A stretch of DNA of 64,000 nt from Octopus vulgaris (lineage: Eukaryota). Below the pieces are notes generated by a model. That model saw nothing but the letters and a program-made list of their open reading frames with translations, was not told where the DNA came from and did not search any database. Below, piece after piece: positions 1-64,000 of this stretch. Each line of letters starts with the position of its first letter. The first letter of the stretch is position 1. A program made the position numbers and the translations under genes. The DNA is taken from NCBI GenBank assembly GCA_951406725.2, contig OX597825.1, forward strand, positions 64,294,001 to 64,358,000. The letters run 5' to 3'.

Positions 1-779
1 CCACAATTTCTGCACTTCTCACATTCTGATATATTGTCTATTCTGTATATGATGGAATTGGTTGTTAAGGCATGCTCTTGGGCAGCACGTGATTATCATT
101 ATTAGTATTTCTAATATAGATGTTGATTACCAAGACAGGAAACTGTGACGCCGGCCGTATTTATCACGGTGACATATACTATTCCAAAAATCACAAAAGC
201 ACACGCGTTAGCAATTCAGTGCATTATTTGTAAATTTTATGTTATGTTTCTCTTATAAGTACGGATGCCAGTATTCTGAAGGTTTCTCATTAAAGTACTC
301 AAAATATAGCCAGATCTGCATAGACCATGAAAAAATTATTAAGCAGCTTTCTGTCGAAATTACATAATCAACATAATCTGCTTTTCATAATTCAGATCTC
401 TTAGAGTCTGATATGCCTTGCATAATGGCATATGCAAATGATAAAATTAATTAGAACTGGCACTTAATGACATGCATTTCCATACTACGTAGAAGGATAA
501 TTTTGTGAATTTGATTTCTAAGAACATCAGTCTCCTAGAGCAAATGTTTGAGGCGGCATTAAACCAAGAATATCCTAGGCCAGACTGTAAAAAAAATAAT
601 ATGCTAAGACTAATTATGTTGCATCCTGTGGTGAATTTCATGTCTTGTTATCGAAAACATTTGCCCCTAGGAATTTCTTAACTCCGCTGAGAACATTTGG
701 TGGGTAATATCTCACCGAGATAATTATGTATACTTCGTGGATTACGTGGCACATACATATGTGTCTACCAATGTGTCTG

Positions 780-782
780 TAC

Positions 783-829
<47 letters not shown>

Positions 830-830
830 A

Positions 831-880
<50 letters not shown>

Positions 881-888
881 ATATATAT

Positions 889-944
<56 letters not shown>

Positions 945-1360
945 GCATACATACATATATGCGTATATATATATATATATATGCGCACACATAAATAAAC
1001 ACACACATACACACATATATGTATATATATATAGAGAGAGAGGGAGACAGACAGGCAGACAGACAGAAAGACAGACAGACTGACGGACAGACTAACAAAC
1101 AGCCAGACATATAGATAGATAGATAGATGGATTGATAGATATATACAGAGGTTTTTATGTATGTATATACATATATATATATATATATGTATATATACAC
1201 ACATTTCTGTGTGTGTATATATATATACATATTCTATATGTATATGTATATGTATACATATGCATTTGAAATATATACATATAAAAAACATGAATATCTA
1301 AATATGTATTTTGATAGGTATGTCTATATATACATATATACATGTATATATATAATCACG
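780..1360. repeat. Compound microsatellite (ATCT)n/(TA)n/(AGAC)n
   Basis: Visible directly. Confidence 0.97.
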
Positions 1361-1714
1361 TTACGTGCCTATATGTGCGTGAATATACATCGTTGCTTGT
1401 CCTGGTGATAGGCTGGAGAAGATGTCGTCATTTTTCAAACTTAGTACTGAATACATGATATGAATTAATTTGTTATACGTGATTTTATATTTTACTTGGA
1501 GTCTAATTAACGGCAGTCTCGACCGTATAGAATTTTTTTCAGTCGTGGTCATTTCACAAGATCAAAGACGATGGAAATGCCCATGATGTGATCTCCAAAC
1601 CTCCTAGTCGCTTAAACAAGCACACCGACACACACAGTCATACACAAGCATGAGTATACACATGCATACACAAAGGCTTACATAAACAGACGATCACACA
1701 CACAGGTTTGTATA

Positions 1715-1768
<54 letters not shown>

Positions 1769-1789
1769 CATACATATATATATATATAT

Positions 1790-1848
<59 letters not shown>

Positions 1849-1923
1849 CATACGAATGTATATAATATATAAATATATATATTTACATAGATATATGCAT
1901 ACATAAACATATAAATGTATGCA

Positions 1924-1987
<64 letters not shown>

Positions 1988-2352
1988 GTATGTGTGTATG
2001 TATATATATATATATGTATGTATATATATATACTTCCTCATTCGTCTCGTCCTTTACTTGTTGAAGTGATTGAACTAGAGCTATGCTATGCACCGACTTG
2101 TAGTGTAGCTATTATCAATCTGGTAATCATTTAAATGGCCCCCCTCTTTTGCGAACGGTTTTCATTTCTCAACGATATAATTAGAAGTGCTCTTATGCAC
2201 CACGACTTTATTTGAGAGGTCATCTGAATGTAAATATGTGGTATTCCTTGTTCCAATACACACACGTAAACACACACACGCCCACATGCAAACACATACA
2301 CACACACACATATATTTTCATACATATATATACGTACATATTTATATATATA

Positions 2353-2399
<47 letters not shown>

Positions 2400-2408
2400 T
2401 GGTATTGT

Positions 2409-2743
2409 GGAGGCGCATAGCTCAGTGATTTGAGCGTCGAGCTTACGATCGTGAGGTTGTGAGCTCGAATCCCGGACCGGGCTGCGTGTTGTGTTCTTGA
2501 GCAAGACACTTTATTTCACGTTGTTCCAGTTCACTCAGCTGTGGAAATGAGTTGCGACGTCACAGGTGCCAAGCTGTATCGGTCCTTGCCTTTCCCTTGG
2601 ATAACATCGGTGGTGTGGAGAGGTGAGGCCGATATGCATGGGCGACTGCTCGCCTTCCGCAAACAACCTTGCTCGGACTTGCCCTTGGAGGGTAACTTTC
2701 TAGGTGCAATCCCATGGTCAGTGTCGTGACGGAAGGGCGTCTC
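2409..2743 (+). mobile_element. tRNA-derived SINE (family C)
   Basis: A/B-box-like head (tagctcagtg...ctcgaatccc) and central cttgagcaagacacttt...ttcactcagctgt domain; related copy at 50950-51192. Confidence 0.85.
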
Positions 2744-2749
2744 AGACTC

Positions 2750-2787
<38 letters not shown>

Positions 2788-2999
2788 CAGCGATAAATGA
2801 AATCAAGTACTATTCTGTTTCCTGCTACTGTCCTGAAGGTATGTAGACACCGACTTGCATTACCCATAATCAACCTCTGGAGAAATTCTTTATACTCAGG
2901 CTATATATCGAAACACCTCTTATCTCATTCTATCATCCCGGTTTTCAAATAGGGAAACAGCTGCCTCAAAGTCACCTACCACCCAGTCTCATTCGTCTT

Positions 3000-3550
3000 T
3001 CATATCATCAGAATGATTGAAAGGCTGGTGTGATCAAGACTAGTTGGCTTCCTGGACGTCACAATCTTCTAAATTCGAACCACCATGGCCTTTGCTGAGA
3101 CGGAGACTGTCTAGCACAGCTTTTACGCCATATCGATGATGTCCTTAAAGACTTAGGTTCTGGTTCGAACTCTGATGTTATATATCTTAATATTAGCATA
3201 GCGTCCGAAAGAATTGGACACAATATACTACCGTCAAAATTGTCAAATATAGAATCCGTGGAATCCGGGGAATCCACTCAAGTCCAGCGAAATTCACCAG
3301 TGGTGTCCCAAAGAGGACTGCCTTGGGCCGTGACTATGTTTAAACAATCGTACACTCTTCCTTAAGGCGTACCAATTACAATACATCAAATACCTAGAAT
3401 AGCTAGAACAGCACGATAACTCGCATCAGATTCCATGTAGGAGCGGTAGACATGGATGTTTATTCCTGTTTGTCTATTACCATATACAAAACGTTGTAAA
3501 ACCATCTGCTGGTATGTCCGAACGTTTCATACCAGCCTACCCACGGTCTA
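3000..3550 (+). mobile_element. Possible very old CR1-type RT remnant
   Basis: TSGVPKRTALG at ~3297-3330 resembles TSGVPQGxxLGP; little other support. Confidence 0.3.
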
Positions 3551-3746
3551 GCAAAGCAAGCATTTTGTGAATGCATGCTCTATATTGTCTATATATCCCT
3601 CCAGCTGCTTATCATTCATATTTCAGTCAGTCAATCAATCAATCAATCTATGTAACCATCTATCTATCTCTCTATCTCTCTCACTATCTATCTATCTCTA
3701 TCTATATATTTATCTCTCTCCCTATCTATCTATTAGGAAAAATATA

Positions 3747-3835
3747 CAGGGTAGGAAAAATTATAGAAATTTTGTCTACCTGTAGCCTATAATTCAGAAA
3801 ATAGTCCAAAAATTTCTATAACTTTTCCTAACCTG
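3747..3835. mobile_element. Tc1/mariner-type MITE
   Basis: TA-CAGGGTAGGAAAAATTATAGAAATTTT...AAAATTTCTATAACTTTTCCTAACCTG-TA; ~27-bp TIRs. Confidence 0.7.
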
Positions 3836-5836
3836 TATTTTTTTTCTAATATGATTTTAGCAATTTAGAAGTCGACATTTTATTTGCCACTGAAAAACAC
3901 GCACTTGCGCGGTGGATATGAAATATAATATACAAAGATGAGACATGAGCTATTCTGCCTCGTAATTATATGTTAATCTTTGGTGTACCCGCTGGTGAGA
4001 ACATCACCTAGCAAATTATTTTATTTGTTAATTAAAGTTCGAAACCATGGTCCGGTAACGAAATATGGTAAATGTTTCTATTTTTTATTCCCTTCGAAAT
4101 TACCCTTAACCGTGGTTTGGTGTTTGACTGGTCCTTCTAGTATGCTAGTAGGTGTCCTGTCAAGGCATCTCCTATGTATTTAAAAGTACGCTAAATTTAT
4201 AACTATCTATATAGATGCGTGTATGTGTGCACGCGCGCGTGTGTGTGTATGTGTGCGTAAATGTAATTATCCAATTATCCAGATGTAAGAAATTAGAAAG
4301 CTTTTTGCAGTTTGTGGAAGGTCGTAATTTTTTCCTGTATCGAAGTTCGATAAGCTAAAAAAAATTGTTCATTCTTACCTAATTTTTCTGTCTTTTCTTC
4401 CTCCGCTCTTTTCCCTTATTCATATTCTTTTTCTGAATAACTTTAGACATTTGCACTTTCCTTAGTTCTTCACACAAAATAGTAGTTTGTGTTTGCCTAT
4501 TCCCAGTTTAAATTTGAAATCCATGACACTTTCAAACCTGTAAAACAACGAGACGCCATATATTATAGAGTACCTTTCTTGTTCACTCATTCATTTGATC
4601 ATTTTCGATCAAATCTCCTTGAAGTTAACTGGAGATCCCTTGACGGCGATGTAACTTTCATTTAACTAAGGTATGTTCGGCCTGAAAAATAGCCAATGGA
4701 ATACCCCACGTTAAGTAATTTCCAGTTCCAAATTTTTGCTAGCTAGGAAACATAAGTAGGTTGGATTTTACCTGATCCATTCCCTAAATTTGGATATTTG
4801 TTTATTCTTTTATATGTTTCTGCCCTAAGGCTGTGGCCATGCTGGGGCACCTCTAGTATATGTATATATATTTATATACACAATATATTGCCTAGAGAAA
4901 ATAATCTAATAATGGGGCATATAAAATAGGTAATAGTATGAGCGCACATTAATATGCATTTTTTTCCGATGAGGGCTTACACGCCCCAATATTAGATTAT
5001 TTTATTTCGCGTATAAGCATAAGTTTTTTAATTATATTTAGAGAATTCGCAATCGTCACCGTTTCCTAACTTACGCAGACAAGCATCCTTGGATGTACAT
5101 ATACAAACGTATGTATGCATTTCTCAAAACTGAAACTTCGAAGCTAAGTGGAGTAAATTAACGTACTCGTTGGGATTAAGGAGCAGAAATATCGGCCCTG
5201 ATGGAAGCGTTAGGAGCTCCTATATATGTCACGAATATGATTAGCTACTTCACTTTTATAACTCAGCTGAGTTTAGTAAGTGCTTTTTATATCTTCCATC
5301 ACAGTAGGGAAATACTTTGTGGAGCCAAACTGTCTCAACAGGTGTAAAGCGCGGGCTAATAAATGTGGAAAACCAATTTAAAAGCTGTTACATAATTCAC
5401 AATATGATATGCATATTATTTTGGTTTTTCCTTTGATGCAGAAATTAGGATGAATCCGCAGAAGTTTCTTTTCATGAATCAATAATTAAAGCTCTAGATT
5501 GTTGACTTGAGGCTGCAAAACTATCGCATAACTGATATACTTTTCATTAATTATCAATCTCTGGTTGTGAAACTGCTATTCACATCTCGATGTCTCGATA
5601 ATTATTGTACATTAATTGGCAGTTTGTAATTAAGTGTAAGCTTGCATCTGTGAAGTACTTAAAAAGTGCTGCTTACTTGTTCTGGCAACGATTAAAAGAT
5701 TACTTGCACTATTATGACTACCAAACGTAATGCTGAAAATGCCGGAGAAAGAAAAGAAAAGAAATAGTCTTAGGTTTAGATGTTAATGAACTAATGCTGT
5801 ATAATTATAATGGAATGAATGCATTTTCATATGATG

Positions 5837-5900
<64 letters not shown>

Positions 5901-6136
5901 CATACATACATACATGCATACATACCTGCATACATATATATATATATATATACGTTGTGATTGTTTTAATGCGCATAATGAATTATTTCAATACTACTTT
6001 TTAACACATAAGCACACAAACACACAAAATAGTAGTTTGTGTTTGCCTATTCCCAGTTTAAATTTGAAATCCATGACACTTTCAAACCTGTAAAACAACG
6101 AGACGCCATATATTATAGAGTACCTTTTCCATATAA

Positions 6137-6716
6137 ACGAGGTGTATTTCAGAAAATTTGAAACTTTTTTTACGAGAAGCAGTTATAACTATCTTCAAAT
6201 GTTGTTATTTATTGTATATCATTATTGTATAGATAATAAGCTAAGATGCCAACCTTTGCTATTCCAGATCGAAGAAAACGGCTGTAACAACACTTTGAAC
6301 ACATCCTAGTAAACACTGTTTGTCATTGCTAACTAGTTTGCAGAATGCACCTGGGACGTTTGGAAGGTCGCTATGCGTTAAATTTCATGTTAAAATGAGA
6401 AAAAGTGCTATAGATTCTTATGAAATGCTCCCTATTGCTTAGGAAGTTACATTGTTGCTGGTACAAGAGGCTCAAGTACAGAAGAGAGGTGGAGAGAGAA
6501 GATAAAATGTGTAGTATAGATAACGTCAAAGCATCAGAACTGGTTAAGAAAATTCGCAATGTTGTGAATGAAAAATTTTGTGTATTCATAACAGCAATAA
6601 ACATATTGTTCGTTGATGGTGTGTCAAGGTTGCACACAATTGATAATGAAGATATAGACATGTACAAAATTTGTGCTATGTTTGTTCCAAAGCTACGCAA
6701 GGACGAGAAGTTATAA
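6137..6716 (+). mobile_element. Decayed mariner 5' part
   Basis: acgaggtgtatttcagaaaa TIR-like start; RYALNF..EKSAIDSYEM, WYKRLK, MYKICAMFVPKL (WVP-type motif). Confidence 0.55.
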
Positions 6717-7043
6717 GCGGGCAATTTAGACTGGTCGTGTGCATACGTGCATATATATGTATGTATACGTTCGTATATGTAAGTATTTGTATGTTATACG
6801 TATATATATATATGTGTGTGTATTTATGTTACTATCTCTGTATATTCCATTGAAGAGGCAAAACATTTCTCCAGCAGAGTCAGAAATCCGAGATCTGGAA
6901 TTATCCAGTAATTTTTTGCTAGTTTATTTTATACTTTTATCCTCTCTCCTGTGCTGTATGAACATTTAATGTGGTTTCAGAGTCAGGTTTTGGCTGCTAT
7001 TTCAAGTGTGTGGTTATATCTCTTAGATACCCTAAATTATAGT

Positions 7044-7099
<56 letters not shown>

Positions 7100-7160
7100 A
7101 TATATATAATATACATATACATATCAATAATATACATATGTACATGTACATGAAATACAT

Positions 7161-7221
<61 letters not shown>

Positions 7222-7775
7222 CATATGTACATGTACATAAAATATAATTAAAATTCAGTAGATCAAGTACTTAAATTAAGGTACCTTGCTAGTTCTGTAT
7301 AAACCGCACAGTCCAATAACATTTTTCAAATATTTAGTATCAAGACTCCGTGTAGATGTGTCTGTATCTAATATTCCTGTCGTGTATGCAGACAACGCAA
7401 CTCAATTGAAGATAGCAGCTCTCGGTAATTCAGACATGTACTTTTCATAAAAGTACTTTCTATAATATTTCCGAAGTGCAGATTCCCAGTTAGGTGAAAA
7501 GAATATGAAAAAGTAACAATGATGTACAGGTACCAATATATTACGGACATTTCAAGCGATGTCATTTAATTGATTAATAAAAACATTACATTAGTTTGAA
7601 AGATCCCGCTTTATTCAGTTGTCGATATAAAAGTTCATAAAGGATAGACCAATTTTTAACAAATTTATATGAATAATAGAAACCCGATTAATAACATTCT
7701 TTCCTTACGTTATGTTATATCTGTGGCAGAATGAATTTAGAAAAGTATGCATATCTTGTTAAGCCTACTATAATT

Positions 7776-8026
7776 GTGAAAGGTAGGAGAGTCCAGTTTG
7801 CTGGACATTGTTGTAGAGCTGAAAAAGAAGTAATTTCTACTCTTCTCCTTTGGAAGCCATCTACTCGCAATACCAGAGGGCGCACACTCTCCTACCCTGA
7901 TGTAATCTCCAGGGATACAGGCATCCAGCAACAGGACCTCCGTAATGCCATGATGGACCGTGAAGTCTGGCGTAGCATGGTAAATTCCAGTGTCTCAACC
8001 ACGGTCGAACAATGATGATGATGATG
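7776..8026 (+). mobile_element. 5'-truncated RTE-type LINE 3' end
   Basis: RRVQFAGHCCR...LLLWKP...RDTG...AMMDREVWR C-terminus, (GAT)n tail, candidate TSD ATAATT (7770-75, 8027-32). Confidence 0.8.
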
Positions 8027-8601
8027 ATAATTTAGAGAATAGCTGAGGAAAATGATGGGGGTCAAGAAAATAGGAGTGGTGACGTAGATATTTATGCTTT
8101 GATTTTATGTAGCATGTAGTGTTCAAGCATTTAGAATTAAATCCATTGGGAGTTGTCAACTGTATTCTAGTTGATGGTGATTAATCAATTGATGTCAATC
8201 TCCTAGACTGGAACCATTTAATTCTCTTTATCTACATAAAAGGATATGTCACAGTGAGGCAAGTAATAGAATGACTGATGGGGAAGAGGTGATAACTAGA
8301 AGAAAGAAGGATAGGGGTGGCCAAATCTTATTTATACTATCAAGTAAAGGAGAATGTAATGAAAAGCAAAAGAGATACCCAAGTAATATATACTTTAGAG
8401 TGGAAATTAGAATTGAATGATACGGAAAGTAGTAATTTATAACGAAACAAATTTACTATATTAAATTAAGAAAATTTAAATCAATATATAGAAAAAGGAT
8501 AGAATGTAATGGGATACTTTGATATATAAGAAAAACTGTTTAGGTTTTTCTTAGGCATATTGTGAAGAAAGCTATGATATAAACATTCTATAAATGAATG
8601 C

Positions 8602-8882
8602 GTGGAGGCGCAATGGCCTAGTGGTTAGGGCAGCGGTTTCGATTCCCAGACCGGGCGTTGTGAGTGTTTATTGAGCGAAAACATCTAGAAGCTCCACGAG
8701 GCTCCGGCAAGGGGTGGTGATCCCTGCTGTACTCTTTCACCACTCTTTCTCTCACTCTTTTTTCTGTTGGCCTGCTCGCTTAGCCAGCGGGGTGGCGTCA
8801 TTCGAAGGCAACGCATTGTGACCAGCGATGTGTAACAACATCTGATGGTCTGGTCGGTCACGTGATCACGTGATCACGTGAT
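8602..8882 (+). mobile_element. tRNA-derived SINE (family B head, alternative 3' tail)
   Basis: tggcctagtggttag...ttcgattccc head, 9-bp TSD AATGAATGC (8593-8601, 8883-8891), (CACGTGAT)3 tail. Confidence 0.9.
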
Positions 8883-10399
8883 AATGAATGCATAACTAAA
8901 TCAAAATATCATATGAAAAGGAGTACGTAGTATATATTAAAGCAATAACAAGGACTATTTTCTTCATTATGGGTGGATAAGTATAAGATACCGAAAATAT
9001 GGAACCTAATATAATGGGTAATTGAAGTAGAGGTATATTGTTATTCACTATAAGGGAATCCATTGCTATTGAATATAAGGGAAGCTAATCCCTAATATAA
9101 GGAAGCTAATCCCAATTCCGAAGCTAATCCAATTACTTATATATATATATACGTCGTGCTACTTTCAGTTTCTGTCTATCAAGGTCATTCACAAAGCTTT
9201 GGTCGACCCGAGGCTATGTTAGAGGACAATTGCCCAAGGTGACCCGCAGTGGAATTGAACCCGGAACGATGTGGTTAGGAAGCAAGCTTCTTAGCACACA
9301 ACCACTTCTGTGCCTTTTTGAAATATTACTGATCAAAGTGGTTAATAGAAAGCTATACTACGTATATATCGAGATAATAGAGTGTATAAGGTGCATTCGG
9401 ATGCAATAGTTAAACCGGGTTGGGTATGTAAACATTTAATGAATATTGCATGATTAAAAGATATACTAAAATCAAATAAAGATTTCCATATCCAGTAAAT
9501 TTAATAAAAAGAACTTCATGACAAAATAATTGTAAATTACAAATACTAGGAAAAATTATGAAATGATGTACGAATGTATAAAAATATCACCTGCACACAC
9601 ACGAATTTATAAAGCATAATGCGTCGTAATAAATATAAAATATGATATTGTATTTTACAGTAAGTGTTATGAAAAGAGATTGAAAACACCTTTATAATCG
9701 ATAGAAGCTACAGAAATGCATAGGAGGGTACATAGATATATAAAAATTTGATAATATAAGGTATAAAGATATAAAAACTTAAATATTTTTATAAAACTTT
9801 TATAAAATATTTCTTTGTGAATTATATGAAATGTATAACAGAAGTAAAAAAAAAGGATAAATAAAGAAAAAATAAAATGTAAAAAGGATGATTTTATAAA
9901 TAGGGATATAAACTGTAAATTATATTGGTATAATGAAAAGTATTCTTAGATATGTTATTATCATAATACCCTATAAAAATTAAAAATATGTATATAAAAT
10001 GCTAATTGAAAAAGTAAAGTAAAAATAAAGACACCTTTCAAAATAGGTTTATAAAATATTTTCTAAAATATACCAAAGACACTGATTTAGGTAGCATAAT
10101 AACAGTTCCTGAGGGATATACTTTATACTCAGGGGAGGTGTAAGATTTAGTAATCCATTGCTATTTACTATAAGGGAATCCATTGCTATTTAATATAAGG
10201 GAAGCTTATCCAAATTCCGAAAGGGTACATATTTAATATACTTATTGAAAGATTACTGATCAAAGTGGATATTACAAAGCAATACTACATATATCGAGAT
10301 AATAGAGGATATGCTATGAATGAAATGATACACCGGATAAATCGTGTTACCAAATCATAGTATAATATATTTATAATTACCTGCTTCTAAAGAATTTGA

Positions 10400-10590
10400 A
10401 GGCACGGTTAATTCTATGAACACAATATATATTATCGATTAGGTTTTGTTTATATTTGTTTATATTATTGATTAGGTTTTGTTTATATTTGAATATTCCG
10501 TACATCTCCATACAGCGTAGTTCACATGCATATCGGTTGTGTATGGTTGAGCTCTACGGTCTATATCCCATTGTAGGCTAAATTTACTAT
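10400..10590 (-). pseudogene. GIY-YIG endonuclease C-terminal remnant (continues at 11853-11950 across the mariner)
   Basis: SKFSLQWDIDRRAQPY / CELRCMEMYGIF / YCVH versus SSYRLEWSILSVALPF / CNLCVSELFHIL / RCPH in the young element. Confidence 0.75.
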
Positions 10591-10592
10591 TA

Positions 10593-11850
10593 CTCGGTTG
10601 TTCCGAAAATAATGGCGCTTTAAACGTTGTGTTTTGAAACGCAGTTTTATCATAATATTTTAATCATATTTTAGGTGAATTTCGACATACTTAATAATTG
10701 ATGTATGCTCTTTAATAATTTTCTAATTATTTCAGACAGAAAACATTCTTGAAGCATATGTGCCCTTATTCATGAACATGACAAAATATGATATTCGCCT
10801 ACTTTACTTGCATGAGTTAATCTTGGGTGCAGTGCCCCCTAAACTGCTACCAATATTAACAGAGCATGGAGAGAGGATTCCACAAGTCATCGCACAGTAC
10901 GAAGGTGGTTTCAGAATTTCCGTTGTGGTGATGAGAGCCCTGAAGATGAAAAAGATAGAGGACGATCGCGCAGTCTTGGATATGAACAATTGAAAGCAAT
11001 TGTTGAATAAACCCCACGTCAAAGTGTCAGAGAAATGTCTCAGACACATGGTGTCGTTATTGCAACGGTCTCACGCAATCTACAGAAGATTGGTAAGGTG
11101 AAAAATCTCGATAAATGGGTACCGCTAGAGCTCAATGAAAATCAAAATGTTCGGTGATTTGAAGTGTGCTCGATGCTCTTTCTCCGAAACACCAATGATC
11201 TTTTTCTTGACCGAATAGTCGCATGTGACGAAAAGGTGATCCTTAATTATAACCGTAAACGATCAGGTCAATGGTTTGATCATGATGAGTAACCCAAACA
11301 TTTCCCAAAGCCAAAGAAAAATATTATGGTGATTGTCTGGTTGTCTGCAATTGGTGTTGTGCATTACAGCTTTCTGGAAGCCAATCAGAGCATTTCACCC
11401 AGGGTTTGCTGCAACCAAATCTCTGTAACGCATGCCTACTTGCAAAAAATGAAACCTGCACTGGTGAATCGGCGTGGCCCAATTCTGCTCCCCGTTAATG
11501 CAAAGCCACATGTTGCAAGTATAATGCTCCAGAAACTTGGAATACGAGACTTTACTACATCTTCCGTTTTCTCCGGATACTTCACCCACTGACTACCATT
11601 TTTTAAAGCATTTTACCGCGTTTGTGATAAAACGTTCAGGTCTAAACAGGAGGTGGTATGAGCTTTCAAAGATTTCTTAGCATCAAAGCCAATAAGTTTT
11701 TATCAAAGCCTAAATAATCTCATTGATCGATGGCAGAGATGTATAGATATTCACGACTCATACTTTGATTAATCAAAACAGTTCTATTGTTAATTTTTCC
11801 AGAATAAAATTATGTTTCTGAAATCGGCCATTATTTTCAGAACAACCTAA
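10593..11850 (+). mobile_element. Full-length decayed mariner transposon (~1.26 kb)
   Basis: TIRs ctcggttgttccgaaaataatggc / gccattattttcagaacaacctaa, with TA on both sides (10591-92, 11851-52). Confidence 0.93.
10772..11772 (+). pseudogene. Mariner transposase pseudogene
   Basis: WVPLELNENQ (WVPHEL), IVACDEK, LPVNAKPH (LHDNARPH), SPDTSPTDYHFF, terminal SYFD*. Contains stops and frameshifts. Confidence 0.92.
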
Positions 11851-12497
11851 TAGTATCCTTGTTTGACAAGATTTTCGTAGATAATATGATGCTGTTGGCT
11901 TTATCCCTAATAACGGGCATTTGGATCCTTCCCTACAATTACAACTGCGGATATTGTTTACCCTATCATTAATATTTGAGCGATAACGTCTTCGAGGTAT
12001 CGCTCAAATTCGTAGAAGTATTACCAAGTGTTATGTCACTATTTTTCAAGTTATTATAATAAGTATTATTACTTCTATTTTTATTATCCCTATTGTTTCG
12101 GACTATATCATTAGATATTTTGCCATGAACCAGTAATGATTGCATTTGGGATATCTGGTGTTTCATCTGCGGTTTATTGGCTCTGATACCTATACTGACA
12201 GCATCGTGGCTAGCTGAGAGTGGATTCTCAGTATTATCCATGATATTTTTGATTCTTACATGTCTACTATTATTATTAGAATCAGTATTAGGAGTTAACC
12301 CACTATTACCATTATCATCATTATTATTATCAATCTCGCGGTGTAATTATATGTTTCTTCTGTTCAAGCAGGTTATAATCATAACTATATATCGAAAGGT
12401 GGAATAAGAGACTTTGATTCTCCTACGAGAGAAGGGTTTGTTATACTTACGTCAAGTTGTAAAGGTTTTCTCCCAAATCGCAATAAATTTACTATAT

Positions 12498-12885
12498 GGA
12501 TGGAAGCACTCCGTCGGTTACGACGACGAGGGTTCCGGTTGATCCGAATCAACGGAACAGCCTGCTCGTGAAATTAACGTGTAAGTGGCTGAGCACTCCA
12601 CAGGCACGTGTACCCTTAACGTAGTTCTCGGGGATATTCAGCGTGACACAGAGAGTGACAAGGCCGGCCCTTTGAAATACAGGTACAACAGAAACAGGAA
12701 GTAAGAGTGAGAGAAAGTTGTGGTGAAAGAGTAAAGCAGGGATCACCACCATCCCCTGCCGGAGCCTCGTGGAGCTTTAGGCGTTTTCGCTCTCAATAAA
12801 CACTCACAACGCCCAGTCTGGGAATCGAAACCGCGATCCTATGACCGCGAGTCCGCTGCCCTAACCACTGGGCCATTGCGCCTCC
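12498..12885 (-). mobile_element. tRNA-derived SINE (family B), full length
   Basis: Near identical to 44680-45049; ~13-bp TSD aaattta(c/t)tatat. Confidence 0.92.
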
Positions 12886-13189
12886 AAATTTATTATATAT
12901 ATTAGTAGAGATTACACTACTGAAAGGAATGTTATACCAGTCCATGTTATTATTCCTATTATTCTTATGTCTCTGGAAGCGGATCCTATCATCCCTGGTA
13001 CTATTTCCCGAACATCGAGTTTGATTATTAATTACGATTTCATTATCGGTATTTATGTTATTATTAGAATCGGCCCCGTTCTTTTCATTTAAGTTCTTGT
13101 AATGTTTTTTTATTAATCAATTAAAAGAAGCCACTTGAAATAGCTGTAATGTATTGACACCTGTACATTTTTCTTACTTATATATATAT

Positions 13190-13363
13190 ATATATATACG
13201 TCGTGCTACTTTCAGTTTCTGTCTACCAAGGTCATTCACAAAGCTTTGGTCGACCCGAGGCTATGTTAGAGGACGATTGCCCAAGGTTCCCCGCAGTGGA
13301 ATTGAACCCGGAACGATGTGGTTAGGAAGCAAGCTTCTTAGCACACAACCACTTCTGTGCCTT
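13190..13363 (-). mobile_element. SINE family A 5' half (duplicated at 9140-9316)
   Basis: Reverse complement of the family A head, with private substitutions shared with 9140-9316. Confidence 0.85.
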
Positions 13364-15099
13364 TATAAATAGGAATTTATGGAGGTTTCGAAGCAGTCAT
13401 TTATAGTTGTACTCTTTACCTATGTATCAGACAAATATTGACATAACAGGGTTGTTAACTTTCCAGATTTTTTTTTTATTCTTGAGATTGATGTCTTTTT
13501 CCCACTCTCCATCGGTATCAAATGACTACAATCGATTGAAAGCCGAGTAAATTCCAATCAATCAAATCAATTTGCATATACACACACGCGTACACACACA
13601 TATCTACACGCTCACACACATACGAATACACACGCTCACATACACACAAGCATGTATACATATATGTCTGTCAATGCTGTTGTGTGAAATTACATGACTC
13701 AGTACCAATGTTATTACTGGATTCTTTTGGTTATACATAATTATAACGTCATAAAAGAAATCAAAGGTGTGCTATTAAGCAGCTTTACCTTAATTGCTAG
13801 ACATTAGTGACAGCAATGAAGTGTACAAACATAGTTGTTCCCTTGAATGCTGCATATACCTTGTGGATTTATTACATTTACGATTTTTCCAACAAATTAC
13901 TCGAATAGTGATATTGATGTGTACCAAATAAAACTAGCTCACTGCGTGTGCGTCTGAGGGTTTGAGTGTGTATGTGTATAAACATGAACTTGTGTGCACG
14001 CTAGTGTGTGTTTGTGTGTGTCTAACGCACGCTTGTATGTGTAAATATTATTTCTGTGTGAAGGACTGTACGTGCCTAAATGATTTTTAATATTCACATT
14101 GCTACTTTAGTGGTTTTTCTTTCGCCTTTATTTTTCTGAGTTTAGTTTCCGATTTGGTTTACTTTGACTCTCCTTTTTTAGACTCTCATTCTTTAGACAC
14201 CGAGGTTGAGCTAATATACTTACCCAGCCCCATGAAATTTTGGGGCTTGTACTAAAATTTGAAACCCGTATTCATATAGCTATTCACTGGATATATTCTA
14301 TATAGGAACAGCGAGTGACCTATATTTCTGTCTGTATGTATGTATGCACACATGTATATATGTATCTGAATACCTTATTTATATATGTATCTATATGTAC
14401 ATGCACACACACACTGATATATATATATATATATAAATACATATATTAATAAATTTATTTATATATACATACATATATTAATAAATTTATTTATATATAC
14501 ATACATATATATATACCTACATTCATATATGTGTGTATATACATCTGTATATATATATATATGTGTGTGTGTGTGTGCTAACATGTATGTATATGTGTAT
14601 ATATGCATATATATATGTGTGTGTGTTGGTGTGTGTGTCTGTGTGTCTGAGTATTTCTGTGTGAGTATGTATTGATAAAGCTGTTTATAGAAATAACTTC
14701 ACACATTCACAATATTCAAAGAAAAATATTCTAAAATTCATTAGCTATTTCAAAAAATATATCTAGAAAACAATGTATCACCAAATAGTCATTTCGTACA
14801 TTCTTCCACTTGTTTCAGTTATTAGACTGCGGCCATACTGTGGCATCACCTTGAAGAATTTTACTCGAATTTGTATAAGATTAGTACTTATTCTATCGAT
14901 TGCTTTTTACATTTCGATTACTTTTTTACATTTAGCTAATTTTGACCCACGTGATTGTATAGCGCTTTAGGGCACAGACTAAATGCTTGTTATTTGACAG
15001 CAAACAGGTGGAATCTTCTTAGCCTTCCACCGACAATAAGCACACTTGCCATTTATTGGGATAGTTGCAGCAACCTACTCTTGTTGTGCAATTCATGCG

Positions 15100-15153
<54 letters not shown>

Positions 15154-15356
15154 ATATTTCGGAATGGTCATATTGCCAGTTTAGCCAATTATATATATAT
15201 AATTTATGTGAAATAGAAAGATGAATAATCTTGTAGTAGATTAATCAAAAGTTTAACCGATACCTTGGTAGCAAAAATCACAGCAGAAGACAGCACGGTT
15301 GGAGGTACAACCATATGGTGTTGCAACCGTGCGTTGGTGCGGATAATTGAATTTTA

Positions 15357-15873
15357 ATATTATTAGTGAATTGAAGAAATAGAGCTGAACGAAGATTGAA
15401 CAGAAATCGTTTTATTTCATTCTACACGTGTTTCGAAAGGCACAATTTACCAAAATCCGATTGAATAATGAGACTATATTGTGTATTTCTCTTCAGGAAG
15501 AAATAGGAAATCCGTTGGAAAAAACAAAAACAGAACAGAGGCGGAGCAAAACAAATCGAACTAGGCTCCTAAGAGCCCATGGCCAAACTGTTTATCAGTG
15601 TATGTTGAGAACGGGTGGTGGGTGCGTTGAAGATTTTAACGGGTCAGGCAGCGGTCATTCCTGTGGCTGAGGGCACGGGGTGTGTAGACGTTCTTTGTGA
15701 CCGAGAGTAAAGTTCTGACTATTTAAAGAATATTGGATGTATTATATGGGGCGAGCAAAATCTACTTAGAGACATGTGTGTGTTTACTGTTCTATATATG
15801 TGTGCTGGCGCAAGTTGGTAAGAAGCGCTATTTTCTGGTCACTGCTGATACCTCCGTCCAGGGGTAGAAAACA
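15357..15873 (-). repeat. Left inverted arm (pairs with 17072-17584)
   Basis: Direct comparison shows a few substitutions and one small indel. The same 80-aa spurious ORF is called on both arms. Confidence 0.97.
15414..15504 (-). ncRNA. Minimal type I hammerhead ribozyme, inverted copy
   Basis: Reverse complement of 17436-17526 with the core intact. Confidence 0.85.
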
Positions 15874-16760
15874 CTAAAAACCTCGCCCAGATAATCGCCT
15901 CCCATAATAATAGGCTGCTTACTAAGACCCTATCACCTTTTTCCGGAAGCACAGCTTCTTCCGCTCCCGGTTTAATGCTCAGTAGGAATAATAATAGTAG
16001 TAATAATGATATGAGAGCCAGTAAAGTGAATCATAATCTCAGCTCCAACCAGGGATTATATACTAGGGGTATAGTTATAAATAGGGGTGTTGTAGTTGAC
16101 GGTAACAATGGCAGTAGTGAGGTGAGCGCAGCTCGGCTCGTTAGGGTAGAGAGTCCCATTAGCAACCCCAGCATCGTTTCCGGCAATAGCAGCACCACGG
16201 GCACTAGCAATGACAGTACTCTGATAGATAGTGGAGAACCAGGGGTTATTCCGTTAGTTAATAGTGACGTAGTGGAAAATAAAGTAGTAAGCGGCTGCAG
16301 TTCTCGCAACAAATATAGTGACAGTAACGCAGTTCTAATTTCAGAAACTAATCCTAGCAGAATAAGATTCACGTCGGCGAACTCCAAGATCAGAAACGCC
16401 GTCTACCAATGCAAGGTTTACACGGACTCAGATGTCTACGCTTATGTAGGGGCCTCATCGCCAAGATTGGCTTTACGAATCTCCAACCATTACGCAACTT
16501 TTCGAGACATGAATAAACGCCAGACCACGGGACTCAGCAAGCTAATATGGCGATTGAAGAATACGAACTCAAGCTACAGGCTGGAATGGTCAATTTTGTC
16601 GGTGGCCCTCCCATTTGATAGGGGCAGAAGGAAGTGCAACCTTTGTGTCTCCGAACTCTTCCATATATTGTTCGCCAGAGACCGGATGGCAAACGGACTT
16701 TTACAGTCGGCTTTTCGATGCCCCCATTGGCGGCGTTATACTTATCTTGCTTATAAATAA
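15873..16760 (+). CDS. C-terminal part of a Penelope-like polyprotein: Asn/Ser-rich linker plus GIY-YIG endonuclease (RT lost by 5' truncation)
   Basis: Motifs VYQC..YVG..RISNH..F..TGLSKLIWRLK..LEWSIL..A.PF..CNLCVSE..CPH. The frame stays open upstream of ATG 15975 (TKNLAQIIASHNNRLL, resembling the PLE N-xx-II-xx-HN-xx-L motif) up to the inversion junction. Confidence 0.85.
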   Translation, partial: TKNLAQIIASHNNRLLTKTLSPFSGSTASSAPGLMLSRNNNSSNNDMRASKVNHNLSSNQGLYTRGIVINRGVVVDGNNGSSEVSAARLVRVESPISNPSIVSGNSSTTGTSNDSTLIDSGEPGVIPLVNSDVVENKVVSGCSSRNKYSDSNAVLISETNPSRIRFTSANSKIRNAVYQCKVYTDSDVYAYVGASSPRLALRISNHYATFRDMNKRQTTGLSKLIWRLKNTNSSYRLEWSILSVALPFDRGRRKCNLCVSELFHILFARDRMANGLLQSAFRCPHWRRYTYLAYK

Positions 16761-17435
16761 CGCTTATATATAATACCTGCACCCGGTTACACTACTTATA
16801 TGAAAATAGCCCTTGGTAATAAATTCTGAAAAAGGCCTTTAAGAGAAATATGATTAACCACTGCAAGGGGAATTACTCCTGTGAGATGAATGGGGCTTTG
16901 TTTTTGACGACGGGGGGGTTTCTTTGACAAGGCATGATTAGACGAACACACGCACACATAAAACATAAAATATTTTTCTGCCGCCCGACGGTTCTTACTG
17001 CAGTGACCATTGTGTAGAGCTGTTTAACAACTGACAGCCGCGCGATCAAACGCACACACGTACACAAAAAATGTTTTCTACCACGGAGGTCTCAGCAGTG
17101 ACCAGAAAATAGCGCTTCTTACCAACTTGCGCCAGCACACATATATAGAACAGTAAACACACACATGTCTCTAAGTAGATTTTGCTCGCCCCATATAATA
17201 CATCCAATATTCTTTAAATAGTCAGAACTTTACTCTCGGTCACAAAGAACGTCTACACACCCCGTGCCCTCAGCCACAGGAATGACCGCTGCCTGACCCG
17301 TTAAAATCTTCAACGCACCCACCACCCGTTCTCAACATACACTGATAAACAGTTTGGCCATGGGCTCTTAGGAGCCTAGTTCGATTTGTTTTGCTCCGCC
17401 TCTGTTCTGTTTTTGTTTTTTCCAACGGATTTCCT

Positions 17436-17526
17436 ATTTCTTCCTGAAGAGAAATACACAATATGGTCTCATTATTCAATCGGATTTTGGTAAATTGTGC
17501 CTTTCGAAACACGTGTAGAATGAAAT
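17436..17526 (+). ncRNA. Minimal type I hammerhead ribozyme in the 3' pseudo-LTR
   Basis: atttcttc-CTGAAGA-stem II (GAAATACACAAT/ATTGTGCCTTTC)-GAAA-C-ACGT-GTA-gaatgaaat. Stem III loop is palindromic; AATAAA follows. Confidence 0.85.
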
Positions 17527-17575
17527 AAAACGATTTCTGTTCAATCTTCGTTCAGCTCCATTTTTTCAATTCACT

Positions 17576-17664
<89 letters not shown>

Positions 17665-18410
17665 TATCGCAGCAAAACCATCACTGCTGAATACCTGCCA
17701 TCTATAGACGCCTGATTACGTCTACTACCACCTGCACCATTCATTTCAGAAAACCACACCGGCAACTTTTCATCATACAATATGGAAGATGTATGTTAAT
17801 TTTCTTGATAATTTTGCAGTATTGAATATGCATTTCTTATTCGTCTTTCATACTTTATAATATGGTATACATAAATGAATACTATTTCTAGAAGACCGAC
17901 AAATCATGTAGCGTTTATGCTTTTGAAATTACTGAAATGTTCATTCTTTATTTCTGATTAAATCTCAAACTATTAGTACGGAATGTATCTTAGGTAATTA
18001 TCATCATTCATTGACATCCGCTCTAGTCTCTTCTCAACGGACGATTACCAATAATGACTCTAATACATATTACAGAAATCCTGTTAGACTGAGTTTCCTG
18101 TCACTGCTCAGAGCAATGTCATATTGTTACACTACTGTATATGAAAGATTAATACGTAGTTCAAAGTTTAAGGGAATCCTCTTCGAAGGGATATAGTTAC
18201 GTTTGAATTGAAAGAAGGCGTGTTCCATATATCTTGAAACTTCTGCAAAAACCTGCAGTTGTGAGTAGCCGAATTGTAGAAATGCACATTAACTACTAAC
18301 AAATATATTTGCGACAGTATATTCATACGTGCATGGCTGCAATCAGTCGCTTTCGGCTTCAGTCACATTCTACAGCGCCTTTATTAACTGTATAGCTACA
18401 AACCGACCAT

Positions 18411-18441
<31 letters not shown>

Positions 18442-18445
<4 letters not shown>

Positions 18446-18847
18446 AGGAGTTGCTGTGTGGTAAGTAGCTTCTCTAACAACCACATGGTTCCGGGTTCAG
18501 TCCCACTGCGTGGCACCTTGGGCAAGTGTCTTCTACTATAGCCTCGGGCCGACCAAAGCCTTGTGAGTGGATTTGGTAGACGGAAACTGAAAGAAGCCCG
18601 TCGTATATATGTATATATATATATGCGTGTGTGTGTTTGTGTGTCTGTGTTTGTCCCCTAGCATTGCTTGACAACCGATGCTGGTGTGTTTATGTCCCCG
18701 TCACCTTAGCGGTTCGGCAAACGAGACCGATAGAATAAGTACTGGGCTTACAAAAGAATAAGTCCCGGGGTCGAGTTGCTCGATTAAAGGCGGTGCTCCA
18801 GCATGGCCGCAGTCAAATGACTGAAACAAGTAAAAGAGAATAAAAGA

Positions 18848-18848
<1 letters not shown>
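18442..18848 (+). mobile_element. tRNA-derived SINE (family A) with internal TA/TG microsatellite
   Basis: gcgcaggag..ctgtgtggtaag...gggttcagtccc head, (GTAAAAGA)n-like tail; multiple copies in the window. Confidence 0.92.
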
Positions 18849-18890
<42 letters not shown>

Positions 18891-19091
18891 TACACAGAGA
18901 AAGAGAGACAGTGTGAGACAGAGGCAGACAGGCAGGAAGCAGACAGGCAGAAAAGAAGGCATGCGGACAGACAGGCAGGTAGGCAATCAGGCGGACCGAT
19001 AGATAGATAGGATAGATAAAAAGGAACTAGATTGATAGATATGTATACATATGTGCACACAAATTTATATACATAAATACACACACACACA

Positions 19092-19156
<65 letters not shown>

Positions 19157-20224
19157 GTGTATATATGAACACGTTTGTCTATATGTGTAAGTGTATGCGT
19201 GCTCTCTTTTCGTGCGTAATTTCCCAACAGATGGACACACACACACGTGTGCAAACTTGCACACACCTAATAAACGCAGAAATAACGAATGACAATCGCC
19301 CATATGTTTTAAACAATCTCACATTTATGATTTCTCATTTGCGATAGTGAAATAGTTACACATAGATCGACGGAGACACAGAGAGGAAGACATAGCCGTA
19401 GGCTGGAAAAAAAAAAAAAAATCAAATTTGATCAAGAAGTTTGAACCTATGAAATACAAGTACTATTGCTATTCGTTAGGCAAGTGTGTCACGTCTGGAG
19501 CTAAAGTTATGATGCTAAGTCGAAACAGCTAAATTTAAGCAGAGGGCTAAAAGAATGTCATTGATTTTATTACAACTTTTTTTTATCTTTCTTCAAGAAC
19601 TTAGCTTGCCAGTCGAGTAATTTCTGGCGTCAAATTATCTATCCACTTGAAACTAGACTTTCACAATTTTATTTCGCTTTTGTTATTTTTGTCCTTCGTT
19701 TCTTTCTTTCTTTCTATTTTCACAGCCAAATATAAGAAAAGAACGCTCTATTCAAACCTCTTTCTACTCTTTCCAATTTCTTTTGACGTTTATATTATTT
19801 GGTTACTTCTTGTATAATTTTTTTTTCTTTTTGCCATTTTTATTCCGTTCGCATTTCATACTTTAACATCAAGTGAGATACGTAATTTTAGTTTCGGCAG
19901 CGTTTCAGGTATCCATTTGGCACGTTAAACAATGTTAACTTTTAAGCAAACGAAATAAAATGGACTTGATTTCGCAGTTCTAAAACCTAGTTAGAGTAAA
20001 TATTCTTAAGTTAGATAACAACACCACTGTGATGTACATTAGGAGCGATGTAACCTGAGGTGATTAATTCTAGTGTACATATGTATGCTTGTGTTTGCAT
20101 ATGTATGTATATGTGTGTGTATATTTGTAGTACATATACATGTATATACAAAATCTTTAAAATCCTTAAATTCTTCGAGCTTCAAAGCTACAGTCATCTT
20201 GGCGCACCACCGTTGGCGGTGCTA

Positions 20225-20725
20225 CACTGTTATTCGAAACCTCTATGACATTTGAATGAGATAGTTTGATGCAGCTGCCCTCATCTATGTTTATTGGCGT
20301 GAGGTGGTCTCATATGGATCCTTTGACACAAGGACATCCAGTTTTGTTTTGAAGATACCTACATCCACACCATGCAGGTCTCTCAGGCATTTTGAAAGGT
20401 TATTGAAGAGTTGTGGGCCCTTAAAACCCACACTTTTGCAGAATCTGGTCCACTATTTTGATAGATATCTTTGACACCTTACACAGGTGTTCGGTCTGTG
20501 TAATTTCCAGTACCAAAGTTTGGGACAAGGCCTTGTACCAAACGTCCAGGATTTTCCAGATGTATACCATTGCATATCTTGCCCGCCTTCATTCTAGGGA
20601 GAATATTTTTAATCCTTTCAGTCTTTCGCAGTAGCTGGTACGTTGCATTGAAACGATTTTCTTTGTGTAAATCCGATGGATTGCCTCCAGTTGCACCGTT
20701 AATTTTATATTGTGTGGGGACCATA
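20225..20725 (-). mobile_element. CR1/L2-group LINE 3' fragment
   Basis: Minus strand [48 protein letters not shown] motifs with frameshifts. Confidence 0.8.
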
Positions 20726-20749
20726 TAAATACGCATGTATATATATATG

Positions 20750-20857
<108 letters not shown>

Positions 20858-21589
20858 TTATATATACGTGTGTATATACATGCATGTCAACATATGTACA
20901 TATATATACATGAATATACAACTATGTATGTATTCATAAATATATACATATGCATATGTACGTACATACATACATTCATACATACGTACATACATACATA
21001 TAAAATTTGAAATTCTCCAAGAAATTGAACTTTTCTTAGATTTTGAAAAATAATCAATTGTCTTTCCTAGCAATTCTTTAATAAAATGCTGCCATTCAGT
21101 ATTCAGTCACGCTCTCACGATATGGAGTCCGATATTTGTTTCTTGTAAGAAACAATAACATTTAATATGTACTAAAATTATATGATGAAATTTACCAGAA
21201 TATATGATAAAAACTCACGCTTAACACATAATATATTTAAACTTGAATAGACTGCTGAATTTTGAAATATTTGTAAACGAATATACATTAAAAAAATGAA
21301 CGTAAACTAACAAATTTATTAAGCAGAAGCAAATTGCTTACATTCAATGAAATCTAATATTACAAATGTTGAATATATATATATCCGAAGGGAAAGTAGC
21401 ACTTCATGCACACAATAGTTTGGTTGTACTTCAATAAATTTAATTAGTCAAAAACAAAAACAGGCTAAACTTGGGAAGTGAAATTTCATCCAGCATTAAT
21501 TGAAATTGTTGCGAAAAATTGCTATCGCGTGAATTGCCAGAATTACTTGGATGACAAATTAATTTAAGGTGTGTAATCTTTTCTACATT

Positions 21590-21802
21590 AAGCTAAAGGC
21601 CCGAATTTCTTCTTTTTTTTTTGATGCGGTGGGGTCAGTCGATTAGATCGACCCCAGAACGTAACTGATACTAAATTATCAAACCCAAGAGGATGAAAGG
21701 CAAAGTCGACCTCGTTGGAAATTGAACTCAGAACGTAAGGGCAGATGAAATAGCACTAAGCATTTCGCCCGGCGTGCTTACGTTTCTGCCAGCTCGCACC
21801 CT
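21590..21802 (-). mobile_element. SINE family D
   Basis: Reverse-complement homology to 26376-26767. Confidence 0.8.
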
Positions 21803-21982
21803 TAAGTGAAGGTATGTATTGAAGTGTTAGTGATGATGGTGATGGTAATGCATAAAAGATCCGCTACACCTGATTCGGCAGCGTTCGGCATTCTATTCTT
21901 TTTGCACATAGGTATCCACCTTAGAAGATATAAGCGCAAAAATAATTACAATTATTACAAAAACAATTACAAATAATTACGA

Positions 21983-22041
<59 letters not shown>

Positions 22042-22896
22042 CTGATTGGTTACCATTTTCAGCAGACTTGGATATGGGCTTCTTAAATCATATCCCAATA
22101 CGGGTAGATAAAGGGTAACTAGTCTCTACACAAATAATCCTCTTATGCATGGACTCGAAGCAGTAGTATTCTGGATAAATAAACATCCTCAAAGAATACA
22201 GGTAAGTGTCAAAAGAATTTATATTTAAAGGTTTACAGATAGTACAAGAAAACAGCTACTTTTTGATAATAGTTATTATCTACAAATACAAGGCACTGTT
22301 ATATGAACGAAAGTCGCATCAACATTTGCCACACAAGAAATGAGATACTTAGAAAAAATTTACTCCCTATCCAGAACAACTTTCCGCCGCCATTTCCAAA
22401 CCAAAGTTATCGGAAACTGGAAAATATTTTTAAATGAATGTTTTATATTTTGGGACAAAGAACAGCAGAGATTGTATTCACCTCAATAGACGCCATTGAT
22501 TGGTTGAAATGCCGAAATGCAAGAAAATTAATAAGAAACAGCTTACAAACTACAGAATTTTCTTAAGAAAGCCAAGAGAAAAAGATTTTTTATGTAACAC
22601 ATTCTACCAGTATACGAAGTTTAAAAGTGTTTTGTTACAAAGAAATAGTTTTAAAAATCTGCCGGTCAAAGTGAAAAGATCCACTAATTCTGTTTACGAT
22701 TTTGTAACAGATATTTCGGCTGGATTATATAGTTATCGGTTTTACATTGTTTTCTATATTCTGTAACTGTCACAATATAGAAACATTTCTCATGGCACCA
22801 GCACACATTTTACAGATGCTTACACATTTTATGTTTTCCGTGAATTTTTCAGGGGTCCAGCTAGCATATATAATTTCCTATATATATATATATATA

Positions 22897-23114
22897 CCGG
22901 AGTAAACACATAAATGTGAAACAAGGTGGAAAAAAGAGTACTCAAATACCAGTGGTAGAGTAATATGCTTTATTTTAAGCAGCAGAAAATTCAACAAAAT
23001 CTGTTACTCTGAGTTTCTCGTTGCCGTTCATCAGACAGCAAAAACTGTCTGATGAACGGCAACGAGAAACTCAGAGTAACAGATTTTGTTGAATTTTCTG
23101 CTGCTTAAAATAAA

Positions 23115-23115
<1 letters not shown>
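22897..23115. mobile_element. Fold-back PLE pseudo-LTR fragment between (TA)n tracts
   Basis: Perfect 71-bp arms 22968-23038 / 23045-23115 with a 6-nt loop, extra 70-bp extension on the left, hammerhead core in both arms. Confidence 0.85.
23045..23082 (+). ncRNA. 38-nt minimal hammerhead ribozyme (inverted copy at 23001-23038)
   Basis: ctgt-CTGATGA-aCGgcaaCGa-GAAA-CTcagAGTA-acag. Stem I ctgt/acag; the first stem II position is an A-A mismatch. Confidence 0.75.
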
Positions 23116-23155
<40 letters not shown>

Positions 23156-23589
23156 AATACATGCATACATTAATATATACATAGATTTGTGCGTGTGCGC
23201 GTGCGTATGTATATATACAACACATACTCTCGCACACGCACACAAACACACACGCATACGCACACATGCACACACCCAAACACATACATACACATATACA
23301 CACCCACAGACACACACGCACTCACACACACACACTTAGGTATAAGTTTTCTTGTCAATGCTTTGATGACAGAAATATAATTAGAGTGACGATTTCAGTA
23401 AAAGCCACATAATTTCGTAGTAAGATTAAATATGATGCATATATGAATAACTGAAGACGATCTGATTTAGTGTCATAGTACAGAGCACGACTTGCTACAA
23501 ACTTTGATCATTTCACATTAGACTGTCGAAAAGTAACCGAAAATGTGAGTCTGTAGGCACTACACAGGAGAATATGACTGGTTCAAGAG

Positions 23590-24790
23590 AACTTACCCTC
23601 GTAGCTCCTGGACACCACTTTTTATGGACTTAGAGAGCTGGGGGCGTGTGTTGTGATGTTGAAGAAATATACTATGTCTTTTGTCGTTCCGTTACATCGT
23701 GAGTGCTTGTCCAGCCGTTGGATTTGCTGAACCTATTGCTCCTCATCAGTTGTGAGATTGTTTTGAAGAAGTTCGTAATGGATTAGTATTTCTCAATCCC
23801 ATGAAACGTTGATCTTTCTCATACCTGGATTCAACTATGGCCTGACTCGCGAATTTGCTTGCTCGTTGGGATCCAGTCATTCTTGCATCTGTTTATCACT
23901 GACGTAAAGACAACATACACTTGCGTCAAATTTCTACATTAAATAGGTTAAATCAATTAACCTATGAGCTGTTCAAAACGTCTTACGCGATGAGAAAACT
24001 TAGTATGGTGTGATTTCGGTCCTTGCGAGGCGCTACCTATTTCTATTAAACAAAGGAAGATTTGTCTGCATCCGCACTCCAAGTTGTTGTTGCACTGCTA
24101 TGTCAACATCATAAGGCTGTAGACTCTCAAACTGCTCTGCAAACAAAGTTACGTCATCGTTCTGCGCAACAGTGAACTCGCAACAAAGCAATAGTTCGAG
24201 ATATGGCAACTAGGTGACAGCACATACCTTGAGTGAAGAGCAAATCAAGGGTGCTAATTAATTTCTGACGGTAGTGTATTTCATCATCAGTAAACTTACT
24301 GTAAAGTAATTTGTGTTTGTCTTCACGCGTACCCTAGTATCGAAGAAGTAAACTGGCAGCGGTAGAGAAGCACTAGAATGAATTTTCTCTCGTTTGGAGC
24401 GTATGGCAAACAAGCACCAAGATTTTTGACTGTACCCATCGAATGAAGGTGACGGGTATAATGAGAGCATCCCATCTACTGGGACAATCTCCGAGTTAAT
24501 TATTACAGATATACTTGAATACAACTCTTTCATTTGATTCCCATTGAATTGGAAAGATAGACCAGAATTCTAAGAATTTGTTAGATCGGTCTTTACATAC
24601 TTCGAGCTTCAAATCTATTTAATTCTATGCAGTTATTATAGTATCCGCACCTTCGTCGTGTGCAACACAAATGTCTCGACCGGCTTCGGCAGCTTTGAAG
24701 CATTGATCGAAAGTGACGAGTAACAGGTATCGAACATCTTCATGTTTTTCTTCTTCTCCACTCTACATGATCACATGTCTGATGAGCTAA
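23590..24790 (-). mobile_element. Highly decayed mariner remnant
   Basis: Minus strand EEKHEDVRYLLLVTFDQCFKAAEAGRDIC (N-terminus, ~24660-24760), IHYELLQNN..QQIQRL and FLQHHNTRP (~23640-23790). Confidence 0.7.
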
Positions 24791-24966
24791 AATTTATTCC
24801 AATTTGAAGAACGTTATACAGATTTTGTAGTGGTAGAAGAGAGCTACAAAACGCCTTCAACATTGAGATAAAAATACCTTCCGTATTAATTCAAATAACA
24901 TTCGATAGAAGTGATCAAATGATTCTCAAAACTCTCTCACTAACTCTCTCTCTATCTATCTATCTA

Positions 24967-25062
<96 letters not shown>

Positions 25063-25065
25063 TAT

Positions 25066-25108
<43 letters not shown>

Positions 25109-26229
25109 TACATACAGTCATGCACACAAACACACAGGCGCACACATATGTATACACACACACACATATATATATAGATATTTATATGCATATACATATA
25201 CTTGCGAACATATTTATGTGTGTATATTTATGGTCACCAAAGAAAAACCTATTGCACTTTTTTGAACGAGAATCACATACATTTGAGTTTATGCGTTATT
25301 GTAGTGTTCGTTTTTGTAGTTATTTATTCATTGTATTACTATTCAGTGACATTCGGCAGACTATATTTTGTTTGCATATAAAATTCTTGTTTATTCTGAA
25401 CAGAGTGTCGGATTAACACTACATAGTAACTTACATAGAAATGCAGCTCATACCCAACATCTTATCCGAATTTTCTGAAGAAATTGCAGCGAATTAAACT
25501 TTCAAATATTTCGTTGAACAGCAATGAAAACCGAAGGCGAAAATAACTGTTAAAAGCCACATAATTTCGCAGTAAGATTAAATGTGCTGCATATATGAAT
25601 AACTGAAGACGATCTGATTTAGTGTCATAGTACAGAGCACGACTTGCTACATCCTTTGATCATTTCACATGAAACATTAGCAAGGGTGTTATTAAAGCTG
25701 TAAATTTAAACGAAGTCAATGACGACTGAATTAACAATATCCTTACAGTTAATCAATAAGTTCTAACTTAAACTCATCTCGTATCGTGTTTTAGAAATTA
25801 TCACAGTCTTTAATTAGTCGAAAACTGTTGCAATATGACGTAAATAGTTAAAGGTAGAAACTTGATGTTTTGTGTTGCGGAAAATATTATTCACGATATT
25901 CAATTATATAAGATTGACAAATTTAATTCCTAGCGATGAGAGAATAAAATAAGTGACATGAAGTGGAAATTCTATTTCCAGTATAAAGTCTAGTTGATAT
26001 CTGTCTAGTTTTATGACATATCTATGTATTTCCGCAAGGTTAAACCTAGTGTGAGCTGTGTCAATGTTGTGTGGCCATGTTAATAACGATGGACGCAGAC
26101 ACCGTATTGTACGGATGTACAAGAGAGATATAATTTGCATCTCATAACAATTAAGACGGTTTTGGTGTATACTGGAATACATTTGCACATATAAACATAG
26201 GCATGCATGTGTCGATGTATAGTGTGAGT

Positions 26230-26347
<118 letters not shown>

Positions 26348-26375
26348 CATACATATATATATATGTATATAAAAG

Positions 26376-26767
26376 TCGAGCTGGCAGAAACGTTAGCGCA
26401 CTGGGCGAAATGCTTATTGGTATTTCGTCTGCCGTTACGTTCTGAGTTCAAATTCCGCCGTGGTCGACTTTGCCTTTCATCCTTTCGGGGTCGATAAAAT
26501 AAGTACCAGTTACGCACTGGGGTCGATATAATCAACTTAATCCGTTTGTCTATTCTTGTTTGTCCCTTCTATGCCCCTTATGGGTCGTAAAGAAATAGGT
26601 ATTTCGTCTGTCTTTGCGTTCTGAGTTCAAATTCTGCCGAGGTTGACTTTGCCTTTCATCCTTTCAGGGTGGATAAATTAAGTACCAGTTGCGTACTGTG
26701 GACGTTCTAATCGACAGGCCACCTCCCCAAATATTTCAGGCCTTGTGCCTTGAGTAGAAAAACCAAT
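26376..26767 (+). mobile_element. SINE family D with internal partial duplication
   Basis: gagctggcagaaacgttagc...gagttcaaattccgcc head; the middle block is repeated at ~26600-26700. Confidence 0.88.
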
Positions 26768-26784
26768 ATTTGATGCAACGCTTT

Positions 26785-27470
<686 letters not shown>

Positions 27471-27988
27471 TCCACTCACACACATAGTCACACACAAACA
27501 CACATCGGGAAACGAAAACGACGTTCAGTTGAAGCATGTTCATGAAGAAAATTATTAACGTGACGTATACATAAGTAAGTATTATTAACGTGACGTACAC
27601 ATAAGTGACGTACACATAAGTGACGTACACATAAGCAAGTATGCGTCAAATTCATACGAGTACCATATTTCCGACCATTCTCATCAAACCAATCTTGAAT
27701 GGCCCTCACGCCTACTAAGAACCTTGTCTGGCATCTCCTCGAAAGAAGCTGTCACTGGTCCCTCCTTGGGCTTGGAATATTGTTTGCCGTTTCAGAATAA
27801 CTAACACAAGTATGCATTCTTTTTTCCAGTGCCCACCCGCCCAAGGAGATACACAACCCCATAGTTCTGGTAGGTCCTTAATGTCATGTTGTTTAGCAAT
27901 AACATAGGTGTAATCGCGCGTCTTTGGCTTCGATTACGCTGAAGAATTCTCACCCAGTGTGTCAGTGTATGTATGTGTGTGTGTATGT

Positions 27989-28025
<37 letters not shown>

Positions 28026-28143
28026 TGTACAAGAACATACATTTGGGTTCAAAACAATGGTAAGGATTAATGGTAAATAAGCAAATATATAAAAATGCAT
28101 GATTTAGAAAGGTTTGATGTCAATTTGATACTCGTATCTATAA

Positions 28144-28271
28144 GCGCAGGAGTGACTGTGTTGTAAGTAGCTTGCTTAGCAACCACATGGTTCCGGGTTC
28201 AGTCCCACTGCGTGGCACCTTAGGTTTCTACTATAGCTTCGGGCCGACCATATATATATATGTGTGTCTGT

Positions 28272-28356
<85 letters not shown>

Positions 28357-28547
28357 TGTGTCTGTGTTTTTCCCCCAACATCGCTTGACAACCAATGCTG
28401 GTATGTTTAGCGGTTCGGCAAAAGAGAACGATAGAATAAGTACCAGGCTTACAAAGAATAAGTCCTGGAGTCTATTTCAATGACTAAAAGGCGGTGCTCC
28501 AGCATGGCCGCAGTCAAATGACTGAAACAAATAAAAGAGTAAAAGAG
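28144..28547 (+). mobile_element. SINE family A, internally deleted
   Basis: Same head and tail as 18442-18848. Confidence 0.9.
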
Positions 28548-28779
28548 TATACGCATGCGGCGTACGATTTAAACATTTGTTTGTCCAAAGCAATTTCATA
28601 GAATTCTCCTTAATGTTAATGCTTGTTATCACACCTTCCGTTGGCTTTTGTTCAATACTTTCTGAGTAATAAGTTGTGATTATTTCAGTCATTTAATTGT
28701 TTTACTCTTCAGATTGCACTCATGTTAGTGTACGTCCTGGTAGATTATTTTATTCGAACGAAAAGACCTTAGTACTTGC

Positions 28780-29080
28780 TATTTTTTTAAGACTTGTTCT
28801 TATTTTTATCGGTCTTTTTTGTCGAACCACTAAGTTACGAGAACGTAATTACGTCAACACCAAATGTCAGTCGGTGGTAGGAGGTAAATACAGGCACAAA
28901 GACACACATATATATATATATATATATATATGCATATACATATATACGCCCAACCGACCCCCTTCACAAAAGAGTGAATTTGGTCGACCGGAGGATAAAT
29001 TGGAAGACACGCGTCCAGGGCGCCACTGGACTGAACCCGGAACAATGCAGTTAAGAAGCAAAGTCTCAAGTTACACAGAT
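28780..29080 (-). mobile_element. SINE family A, decayed
   Basis: Reverse-complement similarity to family A. Confidence 0.7.
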
Positions 29081-30288
29081 TTGAGAAAACTTGGAAAGTG
29101 CATCGTATGTGATGCCTAGGCGACTGGAAAATGCGTCTGGTGATCCACGTGGGATAGGCAGAACGGGCAAAGTGACAAGCTAGATGTATTTTAGCAAATG
29201 TAAATAGTATTATGATACTGAGCGACTTACACGAACCTTTAAGGGGATATCTGACTCTTTAGACAGGTCCTTGTTTAAGATGTAAATTCTTAGAATTCCT
29301 GTATGGTGGCTGATGGATTTAGTTCTTTCAAACCTTGAAAGACGGTTTTATTGGATTTTTAAATTCTTATGAAATTTAACTTTAATGGTGTGAAGGAAAG
29401 TTAATTATAAATGTGTATACTATTTTTTTTTATATATGTGTTACATGAGACATGGAAAACATTTCAAGGTTTTCGTAAATTAGAAAGGGTTAATCAAGGT
29501 GTTTAATTACTAAATAGTATCCTAGAGTTTTACTGCAGATTTTTAAATATTCACCAGGTTCTACTCTTTAAAAGGAAGCGATTTTTTTTCTCTAAATTCT
29601 AAGATGAAAAACATTCTAATCTGTTTGTGAAATGCTAAAGTGTTTTCTAGTCCTTTTATTAATTTTTTTTTTCGGAGTGGTTACAGTGTTTTCATGTTTG
29701 CTGTTTTGCTGTTGATAACCGTCTTTTTGTATCAGTCATATTATTCTGCTCCTCTGAAGTAGAGCTTTGAGGGTTATACTGCTTTAATTAACAGCAATCT
29801 GTCGGAACCTATGGATATTCATCGTATTCATATAACTATATCTACACATGCGTGTATATTTATATATTACATCACAAACATATATATTACATATGAGTGA
29901 ACATATATGAGTGTGTGTGTGTGTTTGTATATGTGTATGAGCATGTGTTGTGCGCGTGTCAGTGGTCATTTTTACGATTATTAACCATAACAAAATGTTT
30001 GGCGGGACTAGAACTATAAAATAAGTCAGAGATATAAAAAATACAATTACTAAGACGGATAGTACTGACTAAAGTTTGGAAGGTGGTGTCACAATTGGCA
30101 ACATTTCAATATGTGAGTCTACGTAGATAAGTAAAGAGTAAACAGAACATCATTTACGGTGAAACGTAATAGAAAACAATGGGAATATTTTAGATTAGGA
30201 AATAAAGTTCGGAAGACCTGTATAGTTTATGCATCAAAATAGAAGTAAGAATATTTATAAAAATGTGAGAAATCTATTACTACACACA

Positions 30289-30660
30289 AGAGTGGCTGTG
30301 TGGTAAGACACTTGCTTCCCAACCACATGGTTTTAGGTTCAGTCCCACTGCGTGACACCTTGGGCGACAGTTTCTTACTATAATCTCGTGCCGACCAAAC
30401 CTTGTAAGTGGATTTGGTAGACGGAAACTGAAAGAAGTCTGACGTATATATCCGTACATGTGTGTGTACGTATTTTTTATTTGTGTCTGTGTTTGTCCCG
30501 ATGTTGGCGTGTTTACGTTTCCATCACCAAGCTGTTCGGCAAAAAAAGACCGAGAGAATAAACTACTAGGCTTACGAAGAATAAGTCCTGGGGTTGATTT
30601 ATTCGACTAAAGGTGGTGCTCCAGCATGGCCGCAGTAAAGTAAACAAGTAAAAGAAAAGA
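30289..30660 (+). mobile_element. SINE family A
   Basis: Homology to the other copies. Confidence 0.9.
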
Positions 30661-31726
30661 ATATAGAAATAGTAAACGTAAATCATAATTTTTCGTGTGG
30701 ATGGTATTTTTGTAATGTCCGTTCTAAAAACAATTCTACATTTTTATTCCAAATATTCAAAATAATTTATACGTTATTTCGAGAGTATTCAAACACTACT
30801 CGGGTGAATGCAATGACATCTATGTTCCACTGATGAGGGCACATATGGTTTAAAAAAATCAGGAATTGTTAAGCGCTCGTCTTAAAATAAAATTATATTA
30901 CCATTCCCTATTAGCCTTTTTTTTTTTTCATTCAGTCACTCCTTGCTTCTATTTCTGTTATAAATTATCCATGTAATACATACGTTAACATTAAATTAAC
31001 AATTCTACACTCAAACTTCAGCTGACCTGGATGTTGACAATTGATCTTACATTAAATTGCGACATAAAAATTGTCGAAATATCACTACTATATCAGTTTG
31101 TCACAGCTAAAAGGTTATATATTTTCGTCTGGGATGGTGTGTAATTCTTAGATTGGCCTTAGGTTAGTCTGTTAGACTGGATTTAATATTGTCATTCTAG
31201 TAATGACGCCAGACGAAAATTAAGCAAGTCTGCAAATGTGAGGACATTTTTAGAAAATAACAAGACATATCTTATATTTATTATGGAATTATATCATAAG
31301 CAATAATTATACTTGATGCCTTTCCCTGCTACCGTTGTTGATGTCGCCGAACTTACATAAGAAGCAATTACATTATTTAATTCATTGTTCTTATTAAATG
31401 TTATATTTGACAATATGTGTCTGCACCATTGAAATTACGTCATCTGCTTTTTCTACAGAATATGTCATATGTCTGGATGGGCATTGCTGGTTTAGTGCTA
31501 TGACGAATATGTTTAGTTTGTCATTAGGGGTGGAATTGAATGCAATTTCATTAGATAAAAACAGAAGTTAAGTTTTCGTCTGAAGTTATATTCATTATTG
31601 TCTCTGATCTAATAAAAATCAAGCTATAATACTAAGGATTCATATCGTAAACGCATAGTTAAATAGCCTTTATCCATGCCATATGTTCAAATGAAATAGG
31701 TGTATTACATTTCTTTATAGAGTATA

Positions 31727-32133
31727 GGCGTAGGAGTGGCTGTGTGGTAAGTAGCTTACTTACGAACCACATGGCTTCGGGTTCAGTCCAACTGCGTGGC
31801 ACCTTGAGCAAGTGTCTTCTACTATAGCCTCGGGTCGACCAAAGCCTTGTGAGTGGATTTGGTAGACGGAAACTGAAAGAAGCCCGTCGTATATATGTAT
31901 ATGTGTGTGAGTGTGTATCTGTTTGTGCGTCTGTGTTTGACTCTTCCCAACATCGCTTGACAATCGATGCTGGTGTGCATACGTCCCCGTAATCTAGCGG
32001 TTCGACAAAAGAGACCGATAGAAAAAGTACTATGCTTACAAAGAATAAGTCCTGGCGTCGATTTGCTCGACTAAAGGCGGCGCTCCAGCATGGCCACAGT
32101 CAAATGACTGAAGCAAATAAAAGAGTAAAAGAG
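31727..32133 (+). mobile_element. SINE family A
   Basis: Homology to the other copies. Confidence 0.92.
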
Positions 32134-32988
32134 TCCAAGATGTATAGTTACATATTTCGGTTCGCTAATAGGTAGTTTCAGGTTCAATCCCACAGATTGA
32201 CAAGTTTCAAAATTTACCTACCAATGAGATAAAGGACAGGCTTTTTGTCTGGAGTAAGAGGACACTCTTGGACACATATTTCTCGTTCAGTAACCGACAT
32301 CTGCACATCACTTGCTTGGCCTTCTTTATACATACCTATATGCATATTTGCATTTATAATATTTATTCGAGCATCGCACGGCACTATTTGTAATACTTCG
32401 TCTTAGAGAAACACCTCAATCAGTTGATTGTGTTCATAAACCGGGACTTCATTTGCCAAACAAGGGGCTTTGACTTCTTTTGGGCTACTCAGTAAATGGC
32501 TCAGCAGAAGTCGTGAGCCAAACCGAAAACATTTATATTTTTCCGATACAGAAAAGGAATATACACTAATTCGTAGGAGAGATATTCAGGCTATAATTCA
32601 ATTACTATGTGCAACTGAAACGGCCTTAGATTAAAATTCTGAGGGCTGTTCACATTCACAGTATGTACATAAAAGTGAAACGGTACGTAGGTGCAATATT
32701 TGGTCTACCTCCGCTCCTTGTGAATTTTAGTTTCTTTTTTTTCTACAAATTTCAGTGCAAAATGTTGTTATTTCTATCATTCCTTTCTTGTATTCCTGTC
32801 AAGCATATATGACCAAATAGCCTATCCGAATATACACGCACGAAACACATATCTGGAAGGACTGTATTTGTTCTACTAAAAACTAATAAATATTCTTAAG
32901 GACTGTTATACGAAACTGAGACGTACATACGTTTATATGTTTATGTGTGTGTATGTTTATATTTATATATATATATATATATATGCAT

Positions 32989-34110
32989 TACATTGAATGT
33001 TGGCAAATCTGAGGCCTCATATATGCATGCATATGATGACGCAATTGACATATTTTGTTTCCGGATGAAACCCAGTGGAATTAATGATGGCCGATAGACT
33101 AAGCTTTGAACAAATGAAATTCATTCTAAAATGCTACTGAATTTGTGAAAACGCAGTTGAACTACAAAAGCAGTTTAGGAGGTTCAAACAGATCTACCAA
33201 TGTGACTTACCACCACCCACATTAGAGATAAGTTTGGACCAAGCGTTCCGGAAGACCAGGAAGATTGACAACCCCCACGAACCAAGAAGGAGGGATAGAA
33301 ACGTATCAGCAATGTCCAAGAAAATCTATGCAGCAAGCGAGTCGTGAGGTAGGTATGTCAAAATCGTCTGTCCAACACATTTTGAAGTGTTGCCAATGGA
33401 AAATTTACGTTTCAAGATTAGTCCATGCTAATGACGATGATCCAGACCGAAGAGTGCAGTATTGCAAGTGATACTTGGCACGATGTGTAGAAGATGCATA
33501 CTTTCCAACAAAGTTTGATTGGAGTGATGAGGCCACATTCAAATTAAATGGTTGAATTAACCACCAAAATTGCACCTACTGGGGACCTGAGAATCTGAAT
33601 GTTATGGTGGAACACCATGTTAATTTACCAGGAGTTACAGTGTAGTGTGGATTAGTTGAACCCTTATTTTTTGACGATAATATGACTGGTCCCATTTAGT
33701 TGAACTTGCAGCAACAGTCTGTCATGCCAAGCATAAGAGAAGACTTTGAAGATGAGGGGTTTTGTTTTCAGCAATATGGGGCACCTCCACACTATCATCG
33801 CGATGTTAGATCCTTCTTTGATGAGACCTTGCTAAACAAGTGGATTGGACGAAGGGGTTTCGTTGAATACCCTCCACGTTCACCAGACCTCACACCACTA
33901 CACATTTTTATGGGGATGCCTAAAAGACAAAGTCTATGCTATGAATCCTGCAATAGTCGCTCATTTAAGAGCAGCTATGGAACTAGAATGCACACAAATA
34001 CCAAGCGAATTGTTTCGTGATGTTTGCGATTAACTTGCTTCACGTTGTCAGCAGTACCTGGACCAGAACGGACGTCAGTTTGAAAACAGTTGCAGACAAA
34101 ACAATAAAAT
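32989..34110 (+). mobile_element. Decayed Tc1/mariner element, DD41D (rosa-like) transposase
   Basis: WSDEATFKLNG, NCTYWG, FQQ[Y<D]GAPPH...WIGRRG..YPPRSPDLTPL[H<D] with 41 residues between the 2nd and 3rd catalytic positions; ends GRQFEN. Right TIR not seen. Confidence 0.85.
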
Positions 34111-34224
34111 AATGTCTGTAGATTCCATTAAATTTTGAAAACGAAACGTATTTTAATAAATACCTACGTTACCATTATCTAAAGTGTGTATACATTCTTT
34201 TGTGAGATTCTGTATATATATATT

Positions 34225-34437
34225 TCGTTTTTGGATTTGGTTTGCAAGACTCTTTATATGAGTTCGTGTGTTGAAGCATATTCTGTTGTGTCTGGGGAGA
34301 GTCATTCTTTTTTAGTGCCTTATTATTTAACACACACCGGTAAAATTTCCCCTTAAAAAAGAAATAAGTAGAAATTTTAACGGTGAGTGTGTTAAATAAT
34401 AAAGCACTAAAAGAGAATGACTCTCCACAGACACAAC
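34225..34437. repeat. Fold-back element between (TA)n tracts
   Basis: ~64-bp imperfect arms 34285-34348 / 34372-34437 plus a 60-bp left extension. Confidence 0.85.
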
Positions 34438-34649
34438 TGTATATATATATATATATATAATTATGTAACGTTATACAGCTGCTATTGTATATATACAATA
34501 CACCCACATACATATTGTTGACGTCATCTTGACTTTATAACTTTCGAGAAAGACTGAAATAATTATTTTATTTGAATAACTCAAAGCACGCACATAAATG
34601 TATCAGTAATCTCATGTATATCCCAGGTTCAAAAATTGTTTAGGATTCA

Positions 34650-34715
<66 letters not shown>

Positions 34716-34718
<3 letters not shown>

Positions 34719-35044
34719 ATTAATGATTTACCAACGATTTGCCTCACCACACACCGAATTTAGAAATAGCAGTCAAAACGTTTTGGTTATTCTTTCTACT
34801 TAAAAGGGAGATCCCAGTAAGTTTGCTTTTTAAGTGCTTTGGTTTTACTGGGATCTCCCTTTTAAGTAGAAAGAATAGCCAAAACTTTTTGACTGCTATT
34901 TCTAAATTCGGTGTGTTTAGGCAATTCGTTGCTAAACCCTTAATTACTTAGTATTACTTAAACTTTCCTTGAATGGGGCTTTTACATGCCGAACTCTACT
35001 TGGTGAAATTAATGATTATTTCTAAATTAATTAATTTCACCCTT

Positions 35045-35046
<2 letters not shown>
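34716..35046. repeat. Fold-back element between (TA)n tracts
   Basis: ~104-bp arms 34716-34820 / 34845-34947 plus a ~100-bp right extension. Confidence 0.9.
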
Positions 35047-35083
<37 letters not shown>

Positions 35084-35329
35084 GTTCGGAAATCATCATT
35101 TAGGAGATATTTGTATATATTATATATGTATGTATCCATCTCTCTCTTTCTCTCTCTTCCTCGATTTCTTTCTGTATCTCACTCTTTCTCTCTTTCTCAA
35201 TTTATTTCTGTATCTCCCCCCCTCTCTCTCTTTCTCCTTATATGTGTGTTATAGCCATATGTATATGTACGTATGTGTATACAAAAAAAACATATAGATG
35301 TCTCATATTTTACAAATAAATGAAATAGT

Positions 35330-35715
35330 CGCAGGAGTGGCTGTGTGGTAAGTAGCTTGCTTCCAGACCACATGGTCCTGAGTTCAGTCCCACTGTATGA
35401 CACTTTGGGCAAGTGTCCTTTACTATAGCCTCGGGCCGACCAAAGCCTAGTGAGTGGATTTGGTAGACGGAAACTGATAGAAGCCCGCCGTATATATATG
35501 TGTGTGTATGTTTGTCCCCCTACCATCGCTTGATAATGATGCTAGTGTGTTTACCTCCCCGTAACTTAGCGGTTCGGCAACAAGAGACAATAGAATCAGT
35601 ACTAGGATTACTAGGAATAAGTCCTGGGTCAGTTTGTTCGACTAAGGTGGTGGTCCAGCATGGCCGCAGTCAAATGACTGAAACAAATAAAAGAGTAAAA
35701 GAAAAGAATAAGAGA
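35330..35715 (+). mobile_element. SINE family A
   Basis: Homology to the other copies. Confidence 0.9.
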
Positions 35716-36759
35716 ATTTGAGTCTAGATAGAAACGATGTTGATGATAGCTGATGAAGACAACGACGATGAGGAAGAAAAGACGACGATGATGATCAAGA
35801 TGAGAGTGATACTAATGAGGAAGAGGAGGAGGAGGAGGAGGAGGAAGTAGATTATGATGACGTGAGGAGAAGGGAGAGGAATATGAACAGGTGAACGTGG
35901 AGGATTGTACTGATAATGATGATGGTAATTTTAATGGTCTTAAAACGATATATTTATCATGAACGTGAGACTCTTGAAATTAAAAGTAAAATAAAATAAG
36001 TATAAAATATAAAAGTGATACTCTGCGAAGAACATTCGAAATAGCTCTGAGCTGAAGTCTGGTAATTCTGATGTGTTTCGACTGTTTTGCCAAGCCTGTT
36101 CTTGGTCAGGCACCGTGTAATCCCCCAAGTCTTAACTGCAAAAGAAATTGAAGAATACGCTAGAAGCGAAGTTAAACACGCTTTAGAGACCCAATAGTTG
36201 TTATTGCCCGCAGGGAAATAGGAGCAGCCGACATGTGTGAAAAAAAAATGTCAGAAAAACAAAATAAATAAATTAACAAACATTTACGAACAATTCTAGA
36301 AAGAAAGAAAGAAAGAAAGAAAAAAAACAATGAAAACATGAAAAAAAAAACAAAAACTATGAAATCTTTGATGGGGGTACAGAGTGAAAGAATAAACCAT
36401 AAACACACAATCACACAAACACTCACACATATTCGCACATACATACGCACGCTCACACACACACATACACACGCACGCATGCGCACTGAGACAGACTCAC
36501 TCGCGTTCTCAAAGAAATACGAACACAAACAAGCATACACAGAAATACAAACAGAAATGAAAATGTATACTAAAAAAAAATCTAAAGCACACACGTATAA
36601 AAAGCAATCACAAGCAATCATGGGCGTACAAGAACAAAACAAAAACGTATAGAAACCCTATCACTCATACAAAACAAAAGTAGAAGATTAAAAAAGCTAA
36701 CTCACACGCACGTTCACCCATACATATATCTACACAGGAATAAAAAGTATATGCTAAGG

Positions 36760-37480
36760 TAGAGGAAGGGGGAGACGAGAGAGAGAGAGAGAGAGATTGT
36801 GTGTGTGGGAGAGAAAGTAGAAGAGCGATATAGTAAAGAGAGGGCCTCTATAGGTAACAGACGTAGACTGACAGAAATGAAAGGATGAGAGGGAGTAGCT
36901 GAGAGCAAGAGAGAAAGAGAGAGTGGGGGTAAAGAATGCCAGAATTAAAGAGACAAGAGAAATGAAGGAGAGTGGTAGAAAGTGATAAAGAAATAGTAAA
37001 AGAAAGGAGAGAGAAGGAAGAAGAGAAATATTGGCAGAGGGAAAAGAATAGAGGATGAGAGAGTAACTGAAAAGGAAGAGAGGGTCATATAGTAAAGAGA
37101 GAAGTAAATAATAGAGAAAGGAGAGACGAGAGAGATTATTAGAGAGTGGAAGAGAAAGCAAGGAGAGAGGTGAGAGTGAGAAAGGAGAGAGGGTGAGAGT
37201 GACAAATAGAGATAGAAAAAAGAGAACATGAGAAAGAGAGAGTAGGATTTGTGTGTAAGAAAGAGAAAGAGTGGGGAAGAAATGAAAAAGAGTGGCACCC
37301 CATAGAGAGTTTCTGAGGTATTTAGAGAGAGAGAGAGAGAGCGGAAAATGCGAAAGTGGCGGGGTAAGGAATAGAATTTGAAAACTATAGTGAAACCCAA
37401 GGAAAGCGTGAGGCAGCAGGAAGAAGTGAAAGACAACGAGAGACGGATAGAGAACGAGAGGGGAAAAAATAGCATTTCTG
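36760..37480. repeat. Purine-rich (GA) low-complexity tract
   Basis: Visible directly. Confidence 0.9.
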
Positions 37481-38223
37481 TATATACAAAATAAATGAGA
37501 AAATAATATGTAAAAAATAAAATAGGCTAACAACGAAAAACGAAACGAAAAATGAGAAAATAACGAGTTGAAGTGTGAAAGGAAAATGAAGGAAAATGGG
37601 TAGTGGCGTGTTGAATAAACAAATAAATGATATAAGTTACAATAAAGGAAATATAAGCCATTTTGTCAGCAATTAAGAAGCAAACAGTGAAATAACTTAA
37701 AAATAACGATAAAAGATAAGGCAAGTGTTCGCCATTTTGAATGAATGCTTGGTATGTCAATGTATGTGTCGGCGTGCGTAAGCTCTTGTTTGTTGCGTAC
37801 TGTTAGAAGGAGTGCAAGATAAGACAGATACACACGAATACATATGCGGATGAGCGGATGAATATATATGTGTATGTGCGTGCGTGTGTATATATGTATG
37901 TCTATGTATGTATGTATGTATATATATATATATATGCATATATATATATACATATATATATGTATATATGCATATAAATATATATATATATATGCACACA
38001 TACATATAGATAGATAGATAGCTCGGTAGACAGACATCAGACAGACATATAGATAGGTAGATAGATAAATAAATACATATAGTGATATATGTATATATGT
38101 ATATGTGAGTGTATATATATATATATATATACGTATGTATTAATGTATATATATATATGCTATTATGTAAATATTTATGTATATAAATAAATATACATAT
38201 ATATATGCATAGGTATGTGTGCG

Positions 38224-38255
<32 letters not shown>

Positions 38256-38782
38256 CAGAGAGAGAAGTGTGCCTGAGACAGCGAGTGAGAGAGAGAAAGA
38301 GAGATAGAAGGGATGTGCCTGCGACAGCGACTGAGAGAGAGAGAGTGAGACATATTGATATAGATATACATGTAAACCTACATACATTAATACGTTTGTG
38401 TCGGTGTATACGAGCGTATGTTAGACGTAATTGCCACAAAGCGTTTGTTTACCACTTTTCCAAGCAAAAATAATTTCAATTAATAAAGAACTTACATTTA
38501 ATGGTATTTAATGTATCTTTATTGGTCTTTTATGTCCCTATTCATGCCACAGGCCACTCTGATTTGTTTACTTGTTTACCTTAGTTCATTATGTTTCAAA
38601 AATTTTACATCTGTCTCCGCACACATACACACACGACACGCATACACGTGCTCACACACACATGTATATGTGTGTTGGTGTGCATGTATATATATATATA
38701 TATAGATAGATAGATAGATGCATGTATACACTCACACACATATGCATGTATGTATTTATATCTATTTGCATACATACACACA

Positions 38783-38836
<54 letters not shown>

Positions 38837-38841
38837 CATAA

Positions 38842-38920
<79 letters not shown>

Positions 38921-39029
38921 GACAAGAAATAATTTTGTCTCTTTTTATGGAAATAGAAGGGTTGAATTTGATGTTCGTTCTGTGCTCTCTCTCTCCACCC
39001 GTCTCTCTTTCTCTCTCTATATATATATA

Positions 39030-39087
<58 letters not shown>

Positions 39088-42000
39088 CACGCATACCTGT
39101 GTATTTTTATGTGTATGTTTGTAAGTGTGTATACATCAACAAGTATAATGTACGATCCAGTTACGCCGTCGTACACACACATATATATATTTAGATATAG
39201 ACACATACACACATATATGAAATTAATAGTAGTAAGGGAAGAGAAATGTAAGGAGGAGAAAAGAGATTGACAGAAACGGAGACAGACAAACTGATAGACA
39301 TAACATGGAGACGAGATGGTAATTGTCTACATAAGCACAAAAACACTGCACTTCTAAGTACACTGTTACAGAAAAGATATTACCAGATCTAGGCGAATAT
39401 CTCTCTCCGTCTGTCATACACATGTTTGTGAGAACATGCCTGTGTATATATGCATGCATACACACATCTGAGCTTGTATGTAAGATTAAACGTCGTAGTG
39501 TTCTATGTCTCTTTCTATGTTATGTCTGCCTTACTTCTAAATTGCTGACAAAGGATTATTCGACAGGTGATGAATGAGGAAATATATAAATACTAGCGAT
39601 TATATACCTAAATCCACATATGTTTGTATTTCGATATCTGGGCGTTTGCAAATGTGTAACCATGTTCGTTTGTTTGTTTTAATCGAACTAGCAGATTATT
39701 ACAGAATTGAGTAAATAAGTCAATAGGGTATTCAATATACACCAGCGTATTTATCCTGTAATCTGTCACTCAGTGTAAGAACAATAAATTTTGCAAGAAC
39801 ATTTTAACACGATATACATTTATTAAGCTAGTGCTAAATCATTGATTATACTATTTCATCCCGACTCTGTTCGGTCAAGTGCACTATACGATATTGCAAT
39901 GGATTATAAACGACCAGTTTCTAGAATGAAAACTTACGATCTAAAAATTGGTTTGTAAAACGTTGCTTCGTTATTTTGTATAAGCATGTGAGAGTAGTGA
40001 TTCTACATGATTTTGTGTACCATTGTCACAAAACACATCAACGCATATATGCACATTCGTGATCCTTATATAAGTGATAATCAGTTAAGATATAGAATGG
40101 TCAAATATTATTATTAAGAGAGTGGACATGATTAGTGTTCCAGTGTTATAAATCGATTATTCGTATGGAGTCCTTTGTTTATACTATGAAGAAACTTACA
40201 AACGGATAGGTGAAAAATGTGTATTTGAGACGAATTAATATAGCCGTATCTACATATTCGCTCGACCGGTAAGAATATCTGACGAATTTCCCGTAAATCA
40301 CACTCAGCTTTTTTAATCAAGAGAGAAATCCTTGGGTAACTTACTTCTAGATATGCAATGAATTGTGGTTCCTAGTTGAGTGTATCCCGTCATATATTAA
40401 GCTATATCAACGGAGGCATTGAGTCACGGTATTTGCCAATCAGAATAGTCCGCTGTCAGCAAGTCGGTACATAAAATAATTAAAGCTCCACTAAGTCTAA
40501 GGGGAAACTGATACCTTGAAAATCGACAGCTGTAAGGTTACTGAAGTTCCTAGTTTTACTTTTAAGAAAACTGTTTCTTTTAATGTTCCTTGAAAGATTT
40601 CCACAAGTAGCAGAAATACTGTGCCACGGATATGAAATGGAAAAGTACTGCAACGAGAAGCAAATATATTCTCCACTTCTCTCTGAGGGTTTCAACGCAT
40701 TAAGGAGAATTTCTAAAAACAGTTTTTATAAAACCCTTATCGCAAACCATTAAACATGCAACACTACTGAACAGAACTGCAACGGTAACATTAGAAATTA
40801 CTCTCGCGTACAACCCATGTTTATATTAAAAACGCAGGCTTGTATATTCTGATATAACATCGGCCTACCAATGGTAGGCATTGTGTCCAGATTCACACCA
40901 ACAATAATTTGAGTAGGACATCTACTGCCACATTTTAATCGAGTGCCTTTTGTATATTTTCTCTTCGGTCGCAACCAGACTCTAAGTTAGTACATATATT
41001 GTCTGGATAACATACGATTGATCATATTGGAGAGTACATTACTGTCCTAACTTATCTACAGATATAATAAGCTTCTGACGCGGATAAGTTTAATAACTGA
41101 GTTGAATACGTCTAAACGATGAGATAATTTCTCACAGGTATCCTGGAGTTAAAACATGAACAGTGTATGTGTGTGTGTGTTTGTGTGTCTATGTGTGAGT
41201 GTGTGCGTTTGTCCGTCTGTGTGTGCCTGTCCGTCTGTGTGTGTGTGTGTGTATGCATGTGTTTGTGTGTGTGTCTAAATGATTCTGATTAAGATATAAG
41301 GACGAGGATGAGCATGATGTTCGAGAAATTTACTTCTATGGAAGCAATGGCGGCGGAGATGATGACGGTGGTGGTTGTGATGGTGTCATTCTGGTGTTGG
41401 CGATGGTTTGCTGAAGGGGATGGAAATAACAGTCGGGGTGTATCTTTATCATGATGATGTTGATGACGATGATGAGGATCATAATGATAATGAGCAGAAG
41501 AAGAGAAAGACCAGGAGAATAAGGCGAAAGAGCAGAAAAGGAAATCTGGCCGTTGGAAAGAGTACAATATAACTTCGAACTCATATTGATTGAGATAGAT
41601 ATGATAACAATACAACTGGTAGTGGAAGATTAATTTTGCTATTACGTACACTATGTCAGACATGCGCATTGGTAGATAAAGGAATATGATTAAATGAAGG
41701 AATACAAACGCATACATATTTACAAATACATCCTCGATCAAATGTATGTAACCTTAAAAATGCTCCTGTGTCATCTTCCTTTCTTGAAATCAAATGATGT
41801 TTTGTATTCAGATTTTAAGAAATGAAATAAAGAATTTATGTTTATTCATAACGAAGATTAATAATCGATATTTTTCATATTCATATCTTTTTAGACGTTG
41901 TCTTAATCAGTTTAATCAAAATATCACCAAACTATTTCCTGTTTTTTGTTTGTCATTTTTTTCTGTTTGTTTATGTTTTTGTTTTTAATAATGACTTCTT

Positions 42001-43239
42001 TCATTGACCTTCGACATTATGAACTACCATAAATTTTGCATTACGCCCCTATCTGGATAGTGTTTTGTGCCAAATCGATGTTTCCTTTCCTCGATCTTGG
42101 AACGAAGTCTTCACTACATCGTTTGAAAAATAACGTTAGTATTTATTTCAAGCCAAAAATGAATTACTGCTGTTATTTTTGTAGCTGTTTTTGTATTTGT
42201 AGTTGTTGTATGCTTCCGAGTCGACCCTGGCTGAACATGCAAACTTTTTATTAAGACTATTTAAATCTCTGGACAATAGATAAATATTAACACATCTGAA
42301 TTGCAAACACTACGTCTAATGACTGCATGTCAAGTCGAAGTATGCAATAATACTGAGCCAGGCTTAGATGTAATATTACTGGGATTAGTAGTCCAAGGTT
42401 GTCTCAAGTCAATGGTCTCAAAGATGCTGATCCTGTCGATGCTCATTGCATTGGCTAATATGATTCATTTTATTGCCGTCTATTCTTAACTCTCTACAGC
42501 GATGGCCAGGTATGTAAACCATTTCCGGCACTTACTATGTTACCTGGAAATCCTTCCCCGCCACAATTTTGCTAATACATACTCTATGTCAGACATGCGC
42601 TTGCGGTGACTAGACTTGGAATGGATACGGGATGATTTCCCGTTGCTTTCTCGCTGCAGATGAACTTTTACCTTGTATGTGGAACGCCGCAAGATATACC
42701 GTAAAGCATTTCTGAGCACGGACCAAAACTTTTGCCACCCTCCCACCCGTAGATCAACGTGATATAAAGTCTTTTCCTCAAGAGCAAAGAGCACAACGAG
42801 GGCTTTGTCCAGGAATCGAGCGCATTCTAGTAATAGTGAGTTCAACACTCTACCCTCTAGACTATACGCCTTCACATATCCTTAACAAGCATTATTTAAC
42901 AGCACATCATTAATATTGTGAATGTTTTGCTGCACGTTATATATTGTTCAACTCACTTCTTATACAAATTAGAGCTACGATATTATGACGCCATCTTCAT
43001 ACGTTTTTAATGATCTTAATCAGTTTAACATTTGTCCTTTTCAGAAATGAACCTTCACCATCAAATTTAGAATTAATTTAACTGATTCAAATCGATTTAA
43101 CAATGTTGGTAAGGATATTATTTATAGTCACAAAATATTACATCCAGTTGTTGACAAACTACAACGCTTATGTGAGATAAAGAATGGAATGTTGCTCTTA
43201 AATCTGGTACGATACTGCTGTTACACACACAACCATACA

Positions 43240-43560
43240 GGCCGCTTCTAGAGGGAGGCCACTTGACCGTCTGCCATAAAAATCATTCAGCCGTACTAAG
43301 ACATTTGCTGTTTCTATTGATATTCTAATAGTCTCCGTTTCCCGAAGTTGTTTTGTTTCTTCTTCAGTTGGGAACGCTTGACCAACTCATATCCACTCCC
43401 CATATCACTACCGATGAAGCGCAGTACACCTCCATGTACCCTACTAACCACTAATCCAGCCCATTCTTCCCAGTTGTCATTTCTCTGGAACGCTGGTATC
43501 TCCTCTCTAAACATGTTCTTCGCACAAGTATTGAATTAAAGTTGGTTATATGGAGTATTA
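43240..43560 (+). mobile_element. Possible old L2/CR1-like LINE 3' remnant
   Basis: Weak similarity to the SF(F)P...LWNxL C-terminal motif (HSSQLSFLWNA). Confidence 0.25.
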
Positions 43561-44593
43561 AAGAAATCAACCTCACCGGTAACGTGAGTCTTTACAGGTT
43601 AAATCTAGATCCTACCATACACCCACCCACCCATACACAGTTCAGACAAGCTAAGCCGAAAAGTAAAATATAGCACAATTAGGCTTTCTATTACGGTCTT
43701 ACATTGATATTCGCCGTGTGGGAATGAAAGAATTCTATTCTAAACAAATCATGTAATTCTTTTACGAGCAAACACTGATTTTTATTGTTGGATCTGTGGA
43801 CATTATACTTTGGTTTCGAATTAAACGTGTATAAGCGGACATATTGGTATCAAATTTTGATACAAGAGCAGTAATTATGCAAAGGTGGGGAGTCAATTAC
43901 ATCAACCCTATTAGTAGATTGGTGCCAAATTTATCGGCCCAGAAATAAGGATAACAAATTCGAACAAGGCGGCGTTTGGACTTGGAAAATAATTTTAGAA
44001 TATGATGCTGCAACTCTATTCTTCTTTTTTTTTTTTTTTTGGCGGTGTCATAACGATTCTGTCAGCTCGAAAATTTTACTGAGCAGACATATTGTCATGA
44101 ACTCTGCGTTCGTGACCAGTTTGCCGTTTACGAGATACCTAGGACAAAATAAAATATGTCCTTTCCTTTCTTTGGTTAAGTGAGCAGGGTTTTATGCAGT
44201 AGAGATTTCGTTACAATTGGTAAATGAAGGACTTTTGTTTTTTTTTTCTTTCATGTCGTCACAGTTTCGAACTCTTGAACTTCCATATTCAGTGTGTTAG
44301 TTCTTTATGAGCACAAAATAAAGAACGATCTGTGCTCCAAATGGTAATTTATAAAATGATATCTGATTCATTCACAGATACTTAGAATTAAAAAATAGTT
44401 TTATCTGATAGAGTCCATCAAGAATTCGAAAAGGAATTCCTCCGTTATCGAAGAAAAAGAAAAATACAAAAGAAAACATTAATACACAAAAATTACTATA
44501 AAACATTTTTTAAAAATCCGTATTGATATAAATGTATGTATGCGTGTATATATATGTGCTTGTGTGGGGGGTCGTGTATGTTTGTGATGGTGT

Positions 44594-44624
<31 letters not shown>

Positions 44625-44679
44625 ACTTTGCATACTCAAACACAAACACGCAAACATGTACGTACTTATATTCATATAT

Positions 44680-45049
44680 GGATGGAAGCACTCCGTCGGT
44701 TACGACGACGAGGGTTCCGGTTGATCCGATCAACGGAACAGCCTGCTCGTGAAATTAACGTGTAAGTGGCTGAGCACTCCACAGACATGTGTACCCTTAA
44801 CGTAGTTCTAGGGGATATTCAGCGTGACACAGAGTGACAAAGCCGGCCCTTTGAAATATAGGTACAACAGAAACAGGAAGTAAGAGTGAGAGAAAGTTGT
44901 GGTGAAAGAGTACAGCAGGGATCACCACCATCCCCTGCCGGAGCCTCGTGGAGCTTTTAGGTGTTTTCGCTCAATAAACACTCACAAAGCCCGGTCTGGG
45001 AATCGTAACCGCGAGTCCGCTGCCCTAACCACTGGGCCATTGCGCCTCC
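44680..45049 (-). mobile_element. tRNA-derived SINE (family B)
   Basis: Homologous to 12498-12885. Confidence 0.92.
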
Positions 45050-45169
45050 ACTATATTTATATAAGCAGATGTGTGTATGTGTGTGTGTATGTGTGTGTGT
45101 GTTAAACGAAATGAGACACCAAAGCCAAGGCTATGTGGTACTTTCAGGACATCTATAAAGGGAAAATTA

Positions 45170-45217
45170 GCCTTACAGCTGTTTCTGAGATATTAGGGTT
45201 TCTCGTTCATCAGAAAC
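45170..45217 (-). ncRNA. Minimal hammerhead ribozyme in a putative PLE pseudo-LTR next to (TG)n
   Basis: gttt-CTGATGA-acGAGA...TCTCa-GAAA-C-AGCT-GTA-aggc. Confidence 0.65.
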
Positions 45218-46184
45218 GATGTGAAATGTTTAAATAGAGGAAAATAGCAGGGTTCAGTATAAAGAATTAATTTGGAAAAGGATGGAAATAAGAAGTATAA
45301 AGGGAAATAAGAGAATAAAAGTAAAAATATAAATATATGCAAGATGTTTTAGTCGAAGCTCCATTACCCAAGGAAAATAATGTGTAGAAGTGGTAGAAAT
45401 GCTTCTTGTCCATGGCATATAAATTCCGATAGGAGTTCATATATTTTCATTACAAAAAGGAAAGTGTACAGCTGTAGATTCCATGTGCTGTTCATTCAAA
45501 GGGGTTTCGTTATGTGCTCCTCTCCTATTCACCGTTCCCTCTCTCTTTCTACTCCTCCTCCTCCCCGACTCTCTCGTCACTGACACGTGATCAGAGGGAA
45601 GCCATCTTTCCAACTGCTATTTTCACCGAGACCAGACCGCTTATCTTGTCTCTCTCATAAGCTGTCTCCTTAAGCGTTCAGAATAATTTCCCCATCGTCT
45701 TGGCTTAAAAGGCCTCATCGTTTGTTTTTAATGTGTTATTCTCTTTGTTCTGTCTTTTACTGTTTCTACTTTTATTGTTTTTACTCTCTTGTTTTGTTCT
45801 TAATGTCCTGTTCTTGTTACCACTTTTACCTCTCCACAAAAAATCCCAAATTTTATTTAATTTGCTTTGCGGGAAGAACTGTTTCAAAGACGTCGCGTCC
45901 TGTCCTTACCTTCGAAAACGCTGAGTAGATGAAACAGGGACAACTGAAGAAGGGGAATATTCCTTGTGTTGTATGCCTTGTACTCTGTTTTTTGTTGTTT
46001 GAAAAAATGTTCGTTTCCATGGTTTTGCTTTTATGTTTTCGTTTCTCATTGTGTTCCCATATATGCATGTATATATACATATAGATGTAGGTATGTATAT
46101 ATATGTATGTATATATGCATGTATTTTTGATATTATTTATATTATTAAATGATCGATCGCCACGCATCCTTTTCCAAGTAAGTT

Positions 46185-46370
<186 letters not shown>

Positions 46371-46744
46371 AGATACACACACACACAGAGATATAAGTAT
46401 ATACATAACTGCATGCTTACATAGATAGCATAGTTATCTAGATACATATAGATACACACACATCCATGTTTACATATATAATTATACATACCCCAGTGTG
46501 TGTATCTGTGTTCATGCATACAAATGATGAGGTTTGATATGAAGGGTGAGAATATATTTCTGTGTGCTTTTATTGACATAGAATGTCATATATCGAAATA
46601 ATTAACAACATATTTTCCATAATTGCAGAACTCCCACCGGGGAGAGACAATTATACACGAGTAGCATTTAACCTTTATGTTACATTATAATTTATTTGTG
46701 CATTCATATACATATTCATATACACACACATGCATACACACACA

Positions 46745-46853
<109 letters not shown>

Positions 46854-49800
46854 ATACACTTATCTACGTGTCCTCTTAGAGGGATCATTAGTGCTGTACA
46901 CAAGTTTTATTCAGAAAACTGAATAACACTAGCTGATATGTTTTAAAATCAATATATTTTATGCTACGTCCCTATGTGTGCTGCTTTTCCAATTACTGGG
47001 AATAATACAATATTCTTATATCCATTTTCAAGATTTCCGGAGGTCATCTAATGCAAGATACTGACTTTAATTAGGTTTTTATTTTCTTTTATACATTCGT
47101 TTTTAATCCTGTTTCAGGTTGCAGAGGAAGGTTTATGGCAATAAAGACTCATATCTTCTGAAAAAATATACACAATTCAGACAATGTATATTTCAAACTA
47201 TATCGTTCATCCATTAATCCAATTTTTCTACCCATTATTCCTAGGAGAATGGCAGCATAGTGTCCTCAGAGACCTTTTCTATGGGCTCCTATCAGAAGCA
47301 ATCATCATTACAATTTTTGCCTGAAATTGCAAGCGTGACCAACTAATATATTATCTATCCTCATCATTCTTGGCTCATTTTCCTAATGGCTGGCTCAGCT
47401 TAAAGAGACTGATCTCGCTATTCTTTCTTGTGACTTTCTGACCTCATATCTGTAGTATCAGAGCTGTGACCTGTGAATGTGGAGATGTAGCGAGTCGACC
47501 CGTATAAATGCCTTGATTGTCGAGCTTAACACCTCCTGACAATGCTCTCTCAATTTCTCGGAAAACTACCGTAAAGTGAATATCGGGCCAGTTGTGCTCA
47601 ATCCGGGACAGAAATTACACTTTTCTTCAGCTAGTTACCCACATTCTTTTTGCAGAAATCCTCCTTAGACTTCACTGGGCGGTTCAACTAGATATTCCCC
47701 TATCATTAGATAATTCTCTCTTGTATTTCTTTCTAAAGTTATATCACGTGTTACGAGATTTTTTTCAAAGATTTGTGCTTTTCAAACTTAAACTGAGCAT
47801 TTCTCACATGCTATAGTATTTCGAACATATATTATCTACCATGTTTACTTCATAATCAACCCAGTCTAAGATCGCGGATTAATCTAGCATTTTATGATGT
47901 TTATGGGAACGGATAATGTTGTTTTAATGATGTTGTTTTAACGATATTGACCGTTACTGACACTGTTAAAATGTTTCGGATTTCATTGTCTCCTTAGTGG
48001 CTTACACAAAATATTGCGATAAAGATTAAATATTTTCAGATTTGCATTAATAACATTATCACTGACATATAATCATTCACATGCTTGCTATTTATTAGGA
48101 AACTGCATCGAAGTGTACCGCATACATGACAATAATATTATAAAACCAAGAATATTTTAAACTCTTTCGAACATATTTATTATGCACGTTTCGTGGAATT
48201 ACATGACACTTTGTTACGAAAGTAAAATTCTGGCCACCTGATTTTAAGCTTATTACATCGTTTCAATCAAATTATATGCAATAGATTGAAATACAACGTA
48301 ATATGCTGAATTTCATTATATTATGTTATATTTGAAATTTATAATGCTGAAACTTTAAACAATTTTACATTTCTTAACGCATTTCAATATACGCTAGGCG
48401 CTCATTAAAAATGTACAAACATAAAACATGTGTCACTATTTCTCCTCTAAATATTATATTAATTTCTACGAATCCATGCAAATGGCAACCCGTGTATACT
48501 TTGTTCGTCATGTTTGAATTTAATAACATTAATAAGACACATTCTCACAGAATGCTCACAAACCAACAAACATGATTTTCATACATTTATGACACCACCT
48601 CAAGAACTACTAAATACCTACTCACCAACATTTTAATATCCCTTCCTAAATATCATTGTTTTTCATTGCTATCTCTATCTTTCTCTGCATAGAGGTTGCT
48701 GTAGCTACATTATTTGTAGTCAGTCATCGCGACTACGATTGTTCATGGCTCCAGCATGACGTATAACTATACGAATCTATTTAACTGGATGATTTTGAAC
48801 ACGTGCCTCAATTTCTGTCTCAGCGTATGTATGCACACATACATATGTGTATGAGTGTGCTAGTGTTTAGTGAAGTGATTAAAGAAATTAACCACGTGCT
48901 GAAAATAGTAAAACGAAAAAGGAAAATTCAATGAAATATTTATATTGAAAAATAGGCTTATGAAGTAAGATATTTACAACGTCGAATAGTATCGTTATTC
49001 GGTATTTTATTTATTTATTTTATTCATTTATTATTATTTTATTTTATTATTTGTTTTTTTTTGCTTATCACGACTGAACTCTTACTACATTTTTTACTTG
49101 TAATCATTCGATGTTGATGTGTGATGAGATATGGTGCAAAAAATACTCTATGTATGTTTGCATCTATATATTATATGTGTGTGTATGCTTGCGCATAAAT
49201 ATATATATATATATGTGTATGAGGTTATATGTATGTATATGTATATAGATTTGTGTGTGTGTGTATCTGCGTGTGTGCATATGCTGGCTGTCTATTTGTA
49301 TCTGATTCATACCATTTTTTTCTTCATATTTTGACTTCGAAAATGACCAAGGACATACTATCCGTTTTAAATTGTAACAGGCGATGGTGCATTCGAGCAT
49401 GCGACTAAATTTTCGCGACTGCTCGCACTATTTGAAACATTTCACATGATAAAATACGCAGAAATAACGGTGTTTCATTGTTGCAGAAACTCAGCTGATG
49501 CAAGGGTAAATTCACATGATTCTTTTTGGATTGAATTATTTTTGATCCTGAGATGCGCTCTATTTGGTAAACAGAAAAGCAATTTATTTCGATTTGCCGA
49601 AGTGGAACTGAAGGAAATAGGATCAGGATCAGTTTGGTTGCTCAGAACACTACCTAAATAACATTCGTAGCGATAAAAGTATTTGTAGTGAATGTGGTGT
49701 GTACTGAACTAACACCAAATCATTGTCTGGATGACAAAGTGTACAAATTTATCGATAAAGCTGAAAGTTAGAACCTTTCATATCAAACCGTGTATATACA

Positions 49801-50466
49801 GATTTAAACAGATTTAATTTACCAGTAATACTACTGTCTCAAAGGTAGGAAGAAGAATGGAGGCACTTCTACACCGAAGTCAAATGGCGATTGGTCATCG
49901 GCTAAAAAAATGTAGAAACTGTGGCTTTGCGTTGACTTGACCAATGCTTTATCATATGGATTATGCAGATTTGAGGTGTATGCTGATAAACCGAGATATA
50001 TTTATGTCTTTATTCCTAGATGCTCACAAAATGGTTGAAAGCTATGTGTAAAGTTACGAATAGTATTTATAACAACTGTTTCTTCCATAGCAGCGTAGCC
50101 TTATTTTGAAATTAAACTAGTACTCAGAGATCCTTGTCTAAACTGGCGCTAAATAATTATCAGTAAACAATACATTTAACAAGTATCATAATTTGAAGGT
50201 AATTGACCTGAACATTGGTAATTGCAATAAAAAATACCAACGAGATCAAAAGCAAAATTACTCTGAAAACATTTTGAAATTAACAAATAAACACATAAAG
50301 ATAATTAACGGAAAGGCATTTGTTAATGAGCAATTTTTCTCCTTTATTTTCTGAATTCCTAATATGCATTCGCACGCGTTCGTATTCACAACACTTATGA
50401 ACAGACACTCAGTACAAACATACCTAAATGTACTTATATGAATGAATATACACACTCACGGAAAAC

Positions 50467-50501
<35 letters not shown>

Positions 50502-50508
<7 letters not shown>

Positions 50509-50621
50509 TATAAGTTTATGAACGAATGGAGTTGAACGACTTGTTAACAAATTTCCTTTATTTTCGACATATGTTTCGAAGGCTGCATATTCCTAATTCT
50601 TTCATAAACTTATATTTTTAA
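50502..50621 (-). repeat. Short fold-back PLE end with half a hammerhead
   Basis: 21-bp perfect arms 50502-50522 / 50601-50621 next to (TA)n; minus-strand GAAAC-ATAT-GTC then AATAAA at ~50556-50577. Confidence 0.7.
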
Positions 50622-50906
50622 AATAAACATACAAATTTCCGCACGAAAGCACGTAGTCTATGCCCTAGGGACGTAACTTCAACCGTGTTCTTTCTGATGT
50701 GAATTTGCTACCCAGGTATCGGTTATCTTTCGAATTATCCTTAATAATAATTCATTCAACTATCAAATATATCAGCCGTTTTTTCTCTAACTCCGGGATC
50801 TCATGTTTCCGAAAGAGCTCCGCTCGATATATCCCTGCTTCCATTTCCTGATATAATAATAATACTAATTGTTCCCTTGTTGTTGTTTTTTGTTTCCCGT
50901 TTGGAT

Positions 50907-50949
<43 letters not shown>

Positions 50950-50950
<1 letters not shown>

Positions 50951-51192
50951 GCGCCCTTTTAAAGCCTAGCCAGGCTCATGGGCCCGATTTCCCGGCTTCT
51001 ATGGCGTATGTATTCCCCAGCTGGACAAGACACTAGTCCATCGTAGCGTTACTTATTTTTGCCAGCTGAGTGGACTGGAGCAACGTGAAATGAAGTGTTT
51101 TGCTCAAGAATACAACGCGTCGCCTGGTTCAATAATCGAAACCACGATCTTACGATCATGATGCTGACACCCTAACCACTAAGCTACGCGCC
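50950..51192 (-). mobile_element. tRNA-derived SINE related to family C
   Basis: Reverse complement has the tRNA head and cttgagcaaaacacttcatttcac...tccagtccactcagctgg. Confidence 0.8.
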
Positions 51193-51398
51193 TTCACGTT
51201 CGTGTGTGTGTGTGTATGTGTGTGTGTGAGTATTGTACATTTGCGCCTACACAAGACAGTGACGCAATTAAAGAGAACTGTCCAATTAATATATAGTCAT
51301 TAATTGCAATTATAAATTTTCTAGTCAGGTTCAAGTTACAGTAACTAGCAGTGATGTAAATGTTTGAGCGGCAATAATACACCCTAGATTTAATAAAT

Positions 51399-51444
<46 letters not shown>

Positions 51445-53414
51445 CTGTATATATATATCTGTAGCTATCACCATTTGCATGACGTTGCGTGAAAAAGTGA
51501 AATTTTCATGTCAGTCTTGCGAGTATTTCACCAGTTTCGCTACGTGAAATTTAAGCGAATTCTTGCACTTACATTTCGGATTGAAATGGAGAAATATCAT
51601 AACAGCATGTAAAAATAAAAACAAAAAATGAAACTTAATATAACTTTTGGTACCTCTGTTACGATGTAATTTAAAAGAAATGCATTAGGCATGTTCTAAA
51701 ATAGTTTTTTTTTGTAAGTTCATGCAACCATTTGACGCGGTCACACAAACACCCTTCGGATCTGGTGTCTTCATTAAGATATTTAAATCAAGGGACTAGT
51801 GATGAACACCCCCTCTCCCAGCCAACTCCATAGAACCATCTCTCTCTTATCTGACGGGGAATTTGCAGTAATTCACAGTTATTTCCACATACATAGTCAC
51901 GCATCTTTTGTAAAGGTTTTCAAGAATTTTCTTCGACTTTGATACTTTCTATTTCCGGAATTGTTCCAACCACGAGTGCTGCTCTTATCACCAGTATTAA
52001 CCAGTATTGATTTCTTGTTTCTGTTGCTGTCGCCTCTTTTAGTTTCTTCCTACTTTTACATTTTTTTTTTTTTTTTTTTGCTGTGTACAACTGTTATTCC
52101 TCTAGATAGTGTTATAGGTGTTATTCTGTATTATTATTCTTGTTTATTGTTGTTTCCGCTCTTTTTAATACCGATGCTGATTATGAAGCAGAGGAGGTTA
52201 ACTTCCTTTTTTTTAAAAAAAAAAAAAAGAAAAAAGGAAACACATCTAAATACATTTAGATTCATGCTTGGATAAGTTGAATTCATTTTATAACAGAATG
52301 CGACTTCTGTCTAAAGAAAATTTTCACTTGTACAGTGGAAGGAATATCTAAGTAGAGTATTGCCGAAAACATTCAAGTTTTCTTCCAGAAGTAGAAATTT
52401 AAAATAAAAAGACAAAACTTATCAAGTAACTATTCAGGCTTAATTTTATTTTGAAAATGTTATTTCCTACCAAGATCAGCTGACATACTCTTCGTCATTT
52501 AGATATTATAATTCTTCATATAACTTCGTGGACCTACTCGGTTCAATGGCTCAATGCTCATTTCTTCTTTTATAGTTAATCATATTAAGTAGCTGAGGTC
52601 AGAAAAATATGCTTTGTCTGGTGTATGACTTCAGTCTGTATGGATATCTTTTTAGTTGAATAACACTGAATGCATGTTAGGCAACGAACGAATCCCAAGA
52701 AAATTTTACCATCTAGCATATTCTCAATATCATTTCTCAATGTAAGGGTATATATATACAGGAATATTGGGGTAAACATTTACACCACTGACTCATAGTA
52801 ACATGAACACTCGATCGCATGTCTGAATAAGCGGTGCACTAATAACTTGGTAATCAATACGCTTCCTGTTTGACGTTTATAAAGACAATTATGTGAACTA
52901 GGGTGTAAACTTGGCTGCCTGGAGTGGACCTAACAATATTTTTGATCGTTAAAATTACAAAAATATTGTTTATAAACTAGCATAAGTTAGATAAGTTTGC
53001 TGTTAACAAGAGAAGTGCAATGCATCATTGAAGGCCAGGTTTCTTAACTTGAAACATCTTGTATTAACAGTATTCTCTCCCAGCTAATTTTTAAACGTTT
53101 TGTAGGTCCATTCTAAGCGGAGCATGAGGATACGCGTGGACTGAAAAGGTCGCTGAAAAGGTCACAGATGTATGGCGAAGGACTTCAGGACAATTGACAT
53201 AAGATAAGATAAAATGAGAACAGTAATAAGATCAGTAAGGAACGACTGAAGGATGAATGTATAGGGCATGTTAATTTGGCAAAAGGCAAAAATGATAATC
53301 TCGAAATGTAACAAAATCTGTTTCAACACATGATTTCACATCAGGAAACTTGCAACAGAAATTCATAAACGTATATGTGTGAGTGCGTGAGAGAGAGAGA
53401 GAGAAAGAGAGAGA

Positions 53415-53475
<61 letters not shown>

Positions 53476-55276
53476 CAATAACACAGATGGGTTGAGGTCC
53501 ACTACAGCTGTTTCAGGCGTGATTTTTATTGCTGAACAAAAGCGTAACATCATGCAAAAAAAATACAGGTTTTCTTCGGGTCAATAAAGAGAAAATATAG
53601 CAGTTTGCATTCTTCACAAAAGACAAAATAGTGTAAAATGACACCATCAACCAGGTTATGGATTAAAGAGTGAACAATGGATTTTATTACAACTTTTTAA
53701 AAAACATGGTGGTATATTAATAAACTCGTTCGGGAGACCAGAATAAAGGGAAAATGTAGAGGGAGAAGTAGCATGTGCGCTATTCCCTATGTGTTTTTAA
53801 TATATAAATACCTAATCTATAGATAGATAAATAGATAGAGAGAGAGAGAGAGAGAGAGAGGGAGTGAGTGTGAGAAGGGGAGAGAGAGAAAGAGAGAGAC
53901 AATTATTAATAATAAAGAGTATGGAAACTTGTACATCCACAAAATTTATTTTATGAAATATTTTATAAAATATTTATTTTATAATTCTATACAGCATTTT
54001 ACAATAAACTAGGTGCATTGTACATGTCTCCATATTCTTTATTATTCATTATCCTAGACAATCAAAGCAATTTTTACCGTCCTGGGAAGAGTTCACGGAA
54101 TTACCCATCGGAAAAACTCGCGGAGCGACTAGTAACAGGCATTAGATAACGATCGAAGTGGTTAGCCGTTAGCGGGAATTTAACCTAGAGCTAATGTGGT
54201 GTTCGCCCTTATAATATATACTTCCAAACTCATATTTATATGTATGTGTGTGTACGTGTTTCTGTGTGTGCGTGTGTGTGTATGTATGTATGAAGATGAT
54301 GATGATGATGATTATGATGAGAGAGAGAGAGAGAGAGACAGTGAGAGAATGAGGTTGTGCCTATAGAATATTTTCATTGCACGAAGCTATTATAATGTAA
54401 TCTCGTGTCGTTTCCGTTTATCTTATTCTAAATTCATTTTGCGTATCATTGTAAATGTTTGTTGATTTCTGCAACTTCTTCAATTATATTCCGTTTTTCT
54501 TAAAACTCCTTAATGATTCAATTATAAATACCCTCCTACACATACATCTGAGTAAAAGAAATATTATTTATCTGATAAAGAAGATATTTGATACTATTGG
54601 TTTTAGATTTTATATTCTTTTACCATACCCCATTTAACTTGGCATGTTTATCTAACCCAAATTCCGACTTATATATTCAGATTAATTATTTTTATATAAA
54701 TGTGAAATAATTCTGACCTATTTAAATGAAAGTATATTGAAGACGCCCACTTAGCATTATTTTTCATTATTGCATACAAACCAATGTAGCAAATTACTTA
54801 TTCATTTGGTTATTTAGATACCTCTTTGTATTTTATGTCAGCCCATCTTTCACATGGGAGCCTCTGTAGAGTTGCAGGCCACAAAATAGAGCTGTTGAAG
54901 CTTCAATATAAGATCGAAACGTTGAAGTAAAGAATATAGAAGAGTGCTATATCCAGTCGTTTGGTAGACGACCTGCATGTCATAAAGCGGCTGATCTAGA
55001 GTCGATATTATGCTAAAAAAAAACTATGCAAATCAGTCACACAATCGCATCTAATCACACGTGCAGAGACAGACACACATATACTCATATACACGCACAT
55101 CGACGCCTGTACACGAGTATCTTCATATGTGTATGATTGGAAGTTTATCAATTATATTAATATATATACATATGTGTTTACATAGACACATACACGTGCC
55201 AACCCAAAGAACTCTCTTGTCTTGGGTCACACAGTTACTTCTGCTAAATACTAATATGTATGTGTGAGCGCGCATG

Positions 55277-55325
<49 letters not shown>

Positions 55326-56825
55326 ATATGTATATATGTATATATATATGGTTGAAAAGTAACACATGATTTGATATATATGAGGAAAATAAGACATGAG
55401 AGAAAATTCTGAAATAAACTTATCATGAAGAACATCTCAGCACTGGTTTCTGTTTTTGCGATAAAAAGAGAAACCGAGAAAAGGAAAATGTCCACCTATT
55501 TGAAAACTATGGGAATATTTTTTGAAAAAATAATTCCATTCAATTTTTCCACAATTTAATTGTTTTTCATGCTTTACTCTAAGTTAGTAAAGATTCAAAT
55601 AAAGTAGCCCTGAAAAGGGTTTTAATGTGTTCACACTGTATATAGAATTTAGGAGGAAATACCAATGAGTTTGTATCCAAAAATTGTGAAGCATGTTACG
55701 TGATAGCAGGCTAATCGGATATGAGAGATAATATCAATTCAAAGTAAATAAGTCTGAAAAGGGCTTTTGTGTGTTCCCATTAATATAACCCTTAGTGGCG
55801 CTAATGTTGAAACAGATTTACAATGAATGAAACTGGTACTGAAATGTTCTTCTTGATAAAATAATTTTAACTTTTTTCTCTAGTCCTATATTCCATAAAC
55901 TATATATATATATATATATATATAAAACCAGCTTAGAGAAGAAGAAACGAAACCAAACCAAACGAATCGACGCGAAGGCGCTCAGTCATACAATAGTGTA
56001 ATAAATAAAATATATGCATACATACAAACATATATGTACGTACCTACATCTACATGTATATATACGTGCATATATAAATATATATACGTGTGTACAGAAC
56101 ATCAAAAATAGTCGTAGAACTCAACGAGAAACGATAACGTAAAAACAGCATGGAACGGACCATTCCTTTAACAACGAAAACACAGAGTACAAGACAACTA
56201 CACAAGGAAAAATCCCCTTCATCAGCCGTCCCTAGTTCAACTCCAGCGTGTTTGTTTGTGTGTGTGTGTGTGTGTATAAAATAGCCACTTAAACTGCGAC
56301 TAAGACAAAAGCAGTTTTCTAACTACTTAGCAATAAATAATTATAAATAGTTCATCATTGAATGCGCAGGTATGTATTACAGAAATGGAACGAACAGTAA
56401 ACATTAGTGCTATCGATTTAGTGCCAGGAATTAAAAATTCAAAAGTAATTACAGAGTTATTAGAGTAAATAATGGATTAAAAATTATGTATTTCTTGCAG
56501 CTGTTCCCAGAATAGTTGTGCATGTCGTATACATAAACCTTTTCATTTCTAACAACTCTGCAATTGTGTTTAAATTATAAATTATAAATTTCATGATCGA
56601 AAGTGCTACTATGTTCATTCTCACCAAATATGTATCTACTTACATTTACATAAATATGTGCTCAGATACAAATATTTATGTATATATTCACCGAGAGAAA
56701 ATCCGAGTGTTTCGTAGCTGCATCATTGTGAATGCTTGTTGTTTATATATTTTAAATATTTAATTCAGAGAGCGCTTACAATGGCTTCTTGGGACAAGAT
56801 AATCTCTCTCTCTTTCTCTCTCTCG

Positions 56826-56884
<59 letters not shown>

Positions 56885-57214
56885 TATTTCTTTACTACCC
56901 ACAATGGGCTAAACACATAGAGGACACACAAGGACAGACAAACGAAATAAGTTGATTATATCGACCCCAGTGCGTAATTGGTACTTATTTAATCGATCCA
57001 GAAAGGATGAAAAGCAAAGTCGACCTCGGCGGAATTTGAACTCAGAACGTAGCGGCAGACGAATAACCTCTAGCATTTCGCCCGGCGTGCTAACGATACT
57101 GCCAACTCGCCGCCGAGGGTATAGTAGAAGACACTTGCCCAAGGTATCCAGCAGTCGGAATGAACCAGGAACCATGTGGTTGGTAAGCAAGGAACTTCCC
57201 ACACAGCCACTCCT
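56885..57214 (-). mobile_element. SINE family D (56885-57113) abutting a family A head (57115-57214)
   Basis: Homology switches between families at ~57114. Confidence 0.85.
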
Positions 57215-57477
57215 ATTAATGTTATAGATGCAGGGCCCAATATTGCTCACATGACCTTTCGTTATCTGTATGATTTTGCTTCTGCGTTTATGTGCTATAC
57301 AACTCCCAACGTTTTGATAAACGCCATAAGAATACTTTTCGTCTGTTTATCTCTTTATTGAAATAAAGGCTTGCAATTCGATTGAATTGTTTCTATTTGA
57401 ACTGTAAACAGACGTTACATCACAAAACTTACAATTCGATACACTGTTTACATTGTGTATATTGCCTGTATACATGT

Positions 57478-57563
<86 letters not shown>

Positions 57564-57566
<3 letters not shown>

Positions 57567-57750
57567 TTGTATACTGTCAATCTAACAAGAACGTGACAGT
57601 AGGGGGTACACCACCGCTGTATAGCCCTAGGACTATACAGCGGTGGTGTACCCCCTACTGTCACGTTCTTGTTAGATTAACAGTATACAACCATTCTATC
57701 GCCCCACCACCGTACATGTCTCTACGAGAGATTTAGAAATTCAATATTTC
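57564..57750. repeat. Fold-back element between (TA)n tracts
   Basis: 61-bp arms 57564-57624 / 57633-57693 with one mismatch, plus a ~57-bp right extension. Confidence 0.92.
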
Positions 57751-57878
57751 TTATATATATATTTATATATATATAATAAGCATATGTTTCATTTATTTAG
57801 TTCGTTTTCAAACAAAAAGTAATTTTTAATATATTATTCTCTGTCACATGGCCGACATTTTAAATACTTTTCAGATAA

Positions 57879-58117
57879 TGGCGTAGAAGTGGCTGTGTGG
57901 TAAGTAGCTTCCTTACCAAACACATGTTTCTGGGTTCAGTCCCACTGCGTGGCACCTTGGGCAAGTGTCTTCTACTATAGCCTCGAGCCGGCCAAAGCCT
58001 TGTGAGTGGATATGGTAGACATAAACTGAAAGAAGCCTGTCGTATATATGTATATATATATATATGTATATATATATATACATACATACACACACACACA
58101 TATATATATATACATAC

Positions 58118-58189
<72 letters not shown>

Positions 58190-58358
58190 ATATATATGTA
58201 TGTGTGTCTGTGTCCCCGTAACATAGCGGTTCGGCAAAAGAGACCGATAGAATAAGTACTAGGCTTACAAGTAATAAGTCCTGAGTCTCTTTGCTCGACT
58301 AAAGGCGGTGATCCGGCATGGCCGCAGTCAAATGCCTGAAACAACTAAAATAATAAAG
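57879..58358 (+). mobile_element. SINE family A with expanded internal microsatellite
   Basis: Homology to the other copies. Confidence 0.9.
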
Positions 58359-58682
58359 GAGCAATGTTATCATTCACTGTGTAAATGTTCTTAACCAGCA
58401 TTAGATATATGAAGCTTGGTTGAAACAATGGAAATAGGGATAACATATCTATGCAGCCGTAAGGTGCAGTAGCATGAGGGGTCACTGTACCGTTTTGCAA
58501 AGAAGTGTACAGAAGCAGTTTCTTCAGTAAGTCCTATTTGTTCAAATGAACGTACAAATATGAAAAATTTCCGTACTGACTTACGTCAATATTTAAACAA
58601 AAAACACACGTTTGTGTATCTGTCTCACTTCCTCTCTGTCACATATATATATTTATATATATATATATATATATATATAGAG

Positions 58683-58729
<47 letters not shown>

Positions 58730-60120
58730 CATATGTGTGTTTGTATATAATCTTGTATATATTATCTTATATATATATATATGTGTGTGTGCATGTGTGT
58801 GCGTGAGTGTGTATACATATGTGGAATATATTAATATATATACATACATATATATATATATATGTGTATTTATTATTTATAATTATATATCCATACATAT
58901 GTATGTGTACATATGTATACTATGTCTCCACATATATATATATAATGTGTATGTATGTATTTATCGGTGTCCGAGTGTGTTTGTGTGTGTACGTACATAT
59001 GTATATGCAAAATTATTTTGGTGTATGCAATTATATTACACTTTTTCTTTTAGCTAGATTAATATTATTTTTTTTATATTTCGCCATAAAGTTTAAATGT
59101 ATAAAGTTTATGAATCTAATGTTTATAGATTCTATTATAACTATATACATCAAAAATACTGTCAGATAATTTATATATACACACAGAATTTCCACAGCAA
59201 AAGTTATAAATTGCCCCAGGAGAAAATAAACAAATTAACACTATGAAGGCAAAAAAAAATCAAATGAATTATCATAATGAATTGAATAAATATATATAAT
59301 ACAGATGATGAGCTAAAACACGAAACATATTATAAAAGTAAGAAGAGGTCCATGAGCCACAAGTTCATTTTGTAAACTTATTGTAGGCGTTGAAGTTCAT
59401 AGTTCAGTAAGGCGAATCACAACGTAAAACACTCATGAGACGTACAAAGAGTTAGCAGTAAATAAATTTCAAATGAGGCTGTAAATTTGTATGAGGTTGA
59501 TAAGAGGTTATGGTATTGACGTATAAAATAAAAGCGAATGTAACAAGTTTGTATGATAAATTATACAGCCAAAAAGAAGAATGCGGCTTGTTGGAGTCAT
59601 CTTCAGTTTTCTATCGCAACACACGGCCGCATGTGGAATTATTCAGAAGTTATTTGCAACTCCGAGCCCTTATTGATGTATTTACATGCATATTTAATAC
59701 ATTTTATAGGGTTGTATGACTCGACATTCACATGGGCCTGCAATGTTTTAGACAGCAATAGGGCACGATCCATCTGTTGTCAATTTGCATCCCTAGACCA
59801 TTACTTTGAATCTGGTAGTGTGCAAGTTGATCAAAGGGAAATGAATGGGTTATTTCCCTTGGCCAGGAGAATAAATGGGTTATTTTCCTTGGCCGTTAAC
59901 GGAAAAGATATAGATGTGATCTATTCTAGGGATCCTAGCGATCCAATTATAGACTTTTATTAAACTCCTATGAGCCTAGTAACAAACTGGATGTTAATTT
60001 AACAGGTTTGAAAATTTTCACGAAAATTCGTTGACGGGTGTAGACGGCAACTTAACACAAAACAGACATCGAAACACACAATTTGCGTTTATATATGTAT
60101 GTATATATATATAGATTTAC

Positions 60121-60180
<60 letters not shown>

Positions 60181-60289
60181 GTATATGTACAAATATATAT
60201 AGTGAGAATTTACGAAAAAAACAAAAGACGAAGACGGGTTTATAAACAACAAACAGATGTATTAGTTTAACGTTCGAGAAGTGTGAAAG

Positions 60290-60328
60290 TCTTTTATGTT
60301 TCGAGCCAACGCTCTTCAACAGAAAAGA
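60290..60328 (-). ncRNA. Variant hammerhead-like motif
   Basis: tctttt-CTGTTGAA-GAGC gttg GCTC-GAAA-C-ATA-aaaga. Non-canonical core and essentially no stem III. Confidence 0.4.
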
Positions 60329-60414
60329 ACACAGAAATAAACAGAAAGAGAAAATAAAAAAGGTTTAGTGGCTAGCGATCTATCCTGGCGATCTATCATA
60401 TATGTACGTGTGTG

Positions 60415-60899
60415 TGTGTGCGTGGGTAAATTGTCTCCATGTAAACTCATTTAATTTCGCGCATGCGCCGCATTGTTTGTTTTTGGATTTTGTCAGCTAC
60501 ACATAATAATAAGGTCAGTTGGGCACCATCTGTGAGGAAAATGCACCATGACGCTGCGCTGTTTGGCATTCGTGCCGGTAGCTCCAAGGTGGTTGCGTGT
60601 CAATTTGAGAACAATGCAATCTGAGGACATGTACAGCACGTAAAGTTGAACTGAAGGCAAGAATAAAGGCAGAATTCATCAACTTAAACAAGGAGATGGT
60701 CCAGAACAGTTGCGGGAGATTCCGAAGTCGTCTGGAGGCCAGGGTTGAAGCCAATGGCGATTTTATTGAATAAATTTCCTCTTTAGTATATAAAAAAACA
60801 ATTTATGTAATTTTGGTAAATATATCTATTAAAATGAGGTGTCAGTGTTATTTTCAATTCTGCGTTATTTAGACGACGATTTATTCACCATACTTTGTA
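60415..60899 (+). mobile_element. Internally deleted Tc1/mariner-superfamily element
   Basis: Transposase C-terminus FINLNKEMVQNSCGRFRSRLEARVEANGDFIE* (~60675-60773). Degenerate TIR pair ggtaaattgtctcc / gacgacgatttattcacc. Confidence 0.65.
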
Positions 60900-60977
60900 T
60901 GTGTGTGTGTTTGTGTGTATGTACTTGTGTATACTTGTATATACACACACAGATGTATAAAAACACGTATATACACA

Positions 60978-61031
<54 letters not shown>

Positions 61032-61709
61032 AAAGAATGTATGCATGCGTACGTGTATATTTGTATGTATATTTATATAGCTTCATACGTTTATATACGT
61101 ATGTTTTTTCTGCTTGTGAATGTGTGCGTTTGTGTATTAGTATCGTATGTATGCATGTAATGAAAATGCATTCGTCAAATCGAGAACAATTTGGAGAAGA
61201 CATACCCCAAGAGCACTTGGAGTGAACTCAGAAATTCAAGCTCGCTTTCAGAGCTTCTTTGTTGCGTGTCTACGCTCGGACCTACAAGTTCACTATCTTA
61301 TATTAACTATTTATACTGTTCACATATAAATGGAGAAAACATATCTCGAGTATCGTGGGTAGCTTATATATATTAGGCATCAGAACTTCATCCGGACTTG
61401 TTTCAGCGGTCCCAGAGGACTGTGATTGAAAGAGAAATATATGGGATATTGCTTTAATAATCTTAAAGAAGTTATTAAACCTGAAGAATTTAATCCACTT
61501 ATATTTTTCCGGTGAAATACTGACGCAGGCATCCGCTATCACATTTATGTTTAAATATATCGTTTCTTCTTCCTTTTCAAGTTAACTATTTTCCTTCCAT
61601 GTCCTCCCCTACTAATTATTCGTCTATTTTTCGTTTACATCTTCATATTTTTCTCCTTTTCTGTGATCTCCTCCCCTTTCTCACGTTATCATTATTAGTA
61701 TCAACGTCA

Positions 61710-62170
<461 letters not shown>

Positions 62171-62239
62171 ATTAAGTCGGTGAGCTGGCAGAACCGTTAG
62201 TACGCCGGGCGAAATGCTTCTGGACAGTAGTGTACAGGG

Positions 62240-62990
62240 AAAAACCACGTAAGTTAACAGGTTAAATGGTCTTTTTCTTCTAAATATGGATAGTGGTTTG
62301 GGGTCTTCACTCCATTATTGATTTCGGTAGAGCATTGACTATTTTCTAAGAAGCATTAAATTCCTCCGAGAATGCTATATAGAAAAGAAAAAAATTCGTA
62401 GAAGCGTTCGGTTGTGCACAATAGGTAAAATGTTTCAGTTTTAGGCCCAATTTGCGTGTTTTTATGAGATGATTGTAGGTGGGAATTTTAGTGTTTGTCT
62501 GCTGAAGTTGTACTTAATTTTGCTCGCGCTCCTCTATCTTTGCAGACGTTCGTCAAACCGGTGTTTCTGGCAGCTTCGAGCAGGTAACATGTGATGGTAT
62601 GGATTTTTCATCATAATGCAGTGTTGTTTAAGTATCTGAATGCTAAATCGTCGTACTTACTCTTATCTAGAATGCATAATTCTTTCTCTTACTCTGAAGG
62701 TAAATATATAAGTTGTTGTTTTGTGGGGTTTTATAAAAGGTTTTTATAAAATGAGGTATTTGGATCTATAGCTATATAGAATGGAAGAGAAATATTTTCG
62801 TAAGTTGTTGAAAATGGAATTTTAACTTTCGTAAGCTTAACGTTAAGTTTGATGTTAGCTGAGGAGTTTAGTAGACGAATTTAGAAATAGTGTTTCGTGG
62901 ATGGTGAGGGAGTAGGGCTTCAAAACCGATATTCGTATTAGTTGGTATACTGTTCAGCAAATCTAGCTTCTATATCAAGTTGTATCTTGT
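62240..62990 (-). mobile_element. Decayed Penelope-type reverse transcriptase N-terminal fragment
   Basis: Minus strand ELCILDKSKYDDLAFRYLNN and NTKIPTYNHLIKTRK resemble the PLE RT motifs (D/E)K..(V/I)xxDKxxY and PxFYxLxKxHK. Confidence 0.55.
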
Positions 62991-63737
62991 CATTAAATCA
63001 CTAACATGAAATGAATGGAGACAAAGATTTAATAAGACAAGAATTATAGTAAACTACCGGGTGGCCCGCAGAGAGACTCAACGTACGAATCGCACACTTC
63101 AGACATTTTCTAAGTAGGTTCCTAACTAAAAACAGACCACCGCACAAGGTCATTTGCACGTTACTCGGATCAGTATTGAGAACGTATATCTGCAGTTCAA
63201 CGTGTTGTATAAAATCTCATGTAGTAAATGCTGTGGATCATATATTACAAGTAGCACCTGACTGATGTTCATCCAAATCAGAGAGTGCATCCCTACTGAT
63301 GCTTTAGCTGACCGTTTAATAAATTGCCTGTGGAAATGCCACACTCATGATTCTAGTTTTCCGTCGGCTGCTAGGTACGTTACAATGGGAAACTCACAGT
63401 AACCATATTCGTTATTAACAACAGAACAGAAATACTTGCAGTAGATTGGTTATTATAGCAATGCTAACTTGCACATGAAAGCAAACCTCCTTACACGCGT
63501 GCGCGCACACACACTCACAAACACACTCACAGGTATACACACACGTTGCTTTATAAGAAGGAAAGAAAGGACGAACGAAAGAAAGAAAGAAAGAAGGAAA
63601 GAAAGATAGAAAGATAGAAAGAAGGAAAGAAAGAAAAAAGAAAGAAAGAGGGAAGTATAAGTGAGAAAGTGAGAAATAAATAGTTTGTGAAGAAAGAAAG
63701 ATAATAGTTTGTAAAGAAACAAAGATGAGGAGAATGA

Positions 63738-64000
63738 AGGCAGTGAGTTGGCAGAATCGTTAGCACACCGGGCGAAATGCTTTGTGGTATCTCGTCAGCC
63801 GCTGCGTTCTGAGTTCAAATTCCGCCGAGGTCGAGTTTGCCTTTCATCCTTTCGGGGTCGATAAATTAAGAACCAGTTACGCACTGGAGTCGATGTAATC
63901 GATTTAATCCGTTTGTCTGTGTTTATCCTCAATATGTTTAGCCCTTTGTGGTTAATAAAGAAATAAGAATCGTTAGCACGCCGTTTGTCTGCCGTTACGT
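63738..64000 (+). mobile_element. SINE family D
   Basis: Homology to 26376-26600. Confidence 0.88.

What the first reader, a model, noticed from the sequence alone, without database searches (positions are those of the whole stretch)
15357..17584. GIY-YIG cassette enclosed by ~515-bp inverted arms, each with an intact hammerhead
Seen: near-identical arms (young insertion), an uninterrupted 261-aa ATG-started endonuclease ORF, and hammerheads facing outward on both strands. Any read-through transcript from either strand would form a long dsRNA stem and carry one sense ribozyme. Inference: the RT was removed by truncation, but the locus could still express a stand-alone endonuclease or be remobilised in trans.
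Basis: partly seen in the sequence, partly recalled or inferred. Interest (0 to 1): 0.7.

Follow-up and report, generated by a model that had tools for sequence, protein, structure and literature searches.

The report
Truncated Penelope-like retroelement with inverted arm
This is a young, 5'-cut and likely dead copy of a very abundant Penelope-like jumping gene, probably from an octopus, whose endonuclease half, inverted arms and two hammerhead motifs match the already published way these elements land in TA repeats, so it is mostly ordinary.

Summary
The anatomy is real. Arms 15357-15873 and 17072-17583 differ by 4 substitutions and one 5-bp indel, each carries a type I hammerhead core, and a GIY-YIG frame lies between them. 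It is not a stand-alone cassette. The frame is the C-terminal half of a reverse transcriptase-endonuclease polyprotein, cut at 15870 in the RT thumb. Six contigs of one run continue upstream in frame, and an Octopus sinensis relative (P0151) has RT at that position. The family is high-copy, and nine other arm-to-body joints lie at scattered places, one contig each. A 5'-truncated copy with an inverted partial copy in (TA)n is the published Penelope-like insertion form; Penelope-13_HM has hammerheads on both strands. The ATG is internal and unconserved, and read-through would bury the ribozyme in a 500-bp duplex. Two small extras remain. The element runs about 155 bp further left than reported, a one-sided tail much longer than the usual 30-40 bp and repeated by a second copy at 50.5 kb. 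The octopus-linked sub-lineage has also lost the Hydra-clade CxCX5C zinc knuckle, yet still sits in (TA)n.

The parts
15202..15356 (-).
   Evidence: Family-level contig cover like that of the arm; one X16 contig spans 15322-15468; 20 X2 contigs run into TATA at 15190; 73% match to the second copy at 50619-50739
15190..15201 (.). (TA)6 at the left end of the insertion
15357..15873 (-). Inverted, 5'-truncated partial copy of the element's 3' end (left arm)
15423..15496 (-). Type I hammerhead motif of the left arm
15870..15873 (.). Inversion and truncation junction with 4-nt microhomology (AACA)
   Evidence: Arm ends at 15873; family ORF letters join at 15870 (loose ends of X3)
15870..16760 (+). 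C-terminal half of the RT-endonuclease ORF: end of RT thumb, about 140-aa Ser/Asn-rich disordered linker, GIY-YIG endonuclease with CxxC and CxH, no CxCX5C knuckle
15975..15977 (+). First ATG; an internal linker codon, not a conserved start
16761..17071 (+). 3' UTR part not duplicated; holds the first unit of an imperfect repeat (about 16935-17010, second unit about 17040-17115)
17072..17583 (+). 3' end of the sense copy (right arm, pseudo-LTR region), ending 66 nt after the predicted cut site
17444..17517 (+). Type I hammerhead motif of the sense copy; predicted cut after GUA 17515-17517
17581..17658 (.). (TA)39 target microsatellite at the right end

Best explanation
This is a 5'-truncated, likely dead-on-arrival insertion of a high-copy Penelope-like retroelement (C-terminal GIY-YIG, Hydra-like) joined head to head with an inverted partial copy of its own 3' end, in a TA microsatellite. 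Shown: the arms, the microhomology junction, TA runs at both ends, the in-frame continuation into the RT thumb in other copies, and scattered joints of the same type. Inferred mechanism: the protein of an autonomous copy nicked both strands of a (TA)n target. It primed one cDNA 66 nt past the hammerhead, which stopped in the RT thumb. It primed a second cDNA about 220 nt past the hammerhead from the other DNA end, which stopped after about 670 nt. The two incomplete cDNAs were joined through 4 nt of microhomology. The two hammerheads and the enclosed endonuclease frame are by-products of where the two cDNAs stopped.
For: (1) Six X3 contigs continue before 15870 with letters that read HKVRIAFS in frame. 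P0151, named Octopus sinensis, has YRDD RT, then HKVRIAFS-NTKNL, the same linker and the same endonuclease start, 48% identical over 231 aa. 4 of the 5 phmmer hits of 400 aa or more carry an RT YxDD motif. (2) 3007, 7319, 2828 and 147 contigs from 4 of 4 laid runs fall on 15155-17071, over arm, ORF and extension alike. (3) Nine other joints from extension or arm to body lie at different places, each in one contig of one run (tables 5 and 5c). (4) The arms share 10 of 11 listed differences from other family contigs, so they come from one source. (5) Published form: an inverted 5'-truncated copy at the 5' end, a one-sided tail and (TA)n targets (PMC8557442, passages and sections 11, 12, 15). Penelope-13_HM has an inverted copy of 966 nt and a hammerhead on each strand (supplement). 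A purified Penelope protein cuts and extends both strands and starts at two internal RNA sites that define the tail (PMC11167929). (6) A diverged second copy at 50490-50947 has the same asymmetry.
Against: The joints rest on 21-28 letters on the short side, at 88% likeness, and the tool warns that such joints can come from repeats. No listed piece (32 shown, 13,371 not shown) spans the 15873 junction, so its copy number is untested. No whole genome was held, so no full-length copy was seen as DNA, and the empty site and target duplication could not be checked. The two-primer mechanism is inferred; self-priming on an antisense template has also been proposed for such structures (PMC3846280, passages). 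The frame is still open and none of 22 listed differences hits a conserved catalytic position.
Confidence: 0.9

Rival explanations
1. The unit is a non-autonomous endonuclease-only sub-family with terminal inverted arms, copied as a whole by the RT of autonomous relatives.
For: Both strands keep a hammerhead and 3' end; cis pLTR sequences sufficed for trans mobilisation of a host gene in Adineta vaga (PMC3846280, passage); another joint (15732 to about 9 nt upstream of 15870) truncates the ORF at nearly the same place (table 5c); the frame is open.
Against: The other joints are scattered and each seen once; six contigs run on into the RT thumb at 15870; the near-coincident joint has a different arm length. 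Read-through RNA would fold back on itself.
Confidence: 0.05
2. The locus expresses, or is being domesticated as, a stand-alone 261-aa GIY-YIG nuclease.
For: Uninterrupted ATG-started frame with the conserved Y, Y, G, R, H, E and N positions; confident predicted fold for residues about 170-280; AATAAA at 16818.
Against: The ATG is not conserved and has 10 upstream ATGs; the first half of the product is predicted disordered linker; 15 of 22 listed differences from family contigs are non-synonymous, giving no sign of purifying selection (only 40 of 113 rows were shown); youth alone explains the open frame.
Confidence: 0.03
3. The inverted arm is an assembly or library fold-back artefact.
For: Repeat-rich region; no listed contig spans the junction.
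Against: The arms differ by 4 substitutions and a 5-bp indel, enclose 1.2 kb of non-mirrored sequence, and the left one carries 155 nt of extra family sequence; the same form occurs at 50.5 kb and in other contigs.
Confidence: 0.02

Closest known systems
Insertion unit of endonuclease-bearing Penelope-like elements (Craig et al. 2021, PMC8557442, Fig. 2 legend; Arkhipova et al. 2013, PMC3846280)
   Same: 5' truncation, inverted truncated copy at the 5' end, hammerhead near the 3' end, tail on one side only, microsatellite target, Asn-rich insert between RT and endonuclease.
   Different: The one-sided extension is about 155 nt here and about 280 nt in the 50.5-kb copy, against 30-40 bp published.
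Hydra clade of Penelope-like elements, especially Penelope-13_HM and Hydra-1_Obim (PMC8557442 section 11 and supplement)
   Same: C-terminal GIY-YIG without CCHH, CxxC and CxH around the conserved E and N, similar thumb motif, type I hammerhead about 70-230 nt from the ends, (TA)n target; Penelope-13_HM has the inverted copy and hammerheads on both strands.
   Different: The CxCX5C linker, present in 9 of 9 Hydra rows of the published alignment text, is replaced by a Cys-free motif. The hammerhead has a much longer stem II and differs from that of Hydra-1_Obim, so this is another family; four short DNA motifs and one peptide motif from it were not found in that supplement.
Poseidon element PAc of Anolis (Frangieh et al. 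2024, PMC11167929)
   Same: Works like it, by inference: AT-rich target, both strands used, two internal RT start sites giving two different ends.
   Different: Different clade; the two ends lie about 155 nt apart here, not 30-40; nothing was assayed here.
Minimal type I hammerheads of metazoan Penelope-like elements (Cervera and de la Pena 2014, PMC4209133)
   Same: Short stem I, G10.1-C11.1 pair, palindromic unstable stem III that predicts dimer-only activity.
   Different: Stem II insert of 55 nt; the two copies here are on opposite strands, so no cis dimer is possible.

Membership tests
Endonuclease-bearing Penelope-like elements | GIY-YIG endonuclease C-terminal to RT in one ORF | tested here: met
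   Fold matches I-TevI Z 9.2 and T4 EndoII Z 8.8; in-frame RT-thumb letters upstream in 6 contigs; RT-linker-endonuclease order in P0151. The RT itself is absent from this copy.
Endonuclease-bearing Penelope-like elements | Type I hammerhead in the terminal repeat | tested here: met
   (sequence and structure only; Rfam gave no hit)
Endonuclease-bearing Penelope-like elements | 5' truncation with adjacent inverted partial copy and a one-sided tail | tested here: met
   the tail is longer than published
Endonuclease-bearing Penelope-like elements | Direct pseudo-LTRs flanking a full-length ORF | not testable with these tools
   No genome held; metagenome scans found nothing
Hydra clade | No CCHH motif in the endonuclease | tested here: met
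   Cys at 143, 181, 256, 259, 284 and His at 12, 55, 207, 265, 286 of the 296-aa query; it aligns without insert to Hydra-type proteins
Hydra clade | CxxC and CxH flanking the conserved E and N | tested here: met
   CNLCVSE...MAN...RCPH; CxxCxxE in 136 of 150 hits
Hydra clade | CxCX5C zinc-knuckle linker before the endonuclease | tested here: not met
   Absent here and in P0151, P0003, P0002, P0001 and P0015, which form one branch (100/99) among 38 rows; the other 32 rows have it. Hence filed as Hydra-like, not as a strict member.
Hydra clade | DKT and RWK motifs and placement by RT phylogeny | tested here: inconclusive
   RT N-terminus missing here and in P0151; distant hits P0022 and P0153 show DKT; no named Hydra sequence could be put in the tree
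Hydra clade | Insertion into (TA)n | tested here: met
   (TA)6 left and (TA)39 right; second copy (TA)6 and (TA)18; 20 X2 contigs end in TATA at 15190. The genome is TA-rich and no enrichment test was run.
Non-autonomous endonuclease-only family | Multiple copies sharing one junction | tested here: inconclusive
   Other joints are scattered singletons, but contigs spanning 15873 would not be listed as joints
Non-LTR retrozymes | Non-coding tandem units each with a type I hammerhead (bioRxiv 10.64898/2026.07.22.740005, part 1 of 5 read) | tested here: not met
   The repeats are inverted, not tandem, and enclose coding sequence

The most novel reading that the evidence does not exclude
Octopuses carry a very successful Hydra-derived Penelope-like lineage that has discarded the CxCX5C zinc knuckle proposed to direct microsatellite targeting, yet still inserts in (TA)n. 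It primes its two cDNA ends at two fixed RNA sites 155-280 nt apart, the far site always on the inverted side. That would make the linker dispensable for targeting and give an unusually wide natural record of two-ended priming.
Probability: 0.45. Interest if true: 0.4.

Novelty: new member of a known kind. Interest (0 to 1): 0.2.

Why it matters
As given, it matters little: it is a clean example of a published insertion form. The family is the useful part. Craig et al. link the linker zinc finger to microsatellite targeting (sections 11 and 15); a high-copy lineage without it is a natural test of that idea. The long one-sided extension would let genome-wide counts test whether the two DNA ends use different priming sites. 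Many such fold-back insertions could also be a source of double-stranded RNA in a cephalopod, which was not tested here.

Tried and rejected
Whole genome: none held. Pfam: 0 families for the ORF; only weak GIY-YIG hits in 5 of 18 relatives, one reaching the cut-off. Rfam: 0 matches. Word-based protein searches with the window ORF found nothing; phmmer found 2482 proteins at E up to 0.001. Foldseek gave no match at E up to 0.001, although its top rows were GIY-YIG enzymes. Metagenome scans: 0 hits for a 22-nt pattern; 0 confirmed of 586 candidates for P0151. Expression: no RNA holder listed. One run guessed to be RNA (X16) had 147 family-level contigs and says nothing about this locus. A second structured RNA in the extension: folding z-scores -1.6, -2.1, -0.6 and +1.1 for the two copies and strands, not convincing. 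Target-site duplication: not discernible in TA runs. Earlier notes on this genome or sequence: none. Literature searches for this family or for a knuckle-less Hydra lineage (passages of PMC13282606, which never names Hydra or hammerheads) found no description; the library lacks most subscription papers and Repbase. Rejected: homing-endonuclease or DNA-transposon cassette, since the frame continues into an RT thumb and the arms are copies of a retroelement 3' end.

Full report
Observation. The window is AT-rich, microsatellite-laden animal DNA. The closest named relatives of the ORF are Octopus sinensis proteins, so the host is likely an octopus (inference). The arms are as described: 15357-15873 and 17072-17583, with 4 substitutions in 501 nt and one 5-nt indel. 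Each holds a type I hammerhead core, at 17444-17517 (+) and 15496-15423 (-). These are the only 2 hits of my descriptor in the window, against 0.005 per shuffled window (descriptor written after seeing the motif). Rfam does not detect them and the hammerhead is not the lowest-energy fold. The frame 15849-16760 is open and the first ATG (15975) gives 261 aa. Pfam is silent. An AlphaFold model built on a 12-sequence alignment has a confident domain at about residues 170-280 and a disordered first half; it matches I-TevI (Z 9.2, rmsd 2.3, 89 residues) and T4 EndoII (Z 8.8), with further GIY-YIG proteins at ranks 4, 6 and 7 (family labels partly recalled).

The ORF is half of a polyprotein. phmmer with the last 138 aa gave 2482 hits, of which 150 were listed. 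Of the 5 listed hits of 400 aa or more, 4 carry an RT YxDD motif; the fifth is a spurious repeat protein. P0151 (544 aa, O. sinensis) has RT, thumb, then HKVRIAFS-NTKNL, a Ser/Asn-rich linker and the endonuclease start, 48% identical to the window frame over 231 aa from 15870 on. Six contigs of run X3 continue before 15870 with letters that read HKVRIAFS in frame. The copy is therefore cut inside the RT thumb. The arm ends at 15873 and the ORF letters begin at 15870, a 4-nt microhomology. The ATG at 15975 falls in the linker, is not a Met in P0151, and has 10 ATGs upstream of it within the element.

The family is large and the joints are scattered. 3007, 7319, 2828 and 147 contigs were laid from the four runs (depth is not a copy number). 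Of 8 listed skip joints, 7 link the extension or left arm to the ORF and 1 lies within the arm; 2 more arm-to-body joints appear in table 5c. Each of the 9 is at a different place and in one contig of one run. This is the pattern expected if inverted arm and truncation point vary per insertion. Caveats: where reported, the short sides are 21-28 letters, and contigs spanning this locus's own junction would not be listed as joints; none of the 32 pieces shown spans it (13,371 more were not shown). The two arms share 10 of 11 listed differences from other family contigs, so they derive from one source and their 0.8% divergence marks a young event. Of 22 listed ORF differences, 15 are non-synonymous, none makes a stop and none hits a conserved catalytic position (40 of 113 rows were shown).

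The element is longer than reported. Sequence 15202-15356 is covered like the arm, one contig spans 15322-15468, and 20 contigs of X2 run into TATA at 15190. The right end lies 66 nt past the predicted cut site, in (TA)39; the left end lies 222 nt past it, in (TA)6. A diverged second copy at 50490-50947 repeats the layout: a sense 3' end of about 110 nt with half a hammerhead ending at the homologous position in TA, a 31-bp inverted arm, and an extension of about 280 nt that is 73% like 15239-15362 and ends in (TA)18. That is two cases, not a genome-wide count.

Mechanism. Shown: the anatomy, the truncation, the microhomology, the TA ends and the family context. From papers: Penelope-like insertions are often 5'-truncated with an inverted truncated copy at the 5' end and a 30-40-bp tail on one side (PMC8557442; abstract, passages, sections 11, 12, 15 and supplement parts 2 and 58 plus searches). 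Penelope-13_HM is listed there with a 966-nt inverted copy and a hammerhead on each strand. A purified Poseidon protein cuts and extends both strands of AT-rich DNA and starts at two internal RNA sites that define the tail; hammerhead cleavage was not needed and appeared only with protein (PMC11167929, parts 1-2 of 4). Inferred: two target ends primed two cDNAs at +66 and about +220, both stopped early, and they were joined by microhomology. Self-priming on an antisense RNA is a published alternative (PMC3846280, passages), which also reports Asn-rich inserts between RT and endonuclease and trans mobilisation by pseudo-LTRs.

A read-through RNA would form an arm-arm duplex of about -967 kcal/mol, which would bury the single sense hammerhead. 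Its stem III is the palindrome ACACGUGU, the type reported to need a second sense copy (PMC4209133, passages). Cis cleavage at this locus is therefore unlikely (inference). A stand-alone nuclease lacks support, and trans remobilisation stays possible but unshown. Expression was not testable.

Classification. All testable features of endonuclease-bearing Penelope-like elements are met. The protein is of Hydra type: no CCHH, CxxC and CxH around E and N, matching thumb, hammerhead and (TA)n target. One defining feature fails: the CxCX5C linker, present in 9 of 9 Hydra rows of the published alignment text including Hydra-1_Obim and in 51 of 78 hits with enough upstream sequence (several of the other 27 look like frameshifted fragments). 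The window protein and 5 relatives (3 named O. sinensis, 2 unnamed) replace it with a Cys-free motif and form one branch (100/99) in an endonuclease-only tree of 38 rows, where the other 32 keep the knuckle. Rows were 17 of 18 hand-picked proteins (P0012 failed the motif filter), 20 further long homologues that passed the filter, and the window; no named Hydra sequence was included. I therefore call it Hydra-like. My searches (and passages of PMC13282606) found no description of this sub-lineage; Repbase and most subscription papers were not searchable.

Verdict. This is an ordinary, likely dead insertion in a published form, from an apparently undescribed family with two modest peculiarities. 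Earlier notes of this scan on other genomes reached similar readings for such fold-backs; they are unchecked and are not used as support. Interest 0.2.

Noticed in passing
window 50490-50947: Second, diverged copy of a related sub-family on the minus strand: about 110-nt 3' end with half a hammerhead, 31-bp inverted arm, about 280-nt extension, TA runs at both ends.
   Followed up: partly
window 15155-15189: 35-bp end of another high-copy repeat wedged between two TA runs just left of the element; 32, 56 and 5 contigs continue with other letters at 15188-15189. Family not identified; two motifs from it were not in the Craig et al. supplement.
   Followed up: partly
window 15285-15335 and 50645-50695: The extension holds an 8-nt palindrome at the same aligned place in both copies but with different letters (CCATATGG and CCCTAGGG); folding support is weak.
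   Followed up: partly
window 16935-17115: Two imperfect copies of a roughly 75-nt unit about 105 nt apart in the 3' UTR; the inverted arm stops inside the second unit.
   Followed up: no
proteins P0009, P0157, P0163: Other long-linker Hydra-type proteins with Asn-rich inserts; P0009 (Argonauta hians) and P0157 keep the zinc knuckle and branch next to the knuckle-less group with moderate support (94/87).
   Followed up: partly
window 13176-13380, 18422-18623, 31723-31912: Copies of another dispersed repeat of about 200 bp, about 80% alike, in opposite orientations on either side of the finding.
   Followed up: no
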